In this document: one piece after another, positions 1 to 64,000 of the stretch
How positions within the stretch are numbered: position 1 is the first letter of the stretch
Layout: the number at the start of each line of letters is the position of its first letter
NCBI RefSeq assembly: GCF_964213995.1
Contig: NC_135810.1
Coordinates: forward strand, 41,044,001-41,108,000
Source of the DNA: Mustelus asterias
Lineage: Eukaryota
Reading direction: 5' to 3'
Length of the DNA: 64,000 nucleotides
Translations under genes and position numbers: made by a program
The notes under the pieces: generated by a model
Told to the model about the DNA's origin: nothing
Databases searched by the model: none
Seen by the model: the letters and a program-made list of their open reading frames with translations, nothing else

Positions 1-246
1 TTAGCACTACTGCTTGACAGCGTCAGAAACCTGGGTTCAATATGGCCTTGGGTGACTGTCTGTGTGGAGTTTACACATTCTCCCCATGTCTGAGTGGGTT
101 TCCTCCGGGTGCTCTCGTTTCATCCCACACTCCAAAGTTGTGCAGATTAGCAAGGTAAATACATGGGGTTATGGGAATAGGGGCTGGGTGGGATTGTTGT
201 CGTTGAAGGCTCAATGGGCCAACGGTCACTATAGGGATTCTATTCT
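1..246 (+). mobile_element. HE1-type tRNA-derived SINE (partial, internally deleted)
   Basis: B-box-like GGGTTCAA, V-SINE core TGTGTGGAGTT...GGGTTTCCTCCGGGTGCTC, CR1-like tail ending AGGGATTCTAT; matches the other copies in the window. Confidence 0.85.
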
Positions 247-947
247 GTGAAAGTAATTGACAGAGCAGGTTCCACCGTACGTGAAAATGACTGGGAGGAT
301 GAGGGATACAGAAAGACAGACAGTGAAGAATGATATAGAGGGTATTACCCATGCTCACAACCCCATCAGATATCGAGTGGTAGCACTAAAGCTTCAGTTG
401 GATGGATTGCACGCTGGCTGATGTGAAGTCTACCTGTTTGGTGTTAGTACATACTTGTATCATTGTGTATTCTATCTTCAGTTGTATAGTTGTTTGGATA
501 TCTTGATAAGTCATTTAAAATTGAATTAGATGTTAGCTCTGCTGCCATTCTTACAACTGGCTTCATAATTGCATCACCTGTCAGTACTACCAAAGCAAAG
601 TAATGCAGATACCAGAAATCTGAAATGAAAGCAGCCAGTAGTAACCTTGACTGAACATGCAGCATGAAAGTTTTGATTTTGACAACAGTTGGGAATGCTC
701 TGCTCATTGAGGTGTTTTGTTTCAGATCAGCTTGGATCAGGCATAAGTATCTCATGATTTCTGTTGTAAAGCAAACCCCACAGGCATATTGTGGCCTCCT
801 GTGTATTTGTGCTATTTGACTTGTAACAATCCTGAAAGCAAAGGATTCTAATACTAGTATTGTTATGGGCAGCATACCCATGTGGACTGATCAATTGCTG
901 AGTGATTGATCACTTTAGCTTTCTTACCAAATTCCAGAAGTTTAATG

Positions 948-1037
948 TAAGCAAAATACTGTGGATGCTGGAATCTGAAACAAGAACAGAGGATGCCAAA
1001 AAACCTCAGGTCTGCCAACATCCATTAGGAGAGAAAT
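948..1037 (-). mobile_element. Degenerate Penelope-type terminal-repeat fragment
   Basis: AAAGCAAAATACTGTGGATGCTGGAATCTGAAA...GGAGAGAAA, similar to 59953-60050 and 4137-4200. Confidence 0.45.
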
Positions 1038-1130
1038 AATTTTAAAATCTGTTTTTGTGTTTATACCATAAACATTGAAGGCACTTGAAATGGATCCCCT
1101 GCCTTCACTCTCCAAACAGACTGAGATGGA

Positions 1131-1607
1131 ACATGGGACCAGGAATAGACCATTCACTCCATTGAGCTTGCTCTGCCATTCAATATGATCATGGCTGATC
1201 ATCCCCTTCAGTACCTTTTGCCCACATTGTTCCCATATCCTTTTATGTCATTGGCATTTAGAAACTGTCAATCTCTGCTTTAAACCAACTCAATGACTGA
1301 ACTATCACAGCCCTCTGGGGCAGAGAATTCCAAAGATTCCTCATCTCAGTTCCAAGTGGCTTTCCCCTTATTTTGAAATTGTGATCCCTGGTTGTAGACT
1401 CTCCAACCAGGAGAAACATCTTACCTGCATCTACCCTATCGATCCATTTTAATATTTTGGAGGTCTCAATATGATCATCTTCCATTCTTCGAAATGCTAG
1501 TGAATACAGGCCCAGGAGCAAATTTGGTAAACCATTGTTGCATTCCCTCTATAGCAATAATATCCTTCCAAAGGGAAAACCTGAACACAGTACTTCAGGT
1601 GTGGTCT
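1131..1607 (-). mobile_element. CR1 LINE 3' fragment (decayed)
   Basis: ORF 1258-1521 reads LGLYSLAFRRM...NLWNSLPQRAV, the ORF2 C-terminus; 3' UTR resembles that of the full-length copy at 26590-26670. Confidence 0.85.
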
Positions 1608-3402
1608 CTAGGTAGAGGCCAAAAGAATCCCAGGGTGAAGACTTGTACAAAGTTGGAACTCAACTCTGTGGCACTTATGCTGGAAGTTATGTTGGGGGTA
1701 CAAGCCATCCAATTCAAGTTCAAGCTCTGTGTGGGATTTATTTTTGTACATAATTGACAACTCTGGTTGAGCTCAAAAGGTGCATTTAAGTTTTGTTTCT
1801 CCCAAAAGAGAAAAATAGATAAGAAAAATAACCTGTCAACAACAAACTGTGCAAGGATTAGTATTCAGGCTGTACTCACATTCTCTGCAGTTACATTGTG
1901 ATTTAGTGGAGCAGATGCAATTGTTTTTGTCGACTCTAAGTCTACAATGCCTCAGTAATTCACAGCTGACTTGAATATCGGTGATCTGAGCAATAAGCCA
2001 AAAATAAAACAGCAAGGATTTTCTGTTAAATTCTCAGGCTTACTACAAGTTAACTTGAATTTGGGTCGGTTAAAACACACACATGGGGAATAGAAACGGA
2101 GAACTTTACCTAGTAATCTGTGGCACTGAACCTATGAGAAGTAGCTTGGGTCAGATTTCCCATTCTCATTGGGCACAAATCTGGTCAGTGTAGATCACTG
2201 CCCATTATTGAACCCACCTGATTTTCATTGAAATGAACAGTCAGGCAGTGAAAGAGGAAAATTATCCCCTAGAGTGGAAGTGGTGACAAATCTTTTTCTC
2301 AGTCGGTGAAGGAGCTGCATGGGTACTCCTGTTGAAAGAACCCAAAACTAGACACATATTCTACAAACTGCAGGAGAGCGAAAAAGAAAACACATTTTTG
2401 TAGTGGGTGAATGATGAAGGGCTTAAACATTACAGAGTGGTCATATGGTATGTAATAAAAGCAAACCACATGTATTCTATGTTGTTTTTCCAGTCAATCC
2501 CTATCACTGCCCTTTGAACTATGCCAGACTTTGTTTAAGTTTCAAACTGCCTGGAGGTGTAGAAGGTTCCTGTAATTTGCAAAATCTGTTTCAGGAAGGA
2601 TTTTTTTTGCCAGACTAAATCTGACTGCCCCTTATTGCTTTATCATGACTCTACCCCCTCAAAGGAGTTTATTAATGCAGTGTTTTGATGCATCATTACT
2701 AAGTAATTTAAGATAAGAGACAGTTAACCACAAAACTACTCATGCTCTACTCATTTTAATTTGGGGTTTTTTTTGTATTTCATTGACAAATCGCTGTGAT
2801 TTTCAAACTGTAAAGCATCATTTGTTTCATCAAAGTCAGATAAAATTGAAGTTATAACTGGGAATACTTTCTTGAATGATAACAAAATAACTCGCTGAGG
2901 TCAATTCTTCAGTTCTGTGTTTGCAGTGAGGAGCCAAGCACAGACAGTGCAGGTTGGATAAAGGACAATAATGCCAGCACTGACTAGACCTTTGAGTCAC
3001 AGCTCCCTCTTGTAATCTGTAAATTCAATCAATTAACACAATTAACCCCAAGACAAATTAACCAGGGATGAGGAATGATCCAAATATCCATGTAGGTGGA
3101 TAAAACAGAAAGCTGGCTGATGTCTTCAATGAATTAAAAAAACAAGTCTGGATGTTACCTTTTGCCTCCCTTTATTTATAGTTTCCTTGGAACAAAGGAA
3201 CAGTAGCAGGCCTGTTCTGCCAATTAAATACATTATAGCTGATCTGTATTTCAACTTAATTTTACCAGTCTTTGCTACATATCATTTAATACCATTTCCT
3301 AACAAGAATCTCTATTAACCGAACATTAACAGCGTTTTGGAGGAGACAGTCCCAGATTCCCATTATTCATGTGGAAAAAAGTACCCCTGATTTCACTGTT
3401 AA

Positions 3403-3716
3403 AGAATCATAGACTCGCTACAGTGTAGGAGGAGGCCATTCGGCCCATCAAGTCTGCACTGACCACAATCCCTCCCAGACTCTATCCTCGCAACCCCACG
3501 TATTTACTGTTCTAGTCCCCTGATGCTAAGGGGCAATTTTAGCATGGCCAATCCAGCTAATATGCACATCTTTGGACTATGTGAGGAAATCGGAGCACCC
3601 GGAGGAAACCCACACAGACACAAGGAGAATGTGCAAACTCCACACAGTCATCCGAGGCCGGAATTGAACCAGGGTCCCTGGCAGCAGTGCTAACCACGAT
3701 GCCACTGTGCTGCCCC
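3403..3716 (-). mobile_element. HE1 SINE
   Basis: Full head-core-tail on the minus strand. Confidence 0.9.
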
Positions 3717-3789
3717 TTTGTTATTGGTCCATCAAGTCTGCACTGAGTCTCTGACAGAGCATCTCACCCCCTGCACCCTATCTCTTGGT

Positions 3790-4075
3790 CATTCAGGGAG
3801 TCACTTTCATTTTTGGTGGGAAGGGAGCGTGTCTCCAAGGGCGGAGATTGAGAACGGCCCGGTCTCGGAACAGTGGGTCTGGCTGGCAGGTTGCTTGAAA
3901 TGAGCTTATTAGCATCTTTCAGGTGGGTGAGAATTTGGCTCAAGGTCTGCAAAACTTATTTTGAGCCTCTGTGTCTCCTGTTATCATTTTGATGGGGGGG
4001 GGGGTGGGGAGCAGGGCGGCATGAGAAAACGCATCCCAGAATGCAGCAGCTCTATTTGCTATTCTCTATTCTGGA
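3790..4075. mobile_element. Non-autonomous DNA-transposon fragment (same family as 10574-12170, opposite orientation)
   Basis: 3805-3940 is a diverged reverse complement of about 10665-10815. Confidence 0.5.
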
Positions 4076-4136
4076 GAACACTAGCGTTTATCTTAATTAT
4101 CAGCTTTATGTAACAGATTGGTGCTGAATCTGAATT

Positions 4137-4420
4137 AAAACAGATAATGCTGGATAAACTCAGCAGGCCTGGCAGCATCTCTGGAGAGAGAAATATAGTT
4201 AACGTTCAGAGTCTCTATGACTTCTACAGAACAGAAGATGGAAAGAAATGTAATGAATTATATAGTTGGAGAAAGGGTGAGGCATATAGAATAGAAGATC
4301 AGGGATAGGTCAGAGATAAGGAGAGATTGACAAAGATGTCATGGACATAATATGAAGGGGGCGTTAAAGGTAGCATTAAGGACTGAATATGTGCTAATAG
4401 TGGCATTAAAGAGGAATAAG
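4137..4420 (-). mobile_element. Penelope-type 3' fragment with degenerate hammerhead motif
   Basis: AAAACAGATAATGCTGGATAAACTCAGCAGG...GTTAACGTTCAGAGTC; same family as 59953-60112. Confidence 0.5.
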
Positions 4421-4429
4421 AATCATTGA

Positions 4430-4718
4430 AGAATCATAGAATCCTTACAGTGCAGAAGGAGGTCATTTGACCCATCCAGGCTGCACTGACCATAATCCTA
4501 CCCAACCCTATCCACGCAACCTCACATATTTACCCTTCTAATCTCCTGATGCTAAGGGACAATTTAGCACGGGCCAATCCACCTAACCTGCACATCTTTG
4601 GACTGTGGGAGGAAACCGGAGCACCCGGAGGAAACCCACGCAGACACGGGGCGAACGTGCAAACTCCACACAGACAGTCACCTGAAGCCGGAATTGAACC
4701 TGGGTCCCTGGTGCTGAG
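4430..4718 (-). mobile_element. HE1 SINE (5' truncated)
   Basis: Tail, core and B box present; A-box part missing. Confidence 0.85.
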
Positions 4719-4960
4719 ATAAGGAAGCAGGTATTAAAGGCAAGGGGCTGGATCTGTGTGAGTGCTGCATGGGAAAGATCATTTTGCTATACTTGTCTAG
4801 AGTTTGGATTACTCCACAATTAACATGCAAGTTTGGAATCAAACGGGTTCAATACCGAGAAAATTTTGCAAAAGAGTTGGAGACTTAATTTTGTTTCAAA
4901 AAAACATAAAACAAATGTATTGAAGTCAGTACTATATCTGCAGAGCATGGGAAGACCGTT

Positions 4961-5325
4961 ATAGAACCATAGAACCCCAACAGTGCAGAAAGAGGCCATT
5001 TGGCCCATCGAGTCTGCACAGACAACAATCCCACCCAGGCCCTATCCCCACATATTTACCTGCTAATCCCTCTAACCCTCATATTTACCTGCTAATCCCT
5101 CTAATATACGCATCCCAGGACACTAAGGGGCAATTTAGCTTGGCCAATCAACCTAACCCGCACATCTTTGGACTGTGGGAGGGAACCGGGGCACCCGGAG
5201 GAAACCCACGCAGACACAGGAAGAATGTGCAAACTCCGCACAGACAGTGACCCAAGCCAGGAATCGAACCCAGGTCCCTGGAGCTGTGAAGCACCAGTGC
5301 TAACCACTGTGCTGCCGTGCCGCCC
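4961..5325 (-). mobile_element. HE1 SINE (full length, internal ~25-bp tandem duplication)
   Basis: Complete GGGCGGCACGG head to CTATGG/TTCTAT tail; CATATTTACCTGCTAATCCCTCTAA occurs twice. Confidence 0.92.
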
Positions 5326-5530
5326 TACAGGCAAGAAACCATTTTTGAGGATTGTTTTTGTCAAAGTGCTAACCACTATGCTACCATTATAGCTGAGAAT
5401 AACCTGGCATGTTGTGTGTCTAGCAATGTGAGAATGTGAAGATATTATACTGGTGTTATTATACAAGGATTGAATGGTTAAACATGGGAAGTTTGAAAGG
5501 GGTTAAATGCTGAAGATCCAATACAGACAA

Positions 5531-6543
5531 TGGGGCAATCTTATTGTTGCACCCTGCCGGCCGATGGGTGGGGCGAGCTGGTAAGGCTGCGAGAGCTGAG
5601 AAATCAAGTTTGTGCCCAATTTCTCGCCTGTCAGCGACATCGGATATCTGGTGAGGTCAGCCTCATGCTCATTTACAGCTCAAGGTTGAATAATTTATTC
5701 AAATTAAATTCAAATCTGTTTTCTATTGTTTTAATGAGCCTGGGATGTTAACTTCCGGCTCACTTGCCTCTGTGGCCTCATCGGGAGAAGTTCTCTCTGG
5801 TGAGGATCAGAGCCGGTCCCCAACAACAGAGACCAGCTGTGATGGCCTCACCGATAGAACCGGAGGCCATTGAGGCCCCCATGGAGGCCAGGGGCAAGGG
5901 GGGTGGTGCCGCTTGTGCTCTGCCAGCCTGACACCACTGCCCACCGGCCACTGGGCAGAGCCAAGAGTGTGAGGCCCACTGGGGGTGGGACCAAATCAGG
6001 GGTTGGTGGTGAGGGGGGGACCCACTGCCACTCTGCACAAGAGATTGGTGGGAGGAGGGAGGGGTATGATTGGGGCTGGCCATGAGGTGGAGGGGGTGGG
6101 GGTTGGTCCAGTAGTCTATGGGGGGGGGGGGGTTCGGGCCAGTGATTGGAGGGGGAGGGGGTATAAGCCCAGGTGTGGGGGGCTGCGGGATTGATTGACC
6201 TGAGCGGGTGAGGGGGTTGCAATAGGCCGCTAGCCCCTATGGTAGCTGGGGGAGGGGGGGTGTGTTGCTTTGTTTGAGGTTGGCTCAGAGCGGTAGAGGA
6301 TGAGTGACAGACCTCTGTTGCTAGACACCTGCATGTGCCCAATTGCCCCCTCTGCTGCTCTCAGCCAGTGTTCGGGTGATTTAAGCCCTGCCAGCTCCCC
6401 CTACAGGCAAGAAACCATTTTTGAGGATTGTTTTTGTCGAAGTGCATAAGATTGCAGATTTGAACCCGTCCAAAAAACAGGTCAGAAAGTTTCCCATTTT
6501 CCCATCCATTTTGGACTTGGAATTATTTTGCTAACATCACCCC
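5531..6543. mobile_element. GC-rich non-autonomous DNA transposon (Harbinger-like MITE)
   Basis: Imperfect inverted termini TGGGGCAATCTTA / TAACATCACCCAA, G-run-rich interior, no coding capacity. Confidence 0.5.
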
Positions 6544-6852
6544 AATGTACACTTATTGCTCATAGTTTGCCATTGACGTAAAACCTCTTCCAGTTGTATA
6601 GTGGTAACTGATGTACACAGTAACACAAGACCGCAAGTATAGGTATGACCCAAAATATCTGTGAAGCTATAGTATTGATGTATATATTACTTCCTTCCTT
6701 ATAATGACAAAAACGTTGAGATTGATTCACCACAAACTGCTCCTGTGGTATTATTAGAGAAAGTTAATAAACACTCAGTTTTAAGCATAAAGGAGCTTGG
6801 GGAGGCCGTAATGAAACTATGGGGGATATGTGCAACTGACTGATCAAATTAG

Positions 6853-7200
6853 GAAGGGAAAGGGAAAAGGTTGTATTTGCAGCTATTGGACTTTCCCCAG
6901 ATTGGAATCAAAGCCTTCAGGTAAAGAAAGGCTTGGGAGAGAGATGGAGAGGGACAAAAGAAGAGGTGAAGAGAGGATTCAGAAGGTGAGAGCAGAGGAG
7001 ATGACTAAGCAGAGGTACAAAATGTGAACAAGGGTGAAGGGTTGAGGAGAAGGAGAGAGGGCTGGAGGAGAGGAGAGATGAGTGAGGAAAAAAAGAAAGC
7101 GGAAGAGAGAAGGTGAGTCAAAAGAAGAGAAATGCAAATGACAGGGAAGGAATGTGATAGAGTTGAGAGGAAGGGGGAGAAGAAATGAACAAAAAGAAAG
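6853..7200. repeat. Polypurine (GA-rich) low-complexity tract
   Basis: Strong A/G bias on the plus strand over about 350 bp. Confidence 0.7.
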
Positions 7201-8249
7201 TTATACTGCAGTAATAAATGTCAGCAGATTTCTCATGGCATTGCTGCAGTATATTTTAATAATTGTTAAAAACAAAGTATGAAATGGACATGATATATGT
7301 GATACATAGCATGTTATATGGAAGATTTTAAAATATTATATATATTTAGTCTTACAATATTTATTAAGTTATAGAAGCGAATAATAGTGCAGTTAACTGA
7401 ATTTCAGTAATTATGATGTTTAATCCTGTTAGTACGTGTTGTGCAGTTCAATATCACAACAATGATGAAGATTGGGAAACAACATTAATAATTGTTTAGT
7501 TCAGTATCACATTATTGACACTGGGTATTCTGTAAAATAATGGAGTGTTAATAATTATAGTTGAATCCAATGTTTTTTTTTGCCAAGTGCAGCATCATTA
7601 TTAAATAATTTTGTTTGTGAATCACATTCATAGTTGTGCAGCTACAGTTACTGTGTAATAGGGCCATAGTTATAATTGAAGTACAGCCTGAATCTGCAGT
7701 AAGAAGCTGACGGAATATTTGAGTGAAGAAAGGTAAGATTCCCTGGAGGACACAGTCTCCACTCCATCTTCTTTCAGTCAGTTGGGGTCTTGAAAGTAAT
7801 GCAGGGTAAGCCTCAGGCAGCTAAGGGGAGAAGGTTTTTTTACAATTATTTGTCGACCACCTTGTTTTTCAGAGTGAATGACTGGTAGGCAGATGAAAGC
7901 TACCAGTACATGTTTAACATTAGTGTGAAGTTTCATACTGATATTCCTTGCAGGCTTCTCTATGCTGCTGTCAAATTGAAATGTGGTTCAGAAGCCCACA
8001 ATATGTGGAAAACAATCGCACTGATTTTCCCCAGGCCAGCCAAATAATGACCAGAGGTTAAGCTTGCCATCCAATTAAGTACACATACTTTGATATTAAT
8101 AATGAATTACCAAGGGACAAAAAATAACAATTGCTGATTTTTGCTTCGAGAACTAACACTGTTTGAATATATTTCGGAGCTCTTGTACTATTGCTGATCA
8201 CTACCTACTGCTTTTACCCCATTTTTAAGAAGCACTAAAATCTTTTCAA

Positions 8250-9745
8250 AAAATCATTTATGGGATGTGGGTATCATTGGCTAGGCCAGCATTTATTGCC
8301 TGTCCCTGGTTTCTCTTCATGAGGTGATGTTGAGCTGCCTTCTTGAACGGCTGTGGTACCTGAGGTGTAGGTACACCCACAGAGCTGTTAGGGAGGGAGT
8401 CCATGATTTTGACCCAGTGACTGAAGGAACGGCAATATATTTCCAAATCAGGATTGTGAGAGACTTGGAGGTGAACTTCCCAGGTGATGTTCCCAGGTAT
8501 CTACTGCTTTTGTTCTTCTAGATGGTAGTGGTCATGGGTTTGGAAGGTGCTGACAAAGGAACCGTGGTGAGTTCTTGCGGTGCATCTTATAAAAGGTACA
8601 CTGCTGCTGCTCGTCAGTAGTGGTGGGAGTGAATGTTTGTGGAAGGGTGGCCAACCAAGTTAAAGTTTATTTATTAGTCACAAATAAGACTCACATTAAC
8701 ACTGCAATGAAGTTACTGTGAAATTTCCTTAGTCGCCACATTCCGGCACCTGTTCAGTTCAATGCACCTAACCCCACTGCAGAATTCCTAGCCTGTGACC
8801 TGCTCTTGCAACAACAGTATTTATGTGGCTCGTCCAGTTCAGTTTCTGGTCATTGGTAACACCCAGGATGTTGATAGTTGGGGGAATTCAGTAATGGTAA
8901 TGCCTTGAATGTCATGGGGCTATGGTTAGACTCTGAGGAACTCATGCAGTGATGTCCTGGAACTGTGTTAATGACCTCCAACCACCATAACCATCTTCCT
9001 TTATGCCAGACTCCAACCAATGGAAGGTTTACCCTCGATTCCCATTGACTCCAGTTTGGTAGGTCTCCATGATGCCGCATTTAGTCAAATGCTGCCTTGA
9101 TGTCAAGAGCAGTCACTCTCACCTCATCTCTGGAATTCAGCTCTTCTGTCCATAGAATCATAGAATCCCTACAGTGCAGAAAAAGGCCATTCGGCCCATC
9201 GAGTCGACACCGATCCAATCCCACCCAGGCCCTATTCCCGTAACCCACATATTTACCCTGCTAATCCCCCTAACACGAGAGTCAATTTAGCATAGCCAAT
9301 CAACCTAGCCCGCTGTGGTTAGACTGTGGGAGTAAACTGGAGCACCTGGAGGAAACCCACGCAGACACAGGGAGAATGTGCAAACTCCACACAGACAGTG
9401 ACCAGAGGCTGGAATTGAACCCAGACCCCTGGCACTGAGGCAGCCGTGCTCACCACTGTGCCACTGTGCAGCCCTTGAACCAAGACTGTGATGAGCTCAG
9501 AATCTGAGTGACCTGGTGAAACCCAAACTGAGTGTCAGTGAGCAGGTTATTGCTGAGACAGCGCTGCTTGATAGCACTGTTGATGACCCCTTCCATCACT
9601 TTACTGATGATCAAGACTAAACGAATGGAATGGTAATTGGACAGGTTGGATTTGTCATGTTTGTTGTGTATAGGACGTATCTGGGCAATATTCCACATTG
9701 CCAGGGAGCTGCCAGTGTTGTAGTTGTACTGGAACAGCTTGGTTA
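8250..9745 (-). mobile_element. Old CR1/L2-group LINE fragment (interrupted)
   Basis: RT motifs NYHSIRLVLIISKVMEGVIN...QFGF and C-terminal FKKAAQHHLMKRN; split by an HE1 SINE and a ~110-bp insert at 8660-8775. Confidence 0.75.
9152..9474 (-). mobile_element. HE1 SINE inserted in LINE
   Basis: Full head-core-tail; LINE sequence resumes on both sides. Confidence 0.9.
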
Positions 9746-9844
9746 GAGTGAAATGACCAAAATACAATTGCATTAGAAACTTTACTGAATCAGCCGCATA
9801 ATTATTTTGGCAACAAAAATAAGTCAGATACCTCTCTGAAGTCT

Positions 9845-10350
9845 GCAAAGTCCTCCTCAAAATCTTTCCACCATCTGCAAGGTACAAGTCAAAAGTGTAA
9901 AGAAATTCTCTCCACTTTCCTGGATAAGTGCAGCTCCAATACCGCTCGAGAAGCTCAACGCCATCCAACATAAAGCAGCCCACTTGATCAGCACGCCACT
10001 CTTCACCTTGAGTATTTACACACTCACACCATGGCCACGATACGCCAGTGGTATAATGTTATTTACAAGACGTACTGCAGAAAGTCATTACGCTTTATTC
10101 AACAGTATCTTCCAAACCAGCAAGCTTTGGACAAGGGCAGCAGGTGCCCAGGAACAACATGACTTGCAGATTTCTTTCCAAGTCTCTCTCACCATTCCAA
10201 ATTGGAAATATATTACTGTTCCTTCTTTGTTGAGAATACATTCACCACACAATTGCAGAGCATTCAAGGAAGAGGATCACCACCATTTTCTTAAGGGCAA
10301 TTAGGAATGGGCAATAATGATGGCCGTGTCCAAATCAAGTGAATGAATAA
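9845..10350 (+). mobile_element. Old CR1/L2-group LINE 3' fragment
   Basis: Ends FKEEDHHHFLKGN followed by GGGCAATAA; same family as 8250-9745, opposite strand. Confidence 0.7.
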
Positions 10351-10573
10351 ACACAAACAAGTGCTTTTCCGTCAAGACTGAAAAAAAGTCTTCTGACAAT
10401 CCCTGATTTTTAAAAAATATATTTTTTGTTCTCAAAGCCAATGCATAGAGTGGACTGGGCAAGCCACTAATCCATCTCCTTGCTTCAAAAAACAATTCAA
10501 TTCATGGTCCCCAGACAAGGGACATTCCAGACCCGAGCCGACAAGACCAGGCATGACATCTAATCTCACACTT

Positions 10574-12170
10574 GGGGCAGAATTCTCCCGTTTTCAGGCT
10601 AAGTACCCAAGCCAATGGGAGTACGAGAGTGTTTCCCACTGGTACTGGCAGTGTTTGTCAGGTGGGATTCATCTACCTGAAATATGCAAGTAGACTCATC
10701 TCGGGGAACCTGCTGGCTAGACCCGTCGTTCCTGGATCAGAGCTCCATTTTTGTCAGGCGGCAATCTCCTCGGTCGGAAGCAGGTCCCCCGACCCCCACT
10801 CCAAAAAAAATGAAGTGGGGGGCCCCAAGGGTTGAGGGCAGCACTATCAAACCCTCAACAAAGGCGGCATTCTCCCCCACCTCCCACCACTTAGATAATG
10901 GGTCACCCCCAGCCCACATCTCCAGGCATGAGGGTGATCCAACCTGACCACCTCCCCCTTTCAGGCCCTCCCCCTCAGACTCCTATTCATGCCCCCTCTC
11001 CCCTCAGACTCCCACTCAGCCCATCTTCAGGCCATGCGCCTTGACAGTGGTAACAGTGCACAATGCCCTGGCCTGGTGCCTTGAACCATGATGGGGGTCA
11101 ACGAGGTAAATCAAGTGGCAATTTTCCCCCTCTGCTGCTACCAGGCTACAGAGGAAGGCTCTGTCAAGGGTCCAGGATTGAGTGGGCTCGGGCTGGGGAA
11201 AAGGGTTGACCTCACCCACTGGGATAAAGGTCTTGTGGCTGGACAGCCGCTTCTGGCACTGGCAGACCTGAAGATCATCCCTGGCATGGTGATTTCAGAC
11301 AGCTCTGTGATCAACATCTTCATTCCTATCTGTCAGTTGTGAATATTTTGAAGTGGCCAGGTCACTTTAATTTCCATGCTCCCTGGTCACCTGGCAGGTT
11401 TTAATATCACTGCAGCACTCCATTTGACAGCAGAGATTTCCCTTTCTCCTTGTCAGAAGTTGCAGGTGTGAACAAATTCTTGTGAAGTCCTCTGACAGAG
11501 GAGAGATGACAATTTCACCTGGGGGCAGGGAGTTCCATGGCATAGCTGTGCACTCAGCCATAATGTATTCACACAGCTTCGGTTTGAAAGTGCTGAGCCT
11601 TTCCAGCGAGCTGAAACTTTTGAAACTCTCTCTATTCCATTGGAACAGTGTCAATTTCAAAGTGCAGTGCTATAAAGGAGGCTTTCGTTGACAGCTTAAT
11701 AGATGTCTACCTAGCCTCCAGTCAGCTGTGCTTATTTATATTTCGATTGATGCTTGAATGTATCTTAAGTACCTCCATTGTTCCTAACTGCAATATTTAC
11801 ATCTGAGCCTGATTGACAGCTTTGGTTTCTTCAAAGAGAATAATTGGTTTAACTTCCTCTTTTGCAGACCAGGTCACCATGCCACATCCACACTGGCGAT
11901 GACCAACACCAAACCCTGCCCGGTGCAGTTCCTGCTGGGGAGGGTGGGGGGAGGGGGGTTGGTATTCAGGTGAATGATTTGGGCTGGTGAATGGGCCGTC
12001 AAACCCACTAATTATAGGTTACCATCTGCTATGAATAGGAACCTGATCAGGGCCAGCGGATCAGGTCGGGTAGATCCTGACTGATTTGATGCCTGTCGTG
12101 AATACCGATTCTTGGCCAACACCCCATTCAGTTCCAGCAGGCCATCTGACAAAGCTAGAGAATCCCACCT
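10574..12170. mobile_element. GC-rich non-autonomous DNA transposon (Harbinger-like)
   Basis: Starts GGGGCAGAATTCTCCC, ends AGAGAATCCCACC (imperfect TIRs); shares sequence with 3790-4075. Confidence 0.5.
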
Positions 12171-12353
12171 TTGATCTTTGCCATTTCACTCCATTTTAAA
12201 GTTACAAAGTCAATGTGCAGAGTGGACCAGGAAAACCCAGATCCATCTCCTTGCTTGCTCCAAAGCCAATTCAAATTGAATTCAATTCATGCTTCCAACA
12301 AGAGAGACATTCAAGATCCAACATGACAAGAGGCATTGTATCCATCTTGGGCC

Positions 12354-12862
12354 TGATTTATTATTGTCACATGTATTTGTATAGAACATAGAACAGTACA
12401 GGACAGAACAGGCCCTTCGGCCCACAATGTTGTGCCAAGCTTTATCTGAAACCATGATCAAGCTATCCCACTCCCTATCATCCTGGTGTGCTCCATGTGC
12501 CTATCCAATAACCGCTTAAATGTTCCTAAAGTGTCTGACTCCACTATCACTGCAGGCAGTCCATTCCACACCCCAACCACTCTCTGCGTAAAGAACCTAC
12601 CTCTGATATCCTTCCTATATCTCCCACGATGAACCCTATAGTTTGCCCCCTTGTAATAGCTCCATCCACCCGAGGAAATAGTCTTTGTATACAGTGATAA
12701 ATATTTTTTCTTGTGCGCTACAAACAAAACATACCGTTCATAGACTACATAAGGGAGAAGGAAAGGAAAGGGTGCAGAATGTACTGTTACAATCATAGCT
12801 ATGGAGTAGAGAAAGATCAACTTCATATAAGGTAGGTCCATTCAAAAGTCTGATGGCAGCAG
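12354..12862 (-). mobile_element. Rex-Babar LINE 3' end, interrupted by a CR1 tail
   Basis: GATTTATTATTGTCACATG tail and TTCAAAAGTCTGATGGCAGCAG, also found at 48737-49136 and 38982-39192. Confidence 0.65.
12384..12683 (-). mobile_element. CR1 3' fragment with 8-bp TSD
   Basis: RGRFFTQRVVGVWNGLP motif; TTTGTATA repeated at 12376-12383 and 12684-12691. Confidence 0.85.
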
Positions 12863-13479
12863 ACCCAAGCCAGGAATTGGCAACATGTGCCAACATGTGC
12901 AAGTAAGCTACACTGCAAGCCCAACTGACAATCTTAAATTAATTTTCAGTGTAATTCTTGGCACAATCAGGATTGTTTACGAGGTATTGTCAAATTGTGG
13001 AATTACATCTAATGTTGGCCACTATGTTTTGAGTTGTGCAAGCACGAGCTAGTTGGGTATGGTTAGTACTTTGTCTGTTGTGAACGTAGAAGGGATATCT
13101 TGTTTGATACAACCCGATAGTTATTGGGATATACAGCCTATATACCTGGCATCACAGCAGAATGGAAATTGATAGACCACATTCCTCTGGACAACACCTG
13201 TTACACAACCCTGATTTTTCCCATCGTAAACAACTTTTTGTTTTATTTTATTGCATTGCTAAAGACAAAATGTAACACTTGATTGTAAGAGAGGAACTAA
13301 TTAAATGGGAAAGAAAAACGCATCAAATTCCGGAAATCTGAAATTCAAGTAGAAAATCCAGGAAGTACTCAGTATGATCGTCAGTTTCTGTGGAGAGAAA
13401 AATATAATTAATATTTTAGGTTAATGACCTAAATTGTAACTTTTTACAATTAATTGTAACTTTTTACAATCTTTTATCT

Positions 13480-14880
13480 TGATCTTGAAATAGAAGGAAA
13501 TAATAACATATTTGAAGCAGAAATTGGTAAAGTGCAGTCTGCATTTAGACCTGGAATAGGAACAGGACATTAAATATTTAACATAAGAAAAATCATTGAT
13601 AAATATCTAGAAGTAAACAAGAATATTTACGTACATTTCATAGACAATGAGGAAGTGTTCAGTTATTTATCTCCAAGAATTAATAGACATGTTGCCGAAA
13701 TGTGACATTGACAGTAAAGATGTGAGATTTACCCAGATATTGGAACACCATCATCATAGAAGATGGACAATCAGATATGTTTCAAGAAAAGAGAACAGTA
13801 TGGCAAAGCTGTGTATGCGACCAAAATTCTTTAGAGATACTCCAGGGGTAAAAGTTGGAGACAAGGACATAACAAACTCCTTGTATGCTCATGACATGGT
13901 GCTAGTTGCTGAATCAAAAGAGGCCCTACAAAATATTGTAGATTAAGTAAAATGTGGAAGTTTAGAATATGGATTGAGTCTGAATGTCAGAAAGACAAAA
14001 ACAATATTCATTAGAAGGGATATATTAGAAGAAACTAGAGTAAAATTTTAAGTGGATGGTGTCACATTGGAAAAAGTAAATGGTTTGTCTATTTAGGACA
14101 AATGAGAACAGAAGATGGTAGATGTGATGCTATGTCAGAAGGTTAGAGATAGGCAGAATTAATTCAGTGAAGATGAAGGATGTATTAGCAACAAGAAAAT
14201 TCAAGTTGGTAACTTTATTAGTGTGTTGTTGGGTTGGAGTAGTTTCAATAACACTTGAAGACCGCTAGCTGCAAATACTCCAACTTTATAAATACTCTAA
14301 CTTTGTTATATTTACAGTTATGAGAACACTTCCTTACACTGACTTCTTTCCATGTTGCTTTCTCCTTAAACTCTGGGACCATATGAGTATTTATGTCACT
14401 TCCTTCTATTACATCAGTTAAGTAGGTGATCAGTAGGCACAGTTAATCCTTTGTAGGACAGTCTAACATACTCCATTACATTATAGTAACAAGGAAAAAA
14501 GCTCAGAAGAAGTTGTATTCTATCCACTTTCCTAGTTCAGAAACTTGAACAGTAAATAAAGATCTGTGGAAAAAAATAGAGATCTTATGTGGATGTCAAT
14601 ATATGCTTAAAATACCATAAACAGACAGTTAGACAGATTACAAGAACAAAAAGAACTCTAAAAATTGACATCCAGAAAAGAAAATGTTAATATTTCAGCC
14701 TTTTAAACAGAGCTGAAAATGTATAGTGATCTCTTCTGGAAGGCAAAATGGAGGGCAACAGAAAGAGGGGTCACCCTAGGCGTAGTTGATTATGGTGGTT
14801 GCAGACCAGTTAAGATGAGCTACAGTGGATATGTGAGGATGGTGCAAAACAGATGAGTGTGACATACCATGACAACAGAT
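13480..14880 (+). mobile_element. RTE-clade LINE RT remnant (decayed)
   Basis: QSAFRPGIGT..IFNIRKIIDKYLEVNKNIYVHFID; YAHDMVLVAESKEALQ (YADD equivalent); GLSLNVRKTK; many stops and frameshifts. Confidence 0.8.
14224..14480 (-). mobile_element. Probable solo LTR inserted in RTE
   Basis: Minus strand reads TGTAATGG...CAACAACA; the whole interruption (14214-14485) is flanked by GTAAC repeats and the RTE frame KFKLV/TRKK rejoins across it. Confidence 0.5.
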
Positions 14881-16439
14881 CTCCTGGTAGGAGTAATCAC
14901 AAACAGCAAATTATCAACTATGTGCATGTTATTCCTGAGTTGGACACTTTGGTGGACTCGCTGCTAGGATTGTGGCATCACCTCCTTAAATATGAAATAA
15001 AACACAATTTTTGCCTTTGCTTTGAATAATACTCTTTGAGCAAGCACTAAAATGAGTTGAAATAAAATTTGTCACTACATTGTGATTTCACATTGAAGCT
15101 GTAAGATTCATTCTAATAAAATCTGATGTTTCAATCAAGGCAGAGAAAACTTCAGGAAAATTAATTTGATGCCCATTTACATGACAGCAATTAATGTCAG
15201 CTAGCTTAAGAATGTTTTCTTTTCATTACAAATGTTTAATTAATGCAGCTATGTTGTATAAGGGTCCATTCCATCTATTCCAACTATCTCATGCAGCCAA
15301 ATTGAAAATAATGATAGCTATTATTTAATTGCTGTTATATTTAGTAGTTAACTGAGTAATAGTTTATTTAACTATCTACTATAAACTATTATAATAAGTA
15401 ATTTAATGCCATTACAATAATCATTGCTATAAATAATGAATGTAAATTGTGATAATCTGATTATGATAATCAATTGTAATATTTCAGCAAACATGTAAAT
15501 AAGGAACCATAAATAACTAATTAATGAGTTTGTACATGTTTGATAGCATCATAGTTTACACATTATCAATTTGTGATGATTGCTGGCTATAAGAAATTTG
15601 AAGTGCATTACAGCACATTCTCATCCACCATGTCAAGTATATGTTTTAAAAAACTAAACTATTTAGTGTCCATAGTGGTAATTATTGTGAAAGCAGAAGT
15701 GTCACAGTTCACTATAACATTGGGATGTTGGCACGGAATTCCTGATTGTATCTCAGGAACTTGGATTTAGAAAAGTGATGGATAATGCATGCCCAAAATC
15801 CTATTATATATTCCTAGTTGGTGATGGTGCATGGTGAGAGTGTCAATATCATGAGATTGCCTATTGACAATTTCATATACAAAATATAATCTATGATTGT
15901 TAAGATCTTACAGTAATGGAGTGGACACTTAATTAAACTGGTACCATGATCTGATAATATCTGATGCAGTAATAAAAATTAGATAAATGCTTTATTAACA
16001 CATTTAATTACAGACTGCTGATTTCTCATGGCATTGCTCCTGGCAATTTTAAGGATTTGTTGTTTTAGAATGACAGAAGCTCTGTACCATGGAACACACC
16101 ATGGGGGCTAAATTGAGTAACTCCTAAAAACAGGAGAAGGTATTGTGATGCGCAATTAACCTGCTCCCATTCAATGTAATGCAGAGAACATGTCAAATCC
16201 ATATTGTCTGCTCTCTTGGATAACTGCTGTGTACAGCCAGTGCAAATTAAGATGTTAATTGGCCACATTTATCAGTAGGGGTCCAAAATTGTAACTTGAC
16301 TGTACCGCTTTTAGCAAATCTGCTCTTCTAACAAGGGTGGGGCATCATGCTGGGACCGATGCTGGAAATCATGGAGGAAATGAATCTGACCTGAGAAACA
16401 ATGAAGAATTACACATTATGGGAGGCAATGGGCTGCAAA

Positions 16440-16630
16440 GAGTGTCAGTACTGCACAGGAGGCTTTGGCAGAACAAGTGGAAAGTAGGAGGGATGTCTTA
16501 TAACCGTAGGGAGCTAGCTTTTCAGACAGATACTTAAATACAGTGGGAGCAGATAGCCATGAAAATCAATGTTAGGAGTCATGCACCAAAGGACCTGGAT
16601 TGCCGCAATGAAGTTACATGAGTGGTCAAG
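16440..16630 (+). pseudogene. Harbinger Myb/SANT-like DNA-binding protein remnant
   Basis: QWEQIAMKINVRSHAP.RTW motif, followed by a donor-like AAG|GTCAGT. Confidence 0.6.
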
Positions 16631-18329
16631 GTCAGTGAATGCATCTTCGAATGCCATATTCTGCCAACTGGTTTGCAGATCTCAAATACTACCTAAATTC
16701 ACTATCAACCACCCCTATCAGTCAGGACGTATGCCATATATTCATAGCTTCACCTCATTCTCTCACACACAGTATTGCTGCAAGCCACACAACTAAACAC
16801 ATCGCACAACGTTCACTTACACTCCCTCCCTCCTGCAGGTGCACAATAGGAGTTAGTAATAGTTAACAGGAGGATAGGTATGTCTGCATGTCCTAATCTC
16901 CAGTGAGGAGACCGTGCTGGACATTATTGGTACACCCATTGATGAAACTTGAAACCATGACACCGAATTTTCCATCTCACATCCCACTTGCACTTATCTC
17001 TTCAGAAGTTATAAATATGAACCTCTTATTTTCCCTTGGTTCCTGCACTATCAAACCTTGTGCCTTTTCCATTTCATGTATCCAAGAGTACAAGCTGGCA
17101 AGGCAATGGGGGAATACCAAGAAGAGAGTGATGATGTAGACAAAATATTGTCACTTAATTTCACACTCACCTCCACCAGTTCAGATACTGAGACTGCATG
17201 TGAAGCTTTGAGGGTAGTTTAGAGATGGAACCTACATATGGTAAGAAACTGGGCATAAGTGAGCTGCAGCCAGGGCAGGGGACAAAAACAGCACAGGTGC
17301 CAATTCACCAGAGGGCAAGGTTCTACATAGGGTTTTGATGCAAAGCATTTGGATGAATATTTCAATGAGGCAGCCGACAGAAGTAGGTGATCAGTAGGCA
17401 CAACAAAATGATAGTATTTTTGAAACCTGCCAGAAAGCCTGTGTTTAATATGAAAGAGCATGGAGAAGCCCCTAATGAACTTGCACAAGGCTTTGAGCAG
17501 AGATTATAGCCCATTCTCAGCTCACTACCATCTTCTCAAGGGGTGGGCAATAAATGCTGGCCAGTCAGTGATACCCATGCCCCAGTGAATGAATTAGAAT
17601 TATTTCTATCAAAAAAACAATTCTGTTTGCACAGTTATGGATCCAACTAAAACATAGTATCTGATGGCCGATGCCACAGCTTCTGTTGCAGCAGAAGAGA
17701 TGCCTGAGAGCTGCCATGCAAGCTGGAAATGCTGTCACCATGACTCGGGATACCGGTGTTCAAAGGCTCTGCTCGTGTCACAACAGTTCAGCAATCTATC
17801 CTCCAACAGATTACTGGGATGGTTGCGGCACTGCCCTGGGTAGTGGCAGTTGTTCTGTGAAGCATGAAACAGTTGTCCTGTCTTAGGAAGACAGAATTCA
17901 TCCCCTCATCCTATTTTGCCAATTGCCTGTCATGTAGCCAACCTTGCTTTCTGCTGCTTATGCTGAGATGGTACAGTCTGCAGCCTGGTCTTGTGGGCCT
18001 CGAGCTGCTCAAGGTTATCATCCAAGACCTCCACTGAAACAGCAGCCTTCCACCACACTACATCCAATATGGGAGTTCCAGGACAGGCAAGGACACATCA
18101 AAGACGGGCATTAAGAGAATGCACAAGGGTGACTGGTTTACTTTTGTATGCCTTATTTCATTTATAAATTTGGTTTGGAATATTTAATTTGTTATAGTTT
18201 TTATTTTTGTATTGTTGCTAAGCAGAGGCTATTCTGGTTAATGATGGAGAGAAGGTAAGTTGTGGGACTGTTAGCAAATGGGGATCTTTGTGAACTGCTA
18301 TCATATCCGGATGAGTTCTTCATCAACAA

Positions 18330-19170
18330 TCCAAGCAGAAATGGACTCTCTGGGTTACCTCATCCCTTCTTCTTCCTCCTTTTCCTCTTCTTCATGTTCT
18401 TTCACCTCAGTTGTTTGCAGTATAACTGGTGCCTCACCCTTCATGATGACAATGTTCTGCAGATGCACTAGATCACCACTGTTTTTGACATTCACTCTGT
18501 TGAGTAAAGCAGATCTCCACCAGAGAAACCCATGCAGTGGAAGCATTGTTTCAGCACACAATTGGTCTGTTCTATCAAATTCACTTGGCAACATGGCTTT
18601 TATTGATTACCTGCTCCACATGTATGTGGATTGTGCATCGGAAATCGGTCATATCATCAGCACATGGCCCTGTCACCCATTAAGTGCCCGTTAGTTTAGT
18701 GGACTACTAGAATGAAGACACTATAACTACGGCAAGGATACTTTGCATTGAACTGCATGATTCTTTCTCATGGTCACAAACTAGCTGGAGGTTGAGGGAA
18801 TGGGATTCCTTTTGGTCAACTTTTGGGTAAAATTAACATGCAGCATCCAAATATTGTTGTGCATGCAGGCAATGGCACCCTATATCACGTGGAAGCAGAT
18901 AATCCTCGCATAGTCACACTCTAATTCCACCTGCTTGTTTCTCGGAAAACAGAATGAAATATATTCCGCAATTGTGGAGTACGGAGCCTCAGTTGTCTTC
19001 CTTATGGAACAGTGGATGGTGAACTGAGGTGTTACCAGTTCCATCCTGGAAGGGTCCATTCACATAAACATTCATCACTGGGGTCACCTTCACACCTATT
19101 GGTAATGTGGTCCTTCTCCTGATTTAAAGTTGCAATTGTGTCTACAGAAGACAGTACATTTCAGTGCCAA
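18330..19170 (-). pseudogene. Harbinger (HARBI1-like) transposase pseudogene
   Basis: Across frameshifts: LPIGVKVT..GPFQ, GAIACMH (GAIDCTH-like), HSLNLQLVCDH, IEQT..LKQCFHCMGFSGGDLLYS, then an acidic tail. Confidence 0.85.
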
Positions 19171-19853
19171 TGCCCTCAATGAAGTGCAGACATCTCCATT
19201 TAATGTCCCATCACCCCATCCTGTGGAGGCAGGTTCCAAGGTGGGGGAAGCCATTTGATTGAATGGGAGAATGTGAAATAGGCACGCTGCCACCTCCCCC
19301 GGTTAAATCTGGGGCGGGAAAGCTTCCAGGCAGTCATCCCACTCGATGCCAATTGAGGACCTCATACCACCGATGCTCATGTTCAATCAGTGGCAGGTGT
19401 GGAACTTGTCATGTGGAGAGACCCCAAAGAAAATCCTGTCAGGTTTGCTTGTAGCCTGAGAGGAGAATAGGGCTTCCATTGTTTAGTGCATCATTAAAGA
19501 CCCAGCCTCAGTTGTGGTTGTCTACTCTTATGGCATGGCAGTTGCTAAGTACCATGCTCCCCAAATCCCAGAGGAAAACTTGGAACAAGCTGCCAGAGTG
19601 GGTTTGCAATTTGTATATGATGAGGAGTTATCTGAGGTCAACATAAGTAAATTCCAGACCACTTGTGATGATTTTAAATATTAAATTGAAACATTTATTA
19701 ACAATTATGAAAATAAGAAAATAACATTTTAAAACACCAAGAACACTTTTACACAATTAACAGTACTTGACAAACATTGAGAGATAATGGATTAAATGAA
19801 CTCAGAGTTGAAACCCCCCTTTGAGGGCAACAGCCCGTATAGATATTCTAATC

Positions 19854-20175
19854 CAGCGGTTCCTAACCCTTTTCACTATATTGTCATCAAATACTTTTGC
19901 AGATCACAACATACATGAGCCATTTTAGGTTTTATTAATATAACTGATGGTGACAGGAGTCAAACACATATCAACGGGTATTAAAAATGCAGCTATTTCT
20001 AATAGTTTATGATGTACACTCACAAATACATTGCAACTGTCACAGCGCATTTACCTAGGCCTAGGAAACAGATGACGCTTACCGAATGAGAAAGCTGATG
20101 TTTTTTTCCCATGGACCACCTGCAGTACCTTCGCAGACCACCAGTGGTCTGTGGTTCACTGCTTTTTAATCACTG
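19854..20175. mobile_element. hAT (Charlie-like) MITE
   Basis: CAGCGGTT...AATCACTG termini and a perfect 8-bp TSD TTCTAATC (19846-19853, 20176-20183). Confidence 0.85.
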
Positions 20176-20320
20176 TTCTAATCTATCAAATTTCCAGTAA
20201 CATTACCACATAATGTCCTGCTGCTTTCAGGGAAATCTAGAGAGGCTTCTCCGCACAGAGGGTGGTGGCAAAACTGGTGTTCACAGGCCTGGCTTCAACA
20301 CACATTATCTTGGTCAAGAT

Positions 20321-20842
20321 GGGGGCAGCATGTTGGCACAGTGGTTAGCACTGCTGCCTCACAGCACCAGGGACCCGGGTTCAATTCCAGCCTTGGGTCA
20401 CTGTCTGTGTGGAGTTTGTGGTCTCACAACACCAGGTTAAAGTCCAACAAGTTTATTTGGAATAATGCGCTTTCAGAGTGCTGCTCCTTCATCAGATGAG
20501 TGAGCAGTGCTCCGAAAGCTCGTGATTCCAAATAAATCTGTTGGACTTTAACCTGGTGATGTGAGACTTCTTACTGTACCCACCCCAGTCCAATGCCGGC
20601 ATCTCCACATCATGTGTGGAGTTTGCACATTCTCCCCATGTCTGTGTGGGTTTCCTCCGGGTGCTCCAGTTTCCTCCCACAATCCAAAGATGTGCAGGTT
20701 AGGTGGATTGGCCATGATAAATTGCCCCTTAGTGTCAGGGAGATTAACAGGGTAAATACGTAGGGTTATGGGGATAGGGCCTGGGTGGGATTGTTATCGG
20801 TGCAGGCTCGATGGGTCGAATGGCCTCCTTCTACACTGTAGG
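20321..20842 (+). mobile_element. HE1 SINE split by a Penelope-type insertion
   Basis: Head at 20321-20418; core and tail resume at 20613. Confidence 0.9.
20419..20612. mobile_element. Penelope-type fold-back insertion with 13-bp TSD
   Basis: Two inverted ~70-bp arms; TSD TGTGTGGAGTTTG at 20406-20418 and 20613-20625; hammerhead-like CTGATGA...GAAA on the minus strand. Confidence 0.75.
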
Positions 20843-20958
20843 GTTTATTTGATCTCACAATTATTTGTCTCATGGTAAATATGTTTTTCCCTTTAATCTT
20901 CCATTCTATTGTTTCTACAGTCCTCTTTCCAGAATTGATCCACCTTTCTTTTATTCCT

Positions 20959-21148
20959 TTCCTCTGGGTGCTCTGGTTTCCTCCCACAATCCAAAAATGT
21001 GCGGATTAGGTGGATTGGCCATGATAAATTTTGCGGGGTTATGGGTATAGGGCGGGGGAGAGAGTGGGCCTGCGTAGAATGCTCTGCCAGAGAGTCGGTG
21101 CAGACTTGACGGGATGAATGGCCTCCTTCTGCAGGATAGGATTCTATC
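20959..21148 (+). mobile_element. HE1 SINE 3' half (variant subfamily)
   Basis: Core plus a tail with the GTAGAATGCTCTGCCAGAGAGTCGG variant. Confidence 0.8.
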
Positions 21149-22189
21149 AACAACTATATTTATAAAATATACTTTTTTGCTTCACATGATTATGCATTTA
21201 TGATCTCCCAACTGTAAATGTCTTCTTTGAAATCCAACAGTCAACTTTAAAATTACTTCTCTTATCTAACTAATGAAAATTCCTGGTTACGCTGCTTCCC
21301 TAACCCCGTTTATTACCATTTCAATGACTTGCCTTCACCTTCACACCTGCTATATTAATTTGCAATCTAACTATCTCCAGTTTAATTAAACCAGTCACAC
21401 TCATGCTCACACATGCATACTTGTTTCCCAGTATAAGACGATATGGCAATGAGATTGCAAAAAAAAGAACTCTCATTTTCCTCACACTACAGAGAACCAT
21501 CCTCTTACTGACACTGCACCTCCCTCCCCCTCTCCTTCCCCCAAACCCCATTGGCAATCTTCTCTCTCATGGCCCTCTTCTCACCTGCAATTACCTTTTT
21601 TCATAGGTGTAATGATGAACCCCCTGGTGAAAGTCCAATTGTCTTACTGGCAGTAGTCATCACTCCCTGTTTGTAATGAAGAGTTGCCAATAGTGCTTGG
21701 AGGTGATAGATTTCTAATTTACTAGTGAAAGTGCAACGATTAAATGCTCTCCATGGAGTCAGAAACCCCAGCAACAGAGTTCTCAATGCCAATTAGGGAC
21801 TTATTTCCCTCAAACCTCCTGGAGATCAAGTCTGTGGGCATTCACCAGTTTTAGAGGTGCACACTTGGCCCCTCACTGCCCTCATTAAATTCTGCCAAGT
21901 GTTTCATGGTATGAGAATTGCTCCTTGAGCACTCTACTCAGATAACAGTCTCTTTTTGAGGATCCTACTTCCTCCCTCTCCTCTTCCTCCAACTTCCAGC
22001 AGCTTGTCTTGCTCTGCATATCCACTGTTCATTCCCCAAGTATTCAAAATTTGAGCAGAAGTCTTGGTATTAGCAAGAAGTCCTTCTCGAATTCCCTCTA
22101 GAATTTCCCAAATTGAAATTACTTTAGTAGAAAGCATCAAACACTTGCAGAATTGTAAAAACAGCCAGCAAAAGTCAACCAATCACTAT

Positions 22190-22595
22190 CATAGATATCA
22201 ATGTATAAGTTGACCATTGAAGCCTTGAAAAATCAATCCAAAAATGGGGGTTGACTTGTACGCTGAATAAAGAAGTAAACTGCTGGTATGGGTGGTCATT
22301 ATCTTTGTTGTTCGCCACATGGGGTCTGGTCTCTGTGGGAGTGTCTTAAATTCCTGCGTATCTTTGCAACACAGCCAATCTGCTTGTTCCCTTGCCCCCA
22401 GCTATAAGCTATAGGCAAGTAAAACATCCATTTTCAGGATTAAAAATTGAAGCCGACAACTAATCTTAATATAGTATGTCAAGGCTGATAAGGAGGCTCA
22501 ACTTATATACTGAGTTTCTGCAAAAACATGATTTTTGGGGACATAAAAATAGGGTTGTGTTATATGCTGAGTTGGCTTGTACTCCGTGATTTAAG
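22190..22595. mobile_element. Degenerate Tc2/pogo-like MITE
   Basis: Repeated TATAAGTTGAC / TCAACTTATATAC / GGCTTGTACTC subterminal-type motifs. Confidence 0.35.
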
Positions 22596-22719
22596 ATAAT
22601 CTATAAGTATTGGAAAATCCTTTTCAATAGCACTGATGGGGGTGTCCTTCCTTCTGCTAAATGCATAGTTAGCTGTGTAAAGTTAAGAGAAATGTTAACT
22701 GGAAAATTGAACATTAAAA

Positions 22720-23210
22720 TCGCACTTAGACAGTGAGGAGCGAGGAGGTGAAGGGGCAGGTGAAACACCTCCTGCAATATCATGGGTAGGTGCCATATCC
22801 AAGGCCCACCCTTTAACCTATTCCTGACCTCCTGCTTTGCTCCACCACATTTTCGCCCCACCTCCCCAACTTTTTCAAGAGCATGAAACCCATCACATTT
22901 CCACCTCTCTTCAGATCCGAAGAAGCGTCATATTGCATTCAAAAGATTCACTCTGTTTCTCTTTCCACATTTGCTGCTGGGCCAGCTGAATTTTCACAAC
23001 ACTTCCTGTTTTTATTTCAGATCTCCAGCATGTGCATATTTTGCTTTTATAATAGAAACAAAGTGCTGGACATGCTCAGCAGCCCAGGCAGCATCTCTGG
23101 TGAGAGAAGCAATATTTCAGATTGATGACCTTTTATTAGAATGCAGCATTTCCTGTTTTTTCTTATTTTTATCTCAGATTTCCAGTATCCATGGTATTTG
23201 GCTTTTGTTT
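22720..23210. mobile_element. Degenerate Penelope-type terminal repeats in alternating orientation
   Basis: Sense copy about 22915-23047, antisense about 23050-23135, sense about 23145-23205 of the family at 59953-60112. Confidence 0.45.
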
Positions 23211-23600
23211 GAGATGGTAGACTTGTGCCTTGCATCTGAAAGAGAAATATTAATACTAAGCTTAACACAAGAACTACCTCCAAATAGGGAGAACAGGTAA
23301 AGAAATTCTAGTTTCTGACTCACGTTCAAGAACTTATCCAGAAAACCCCATGAAAAAAAGGAGAAAAAAGTACATCTTGAATGGATATTTCCTATATTGC
23401 AACAGGAATTACATTTCAAAAGTATTTAATTGACTATTTGACATGTCCTGAGCTCATGATTTTATAAATATATATTATTTTTCTTTCCTTTTATGAATGC
23501 ATAAGGACAAACTTGTCAAAGCACCCAATAACTTATTGGAAATACAAAACATGACTGTAGAAGGACTTTATGTTGAAATTTTTTGATTGCAATTGTAAAG

Positions 23601-23757
23601 GCAGGATGTCCAAAAGCCAAGTAAAGAGATGCCACTGGTTGTTGATTCGAGAGTCATGCACAATGGAAAATCAGAAGACACAACCAATATAGCGTACGAT
23701 GGTGCAGAAATACCACCACGATTGAGCAGCAGAATTCCTGGAAGCATTGAAGAATGA
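23601..23757 (+). CDS. Possible terminal coding exon of an unidentified host gene
   Basis: AG acceptor candidates at 23600 or 23604 after a T-rich tract; 51 open codons (QDVQKPSKEMPLVVDSRVMHNGKSEDTTNIAYDGAEIPPRLSSRIPGSIEE*); AATAAA at 24015; no repeat similarity noticed. Confidence 0.3.
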
Positions 23758-24121
23758 TGGTACATTGAGGCCAAGAAAATTAGTTTTCAAAACTAGCTTT
23801 GTTACTGGAAAGGCAGACACACACACATCTCATCATGTAAGAACCAAAGATAGAAAGAACATCATTCCTTCAGAATTGAAGCTTCCTTGGCAAATTTAAT
23901 GTGAGTATCAGCATTGACTTCCAGTTGTTGATGTATTTGCATCAATGCTGCAAAGTGAAACCCAAACCACTGTGCCACCCTATGGGACATCAGGTTTTGT
24001 AAATAGTTGCAGAGAATAAAAAAGGAAAGAGGTATTATTTAAATTGCAAGTTAAATGTTGGCCTGGGTTGTTTCTATTGTGGTGGATAGCTTGATTCAGG
24101 AAAGACTCCAGAATGGCACGA

Positions 24122-24452
24122 TGTGGTGAACCATCATTGGTTCCCACCAGGTAGTACTGAGCCAGGGTCTGGCCAGTACTATGAGTCTGTATATATGTTA
24201 CTGTTGGGGTTAGGGTTGGGCTGTTCTACATGTTACTGTTGGGGTTAGGGTTGGGCTGTTCTACCTGTAATATAGTTATTATGGTACATCCCAGTCGGGC
24301 TCCGCCTCCTAGGAGAGGTATAAAGGTCACTGCTCTGTCTGGGACCCCTCAGTCTGGGATCGTGTATTATATATGGTAGCTCTATTGTAGTAGTCAATAA
24401 AAGCCTTTATTTCCTCGAGCATCTCTAGCCTCATGAGTTATATCGCGCATCA
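24122..24452 (+). mobile_element. Solo LTR (331 bp)
   Basis: TG...CA termini, perfect 5-bp TSD CACGA (24117-24121, 24453-24457), TATAAA near 24319, AATAAA near 24396. Confidence 0.92.
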
Positions 24453-25589
24453 CACGATATTCCTGGGATATGGGTGAGGCATGGAGCTGGGTCTAATTAT
24501 GAGCTCACAGTGAGTCATACTCTCACTCCCCCATTCACTTCCCATGGTCCCCTTATAACCTCCATATTCCAACTCTCGCATCCACTGTGGCCAGACCTTA
24601 GGAGTCATGTTGAGATGAAATTAAATAAAGTTCCAAAAAACTAACACAGCCACCACCATATTAAAAAAAACCTCCCATTTCTGAAAGTCCATTCAAACCT
24701 TTTCAATCTCAAGTAGTTAATGCATAACTTATAAATGCAGACATGCTTTCATTCACACCCAACATCAAAAACAGCTCATCCTTTAATAGCTTATTTAAGA
24801 TGTTATTTAAATTTAGAACCCCCCCCCCCACCACTGAACGTTTTTAAAAATCCGCTAAACATTCAAAAAGAGACGCGAGGGGAAATATCACCAAACAGCC
24901 AATGAAATCTAACTCTCATCGCAGTCACCTGCAGTCTATTCTTTTCAGTTTTATAGGGCTGAGGTTTAAATAACTTTACACTATGACAGTTATACAGACC
25001 ATATCCACCCTTCAATATGTCTATTCCATAAATTCATGGCTCCTACACCGTTGATGAAGGCCCGTGTAACAGTCAAAATGGGATCTGCTTGAACTTAGCA
25101 CTGAGGTAAAATGCCCCTGCTGAGTTTGGGTTTCCCTTCTGCATGAATCATGCCCTCCCCCCACCACCCACCCTTGCCCCTAATTTGGATCTATCAAAAA
25201 TGGGGAGAGGAATTCTGCATCCAGATCCCACCCACCATTCTGGAAGCTACACAGTGCCTCCCTGAATCTGTGAAAATTCTGGCCAATTGTGTCCAGTGTT
25301 GGATGTCCTACTTTATTTTGTTAAGGTAATAGCAGGAATGAGAACCTTTAGTTATGATGAAAAACTAAAGAAATTCAGACTGCTTTCCTGATAATAGAGA
25401 AGTTTGAAACAAATCTTCTGGATCCCACAAGGTAGACTAGAAGGCGGGACCAGGAGGAAATTCAGGTATCTTGGCAACAGCGGCAGGTATCCAAATTAAA
25501 TAAGTAATTTACAAAACATTGAAGAACTACTTTTGTAGTTGTGGTGCATCTCTGAATGTATATGCAGTGCCTGCAAAGTAACGTGTGTG

Positions 25590-25900
25590 CAGTCAGTGGC
25601 CCCAAGGAGAAGTCTGCAATCTTGGAAAAAAAACACCTGCTTCTTTCTGGAAAGAGAAAAGTAAATGTATTCCCCTCTGATTGTGGAGGTTCAGCGACCT
25701 CCTTTATACACCAGTGGGTGGCTAGCTGCAAGATTTTGGAGATGTATCCAGGAAGGATCTCAATGCGAGAAAGTTCACAGATGCTGTCACCTTTACAGCT
25801 GTTGAAAATTCTGTCATCGCCTTGCTCTGAGGCTGCAGGTCAGCCTGCAAGAGGTGTCAGAGTTCAGCAAGCATTTTCTTAATTAAATGGAGATGTCACA
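25590..25900 (-). pseudogene. Second Harbinger transposase remnant (N-terminal part)
   Basis: HLLQADLQPQSKAMTEFSTAVKVTASVNFLALRSF...QLATHWCIKEVAE, matching the HARBI1-like HTH region. Confidence 0.7.
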
Positions 25901-26669
25901 CAGCGCTGTTCCACGCTGAGATTGGGATAGGGCACTATAGCTGATTGAAAGCCTGCTAAGAGCCCTTATTCCTGTGTTCCTCCTCCCTCTTTGAGCAGCT
26001 TGTCCGCTGTGTCCCCTCTGCTCATTTTTCCTGTCATGTTGCAGGCCAAAGGGATCAGATATTCAAGCACACATGATAAGAAGTAAATGTCTAAGCAGAA
26101 TCCTTGAAGTGAGATCCACATCACTCCGTGTAGACTTCAGCAACTTTTAGTAGCAGTACAAACTTCCAAAAATTTCTCCCAACTCAGCAACAGCATGAGA
26201 GGTTTAGTTAGCTGAGATAAGAGGAACCCATTCCCCTTAGCAAATAGGTAAATTATAATTCAAGGTAATTGGCAGAGGATTTGAGGGGAGTTGTGTCATT
26301 TTTTTCCACCCTGACAGTGGTTTGAAGCTAAAGTTTGAAAGGGCGGGGAATTATTTTCCGGCTGGCACAAACATCATGGGATGAATGGCCTCCTTCTGTG
26401 CAATAATTTTTCTGCTCTATGTTAAAATTGCCACCAACACCCTAGTCATAAACCCAAAATGGCATTGGTTCTTTTATGGTCTTTACACCGGTACTTTCAG
26501 GCAATTATACATCTGCACGGCTAGGTTTCTGTTCAGTCACACCTTTAAGCAAGTCCAGCAATTAAGAACATAAGAACATAAGAACATAAGAAATAGGAGC
26601 AGGAGTAGGCCATCTAGCCCCTCGAGCCTGCCCCGCCATTCAATAAGATCATGGCTGATCTGACGTGGA

Positions 26670-29600
26670 TCAGTACCACTTACCCGCCTGATCCCCATAA
26701 CCCTTAATTCCCTTACCAATCAGGAATCCATCCATCCGCGCTTTAAACATATTCAGCGAGGTAGCCTCCACCACCTCAGTGGGCAGAGAATTCCAGAGAT
26801 TCACCACCCTCTGGGAGAAGAAGTTCCTCCTCAACTCTGTCTTAAACCGACCCCCCTTTATTTTGAGGCTGTGTCCTCTAGTTTTAACTTCCTTACTAAG
26901 TGGAAAGAATCTCTCCGCCTCCACCCTATCCAGCCCCCGCATTATCTTATAAGTCTCCATAAGATCCCCCCTCATCCTTCTAAACTCCAACGAGTACAAA
27001 CCCAATCTCCTCAGCCTCTCCTCATAATCCAAACCCCTCATCTCCGGTATCAACCTGGTGAACCTTCTCTGCACTCCCTCCAATGCCAATATATCCTTCC
27101 TCATATAAGGGGACCAATACTGCACACAGTATTCCAGCTGCGGCCTCACCAATGCCCTGTACAGGTGCATCAAGACATCCCTGCTTTTATATTCTATCCC
27201 CCTCGCAATATAGGCCAACATCCCATTTGCCTTCTTGATCACCTGTTGTACCTGCAGACTGGGCTTTTGCGTCTCATGCACAAGGACCCCCAGGTCCCTT
27301 TGCACGGTAGCATGTTTTAATTTGTTTCCATTGAGATAGTAATCCCATTTGTTATTATTTCCTCCAAAGTGTATAACCTCGCATTTATCAACGTTATACT
27401 CCATTTGCCACATCCTCGCCCATTCACTCAGCCTGTCCAAATCTCTCTGCAGATCTTCTCCGTCCTCCACACGATTCACTTTTCCACTTATCTTTGTGTC
27501 ATCTGCAAACTTCGTTACCCTACACTCCGTCCCCTCCTCCAGATCATCTATATAAATGGTAAACAGTTGCGGCCCGAGTACCGATCCCTGCGGCACGCCA
27601 CTCGTTACCTTCCTCCAACCGGAAAAACACCCATTTATTCCGACTCTTTGCTTCCTGTCGGATAGCCAGTCCCCAATCCACTTTAACACACTACCCCCAA
27701 CTCCGTGTGCCCTAATCTTCTTCAGCAGCCTTTTATGGGGCACATTATCAAACGCCTTTTGGAAATCCAAAAACACCGCATCCACCGGTTCTCCTCCATC
27801 AACCGCCCTCGTCACATCTTCATAAAAATCCAACATGTTCGTCAAGCACAACTTTCCCCTCATGAATCCATGCTGCGTCTGATTGATCGAACCATTTCTA
27901 TCCAGATGCCCTGCTATCTCCTCTTTAATAATGGATTCCAGCATTTTCCCTACTACAGACGTTAAGCTGACCGGCCTATAGTTACCCGCCTTTTGTCTCC
28001 TTCCTTTTTTAAACAGTGGCGTAACATTAGCCGTTTTCCAATCAACCGGCACTACCCCAGAATGCAACGAGTTTTGATAAATAATCACTAACGCATCCAC
28101 TATTACCTCTGACATTTCTTTCAATACCCTGGGATGCATTCCATCCGGACCCGGGGACTTGTCCACCTTCAGTCCCATTAGTCTACCCAGCACTGCCTCT
28201 CTGGTAACATGAACTGTATTAAGTATTTCTCCTGCTGCCAACCCTCTATCGTTAATATTTGGCAAACTATTTGTGTCCTCCACCGTGAAGACCGACACAA
28301 AAAACTTATTTAAAGACTCAGCCATATCCTCATTTCCCACTATTAACTCCCCCCTCTCGTCCTCCAAGGGTCCAACATTCACTCTAGCCACTCTATTCCT
28401 TTTTATATATTTATAAAAACTTTTACTATCATTTTTTATATTAATTGCTAGCCTAGCTTCATAGTCTATCCTTCCTTTCTTTATCGCTTTCTTAGTCTCT
28501 CTTTGTTGTTTCTTAAATTTTTCCCAATCACTTGTTTCTCCACTATTTTTGGCCACTCTGTACGCAGCTGTTTTTATTTTAATACTCTCCTTTATTTCCT
28601 TCGTTATCCACGGCTGGTTCTCCCTTTTCTTACAATCCTTGTTTTTTGCTGGAATATATTTTTGCTGAGAACTGAAAAGGATCTCCTTAAAAATCCTCCA
28701 CTGTTCCTCAGCTATCCTACCTGCCAGCCTGCTCTCCCAGTCTACCTTAGCCAATTCATCCCTCATCCTATCATATTTCCCTCTGTTCAAACAGAGGACA
28801 CTGGTTTGGGACCAAACTTTCTCCTCTTCCATCTAAATCAGAAATTCGACCATATTGTGGTCACTAGACCCAAGAGGGTCCTTCACAATAAGATCCTTAA
28901 TTCTACCTACCTCGTTACACAATACCAGATCCAAAATAGCTCGTTCCCTCGTCGGTTCCGTAACATGCTGTTCAAGGAAACTATCCCGACAGCATTCTAA
29001 GAACTCTTCCTCCATTCCACCCTTACCGACTTGAGTCTGCCAGTCAATGTGCATGTTGAAGTCCCCCATGATTATTGCCGTTCCGTTTTTACACGCATCC
29101 CTTATCTGCTTGTTTATAGCCCTCCCTACCTCAACATTATTATTTGGGGGCCTATATACCACACCTACTAGTGTCTTTCTCCCTCTACTATTCCTCATCT
29201 CTACCCATAATGATTCCACGTTTTGTTCCTCAGAGCCTATGTCATCCCTCAGTACTACCCTGATATTATCTCTTATTAATAGCGCGACCCCACCACCTTT
29301 TCCTTCCTGTCTATTCTTCCTAAACGCCTGATACCCCTGGATATTCATCTCCCAGTCCTGGTCACCTTTCAGCCACGTTTCTGTAATGGCCACTAGATCG
29401 TACCCACTTGTGCTGATTTGCACCATCAACTCATTTACCTTGTTCCGAATGCTTCGTGCATTCAGGCAAAGTGTCCTTATTCCAGTTTTTATCTGGACCC
29501 GCTTTGATGAGTCGCGAACACCCTCTCCCTCTACTCCCTTATCTAAATTACCGCCTTCATTCACTTGCACCCTCTCCTCTACCATTAATTTTGTAATTCC

Positions 29601-29690
29601 CCTTACCCCTGCATCCTGCCCCCCATCAATTAGTTCCTTGATCCTAGTCAACTCTTCTAGCTCCCCTCCCCCCAACCTATCTAGTTTAAA
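26670..29690 (-). pseudogene. CR1 ORF2 (APE endonuclease + RT) with one nonsense codon
   Basis: NARSI, VAITETWL, GDFN, SDH; [15 protein letters not shown]; in-frame TAG at 28833-28835 separates the 280-aa and 720-aa ORFs. Confidence 0.95.
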
Positions 29691-30610
29691 TTCTCCCCAG
29701 TAGCCTTAGCCAACCTACCGGCCAGGATATTGGTCCCCGTGTGATTCAAGTTCCACCCGTTTTTTGTATACAGATCACCCCTGCCCCTAAAGAGGTCCCA
29801 ATGGTCCAGGAACCTGAATCCCTGCCCCCTGCACCAGTCCCTCAGCCACACATTCATCCTCCACCTCACTCCATTCCTGCCCTCACCTTCCCGTGGCACA
29901 GGCAGTAATCCTGAGATTACTACCTTTGCTTTCCTCTTTCTCAGCTGTCTCCCTAATTCCCTGTACTCCCTTTTCATGACCCCTTCTCCCTTCCTACCCA
30001 CATCAGCGGTACCAATATGTACCGCTACCTCAGGCTCCTCTCCCTCCCACCTCAGGATTTCCGGGACGCGACTAGCGACATCCTGGATCCCGGCCCCAGG
30101 GAGGCAGACCACCATGCGAGAATCCCGCCTACCTCCGCAGAAACGCCTGTCTGTCCCCTTCACCATCGAGTCCCCGATTAATACCGCCTTCCTCCTCTTT
30201 TCCTTAGCCCTCTGAGTTACCGGGCTGGACTCCACTGCGGAGACACGGCCACTGCTGCTTCCCCCAGGCGGGCTGTCCCCCCCAGCAGTACTCAAGCAAG
30301 AGTACTTGTTGTGCAGGGGCAAATCCACCGGGGTGCTCTCAACCACCCTAGCCTTACCCTTCCTGACCGTCACCCACTTGGCCTCCTCCCGTGGCCCTGG
30401 TGTGACCACCTGATGATAGCTCTTGTCTATCACCTCCTCATTCTCCCTCATCAGCCTAAGATCCTCGAGCTGCAGTTCCAGCTCCCTAACACGGTCCCTC
30501 AGGAACTGCAGCTCGACACACCCCTCACAGATGTGGATGTCCGGGAGGCCAGATGCCTCCAGGACCTCCCACATCCTACACTGGGAACAACACACTGGTT
30601 TCACACTCAT
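29681..30610 (-). CDS. CR1 ORF1 protein (zinc finger, coiled coil, SGNH esterase), 309 aa
   Basis: ATG at 30610; CSQC...HICEGC, heptad repeat LRDRVRELELQLEDL, LIGDSMVK, VHIGT block; open to TAG. Confidence 0.92.
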   Translation of the reverse strand: MSVKPVCCSQCRMWEVLEASGLPDIHICEGCVELQFLRDRVRELELQLEDLRLMRENEEVIDKSYHQVVTPGPREEAKWVTVRKGKARVVESTPVDLPLHNKYSCLSTAGGDSPPGGSSSGRVSAVESSPVTQRAKEKRRKAVLIGDSMVKGTDRRFCGGRRDSRMVVCLPGAGIQDVASRVPEILRWEGEEPEVAVHIGTADVGRKGEGVMKREYRELGRQLRKRKAKVVISGLLPVPREGEGRNGVRWRMNVWLRDWCRGQGFRFLDHWDLFRGRGDLYTKNGWNLNHTGTNILAGRLAKATGENLN

Positions 30611-31827
30611 ACTGGACACTTTATGTCAAGTAAGACAGTGAAAAGTTAATAAGAGTGTAAGGAAACAAAAACTCACCCCTGCTCGTCCAAGCCCTGTGAG
30701 CCAAAGCCCTGACAGCTCACTCAACTTCCCACTCACTCTGCTGCCCGCTACGATGCTGCACTTGTCTATCTGGGTCCCTCAGGAATTATGTTACAGTCTT
30801 GCAGTTTGTCCAACTTCCTACTTTTACATTATGGTCAAATTTGAATTGGTACCAGTATGCCCAAATTCAAATCATCTATATTGAAAATAATAGTTGAATA
30901 GTTACTGACCCCCAGGTAGACCACTTGCATCCCTTCTCCATTCTGAGCAATACAAATTAGCAAGAACCTTTGTTTTCTGTCAGCCAATTATTTTTGTATT
31001 CATGCCGCGACAGTGTCTCTCCACCACTTTGTTAAAATTGTGAGCCACGTATCTTTGAGAATTTTTGTCAAGACCTCTCTGAAAATCCATATTTAATACA
31101 CTCCCTTTACCTAACTGATCCATCTCTTCTTCCAAAATATTTATTAAATATTTTAAACATACCTTGTGTACAATAAGAGGTTAATTCTCTCAAGTCTTTG
31201 TCATTGCAGCCTGAAATTCAGTTCATACAAGGTTAAGGATGACCTTGAGATGACTCTTCAATTTGAACTCATTTTTATCTGCAAGGAAGTTGCTGATTTC
31301 TACTCCCCCCGCCCCACGTTCCACTCCCCAAAAGGCAATGGATGGTACTTCAATCACAGCATTCAAGACTAAGGTTGACAACATTTTGTTAAGTTATGCA
31401 AGAAAATGAAATAGCCAAAAGGCTGAGAAGCAATTTACTCTAAGATCGAGCATGCGAACAGGTGTAATGCCTGTTCTTGTCAGTTTGGATCCAGTATGTC
31501 TTTTTTGTGAGGACTAGGAATTGGGTTCAACCTGAGTTTGAATTGGTTTTTGCAATAAATCGAGGGCAATTTGATGTGGTTCCAAGTAACAAAGGATTTA
31601 TTGTCAACAATAAATAAGTATTTACAATAAAGGGTCAGACAGAATCAACTATGTGACTGGTTTCAACTGTGGATCCTTCCTGACCCGGAATATGTGCCCT
31701 TGCCCCTCCATTAACTTAGCTTCACGCCTCGTCACTCCATAGGGTCTGGCCCGATGACGTGGCCTTCCAGGAATGCCCCCTTAAAAGGGCCATGCTGCCA
31801 CATTCTTCGAGTAAGCAAGGAGATGGA

Positions 31828-31943
31828 AGGTAAGATTCTCTGGCCTCCTGCCGCTGTCAATGGGAAATCCCATTGACTCCACTGCGCGCCGCCAGAAAAC
31901 TGATGGTGGGAATGCACCATCAGCGGGACCAGAAGATCCTGCC
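31828..31943. mobile_element. Short MITE-like element with two internal hairpins
   Basis: GTCAATGGGA-AA-TCCCATTGAC and CTGATGGTG-GGAATG-CACCATCAG; imperfect inverted termini. Confidence 0.5.
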
Positions 31944-34574
31944 AGCATGAACAGCTGGGATAAAATTAGTGTGGCATGGACACATGACATGTATGAACCC
32001 ACATTCACATGCATTGATGGTCCTATATGTGCTGCTCTGCCCTTTGTAAAAAGAATTATTAGTCCATATCTCAACAAGGTGTCTGTTCAAAGTGCAACAG
32101 AATTGAGGTGGCTTCACTGAAGGAACCAAATGAGTGTCTACATCGACCATAGTCATAACATGGAACATATTTATTGTAATTTCTCTGCTGTGCTTTTCAT
32201 TATGGCTGCCAAGTAACAACATGGGAATTCCATTTAATAATATTGCCATGGAAACCAGTGGACTCTCAAGATATGCTTGTTCTGATTGATGAAAATGTCA
32301 GGGAACATGGCAGTTATTTTTCTGAGAAGTTGTACAAAATGGCAACTGAAAGACAGCTGGGTAAAAAGTAATAATATAAATTAAAAAGGATGAACTGGAG
32401 AGAAATGACAACCATGATTAAATGATTAGCCAACTAGTTTCTGCATTCACCGTATCGATAATTTAATAACAAGGAAATATAGCACAAGAAGCTTTTTCAC
32501 TAGCTTAGTGACTGAGTTCCTGAGAATTGGCACATCAGCAATTACTGGACTGAATATTAGAAATATTAAGTTATGAACTGCAAAAGGCAGTCTTTTCTGT
32601 CAAGTGAATGATTTATGCGGCAATTGGCAGCTTTTGAATGTTACACATTACAACAAGACTAATGTACTTGTAGAATAGACAGATTGGTGGGCTACACTTC
32701 ACATTTTCCTTGCTATATATGTTCCCATTGCTGGTCTATCTCTGAGTTCTGCAAATCATCCCAACAGTTGGAGACCAAGATATCCCACTGGAAGACAAAT
32801 AAATATCTGCCTATTTTACAGAAAGCTTCTCTTAAAGTTGGCATTGGGCCAGCTTGTCAGAAAAAAAGTCCTGTAGGATCTAATCAGAACTTTTGAGCCA
32901 AATCTTGAAGAAGCCATTGTAACAAGTAGTTAATCTTGAATAAATGTTTCTCTTTCATACAATCCTATAGATCACAAAAGGATAAATTCCACATCTTCTA
33001 TGACTTGAGATTTATCATGATCTATCGGTTAACAGAGGGTGTTGGTATGAGGTGATTAATAAAGGCAGATTAATGGGTTTTTTAAAGATTTTGTCATTTG
33101 TTTAATTTTGTGATTTTGTTCAATTTTAGCATTTCATGCAATCTTCTTGAATTGACTACACGGGCTGGATTTAATGGCCTCGCTTAACCCGAGATCAAAA
33201 AGTCCCGCCTGAGGTCAACGGACCTTCCCACTGTCCGCCCCTCGCCTGTTCCGATTCCTGGGGCGGTAGAATTCCGTGCAGATGTCAACCAAGGTCCAAG
33301 TGTACAGAACACCATCCTCTTCTACTGCAGTGTTTCCTGGATGGTGTATCAGTGACGTGTAAGAGTGCTGGAGAAATTCCATCAGCAATGACCTTGCTGC
33401 ATCCTCCTGATTCAATGTGAGAACCATTAAAAAAATGCCAGTGTTTTTCCTGAAGCCAGATCCACAAACATTTAGGCAAAATTCTGACAAAATCAACTTT
33501 GGACTGGACACTGTAGGGATGACAGTAACAATGAGATGGACAATAATTAATTGGCAGTCTGTTTGGCACTGCAATTGATTTTCATTTCATTAAGCTTATA
33601 ACCACTAAACAACTGTCCAATGCAATGAAGAATGTCTTAAATGATTTTTTTTCCTGAGTTGCTGAGAGCAAAGTGCTGCAAATTAATCTCTAATTCCTGG
33701 AAATCCTGGGACATTCCTGGAGGATTGGCAGCCCTAGGTTCTGCTGTTATATAACTTGAGCAAACAGAAAGACAGGATAAAAATATGGAAATAAGCTCTG
33801 ATACACTGGGAACACAGAACACCTTAGAGGGCCATTAACTAATGTGCAATGTCATCATACCATCAAAATAACGACAAACCAAAAATACCCCCAGACTAAT
33901 AAAAAACAAGCAGCTCTACACTCACTGAATGCTTTCCAGTCATAGTAAGTATGTCCACTTTCTGAAATTACTTGAGAATTATGTGTGTCCAATTTATTAT
34001 TTACAAGTCTTGGGGAAACTCTGCTTAGGTGTACAATTACCATTAAATCTGTTGTTGTTATGACTGAGTCAGGGAAAGCTATTGTAATGAGCTCTGCTCC
34101 CAACCAATTTATCAATTGATTGACATTGCTTGAGGTAGATGATGTACACAAACTAAATGCCAGCGGCGTAGGAGTGAAGGTGACTGTCAGACTGACTATC
34201 ATTGGTAAAACTCTGAGCTCCTTGTAGAGGTCAACAACTGAGTGTATCTATGGTAACCTCTGAAAGGTATCTACTTCATCTGAATGCATAATATCCTGCT
34301 AAGCTAAACACTATACACGTAAGAAAATATCAACTTCCTGTTCATCATCTTCTCGTGTAGCTGATTAGAAAATAACTGCTTCACAGTCCCTCTCAAGCAG
34401 TCTGTGGCTGTCTCTCCTTTGATTGTACATTGGAGAGGATTAGCACAAAAGCAATTACTAATGTTAATTTTCCAAGTTGTAGATCAATAAATAAAACTAT
34501 GTCAGAACATAAATATACTATTCCCAGGTTCAATGCGATGGTTGAGATGTGCGGAAATTTGCTAAAAAAGAGAC

Positions 34575-35830
34575 ATGTAGAAGCTTTTTGTGATTCTGCG
34601 ATTGGACAACATTTGCTAAATATTCCTCAGATTGCTAAGAATTACATTGACAACTAATTTAAGATTGTCAGTCGGGCTTTCAGTGTGACACATTTGTGTG
34701 AACTGGAAACTTCAAAGGGCTCTGTTATTTGCAGACGGAAAGCATGGGGGCGATTCTCCCATCCCACTGTGCTGATTTTCTAGTGCAGCGGGCCAGGAGA
34801 ATCGCACAGGGGTCGGTGCATAGGGTTCCTGCAAGCGTTCATGCCCCGCTAGCATCTCCCAGTGCCAGATTTCTGGTGCGATCTGCCCCAGGGTATAGGG
34901 GGTGTCGAGGGCATGGGGCATATGGGGGGCAGGGCCCAGAGGGCAAATGGGGGGGGGGGGGAAGTCCTGTTGCCACTCTGCCATTGGGATGGATGGGGGC
35001 AGGAGGGAGACCAGCAATCAGGGCAGGTTGGGGTGGATGGGGGTGTTTCTGCCTGGGGTGGGGGGGTGGGTGTCTGCCTGCAGGGGCGTCTGCATTGCGG
35101 GCGGGTTGGTGGCTGGAGATCGAGGTGGTCGGGATGGGTTGAGGGGGTGATTTAGGCTGGCCCAGGAATGGTCGGGGGGGGCCACAAACGGGCCATGGTG
35201 GGGGGAGGGGGGGGGGCGGCGGGTGTTGGAGGGGCAGCATTGCAGGGGTCCCGGGCTGGCCAGCAAATGGGAGGCTGACAGTTCGGGGCCACTGCGTATG
35301 CGCAGAGGCCCGCTAGTTTCAGCTTCCCAGGTGAAAATAGGCCCTGCCCCCTGAAACCTAATGATATTCGTGCTGGTGGCCTCTGCGTTGCACAGAGTGT
35401 GGGATATTCCATTGTGAACTCCCACCGAAAAAAAGTGTGAATTACTCCAGTTTTTCCTTGAATTCAACACTTAGAATTTTTGTTCGGAGAATTATGCCCC
35501 ATATGTGCAGACATTGCACTTGTTCAGCCGAACAAAATAAGTGACAGCTATTCGCTGACTCATTCCTTAACTAATTAAGATAAGTTGTCAAACAATGTCT
35601 TGCAGTTAACTGTCAGTCACCATCAGCTGGTGTCTTCTTGATGGCAACGCCTTTACCAATGAAAATCCATTTGCCAACAAAGCACTCAATTCTCGTAGAG
35701 TATAAATTTTTGTTTTCCCCTTATATTGGTATTCTCATAAAGTTCCCTAATGAGTACAAGATGGGAACCTTTGACATGTCTCTTTTTCATCAATATTCAA
35801 GTTCTGTACTACCAAGCAACTATATATATT
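34575..35830 (+). mobile_element. Penelope-like element 3' remnant (GIY-YIG C-terminus + terminal repeat), split by a MITE
   Basis: CDSAIGQHLLNIPQIAKNYIDN*FKIVSRA...HL..LE; resumes after 35500; degenerate CTAATGAGTACAAGATGGGAAC hammerhead-like motif near 35747. Confidence 0.65.
34747..35500. mobile_element. GC-rich Harbinger-like MITE
   Basis: TIR-like GGGGCGATTCTCC / GGAGAATTATGCCCC; cleanly interrupts the Penelope sequence. Confidence 0.7.
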
Positions 35831-36474
35831 TGGTAATATTCAGCAATATTTTCTTGCAATTCTCAAGAAATTCCATCACAGTTACAACTCCACTGAAAGA
35901 GATGCCTCTGGGCAAATTGGAAGTTACAAATGTTCCTATATTTTAAAAACCACATCGAGAGTTGCAAAACTTTAGTTTATTCATGGTTCATAGTATTATT
36001 CCATGTCAATTTTAATGGTAAACCATTGACAGAATTTTCAAGCATGTGTCAGGACCCCGGCATTGGACCAAATTTGACTCTCGGCCCTAATGGTGGTGAA
36101 ATCCCAACTTCCTGCATGATCTTCTTGAAGTTGGTCAATTAACAGGCTGATTCTGATACTCCACTTCATCAAATTAGGGTCAGCAGGTGGGCTGGACAAG
36201 CAGGAAGTCCAGCCAAGACTGTCCAATGCTATTGAAGGCTGGCAGTCCTACTGGAAGAGGTGGACACTGTTGATGTAGGTTTGGGAGACCTGCCAAGGGT
36301 ACAATGATCATCATGGCTCTGGGAGGTAGGGTATTTTTTGAAAGCTCATTGATGACTCGCTGTCCTGCCACTGGAGGCCACCTTTAGAATGCTGGCAGAT
36401 TTTGAACACAGCCCTTGCCCTCTCTGACAGGGAGAAGAATCTCTGCTCCATGGGAAATAGCCCAGAATTAGGCT

Positions 36475-37365
36475 TTTTTTAAATCCTTTCGTAGGATGTA
36501 AGCATTTCTGAGAAGGCCAGTATCTGTTTTCCATCTCTAATTGCCATTGAGAAGGTGGCGGTAAGCTGCTTTCTTGACCCACTGCAGTCCACATGGTGCA
36601 AGTTTTGTTAGAAAGGAAGTTTGAGGTTTTGATGCAACACCAGTGAAGGAATGACAATATAGTTCCAAGTTGTGGTGGCCTGTGGCTTGAAGGGGAACTT
36701 GAGTTGGCAGTGTTCTCACATGTGTCAGGCTCGATGGGCCGAATGGCCTCCTTCTGCATTGTAGGGATTCTATGATTCTACAGTCCAGAGTTTTAAGCGC
36801 TGTTTGAAACAATGGGCTTGTTTTTACTGGCCATGTGGAGACAGGGTTGGAGGTAGGAGGCCAGGTAACCAGGAGGGAGCTCCCTGCTGCCTTTCTAAGT
36901 GGTGGCTTGGGAAAGTGTTGTCGAATGCTGCTTGGTGAGCTGCTGCCGTGCGTCATGTATGTGGTAAACATTTCTGTCATTGTGCCATAGTATTGGAGGG
37001 GAATGAATATTCAACTTGTGGATGGGGTGCTGATTCGATCAGGTAGCTTTGTCCTGAATTGTGTTGAGTTTCTTGAGTGTTGCTGGAACTGCAATCATCC
37101 AGGTAACTGGAGAGTTTTCCATTAGACTCCTGACTTGTGAATTGCTGATGATGGACAGTCCTTACGGAATCAAGAGATGAGTTACTCACTGAAGAATTCC
37201 CATCCTCTGACCTGTGCTTATAGCCACAGTATTTATACAGCTGGTCCAGTTCAGTTTCTGGTCAATGGTCACACCCAGGATGTTGATGGTGTGGGATTCA
37301 GCAATCATGATGCTGTTGAATGCCAAGAGGAAGTGGTTAATTTCTTGTTGGAAATGGTCATTACC
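36475..37365 (-). mobile_element. Old CR1/L2-group LINE 3' fragment
   Basis: INILGVTIDQKLNWTSCIN and VKKAAYRHLLNGN motifs; same family as 8250-9745. Confidence 0.75.
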
Positions 37366-37593
37366 TGGTAAATATATGATGTATTCTACTTCATAACTGA
37401 TGACTACGTAATTGTTGCCCACATCTTTAGAGCAGGCTGCCAACTGCTCCTCCCATTCCTGGGAAGTTCCCCAGGAGGCAGGAATGCAGCAGGGAGCTCC
37501 CTCCTGTTTACTTGGCCTCCTGCCTCCAACCCCGTCTCCACATGGCCAGTAAAAACAAGCTCATTGTTTCAAACAGAGTTTAAAACTCTGGAC

Positions 37594-37924
37594 TGTAGAA
37601 TCATAGAATCCCTACAATGCAGAAGGAGGCCATTCGGCCCATCGAGCCTGCACCGACAACAAACGCACCCAGGCCCAATCCCTGTGACCATATGTATTTA
37701 CCCTGTTAATCCACCTGACACTAAGGGACAATTTATCATGGCCAATCCATCTAACCCACACATCTTTGGACTGTGGGAGGAAACCGGAGCACCCGGAGGA
37801 AACCCAAGCAGTCACTGGGAGAATGTGCAAACTCCACACAGCCAGTGACCTGAGGCTGGAATTGAACCCGGGTTCCTGGAGCTGTGAGACAGCAGTGCGA
37901 GCCACTGTGCCACCGTGCTGCCGC
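37594..37924 (-). mobile_element. HE1 SINE
   Basis: Full head-core-tail. Confidence 0.92.
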
Positions 37925-38164
37925 CACTGTACCGCACCAAAGGAAGTGTTGCTGGAACTGCAATCAGCACCAGGTAATGACTATGTACTGCATGCATTTC
38001 AGGCTTAAGAGATCAGTAACCAATTAAAAGCAGGAGAACCTTCCTAATTAGAGAGACCTACAATTGTTTTTGGTTCTATGCATCAAAGTTACTGTAGGGA
38101 AATGATTTGGAATAATCTCTTGTTTCATATCTTATTTTGATCAATGTCTGTTGCTTAAACTCAG

Positions 38165-38493
38165 TAAGAAGTCTCACAACACCAGGTTAAAGTCCAACAG
38201 GTTTATTTGGTAGCACAAGCCACAAGCTTTCAGAGCGCTGCTCCTTCATCAGGTGAGTGGGAGTTCTGTTCAGAAACAGGGCATAGAAAGACACAAACTC
38301 AATTTACAAAATAATGGTTGGAATGCAAGTCTTTTCAGGTAATCAAGTCTTAAAGGTACAGACAATGTGAGTGGAGAGAGGGTTCAGCACAGGTTAAAGA
38401 GATGTGTATTGTCTCCAGCCAGGACAGTTAGTGAGATTTTGCAAGCCTAGGCAAGTCGTGGGGGTCTCCGGCACGTTGCATTTCCACATCATG
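38165..38493 (-). mobile_element. Penelope-type insertion with 12-bp TSD
   Basis: Same family as 20419-20612; GCTTAAACTCAG (38153-38164) and GCTTTAACTCAG (38494-38505), one mismatch. Confidence 0.75.
38221..38255 (-). ncRNA. Minimal type I hammerhead ribozyme motif
   Basis: CAC-CUGAUGA-A-GGAGC-AGC-GCUCU-GAAA-GC-UU-GUG: both core boxes, stem II, CAC/GUG stem I, palindromic AGCU helix III. Confidence 0.6.
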
Positions 38494-38981
38494 GCTTTAA
38501 CTCAGGCCATGATTTGTTCAATACCGAGTCTCAGAATTTGTGTTTTGATCTGCTAGGGCAATCTGGCTTGGAATTATGCCAGATGAACAATAGTTGTCCA
38601 GGGCACTTGCCTGAAACAGGAGTTGGGCTCTTTAACTATGAAAGTCATTGTTCTATTTCAGGGAAACAACTATGATTGAATATCAACCGCAAATAATATC
38701 TAGTTGTAACAGCTTTTGAGGTGACTATTCAGCAGTCCATAAATTAATCACTAGAAACCTCTGAAACGATAGTCCAAGAGGCATGAAGATTTTATCCTGG
38801 GTCCATAAAAAACTGTTCACTTTCAAGTTCGCAAACAAGATCACCTTGATCGGCCCCAAAAATTTGGCACTCAGCCAAATCTCCACTCATAGCAGCAGGA
38901 CCAGAGAATCCCAGCTGTGTGAGGTTGGAGAATCCCCACCCTGATATGTTAGCAGCATTGAGTTGAATGCATCCTCTGAGG

Positions 38982-39192
38982 TCATGTACCAACCGACACA
39001 AGAACAGCTTCTTCCCTGCTTTTGAATGGACCTACCTTGCACTAAGTTAATATTTCTCTACACCCTAGCTATAACTGTAACACTACATTCTGCATTCTCT
39101 CGTTCCCTTCTCTATGAACGCTCTGCATAGCGTGCAAGAAACAATATTTTCACTGTATGCTAATACATGTGACAATAATAAATCAAATCAAA
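38982..39192 (+). mobile_element. Rex-Babar LINE 3' end
   Basis: TNRHKNSFFPA motif, tail GTGACAATAATAAATCAAATCAAA. Confidence 0.65.
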
Positions 39193-39609
39193 ATCCTCCT
39201 CGCATATTGATAATTCAGCTACTTTGCTAAATGTAACTGACAGTAGGTTTGTTGCAGCCATTTCAAAAGAACTGCAGCCTGGATTCTCCATTAATCTAAC
39301 ACCATAATAATAAGTTATTAGCTTCTTTGCCAGCCTGCCTGCATTGCCTGGTACAGAAATATCAGAGGTGGTCTTGGGGAAATGCCACAGCTGGACACTT
39401 ACAACAGAATTAAACAGCATGTTTTGTTCTCTAATTTATTGTCTCATTTTGACCCAAAAAGGACCTTAACTTGAAATGTGATAGAGTCATAGAAGTTTAC
39501 AGCATGGAAACAGGTCCTTTGGCCCAACTTGTTCATGCCGCCCCTTTTTTTTTACCCTTAAGCTAGTCCCAATTGCCCGCATTTGAGCATATCCCTCTAT
39601 ACCCAACTT

Positions 39610-40281
39610 ATGCTTGGCACACTTGAATGAATGCTTGATGAAGGCATGCTTCCCTTCATCAGCCGGGGTATTGAGTTTAAAAATTGGCAAGTCATGTTGC
39701 AGCTTTATAGAACCTTAGTTAGGCCGCACTTGGAATATAGTGTTCAATTCTGGTCGCCACACTACCAGAAGGATGTGGAGGCTTTGGAGAGGGTACAGAA
39801 AAGATTTACCAGGATGTTGCCTGGTATGGAGGGCATTAGCTATGAGGAGAGGTTGGAGAAACTTGGTTTGTTCTCACTGGAGCGACGGGGGTTGAGGGGA
39901 GACCTGATAGAAGTCGACAAGATTATGAGAGGCATGGACAGAGTGGATAGGCAGAAGCTTTTCCCCAGGGTGGAAGAGTCAATTACTAGGGGGCATAGGT
40001 TTAAGGTGCAAGGGCAAGTTTTAAAAGAGACGTACGGGGCAGATTTTTTACACAGAGTGGTGGGTGCCTGGAACTCGTTACCGGGGGAAGTAGTGGAAGC
40101 GGATACGGTAGTGACTTTTAAGGGGCGTCTTGACAAGTACATGAATGAGATGGGAATAGAGGGATATGGTCCCCGGAAGTGTAGGGGGTTTTAGTTAAGA
40201 CGGGCAGCATGGTCGGTGCAGGCTTGGAGGGCCAAAGGGCCTGTTCCTGTGCTGTAATTTTCTTCTTTGTTCGTTGTTCTT
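39610..40281 (+). mobile_element. CR1 element B (3' fragment) nested in A
   Basis: ORF 39631-40194 LYRTLVRPHLEY...AWNSLP; tail ending TTGTTCGTTGTTCTT. Confidence 0.88.
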
Positions 40282-40580
40282 TACCCATGTAACTGTCTTA
40301 ATGCTTTTTAAAAGACAAAATTGCACCGGCCTTTATTACTACCTCTGGCAGCTAGTTCCAGACGCTCTCCTCCCTCTGTGTGATAAAATTGTCCCTCTGG
40401 ACCCTTTTGTATCTCTCCCCTCTCACCTTAAACCTATGTCCTCTGGTTTTAGATTTCCCTACCTTTGGGAAACAATATTGACTATCTAGCTGATCTATGC
40501 CCCTCATTATTTTATAGAGCTCGATAAGATCACCCCTGAGCCTGCTACGCTCCAGGGGAAAAAAGTCCCAGTCTATCCAG

Positions 40581-40906
40581 AGGGCGGCACGGTAGGACTG
40601 CTTCTTCACAGCTCCAGGGACCTGGGTTCGATTCCCGGCTTGGGTCACTGTCTGTGTGGAGTTTGCACATTCTCCTCGTGTCTGCGTGGGTTTCCTCCGG
40701 GTGCTCCGGTTTCCTCCCACAGTCCAAAGATGTACAGGTTAGGTTGATTGGCCATGCTAAAATTGCCCTTAGTGTCCTGAGATGCGTAGATTAGAGGGAT
40801 TAGTGAGTAAATGTGTAGGGATATGGGGGTAGGGCCTGGGTGGGATTGTGGTCGGTGCAGACTCGATGGGCCGAATGGCCTCTTTCTGTACTGTAGGGAT
40901 TCTATG
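40581..40906 (+). mobile_element. HE1 SINE nested in CR1 A, 6-bp TSD
   Basis: ATCCAG at 40575-40580 and 40907-40912. Confidence 0.92.
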
Positions 40907-41554
40907 ATCCAGCCTCTCCTTATAACTCAAACCATCAAGTCCCGGTAGCATCCCAGTAAATCTTTCTGCACTCTTTCTAGTTTAATAATGTACTTTCTAT
41001 AATAGGGGGACCAGAACTGTACATAGTATTCTAAGTGTGGCCTTACCAATGTCTTATATAACTTCAACAAGACGTTCCAACTCCTGTATTCAATGTTCTG
41101 ACCAATGAAACCAAGCATGCCGAATGCCTTCTTCACTTTGTGCACATGTGACTCCATTTTCAAGAGCTATGACTCTGTACCCCTCGATCTTTGTTCTATA
41201 ACTCTCCCCAATGCTCTACCATTAACTGAGTAAGTCCTGCCCTGGTTTGATCAACCAAAATGCATCACCTCGCATTTATCTAAATTAAACTACATCTGCC
41301 ATTCGTCAGCTCACTGGTCCAATTGATCAAGATCCTGTTGCAATCCTAGACAACCTTCTTCATTGTCCACTATGCCATCAATCTTGGTGTCATCTGCAAT
41401 TTTACTAACCATGCCTACTAAATTCTCATCCAAATCATTAATATAAATGACAAATAACAGTGGACCCAGCACCGATCCCTGAGGTGCACCACTGGTCACA
41501 GGCCTCCAGTTTGAAAAACCAATTTTGTATCCATTTGGCTACCTCACCCTGGAT

Positions 41555-44352
41555 TATAGAAACATAGAAAAAACTACAGCACAAAACAGGCCCTTCGGCC
41601 CCACAAGTTGTGCCAAACATAACCCTACCTTTTAGGCCTACCTATAACCCTCGATCCTATTAAGTCCCTTGTACTCATCCAGGAGTCTGTTAAAAGACCC
41701 TATTGAGTTTGCCTCCACCACCACTGATGGCAGCTGATTCCACTCGCCCACCACCCTCTGTGTGAAAAACTTCCCACTAATATTTCCCCTGTACCTACTC
41801 CCCAGCACCTTAAACCTGTGTCCTCTCGTAGCACCGGGGGTAGCTTTTGCTTCCACAAAACCTGTTGGACTTTAACCTGGTGTTGTTAAACTTCTTACTG
41901 TCCTCTCGTAGCAGCCATTTCCACCCTGGGAAAAAGCCTCTGAGAGTCCACCCGATCTATGCCTCTCAACATCTTGTATACGTCTATTAGGTCTCCTCTC
42001 ATCCTACGTCTCTCCAAGGAGAAAAGACCGAGCTCCCTCAGCCTATCCTCATAAGGCATGCCACTCAATCTAGGCAACATCCTTGTAAATGTCCTCTGCA
42101 CCCTTTCAATCTTTTCCACATCCTTCCTGTAATGAGGCGACCAGAACTGAGCACAGTACTCCAAGTGGGGTCTGACGAGGGTCTTATATAGCTGCATCAT
42201 TATCCCCGGACTCCTAAACTCAATCCCTCGATTGATAAAGGCCAGCACACCATACGCCTTCTTAACCACCTCCTCCACCTGCGGGGCCGATTTTAGAGTC
42301 CTATGGACCCGGACCCCAAGGTCCTTCTGATCCTCTACAGTACTAAGAGTCTTTACCTTTATATTGTACTCCTTCATCCCATTTGACCTGCCAAAATGGA
42401 CCACTTCGCATTTATCTGGGTTGAAGTCCATCTGCCACTTCTCTGCCCAGCCTTGCATCCTATCTATGTCCCTCTGTAACTTCTGACATCCCTCCAGACT
42501 ATCCACAACCCCACCAACCTTCGTGTCGTCGGCAAACTTACCAACCCATCCCTCCACTTCCTCATCCAGGTCATTTATGAAAATGACAAACAGCAAGGGT
42601 CCCAGAACAGATCCCTGGGGCACACCACTGGTGACCGACCTCCATTTAGAAAAAGACCCATCTATACCCACTCTCCGCCTCCTTTGGGCAAGCCAGTTCT
42701 GGATCCACAGGGCAGCAGCCCCTTGGATCCCATGCCCTCTCACTTTTTCTAGAAGCCTTGCATGGGGGACCTTATTGAACGCCTTGCTAAAATCCATATA
42801 AACCACATCTACCGCTTTCCGTTCGTCAATGTGTTTAGTCACATTTTCGAAGAACTCCACCAGGCTCGTAAGGCACGATCTGCCTTTGACAAAGCCATGC
42901 TGAGTATTCTTGAGCATACTAAACCTCTCTAAATGCTCATAAATCCTGTCCCTCAGGATCTTCTCCATCAGCTTACCAAGCACTGAGGTTAGACTCACCG
43001 GTCGGTAATTTCCTGGGCTATCCCTATTCCCCTTCTTGAAAATAGGAACCACATCCGCAATCCTCCAATCCTTCGGCACCTCCCCCGTCTCCATCGACGA
43101 TGCAAAGATCATCGCCAGAGGCTCTGCAATCTCTTCCCTCGCCTCCCACAGTAACCTGGGGTACATCCCATCCGGACCCGGCGACTTATCTATCTTGATG
43201 CCATTCAAAGAATCCAGCACAACTTCTTTGTTAAATTCCACATACTCAATCTTTTCAGACCACCGCAAGCCCGCAGTACATCCACCCAGGTCCTTCTCCT
43301 CTGTGAAAACCGAGGCAAAATACTCATTAAGCACCTCTGCCATTTCTACTGGTTCCATACAGATTTTCCCGCCTTCACCTTTTATGGGCCCCATTCCTTC
43401 ACGTCTCATCCTTTTACTCTTCACGTATTTATAGAATGCCTTAGGGTTTTCCTTAATTCTACCTGCCAATGCCTTCTCGTGACCCCTTCTGGCTCTCCTA
43501 ATTTCCTTCTTTAGTCCCTTCCGACAAGCCGTATACTCATCAAGATCCCTATCTTTGCCAAGCTCTCTGAACCTTTTGTACGCTTTCCTTTTCTTCTCGA
43601 CTAGGTCCCGCACAGCTTTCGTGCACCACGGTTCCTTTAACTGACAAACTCCTCCCTGTCTGCTCAGAACGTTGTCCTGTAGAACTCTAGACAGACAGTC
43701 CTTGAAAAACTGCCACCTCTCTTCAGTACATTTCCCCAAGAATACCTTCTTCCAATTCATTCCTCTAATTTGCTGCCTTATGTCTTCATATTTCCCCTTA
43801 CTCCATATAAACGCTTTCCTAGCTTGCCTGATCCTCTCTTTTTCCAATGCAAGCATAAAGGAGATAGAGTTATGAGCGCTATCCCCAAGATGCTCCCCCA
43901 CTGAGAGATCTGACACCCGTCCAGGTTCATTGGTCAGTATCAGATCAAGTACAGCCTCTCCTCTTGTAGGCTTGTCCACATGCTGTGTCAGGAAACCTTC
44001 CTGAACACACCTAACGAACTCCTCCCCATCCAATCCCCTTACCCTAGGGATATTCCAATCTATGTTTGGGAAATTAAAGTCTCCCATCACAACAACTCTG
44101 CTATTACTGCATCTCTCCAGGATCTGTTTCCCTATCTGCTCCTCCACCTCCCTGTCACTATTGGGCGGCCTATAGAAAACTCCCAGCAAAGTGATCGACC
44201 CCTTCCCACTCCGAACTTCCACCCACAGAGACTCTGTAGACAATCCCTCCACAGCATACACCTTCTCTACAGCTGTGACACTATCCCTGATCAGCAGTGC
44301 CACTCCACCCCCTCTCTTGCCTCCCTCCCTGTCCTTCCTGAAACATCTGAAT
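41555..44352 (-). mobile_element. CR1 element D (5'-truncated within endonuclease, young) nested in A
   Basis: More than 800 uninterrupted ORF2 codons ([19 protein letters not shown]); tail TTCTATGTTTCTAT. Confidence 0.93.
41834..41898 (+). mobile_element. 65-bp Penelope-type fragment with 15-bp TSD in CR1 D
   Basis: AAACCTGTTGGACTTTAACCTGGTGTTGT; TSD TGTCCTCTCGTAGCA at 41819-41833 and 41899-41913. Confidence 0.8.
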
Positions 44353-45304
44353 CCTGTGAGATTTAACCTGATACAACAACCTACTATGTGGTACCTTGTC
44401 AAAGGCCTTGCTAAAGTCCATGTGGACAGCATCAACTGCACTCATCTACCTTCTTGGTTACCCCTTCAAAAAACGTAATCAAATTTGTGAGACATGATTC
44501 TCCACTCACAAAGCCATGCTGACTATCCCTAATCAGTCCTTGCGTCTCTAAATGCCTGTAGATCCTGTCTCTTAAAATACCTTCTAATAACTTACCCACT
44601 ACAGATGTGAGGTTCACCGGCCTGTAGTTCCCAGGTTTTTCCCTGCAGCCCTTTTTAAGCAAAGGCACAACATTTGCCACCCTCCAATCTTCAGGCACCT
44701 CACCTGTGACTATCGATGATTCAAATATATCTGCTAGGGGACCCGCAATTTCCTCCCTAGCCTCCCACAATGTCCTGGGATACACTTCATCAGGTCCTGG
44801 GGATTTATCTACCTTGATGCGCTTTTAAGACTTCCAGCATCACCTTCTGTTATATGTACACTCCTCAAGATATCACTATTTATTTCCCCAAGTTCCCTAA
44901 CATCCATGCTTTTCTCAACAGTGAATACTGATGAGTAATATTCATTTAGGATCTCACCCATCTCTTATGGATCTGCTCATAGGTGACCTTAAGAGGCCTT
45001 ACTCTCTCCCCAGTTACTCTTTTGCCCTTTAAGTATTTGTAGAAGCTCTTTGGATTCTCCTTTGCCTGATCTGTCAAAACAATCTCGTGTCTCCTTTTTG
45101 CCTTCCTGATTTCTCTCTTCATTCATACAATCTCTATACTCTTCAAGGGATCCACTTGATCCCAGCTGCCTATGCATGTCATGTGCCTCCTTCTTCTTGA
45201 CCAGGGCCTCAATATCCCGAGTTATCCAGGCTTCCCTACTTCTACCAGCCTTGCCCTTCACTCTAAGAGGAAATTGCTTACCCTGAACCCTGGTTAACAC
45301 AGGT

Positions 45305-47165
45305 CCTGGAGCGATGCCTCCCCTTACGGGGTTGTGGCAGCACTGGCACATTACTGGAGAGATGGAACAAAGAAGCCTATTGCAGATGAATCTAGGACCC
45401 TCTCGGATGCTGAGTGGAGATTCCCAGATCGAGAGAGAGGGATTGGCAGTTGTCTTCAGCGTTAAAAAGTTCCATCAATACGTCTACGGTAGACATTTTT
45501 TTCTGTGACTGATCATAAATCTCTGCTAGAACTTTTTAATAAACAAGGCAATCGCCTACATTCCCTCTGCCTAGATATAGAGTTGGGCCTTGTTACTGGC
45601 GGCTTCTAAGTACCTCCGAGAGCACCACCCCAGGACCTGGCTAGCTAACATCCTCGCACTGAGTCATCTGCCATTGCCTCACTTCACTATCGGCTGTGGA
45701 AGATATTGCGATGACCCTCAATCTTTTCCATAACTTGCCGGCATCTGCAAGGCAAATCAAGGACTGGACACAAAAGGTCCCAGTCTTGTCTAAATCAAAA
45801 AACCATAAATCCGTATGGGGGATTCATAGGGTAGCCCTCAGATGAAATGAAACATTACTGGATAAAGAAAGGCCAGCTCAGTGTTGAGAATGGCATCCTG
45901 TGTTGTTGTCCCTCACCCAGGGCAACATCCGATATTTATGGAATTACACCACAGCTGCCCTGGGATTTCAAAGATGAAAATACTAGCAGGAGTATGGTGG
46001 CCTGGCTTTGACGCAGACATTGCTGACTTGGTTAGTCATGCCAAGAGAATCAAAAACTCCCTCCCTCAGCCTCCCTACATCCATGGGAATGGCCTGGTAG
46101 GCCTTGGATGTGAGTGCATGTAGACTTTGCCAGGCTCTTTTTGGGTTCCAGGTTCCTAATTATGGTCAACCTGAATTCCAAATGGTTGGAGATGCCTTGT
46201 AAAAACTCATCACTTCCCATGCTTCCATGAGAAACTAAGACAAAGTTTCTGCATGCACAACAGTCAGTCAGATGATTCAGCGTGACCCAAATACATGTTT
46301 AACTGCAGAAGAATATCTTAAAGCCCTGGTCTCTGATAATGGCACTGTCTTTACTAGCACCGAATTTCAGACTTTCATGCTTTCCAATGGAATCAAAGAA
46401 ATTAGGACAGCACCCTATCACCTGCCATCAAACTGGTTTGCTGACCGAGCAATGCAGACTTTTAAGCTTGGCATGAAGAAGCAACCTGCAGCGCTCATAG
46501 CGATTAAACTGGGTGATTTTTATTCAACTACAGGACTACCCCTCACACAATGACAGGAATCGCCCCAGCGGAACTATTAATGGGACAGAAGCTTTGAACA
46601 AAATTAAGCTTACTGTTCCCATACCTGGGTGAGGAGGTTGGAGTCCCAACAAGAGAACCAGAAGAAGAACTATGATTCTGTAAGGGAGACAGAACATTCA
46701 AAACCAGTAAACAAGTGCACTTGAGGAACTTTGGGGATGGCCTCATTTGGGTCTCCGGGATCATAATAGAGAAAACAGGACCTATGTCTTATGAGGTCCA
46801 AATGCAGGGCAAAATTGTCAGGAAACACCTGGACCATTTCAGAAGTAGGGAGCATGTGCCAGGGCAGGCTTCATCTCAGACATGGGACGACCACTGCCAG
46901 CGTCGAGTCTCGAAAGCAAGTTAAACCCATGCCTGCCCCTCTGGGTGATGAGGACATGGATTCTGAAATGGAAGCGGAAGAGACCGGTGTCCCTACTGAA
47001 ATGAGACCTTAAGAAGAACCAGCAATGGTGTCTTTAAGACCCTCCCTTTGGAAGCCAAGGTCTCCGGTCTTACCTCCCATCGACCCCAGGCTGATGGCCA
47101 AGCAGTGGAGAAAACCCCTCCATAGCCAGAGTACGGGGGAAGAAACTGATTGAGAGGGGGAGGTA
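45305..47165 (+). pseudogene. Gypsy LTR retrotransposon pol remnant (RNase H + integrase)
   Basis: DASPYGV, SQIEREGLAVVFSVKKFHQYVYGRHF, VWWPGFDADI, LVSDNGTVFTSTEF, TAPYHLPSN; many frameshifts; PPT at 47152-47163. Confidence 0.9.
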
Positions 47166-47416
47166 TGTTATAATGGCCATGGGGGGTCATCAATAGATCT
47201 CCCCGTGAGCCTCATTGAATACGAGCTCCCTATTAGGTGAGTGGAGGCTCACACAATAGGGAAAGATCAGTGGGGATTTTAAAACCAGCTGGCTCCACTA
47301 AGGCCAGCAGTCAATAGATTTGGCACCAATCTGCACTCTGTGGCCGTTGAGAGGCATTCAGGTATCGCTGTCAATAAAACAGGTGATGGAAGACTGGCCT
47401 TGGTAAGATGATTACA
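47166..47416 (+). mobile_element. 3' LTR of the Gypsy element
   Basis: TGTTAT start 2 nt after the polypurine tract, AATAAA near 47373, ends ATTACA (inverted to the start). Confidence 0.7.
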
Positions 47417-48633
47417 AGATTATTAAACCTTTTCCAGTCTTGCATCCAAGATCTCCAGACCTATCCCAAATTTCAGCCTTTACCTGTGCTCCAGACTTGT
47501 CCCAGTGTTCCAGGCTTGCCCCATGGTTTCCCGCTCTTCTCTGGGTTTTCAGGTTCCAGCCTGGCCTTATGCAATTCTCCTGTCTCATCATTGAGATGAC
47601 AGCATATTACTTTAAACAGCAATCACAGTAATGGCTGCTGTGATCGATATAAATCAGGCCCATTATTTCTTCCCACCTCTTATTCTTATTCCTGCAGGAT
47701 GACAAAACTGTTTCCATATTAATTAAGGGACTGTCCCCATGAATATTGTACATCACTTCTGTTTCTTACCAAGGGCAAGTTTGTGACCCAGAATCTTCCC
47801 AGTTTGCGTTATGATGTGAAATTCGGCTCATTAAATTCTTACAGTGTGCCTTTCATAGGATATGAGCCAGCAATTTGTAAACACATCAGTGCTAAATCAG
47901 CCCCAATCCAGATCAGGTCTACATCAATGTGAAGTAGATCCAATTTTAGTAATTAAAGTTACACTCAATGTGGTCTTTCTGATTCATTTGGACTTTGAAA
48001 ATGTAGCTACTGGAATTTATTCTTTCAAAGTCACAAAACTGATGTAATTGATGAGAAATGGACAAAGCCATCACTGGCAGCTCAAAAACCCTCCGTTCCT
48101 CAAGACTGCTAAGTCACTCAAGTAACATTATTCTACTCCTTCAAAATGGGATACAAATGCATGACAAGTGTTAGCTTAACTTGGTGATAGTTACTCTTAA
48201 CTCTAAGTTAGGTGGTTGGAAGTCCCATTCTAGGACTTGTGTTTGTATTTAATGCAGGTTGTCATTTTAAAACAGCACTAAATTTGAGATTAAAATGAAT
48301 TCACATGCTAACATCCAGAAGCACATTCTGCAGGATGCAGTGGAAAGCTGCATTATACAGCAGGGACCAGTAAGATATGATTTTTCCTAAGTAATATGCA
48401 TTATTACCTCAAAAGTGCACCATCTACCAACCTCAAAAGTGCACCATCTACTCTATCACTGTGACATTTTTCCACTTACCATTCAATGAGATGGCTCAGT
48501 TAATATACTATTGTGGACTGTTGCATATCAGAAGCCAAACTGAGACATTGAGGTGTTTTATTTGAAATCAGTAGAGAGAGGATAAATTGGATGCTGATAT
48601 TCAAATATAGGTCTGAGAGGAAAAGGATAATCG

Positions 48634-49312
48634 TAGAATAGGATCCCTGCAGTGCAGAAGGAGGCCATTCGACCCATCAAGTCCACATCGACTCTGACAG
48701 AGCATTTTACCCAGGCCGTCTCCCCGTTCTATCTTTTTGATTTGATTTATTATCGTCACATGTATTGGCATGAAAATGTATTTTCAGTGAAAAATATTGT
48801 TTCTTGCACACTATACAGACAAAGCATACAATTCATAGAGTACATAGGGGAAAAGGAAAGGAGAGGGTGCAGAATATAATATTACAGTCACAGCTAAGTT
48901 AAAGAAGATCAACATAATATAAGGTAGGTCCATTCAAAAGCTTGATGGCAGCAGGAAAGAAGCTGTTCTTGAGTCAGTTGGTACATGATCTCAGACTTTT
49001 GTATTATTTTCCCAAAGGAAGAGGTTGGAAGCGTGTATGTCTGGGTGCGTGCGGTCCTTGATTATGCTGGCTGCTTTCTGAGGCAGCAGGAAATGTAGAT
49101 AGAGTTAATGGATAGGAGGCTGGTTTGTGTGATGGACCATCCCCATAACGCTGTGCACTTACCATGGGCAATCCACTAAACTTGCACATCTTAGGACACA
49201 AATGGAGAACTTAGCATGGCCAATTCACCTAACTTGCACAAGTTTGGGCTGTGGGAGGAAGCGGAGCACCCGGGGAGATGGACAGTGACCTGAGGCCTGA
49301 ATCAAACCCAAG
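48634..49312 (-). mobile_element. HE1 SINE split by a Rex-Babar fragment
   Basis: Tail at 48634-48725; remainder at 49137-49312. Confidence 0.7.
48737..49136 (-). mobile_element. Rex-Babar LINE 3' fragment
   Basis: Minus strand FQPLPLGK...TN*LKNSFFPAAIKLLN and AATAAATCAAATCAAA tail. Confidence 0.7.
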
Positions 49313-50329
49313 TCATGTTGAAGGGAGTGATGGGCTGGAGAGAGTGATATGTGTGTGTTGGACTGGTGTTTAAATATGGCAGCAGGACCTTTAAGCCCAC
49401 CAGCGGGCAGACGAATCAGCTGCAGGAGACCTCACCTGTGAATAATTAATGAGCTTCAAAGTGTAGAATCTAGTGTGGGATCCCACCATTCCAGCCAGTG
49501 GGAAAGGAGCCGCTGGAGTTACACTCAGCCTAAGAATGGGAGAATTCCATGCCAAGTGTCTATTTGGAGAGGATTTCCTGTTCTCCAGGGCTTCCATCTC
49601 TGTGAGAATAAAACAGTCAGCCACACATGGGACCAACCTTGTTGTCTGGGGCCTAAATTATTCAGGATTATCTGCTACTTGAAATGCCTTTCAGAAATGC
49701 AGACAGAGCTTGAACAGTAAGTAATGAGTGCCTTGCGGGGAATGGATCTTCAAATGAAGAAAATAGTCAGTAGCTCCTGGAGCTTTGTATCTTCCATGTT
49801 TAAAAGAAATGCATGGCTTGAAGTAATTTATTTGTAGTATTCAGTCATCTAGAGCTCAGACAGCTTATCCCAGCAAGGTGATACATTGCAGATGAGTTAG
49901 TTCACCTATTTTACAAAAGAGACCAAAAAATAGCTTGGGGCCTATTGCAAGCCTGACTTGATTCTGCACGCATGTAAAACTTGAGGCCTGAGGATCGATA
50001 GAAGTTGTTCTTCCGACTTCATTAACATACTCAGTATCTGTCTTCATATGTCCATTCAAGCAAAGACAACGATGTGGGCCACTTATGTTACATTTATATT
50101 GCACCTTTCACTACCACAGATCATCCTAAATAACTTACAGTGCGATGTTTCTTGTAGTGTAATAAGCATGTTAGCTAAGTTATGCATGCCAATCACCTCA
50201 CAGCAGAGATAACGACTGTCAGGGAGAACTTTTCTGTTCTTGAAAATAATATCATAGGATCTTTCATATCTGTCTGCAAAGCAGGACAGGGCCTCAGTTT
50301 AATACCTCACATGAAAGACATATCTTTGA

Positions 50330-50737
50330 CCATAAGATATAGGAGCAGCATTAGGCCATTTGGCCCATCGGGTCTGCTCCACCATTCAAACATGGCTGAT
50401 ATGATTCACATCCCCATTCTCCTGCCTTCTCTCTGTAACCCTTGATCCCCTTATTGACCAAGAGCCTATCTACCTCTGTCTTAAAGACACTCAATGACCT
50501 GGCTTCCACAGCCCTCTGTGGCAATGAGTTCCACAGATTCACCACCCTCTGGTTGAAGAAATTCCTCCTCATCTCAGTTTTAAAGGATTGTCCCTTCACT
50601 CTGAGGTTGTGCTCTTGAGTTTAGCCTCTCCCACTAATGGAAACATTCTTTCCATATCCACTCTATCTAGGCCTCTCAGTATTCTGTAAGTTTCAATGAG
50701 ATCCCCCCTCATCCTTCTAAACTCCATCGAGTATAGA
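50330..50737 (-). mobile_element. CR1 3' fragment
   Basis: FKTEMRRNFFNQRVVNLWNSLP; 3' UTR like that of the full-length copy. Confidence 0.88.
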
Positions 50738-51229
50738 CATTGCAGCAAGCCCTCAGGACTCTAATGGAGTGTCAGCTTCTGGTGATTGGAGCCCATTTCC
50801 ATGTCCACACAGCCATTTTGTATTGCTTATTGTATCAATTTCGAGGTTGCATTAAAGCTCGATGTATTCACCTAAAAAAGCTGTTGATACTGTGGTCCAG
50901 TTTATGTGCCAATTTGAAGGTTAACTCAGTTTATTAGTGTGGTGGCAGCATTAGAATATTTTCATATCTCTCATCAAAGGGAATTGGTGAGTTTAAGTGC
51001 ATATGTAGCTGGATATTGATCTCTACTTCGTCCACAACATTATGATACAGTAATAGCAGAAACTATGGCAGCCACACATTGAACACCAAAATAGATGGTT
51101 AGGGGAGATTGAGAAAGTAAATTAATTTGGTCATTGGTATTGAAACCTAATCTATTTGATCCTAACTTTTTCCCCTTCCTCACTGATTGTTTCACCAAGC
51201 AGAAGAGAGCTAAAACCAACCCTCTTTAG

Positions 51230-53560
51230 GGATTCAGAGACACAGAAAATGATGGGACATCTCCAGGGCTCACTGCCTAACAAAAGGTAAACTTCTTGTC
51301 CTCAAACTAGGGCAGATTGTGAATGACTGCCGAATTATATCACACAATACAATAGTTAAAACACCAATATCACATGCTTCGATATGGCTGACCACCTGCA
51401 TGATGGTTTCCATGTCACAGGTACTCAACTCTTAGACCTGGCTGATTTCAGAATGCATTCGGAAGAATCAATGGCTGATTCTGTTCTTTGAGGATAATCT
51501 CTTGCTGAAAATGGCCTGAGTTTTCACTTTTATCTCTTGATGAAGATGAAGAGATGTCATCCTCACTGGGAACTTAATGGTTTCCCCTTGACTACAACTC
51601 ATTCTTCCAACTGCCAATGAAGCAGAGGTATGGCACCAAGTTCATGTCTTGCACCCTGTCATCTGTCAAGCCAGAGATATTCCAAAACTTGAATTTGCTA
51701 TTAGATCAGATTAACACATTTGCTGATGCCAAGATACTGCCTTTTCCTCTTTGCAGAAACGTCAGACCATTTCGCCTGCACCTAACAAGACCAAACCCCT
51801 TAACTCCCTGTCTCCCTGGGATGTGTAGGTTAGAGGGATTAGCGGGTAAGGTATGTGGGGGTGGGGCCTGGGTGGGATTGTGGTCGGTGCAGACTCGATG
51901 GGCCGAATGGCCTCCTTCTGCACTGTAGGGTTTCTATGACTTCTATGATTTCTATGAAAATCATTACACTTCCCCATCCAGATGACCAACTCTGGTTTGT
52001 CACAGGTGGTGCTGTTAAGAAGCATGGCATCCAACCTGTATGTGACCCAAGGCAACAGATTCAAACCTGCTGGTTTTTTAGTGTCAAATTTGTGGTCACC
52101 AAAACATCTGGTTGCCTTGTGAAATTGAAGCTCTGTCCATTGCAGCTTTTGTCAAACACTTAAGCCATTTATTGTGCAGTCCATGCACTGTCCTTGTGTC
52201 TCACAGACAGCATATCTTCTGTGTAGGCTCTAAGAAACTGTGCAGGGGAAAATTGTCTGCCAGTCCCATGTCACTAACTGCTTTTCCGTGGTCAGTCACT
52301 ACCATGTCTCTGCCTGACACTGAGCTGGATCAGACCATCAGATTTTGCAACCGCAGTGTGCCTGACTGTGAGAAACCCATGTGCCAAATTCATACCTTGA
52401 TACACCAGACCTCAGATTGCATTGTTCACTAGATATCCACTGAGGACATTGTGTCAGGCTCCACAAGACTCCCTTTCATCAGAAGACCAGAATGGCTAGC
52501 TGTCTAGTCTTAGGCTTCAAAGAAGCTTACCAACATTTGCTATGTCAAATACTATCTCCAGGTTGTTGCCAATACAAGGAATGGTTCATTTGTTGTTTGG
52601 TGCAGTGAGCCACTTGACCCATCCAGAAAATGCATTATCATTTCACATGATGTTCTGGCAGGCTTATCACCCCTTCACCCCTTTTGGTCACCCACCACGT
52701 CATCAACTCAAATTGGTCACCCAGTGATATTTCTATGCATGTTTCTGTGGATGCCTCCTTTGAATGGGTTACAGTTAGCTGCCATACATGCACTATGCTG
52801 CAGACCATCCTGCACATGATCGTCTTTGAGTGATCCTCCCGAGGTGGTTGGCATCTAAGTTGCTGCTGACGTTATCACGCAAGAGCAACAACCCACCTTA
52901 GCTGTATGAGAATGCGTCACTTCTTACACAGCTGCTTGCAGCATTGTTAATGGATGCCATGACATCTTAAGGGATGCTCTCCTCCAGTTGTGCTTTGGGC
53001 TTTGTCCACTTGATGGTGCCTTGCTGTCACATGAAGTGATCCTGAGTTTTCCACTCTGTTAGGACACAAGCTGCATTGCAATTGAGTTTAAGAGATTGAA
53101 GAATGCCAACAAGAACCCAGCAAATGAGTAGACAGTATGGGAATTGGAGGGCGAGCGTCTATGCCAAAAATCATTTGAAGGCCTATCACACCTTTGGCTT
53201 CATCTATTGCCACTGTATGGCTCAATACCCCCTTTATTATCAAAGCATTTCTGCAAGAGAATTATGACCATGGAGAGACCTGTAACCAATTTGAAGATTC
53301 CCCTGTCCATTCTCAGAGTTATTGAGAATCAACTCTTGTTCTGCAATGTCAATCACCTGTACAGTCAGAATCCCCTCCAATTGCAACCATCACTCAGCTC
53401 AGCTGATGTTGATGATCTGTTCTGTCTTCATGCTAATTGCAACAATCCACAGGCTCACCAAAGCTACTTGGTTACCTCTCTCAATGACGGGTAGGGCAGT
53501 AGTCACAAGGTCATTGGTTCTCAGCTACGTAGGACAACTTATCAAGTCAGAAGATCTGAA
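51230..53560 (+). pseudogene. Highly decayed Gypsy-like LTR retrotransposon (gag and integrase remnants)
   Basis: MKQRYGTKFMSCTLSSVKPEIFQ (gag-like); GHPPRHQLK...SCHTC (zinc-binding); AADVI; KNANKNP; frameshifted throughout. Confidence 0.6.
51815..51957 (+). mobile_element. HE1 SINE 3' fragment
   Basis: Tail with three (TTCTATGA)-like repeats. Confidence 0.85.
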
Positions 53561-53725
53561 TGCTACAATGTCTACTCCTTCTGCACTGACTCACAATCTG
53601 CTCTGCTTCCAGCTATGGCTCTGCCAATCACACTGAGCATTCTCCACTTGTCTGTCCCGTTTCTGCAAAACCATAACATACTGGCTAAGCACTTTATGCC
53701 TTCCACAGCTCTAGTGCTGTCGACT

Positions 53726-54083
53726 GGGCATGGCATGTGGTTAGCACTGCTGCCTCAGAGCGCCAGAGCAACAGTGGTTAGCACTGCTGCCTCAGAGCGC
53801 CAGGGATCCAGGTTTGATTCCAGCCTTGGGTCATTGTCTGTGTGGAGTTTGTACGTTCTCCCCGTGTCTGTGTAGGTTTCCTCCAGGTGCTCCGGTTTCC
53901 TCCCACTGTCCAAAGATCTGTGGGTTAGGTTGATTGGCCATGCTAAATTGTCCCTTAGTGTCAGGGGGATTAGCAGGGATAAATACGGTTACGGGAATGG
54001 GGCCTGGCTGGGATTGGTATTGGTGCAGGCATGATGGGCTGAATGGCCTCCTTCTGTACTGTAGGGATTCTATGAATCTATGA
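53726..54083 (+). mobile_element. HE1 SINE with duplicated head segment
   Basis: 30-bp GTGGTTAGCACTGCTGCCTCAGAGCGCCAG at 53737-53766 and 53774-53803. Confidence 0.9.
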
Positions 54084-57000
54084 AACTGTGTGGTCAACCA
54101 TACAAACTGCACAGATTAGAATGGGTCTCCCAATCCTGCCCCAATCACTGACTTTGATACAGATCCTTGAACTTCCCTTTGATGCAGAGATGCTGTTACC
54201 TGATCCAGAACCACAGTTATTATTACCTAGCCCAATCTTGCATGCCCCCCTCCAGTAACAGGCCCCCAATCTGGTGCAACCATCAGATCCAATTTTGTGG
54301 CCCCCAGCCCAGGACCCTGATCCTAGATTTTAGCACGCATAGCCAGCTGACTACATGAATCTAGCCCTGTTCCCTTGGTGCCTTCAGTGACGTCTCCCAA
54401 AATGTCTAACAGATTTTATATTTCAGGATTAAAGCCAATATTTGAAAGCCGAATAAACACCTGGGTAGTCGAGTCCTGTGAAATGTGTTTATATGCCCAG
54501 TATGCAGCCCATTTGTTATGATTCCTGTGCGTCTGTTTTAAGTTGACTTTCACAAAGATTTTTTTGTTTCTTACGTTTATGTTGTTGCAATCTTTGGGCA
54601 CCTGTGTTCATTTGAGCGTTCACTCTGATGTGGAAAAAAACTGCTCGCGTATTTTCATCTTGGCTATATTTTTGGCATTGTTAGTTATTACAAGCTGGGA
54701 ATTTAATTGTCTGGGAAGAGCAACAATAAAAAGGTCACACCATTATATGTAATTGTCCTCTGGTGGCTCGGAGCCCATTCGGATATGTGTGTGGCCATTT
54801 TGTATTGCTTATTGAACTGCTCAGTTTCATGGTTGATGTTAGGATCCAATTTATGCAGGTAAACACATCCTACTGCTATAGATTTTTGTGTTGAATGGGA
54901 AACCTCAGGCTTTTTAACTTGATCCGAGGTGGATCTGCTACAACTTGAGCTGCAGCTTATTCAGATACGACGCAACTGATCTTCACCCTGTGTTTATGTA
55001 TAAGCACAATCTAAGGATGGGATTTTTGACCCTGCCTGCTGTCATGTTCTCCCAGTCCCACACATTTTTTGGCTGATCCGCTGTATCCCTGCAGCAGGTC
55101 CCACCATGACAGGGCTGGAAAATACAGGCCTAATTCTCCAGTTGTACCACATACCTGACACCTGGCTTCTGCTGTACCTTTGTAGAATCTGTAAGCATCA
55201 AGTATACATGTGATGTATCTTTTTGTTAAAGGATTGATTGGCCTATATTCATATACAGGCATTGTCACGAACCTAGTGCCAAGCATTGTAATTCTACCTC
55301 AACTCATAACTGACAAGAAAATTTAAAAAAAAACTCTTGCACTACTTCTTCAGGAAAGATCAAGTTTCATTTTCGGAAGCACTGCCTAATCATTCCCAGC
55401 TAAGGAAAAATCAGAGCCATCTTGTACTGAAGACTTACTGAGAAGTGAGTCCAAAAGATACTCAAATACTGATGTCTGAATCTGTAACAGATTCTCCTGT
55501 GTATGTTATGCAGCCAACCATGAAGGCAGCTAAGTACAGTCACTACCCCAAAGGGAGTCCAGAGGCAACCCCTGTGTGGAGGCAATGTGCAGCAGATGGG
55601 ACCCTGATGGCTGATTTAATTAAAATATTTTAATAGATCTAAAAATGTAGGGGGTGAATTGCTGAACAACAAGGCTATTCTGAGGCAGTCAGAAGTCCGT
55701 TAAGTGTTACAGGACACTGGGGACTGCCGGTAATGAAACAGAGGAGAAAGCAAAAATGACTTTGAGAAAAAATATGTGACATTAATTGGTAATAAGAAGT
55801 GATTTTTTTTAACAATGCCAATAGGTGGAAGCATAGTTAAACTCTGCATAATTAGTTTGCTTTTGGCATTATTGTGGCACTGGTATGGTAAAATGAATGT
55901 GTATGATTCTCAGCAGTGAATAAATGGGTTCAAGCCGTTGGGATAGTAAAACTCACCTGAATGATCCTTGATTCTCAGGCTACAGTCAATTCTGTTAAGT
56001 ATAGCATGACAATAATGCATTTATATTATTTAACATGACTGCTCAACTTCAGTCTCTAGCATATAGATTCTTCCTTCATACAACCTGCAAACTGGTCTGT
56101 TTCCATTTGTTTTCAAAAAATAAATATCATTCCAGTACCCTCCCAAATTATATGTGTTGAGATATTATTACGAATTTAATTCAGTTTTACTTGCAACATT
56201 TCAAAGTTCAAAATCACAAGGTCTATGCGAACAGGCAGGGCTAATAATGATTACATAACTAGAAATGCACCTTAATAACAGAATGGGGAGTAATGGCACA
56301 ATCACCAATTCTCTGATAACTCAAATCTCTTGTACCTACTTTTACTCCGTCTGTTTTTAGCTTTTCTCTGACTGAATGTGTCAGAATTCCTCTGGGTTTG
56401 GCTGTGTGTGTGAGAGACGTATACAATGTCAATGTGACATTGGGAGCATTCATGTGTTGTAACTGAGATAATCTTGTTGCATCAATTGATTTCATTTTAA
56501 GTAAGTCCTAAAATACAATTACAGGCATGTAATTATTTGACAGTAAAACAACTGCAATTTGCATGCTGACAAAATGTATATATTACTGTTACAGCATTGT
56601 TTAGACGCAGAAGATGGCTATTCAGTCATCATGTCTACACCACCTCGCCCAATGAGCAGTGACTTTTCCCCGTACCCCTGTTTCTATTCAAGTAATCATC
56701 GAATGTCCTCTGGAATGCCTTGATTGAACCTGCCTCCTCCATACTTCAGGCAGCGCATTTTAGGCCTAAAACACTAGTACCGAATTGTTCAGGTTCGGGA
56801 ACTTTTAGATATAATTAAGCAACTAAACAACTTTTGCAATTTTCCAGGCTTGCACACATTTCTTACAATACAAAGATAATACTAAAGTCTCAATGTGGAA
56901 GATGAAACAGTTGATTGAGGAAATGCTGTTATTTATAGAACATGTGCAATTTTGTCTGAATAGTTTTAAATGTAAAACCTTGTTATTTTGATTTATAAAA

Positions 57001-57136
57001 AGTGCTCATATCTCCCTCAAGGTATTAAGTTGGGCCTTAACTTTGGGGATCTAACACTGCTAAGAATGAATTGTGCAAAATAGTTTGTTTTTATGCCATC
57101 TAGTTTTCATAATCATTCATTCAAATCAGTGTTATT

Positions 57137-58066
57137 ATAGAGTCATAGAGGTTTACAGCATGGAAACAGGCCCTTCGGCCCAACTTGTCCATGCCGCCCT
57201 TTTTAAAAAAAAAACCCTAAACTAATCCCAATTGCCCGCATTTGGTCCATATCCCTCTATACCCATCGTACCCATGTAACTATCTAAATGCTTTTTAAAA
57301 GATGAAATTGTACCTGCCTCTACTACTACCTCTGGCAGCTTGTTCCAGACACTCACCACCCTCTGTGTGAAAAAATTGCCCCTCTGCCCCTTTTGTATCT
57401 CTCCCCTCTCACCTTAAACCTATGCCGTCTACTTTTAGACTCCCCTACCTTTGGGAAAAGATATTGACGATCTACCTTGTCTATGCCCCTCATTATTTTA
57501 TAGACCTCTATAAGGTCACCCCTCAGCCTCCTACGCTCCAGAGAAAAAAGTCCCAGTCTATCCAGCCTCTCCTTATAACTCAATCCATCAAGTCCCGGTA
57601 GCATCCTAGTAAATCTTTTCTGCACTCTTTCTAGTTTAATAATATCCTTTCTATAATAGGGTGACCAGAATTGCACACAGTATTCCAAGTGTGGCCTTAC
57701 CAATGTCTTGTACAACTTTAACAAGACGTCCCAACTCCTGTATTCAATGTTCTGACCAATGAAACCAAGCTTGCCGAATGCCTTCTTCACCACTCTGTCC
57801 ACCTGTGACTCCACTTTCAAGGAGCTATGAACATGTACCCCTAGATCTCTTTGTTCTGTAACTCTCCCCAACGCCCTACCATTAACTGAGTAAGTCCTGC
57901 CCTGGTTCAATCTATCAAAATGCATTACCTCGTATTTGTCTAAATTAAACACCATCTGCCATTCGTCAGCCCACTGGCTCAATTGATCAAGATCCCGTTG
58001 CAATTGGCGATAACTTTCTTCACTGTCCACTATGCCACCAATCTTGGTGTCATCTGCAAACTTACT
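57137..58066 (-). mobile_element. CR1 3' fragment starting at the FADD motif
   Basis: KFADDTKIGG, then a 225-aa ORF; tail CTCTATGACTCTAT. Confidence 0.92.
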
Positions 58067-59952
58067 GCTTGTTATTATTTGTAGATTACCAGATTACTGC
58101 TAAAAAGGATTTGCTTTCACCATTGTTTCAATGTGAATTTCAAAGTAACTGCGTGCATCTTACAAAATATAAATTTTTTCAGAAAGGTATTTTGTAAATC
58201 ATCTGTTTCATGTGAAATAAACCAGGGACAGAGGCAAGTAAAAAAAAATTCAGAGGTATCTATCTTTTTATTTTGCTGTGATTCTTGAAAGTTAGCTGAT
58301 AGTTTACAAATCTGGTTTAAGAACTCCGCCAGACAGAATGATTGATAGAGATCAGAAAATCCACAGAATTGGTCTTCAGCTTGTGCTGGGTGTGCTGATC
58401 TCAATCAGGGCGATGTTTAAAACCAGTGCAATGGGTCAGAGCATCTTGGTTTGGCAGGTGAAAATGATCCAGATTCTCATTCCTGACCTTCATCCAAATG
58501 ACCACAATGCGCACCATGGATGAGAATGTGTGTGAACTTCAGAAATGGACAGATTGGACTTGATTGTGATCATCACTGCAGTAGAATAGCATACCAACAC
58601 GCACTATCTAGGCCCAAACCCATTAAAATAAGTAAAGTAAATTGCCACTTAGGCTAAGTACCAGAGACTGTCTGTTGCCATAGCAATCATGCTCTCGAAA
58701 CTACTCAATATTTTCAGGAGAGGAGATCTGTAGGACACAGAACTAGTAAGAAAAGAAATATAATCTTGTCCAGCAAAAGCTAGGTAAGCTAATGGAAGGA
58801 AGCTGTCTCTTTTTAAATGGTGAAAATGGAGCTTTCAGTCTCACACAATGCATTAAAGTTCACTGCTATTCAGAAATTCCTATTGTTGTCCCCAGAGCAC
58901 CAATACTGTACATGCCCTGGATGACTGGAACTGTCGTATCAAATATGACCCACCTGTACCGAACTTTCTTCTCAAAAGGGGGCAGCTTAAACCTTAGCAA
59001 TGCTCAGGCATGAAAACCCAGAACCAGCCTTTTCCCAGACAGAGAAAACACACCAAATTCCAGGGCTTGCATTATAATAACAGTTGTGTCTCTGCTGTGG
59101 GCAAAGGTCGTCACATATTAATTTGTCAAGTTCTACTGCTTCATAATTTGAGCAAGATTGGTAGGCTTGCATTTTACAAAGGCAGCTTGTAGTAACTGCC
59201 AAACCTATGAAGCTCGGGCCAGAAAATAGTCATTACAATGCGTTTTAAATTCCCAAGTACAGTACTTCAAAACATAAAATGGCATTGTCACCTGTGTAAT
59301 ATGATAATACGGCTTAATTCTATATTGCTTTGCATAACTGGAGAATGATGTGTCTGTTTTCCATTTTATCTCCAGTAGATGAATCTCTGCAATTATCAAA
59401 CAGCACAAATAAAGTGGCCTAGACGTGTAGCGCTCTGCAAAAATAATTTTATGCCACATTGTCAAATGCTTGATCTGCCTTCCACAAGAACAACCGCAGT
59501 TCTGTCACTGCTGCAGTTATGCCCTGTGGCTCTGCTGTTTTAATTGCTTTTAATTAAAGCCTGGAATGGGATGCAGCTATTAATCAGTATGTGAAACTGC
59601 TCATGGGGAAGATAGAACAAATACCTCCATTAGACAGATAGCAGTGACATCACTGGTGCCATATTTGCATTGCTGACAAGAGAACCACTCAAGTGAGGTA
59701 ATTAGATCACAGTCTTGAGGCCACCAAGGTACTGTGAACAACTGAGACATTTTACGAACAAACTTTACAACTGCATAATCAACCCTGCAGTGAGGAAGAG
59801 GGTAGAGCCGGCACTAATATTAACTTGCAGGAATGAAGCAGGGTTTATCCACCAATGTTTGTTATCTAACAAACTCTACAGAGGTATAATAAAGATTTAG
59901 CCACCACTTTTCATATCACTTAATCAGTCTTGCAGTTAATGTTCAAACAAAT

Positions 59953-60112
59953 AAAAAGCAAAACACTGTGGATGCAGGAGAATTGAAATAGAAACAGAAT
60001 GTTCTGGAAAAACTCAGTCAGTCTGGCAGCACCTGTGCAGAGAGAAACAGTTAATGTTTCGAGTTAAATGTGACTTTTCATCAGCAGAAGAGTCAAATTG
60101 GACTTGAAACAA
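59953..60112 (-). mobile_element. Penelope-type terminal repeat with hammerhead-like core and inverted partial copy
   Basis: Minus strand CTGATGA-AAAGTCACATTTAACTC-GAAACATTAAC; plus strand GAAGAGTCAAATTGGACTTGAAAC. Confidence 0.55.
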
Positions 60113-60114
60113 CA

Positions 60115-60900
60115 GGGGCGATTTTGAGCCCCCATTTTCCGTCTGGAGGATAGGCAGGGCTTGCTCAAAAAAATTTGTGCCGGTGATTTTCCGAGTTCCA
60201 ATCTTCCCAGCCCCTCGCCGGTGGAGTGGCCAGATACATGCTGCAGGACTGCGGAAAGCTCATTTCAATACATTAGCATGTCATTCGCATGCACTCTGTC
60301 TGGCACATCCCCCCCACCAGATATCCAATGGGCACTGGGCGTGATGTCACACCAGCGTCGTTTCAAATAGGCCTACATACACGTGAACCTGGCGCCTTCA
60401 GCTCCGAGGGGGATTTCGGAGGTGAGCGCTCAGGAAGTCAGAACCCACCCTGGTGGGCACTGCTCAGGGGTCACCAGAGAAGAATCGGGAGACATGGATA
60501 GGTTCAACTTGCAGGCCTTCTCTACTCTTCATGCCAGGGCACACCTTGCTCCAAAAGGGTTGTGAAGGCTGCTATGCAGGCAGTGCTCCCCACATCCTCC
60601 ATCCTGGGTTCCTATCCATATCACAGCTGAGGAAGTACCCATCATGAGTGGGAGCTGGCAAGAGAGTGCGAGGGACATAGCACAACCATTCTCACACTCA
60701 ACAGGGATGAGGCACTGGGTGAGTGTGGTGATTCCCCAAGTTTGGTGGCATGAACAGATACGGTGGAGACTCTGTGGGTGAACAAAGTGAAATTAATTGA
60801 CAAATGTGCAAACAAAATGTTGACCTATCTCCATTTGTGCCTATGTTCACCCTTGCCCACTCAGTGCCGACAGCTTCTTAATCTTCCTCACCCTCCCACT
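60115..60900. mobile_element. Harbinger-like non-autonomous element, left part (cut by CR1)
   Basis: GGGGCGATTTTG terminus like the other MITEs; GC-rich interior. Confidence 0.4.
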
Positions 60901-60935
60901 AAATGTTGTGGATCGAGAGCTAAGATTGAGGAAGC

Positions 60936-61244
60936 TTGAGGGGGATCCTAAGAGAGCAATTCAGGGAGTTGGGAAATAGGTTAAAAAGTAGGGTCACTAG
61001 GGTGGCCATCTCTGGGCTGCTCCCAATGCTTCGTGCCAGTGAGGCTAAGAATAGGGAGTTGGTACAAATGAATGCCTGGCTAAAGGACTGGTCCAGGAGG
61101 GAGGGCTTCATTTTCATAGATCAATGGGAAGTTTTCAGGAGAGGATGGCACCTGTACAAGAGGGAGGGGTCACAACTAAGTTGGAAGGGCACAAATATCC
61201 TGGCTGGGAGCTTTGCTAGTGCAGTTCGGGGGGGTTTAAACTAG
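60936..61244 (+). pseudogene. CR1 ORF1 C-terminal fragment (SGNH esterase)
   Basis: FRELGNRLK..VAISGLLP..MNAWLKDW..GTNILAG..GGLN*, aligns with ORF1 at 29681-30610. Confidence 0.88.
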
Positions 61245-64000
61245 TATGGCAGGGGGGTGGGGATCAAAATATTAGGTCTATAAGTGTGGAGGCTGGGGAA
61301 GAGCTTGGGGCTGGGACAAGGCTGGCAAAGAAGAAGAGCACTCTGGGGGAGGACGACCTCACTGGGCCTGGAGGTCTGGAGTGCTTATACTTCAATGCAA
61401 GGAGCATAGCAGGTAAGACAGACGAACTTGGGGCCTTAATGCGCACGAGGAATTTGGATGTGGTTGCGGTGACAGAGACTTGGTTGAAAGAGGGACAGGA
61501 ATGGCAGCTGAATATTCCAGGATACAAGTGTTTTAGGCGAGACAGAGGAGGGGCCAAAAGAGGTGGGGGAGTAGCGGTATTAGTTGGAGAGCATATTACA
61601 GCGGTGCAGAGGGAGGACAATTCAGAGGGGTCGTGTATCGAGTCACTCTGGGTGGAGCTTAGAAACAGGAAAGGCGCAGTCACTATGTTGGGGGTGTACT
61701 ACAGGCCCCCCAATAGCCCAAGGGAAGTGGAAGAATGGATATGTCAGGAGATACTGGATAGGTGCAGGAAAAATAGGGTTGTTGTAGTGGGAGACTTCAA
61801 TTTCCCTGGGAAAGACTGGAAATCGCTGAGGGCAGCGACTTTGGATGGGGAGGAATTTGTAAAATGTGTACAGGAGGGTTCGTTGGAACAATATGTAGAC
61901 AGCCCGACTAGAGAGGGGGCTATACTGGACCTCGTACTGGGGAATGAGCTCGGTCAGGTCTTCAAAGTTTCGGTAGGGGAACATGTGGCAAATAGTGACC
62001 ACAATTCTGGTAGCTTTAGGATAGTGATGGAAAAGGATGAGTGGTGTCCCAAGGGTAAGGTGTTGGATTGGGGGAAGGCTAACTTTAGTGGGATCAGGCA
62101 GAAATTGGCAGCTCTTGATTGGGAGAGGCTGTTTGAGGGTAAATCCACATCTGGTATGTGGCAGTCTTTTAAGGAACAGTTGTTAGGGCTACAGGACAAG
62201 CATGTGCCTGTAAAAAAGAAGGATAGGAAGGGTAGGATTAGAGAACCGTGGATAACCAGGGAAATTGAGGGACTGGTCAAAAAGAAAAGAGAGGCGTATG
62301 TTAGGTCCAGGCAGCTAAAAACGGAGGGAGCTCTGGAGGAGTACAAAGAAAGTAGGAAAGTACTCAAACGGGGAATTAGAAGAGCAAAAAGGGGTCACGA
62401 AATGTTCTTGGCAGACAGGATTAAGGAGAATCCCAAGGCATTTTATTCATACGTTAGGAACAAAAGGGTTGTCAGGGAAAAAATCGGACCTCTCAGGGAC
62501 AAAAGTGGGGACTTATGTTTGGAGCCCAAAGAAGTAGGGGAGATCCTAAATGAATACTTTGCGTCGGTATTCACAAAGGAGAGGGATGTGTTGACTGGGA
62601 GTATCTCAGAGGGGAGTGTTGAACCGTTGGAGAAAATCTCCATTACAAAGGAGGAAGTGTTAGGTTTGTTAGAGAATATAAAGACGGACAAATCCCCAGG
62701 GCCTGATGGAATCTATCCAAGGCTGCTCAGGGAGACGAGAGATGAAATCGTTGGGCCTCTGACGCAAATCTTTGTCTCGTCACTGGACGCAGGTGAGGTC
62801 CCAGAGGATTGGAGGATAGCTAATGTGGTCCCGTTATTTAAGAAGGGTAGGAAGGATAACCTGGGTAATTATAGGCCGGTGAGCTTGATGTCCGTGGTGG
62901 GGAAGTTGTTGGAGAAGATTCTTAGAGATAGGATGTATGCGCATTTAGAAAGGAATAAACTCATTAACGATAGTCAGCATGGTTTTGTGAGAGGGAGGTC
63001 ATGCCTCACTAACCTGGTGGTGTTTTTTGAAGAAGTGACCAGAATGGTTGACGAAGGAAGGGCCGTGGATGTTGTCTATATGGACTTTAGTAAAGCGTTT
63101 GACAAAGTCCCTCGTGGTAGGCTAGTGAAAAAGGTTGGATGTCATGGGATAAAGGGGGAGGTGGCTAGATGGGTGGAGAACTGGCTTGGTCATAGAAGAC
63201 AGAGGGTGGTAGTGGAAGGGTCTTTTTCCGGCTGGAGGCCTGTGACTAGTGGTGTACCACAGGGCTCTGTATTGGGACCTCTGCTGTTTGTGATTTATAT
63301 AAATGATCTGGAAGAAGGAGTAACTGGGGTGATCAGTAAGTTTGCGGACGACACAAAACTGGCAGGACTTGCAGATAGTGAGGAACATTGTCAGAGACTA
63401 CAGAAGGATATTTAGATAGGCTGGAAATTTGGGCAAGGAAATGGCAGATGGAGTTCAATCCTGATAAATGCGAAGTGATGCATTTTGGTGGGAATAATGT
63501 AGGGAGGAGCTACACGATAAATGGAAGAACCATAAAGGGTGTAGAGACGCAGAGGGACCTGGGTGTGCAAGTCCACAGATCTTTGAAGGTGACGTCACAG
63601 GTGGAGAAGGTGGTGAAGAAGGCATATGGCATGCTTGCCTTTATAGGACGGGGCATAGAGTATAAAAGTTGGGGTCTGATGTTGCAGATGTATAGAACGT
63701 TGGTTCGGCCGCATTTGGAATACTGCGTCCAGTTCTGGTCGCCACACTACCAGAAGGACGTGGAGGCTTTGGAGAGAGTACAGAGGAGGTTTACCAGGAT
63801 GTTGCCTGGTATGGAGGGGCTTGGTTATGAGGAGAGATTGGGGAAACTGGGGTTGTTCTCCTTGGAAAGACGGAGGATGAGGGGAGACTTAATAGAGGTG
63901 TATAAAATTATGAAAGGCATAGATAGGGTGAACGGTGGGAAGATTTTCCCCGGGTCGGTGGTGACGTTCACGAGGGGTCATAGGTTCAAGGTGAAGGGGG
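61235..64000 (+). pseudogene. CR1 ORF2 (APE + RT) with one frameshift near 63411
   Basis: Open from TTT at 61235 to 63415; AAGGATATTTAGATAGG appears to be KDIDR with a 2-nt insertion; RT continues in the new frame to the window end. Confidence 0.92.

Follow-up and report, generated by a model that had tools for sequence, protein, structure and literature searches.

Vertebrate CR1 retrotransposons may express ORF2 by −1 frameshifting at a conserved U_UUA_AAC heptamer beside the ORF1 stop

A young CR1 element with an esterase-type ORF1

The window, that is, the whole 64-kb stretch of Mustelus asterias DNA that was analysed, contains three LINE fragments in which APE and RT domains were identified. 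The fragment of interest (60928..64000, + strand, starting at about 60928–60939) is a 5′-truncated copy of a young family and extends beyond the window end. Its domain layout and its short 3′ UTR, which closes with short repeats, are typical of the CR1 clade and identify it as a probable CR1 LINE. Over 3,072 bases the element shared 98.6% identity with another copy, and 40 scored copies at 99–100% among 1,461 candidates in the 3.68-Gb genome indicated the youth of the family. The upstream part is an ORF1 remnant (60930..61244, +) comprising the C-terminal 104 codons of an SGNH-esterase-type protein with the end GGLN-stop, which was aligned with sister lineages. Its homologues bear the SGNH esterase domain PF13472, and the nearest named ORF1 proteins are those of sharks and rays. 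The N-terminal Cys motif of ORF1 is visible in longer family copies, the window copy retaining the C-terminal part only; one longer copy showed 344 open ORF1 codons with Met as the sixth. No match to the fish-type ORF1 was found in metagenome or viral contigs, and none to the amniote-type APE pattern in the Mustelus asterias genome.

The ORF2 frame (61220..63415, +), which comprises the linker, APE and RT, lies at −1 relative to ORF1 and resumes in 63382–63999. The initial annotation had described a −1 frame running without a stop into ORF2, and indeed 731 codons proved to be open, with domain matches to PF03372 and PF14529 (endonuclease) followed by PF00078 (RT). The longer copy with 344 open ORF1 codons (L161) contained 976 open codons counted from the heptamer described below. 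The window copy itself is dead, being 5′-truncated and having lost its frame near 63410, so that any mechanism applies to the source elements of the family.

A slippery heptamer in phase at the ORF1 stop

The annotated TTTAAAC was found exactly where it had been placed: the slippery heptamer U_UUA_AAC (61235..61241, +) is read by ORF1 as GGT TTA AAC, i.e. in the phase X_XXY_YYZ, and is directly followed by the ORF1 stop TAG (61242..61244, +), for which other lineages have TAA or TGA. The two frames overlap at 61220–61244, and past the heptamer the −1 frame meets no stop before it reaches APE–RT. The same heptamer–stop junction is present in the first CR1 of the window (29681..29690, −), which belongs to another lineage. 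A 10-mer of this kind is not rare when one mismatch is allowed (5 seen in the 64-kb window versus 5.5 expected); both exact matches in the window, however, are ORF1 ends. Genome-wide, TTTAAACTAG-N8-GGGGG gave 10,471 matches and the reversed control 8, confirming that the junction is real and well beyond chance. As the loci of this search had been chosen by the heptamer, they were left out of the conservation counts.

Several neighbouring features were considered and discarded. A second in-phase heptamer, G_GGU_UUA (61232..61238, +), overlaps U_UUA_AAC one codon upstream; it occurred in one of seven long loci and was dismissed as a general signal because it is confined to the + strand family of the window. 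A +1-frame ATG one base past the stop opens a frame of nine codons (61246..61275, +) and is GTG or TTG in sister subfamilies. Stop–start coupling at this TAG-T-ATG was rejected on account of the wrong frame, the short length and the lack of conservation. Transcriptional slippage on the G7 run 5′ of the heptamer was rejected as well, since the run is absent in other lineages.

Nucleotide-level conservation across fish lineages

Within the young family, the exact heptamer occurred in 1,680 of 1,713 copies when any coding of Gly-Leu-Asn-stop was allowed, a count that would mostly reflect youth, and all 30 closest copies shared the window junction, although as best hits they are biased to likeness. 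To choose copies irrespective of the heptamer, we anchored the search on a coding motif of ORF1 that lies 18 bases 5′ of it and contains no part of it; this yielded 14,132 genome matches. Seventy anchored copies were evaluated, namely the first 30 loci of the listing and 40 from its other 70, chosen so that the anchor sequences varied. TTTAAAC stood directly before the stop in 66 of these, while the remaining four deviated by one substituted base or by an indel of one base. The stop after the heptamer varied (TAG 34, TAA 21, TGA 11; n = 66), and the codon preceding TTA-AAC was GGT, GAT, AGT, ACT, AAT or TGT, thus ending in T throughout while encoding six amino acids. A second sample of 30 loci, anchored on an APE motif and overlapping with the first, showed the heptamer–stop within 400 bases upstream in 24 cases and a single substitution in one; in the five loci without it, the upstream sequence was apparently truncated or different.

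The 46 intact copies among the 70 were collapsed at 88% identity to 10 lineages. The stop-free linkers of these lineages follow from the filter that kept 46 of 70 copies and are not evidence. The terminal Leu codon was TTA in all 10 lineages, compared with 1/41 other Leu codons, and the terminal Asn codon was AAC in 10/10, compared with 9/25 elsewhere. The third base of the preceding codon was T in every lineage with six amino acids represented: its first and second positions had changed repeatedly, the third had not. The third base was also invariant in four further ORF1 columns, of which two belong to the search anchor, and the lineages share ancestry, so that lineage counts are not independent trials. 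Judging from the codons TTA, AAC and NNT, which stayed fixed beside a varying stop although synonymous choice was free, the constraint at the ORF1 end acts on bases and not on residues.

The reading frame downstream is tied to the heptamer as well. The distance from the heptamer to the APE Asn was divisible by three in 52 of 65 copies (5 of the 70 lacked the Asn motif), and the modal lengths of 129, 138, 141, 144, 159, 162, 180, 189 and 228 are all multiples of three. The other 13 copies had distances off a mode or were rearranged, several through indels in the G run.

A linear G-rich tag instead of a downstream structure

Canonical stimulators of −1 frameshifting are stem-loops or pseudoknots located 5–9 nt downstream. 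The initial annotation had suggested that the sequence 3′ of the heptamer be folded in search of such an element, but no conserved Watson–Crick structure emerged; a linear G tag is kept instead. The consensus fold over 13 junctions amounted to −0.21 kcal/mol, i.e. no conserved hairpin, and single-sequence folds (n = 8) gave z-scores from −1.57 to +0.83. Likewise, no conserved first stem of a pseudoknot was seen; the folding tools used do not predict pseudoknots. The CR1 junction would work in the manner of a viral −1 frameshift site but, as no canonical structured stimulator was found, it is placed outside the canonical class.

The tag GGGGRRNGGG (61252..61261, +), a candidate stimulator, has its first G at the 11th base past the heptamer. 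It was present in all 10 fish lineages with seven positions always G, three of which are third codon positions; GGG makes up less than half of the ORF2 Gly codons, yet it is fixed twice in the tag. In each of nine long loci the tag fell within the top 0.03–2.4% of G4Hunter windows (G4Hunter 1.3–2.0), and a two-tier G4 pattern was found in 6/7 fish and 7/10 bird-type loci. An exact complement of the tag was absent in all seven long loci, and a long-range partner was rejected, the best duplexes lying at different places in each element.

Bird-type relatives and the routes into ORF2

An alignment of the bird-type ORF1 matched 51 metagenome loci, 18 of which reached the junction, with hosts deduced from protein likeness; prokaryote and viral contigs gave no match. 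Named members of this ORF1 type come from birds, a turtle and a snake. TTTAAAC was found in 13 of the 18 junctions and differed by one or two bases in the other five, while the G tract stood in the same register as in the fish lineages at nearly all 18. At the protein level, 33 of 41 ORF1 homologues ended in Leu-Asn, as did 82 of the 120 bird-type matches listed, most others being partial or mis-joined models.

In two bird and two ray gene models, FKL is read in the −1 frame through to NARS. Public models of this kind (P0126, P0141, P0022, P0026) enter the −1 frame just before FKL or via ORF1 and could point to splicing or to a shorter transcript, by which the linker would be brought into frame with ORF1 or with an AUG further upstream. 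They are, however, predictions from decayed copies. GT..AG ends were found at none of nine joints in four sequencing runs, a weak result because these were contigs only and the RNA status of three runs was guessed, and the −1 frame was closed 3–15 bases upstream of the heptamer in six of seven long loci. Direct reading showed a purine-rich region with no polypyrimidine tract, and splicing provides no reason for the fixed TTA-AAC codons. We thus regard this route as the least probable of those considered.

A different route is suggested by the bases following the stop. In 5 of the 18 bird-type junctions an ATG in the ORF2 frame stands two bases past it (TAG-NN-ATG), and TTG or GTG is also common there, as would suit an L1-like, largely AUG-independent termination–reinitiation in which the ribosome restarts shortly past the ORF1 stop, a few bases on, in the −1 frame. 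The heptamer and the G tag would then serve to retain or place the ribosome after termination, and ORF2p would be a separate protein. The nearly fixed distance from stop to tag agrees with this mechanism. Furthermore, according to the relevant sections of PMC1965478 and PMC5009743, the L1 ORF2 ATG can be replaced by other sense codons, and SART1 offers a precedent for stop–start coupling with a downstream element (described in part of PMC5972666). In fish, however, the codon in question is TGG, AGG, TGT, CAG, CGG or TAT and in none of 70 copies ATG, so that an AUG of the SART1 or calicivirus type beside the ORF1 stop is missing from this sample. TTG in birds may be a CpG-decayed TCG, a codon that occurs among the bird-type junctions. 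The motif UGGGA is the upstream reinitiation signal of calicivirus type; of 14 loci, only 3 had it in the 100 bases upstream and, not being conserved, it was rejected in this role. Reinitiation leaves unexplained why exactly X_XXY_YYZ is retained in phase beside a varying stop. We consider it the main rival of frameshifting, yet rather improbable as the general mechanism, although some bird subfamilies may use frameshifting and reinitiation both.

Mammalian L1 and silkworm SART1 are, like CR1, bicistronic LINEs with low ORF2 output, and L1 tolerates the loss of the AUG. In L1, however, the ORFs are separated by a spacer of 63 nt and an AUG precedes the endonuclease, and SART1 uses UAAUG, whereas the + strand CR1 family has −1 overlapping frames and no AUG before the endonuclease.

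The first AUG lies inside the endonuclease

Between heptamer and endonuclease, the + strand element has an AUG-free linker of about 47 codons (61235..61375, +). It is followed by the first APE strand, LECLYFN (61376..61399, +; residues 48–55), with an invariant Asn codon at 61394–61396. The first in-frame ATG, that of GALM, had been annotated near 61439, beyond CLYFNARSI; it lies at 61439..61441 (+), 15 codons past the Asn of NARS (61394), and encodes Met69 counted from the heptamer. A structure model of the first 282 residues from the heptamer was built from seven sequences (mean pLDDT 58.5). Residues 1–45 of the linker were of low confidence (pLDDT < 50) and are probably disordered; a strand at 48–55 leads to Asn54, which was invariant in 7/7 sequences, and APE helix 1 (62–72) holds Met69. 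The best structural matches of the modelled APE were the L1 and TRAS1 endonucleases. The HMMER match to the L1 endonuclease begins at the first strand, with Met69 near L1 residue 31, and places Asn54 opposite L1 N16, not N14; by the usual APE alignments, Asn54 is presumably the counterpart of N14. With either register, the first ATG would be near L1 residue 31 and the first strand would be lost. The annotated truncation of the endonuclease by AUG initiation is thereby made specific: a start at 61439 would delete the predicted β1 together with its invariant Asn, and helix 1 would lose one half. The N14A exchange in L1 eliminated endonuclease activity and lowered retrotransposition to 1%, and N17A in Zorro3 reduced it to below 5%, as reported in the pertinent part of PMC1965478; we found no mention of N14 in PMC4837594.

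The earlier proposal that ORF2 needs frameshifting or non-AUG reinitiation gained support from the family, since an ATG upstream of NARS was absent from all 30 closest copies (best hits, biased to likeness). A possible exception was GTG at 61286, which might have been a mutated ATG. Among 1,256 family copies genome-wide only three had ATG there, and the idea was rejected. In the first 100 family copies listed, the codon was mostly GTA, which is synonymous (Val) in the −1 frame and no start codon.

Across the fish lineages, a linker ATG was lacking in six of ten and present in four, including that of the first CR1 of the window, where it stands at linker codon 36; the + strand CR1 is thus the stronger case. 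These ATGs, as well as the in-frame ATT, GTG and CTG codons of the + strand linker, could be taken to mean that there is no recoding signal at all, Leu-Asn at the ORF1 end and Gly-x-Gly in the linker being a protein constraint or an accident of inheritance and ORF2 being translated from scattered near-cognate codons or linker AUGs, different ones in different lineages. Such an explanation appears very unlikely to us: it would not account for the fixed third positions, which include GGG twice, the frame from the heptamer is kept even in lineages with a linker ATG, the window GTG is not the usual family codon, and the same bases recur in bird-type elements.

The two CR1 elements of the window had been considered to lack evident similarity in their linkers. 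This holds for the middle, but not for the ends, as both linkers begin with FKL..GGG and finish with G-[IL]-x-x-L-x-x-NARS. Linker differences by codon position (39/53/59) showed a weak third-position excess. The initial annotation had also counted the two elements as independent support for each other; their endonuclease regions are indeed only about 40% identical (family representative), but the elements share an ancestor, so that the support is independent only in part.

Proposed mechanism and comparison with known systems

We propose, with a probability of about 0.78, that −1 programmed frameshifting on U_UUA_AAC gives rise to an ORF1–ORF2 fusion. What the sequences show is the phase, the frame, the lack of an AUG and the conservation of bases, and from these we deduce that slippage takes place, that a fusion is made and that the tag has a part in it. 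Translation of the CR1 RNA would start at the ORF1 AUG, and the majority of ribosomes would end at the ORF1 stop, releasing the esterase-type ORF1 protein. A minority would slip back one base on U_UUA_AAC, with UUA/AAC re-pairing on UUU/AAA, and miss the stop. The slipped ribosomes would then traverse the disordered linker and synthesize a Gag-Pol-like ORF1–APE–RT fusion of about 1,310 residues (339 + 974). The invariance of the heptamer at the nucleotide level favours frameshifting over non-AUG reinitiation without deciding the matter.

The stimulator would be something other than a Watson–Crick structure. By analogy, the most likely candidate, tentatively, would be the G tag, which would bind a protein and in this way form a roadblock at the channel through which the mRNA enters; a two-tier G-quadruplex and slow termination at the adjoining stop are less probable alternatives, to which we give equal and rather low weight. 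The analogy derives from PRRSV nsp2, where, according to the section of PMC5009743 devoted to it, nsp1-β and PCBP trans-activate frameshifting on CCCANCUCC. This linear motif follows the shift site at a distance of 11 nt, and the protein complex bound to it mimics a structure. Both systems would thus rely on a short linear motif in place of a structure, the CR1 tag beginning at the 11th base. The PRRSV motif is C-rich, however, the CR1 tag G-rich, and the shift sites differ, so that the parallel concerns spacing alone and protein binding to the CR1 tag is put forward on that basis.

The heptamer itself has close counterparts among viruses. As described in the parts of PMC5009743 on these sites, U_UUA_AAC is counted among the shiftiest heptamers, and the coronavirus IBV has the same heptamer in the same phase at 1a/1b. 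Coronavirus and arterivirus 1a/1b as well as retroviral gag-pol (Rous sarcoma virus) resemble CR1 in combining an abundant upstream protein, a rare polymerase and a zero-frame stop nearby. Unlike these sites, the CR1 junction showed no detectable pseudoknot or stem-loop, its host is a non-LTR retrotransposon, and its slippage is deduced from sequence. LINE −1 frameshifting has a precedent in the APE-type elements TRE5-A and TRE3-A of Dictyostelium, which need it for ORF2 according to a passage in a review (PMC5911963). Clade and host differ from CR1, and the passage gives no heptamer or stimulator. The order of an esterase ORF1 and an APE–RT ORF2 was also found in the vertebrate CR1 with SGNH-esterase ORF1 of Schneider et al. 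2013 (PMC3905857); the word frameshift is absent from the main text of that paper, whose supplements might show junctions.

Significance

None of the papers listed by our literature searches proposed that ribosomes shift frame at the CR1 junction, although the overlap or the heptamer may already be mentioned in Repbase or in the work on chicken and turtle CR1 from the 1990s. How LINE ORF2 is translated has been called an open and important question, with reinitiation, IRES and 2A given as routes (PMC3894237). If true, a CR1 −1 frameshift would add a virus-like route, with more than 10,000 junction matches in this genome alone. The fusion would tether the polymerase to an esterase-type ORF1 particle, and CR1 ORF2 starts would be mis-annotated. 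Natural stimulation by a G-quadruplex was anticipated yet not known in 2016 (review PMC5009743, in its passage on this subject), and a stimulator that is G-rich and needs no structure would already be a novelty. In its broadest form, to which we assign slightly less than even odds, the interpretation is that vertebrate CR1 elements produce a Gag-Pol-like esterase–APE–RT fusion by means of a structure-free cassette of about 30 bases (U_UUA_AAC, stop and G-rich tag at the 11th base), which would have a G-tract-binding protein or a natural G-quadruplex as its switch and may have been kept since the split between cartilaginous fish and birds.

In the CR1 lineage comprising loci L081, L110, L142, L150 and L158 (e.g., contig G000:C1, 2676674–2677022), two NARS-type motifs, the first conserved motif of the ORF2 endonuclease (APE), lie in frame at a spacing of 39 codons, and the reading frame from the heptamer TTTAAAC is preserved. 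The arrangement resembles the product of recombination between two CR1 lineages, with the join lying within the linker between heptamer and APE. At another CR1 locus, L162 (G000:C1:566100–571900), the ORF2 frame of 1,123 codons exceeds that of the sister lineages by about 150 codons. The additional codons, together with a repeated stretch whose copies lie about 460 bases apart, suggest an internal in-frame duplication.

Open frames and domains were also analyzed in a third, rearranged CR1 fragment of the window (41895–45474, − strand), from which the ORF1 junction is absent. Its 848-codon APE-RT frame begins within the endonuclease and is preceded by a decayed piece of mid-ORF2. For an open frame of 246 codons (window 57353–58093, − strand), a Pfam search gave no match.

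Among the ORF1 homologues, the bird-type CR1 protein P0115 is deposited under Klebsiella pneumoniae, probably owing to contamination of the assembly by host DNA. The ray gene models P0022 and P0026 are esterase-linker-APE fusions, in which, at the G-run preceding the heptamer, ORF1 continues directly in the –1 frame; they represent either natural indel copies or model corrections. The more distant homologues P0037 and P0038, examined as protein sequences, terminate in Gly-Asn in place of Leu-Asn, which could be encoded by another shifty heptamer, G_GGA_AAC.
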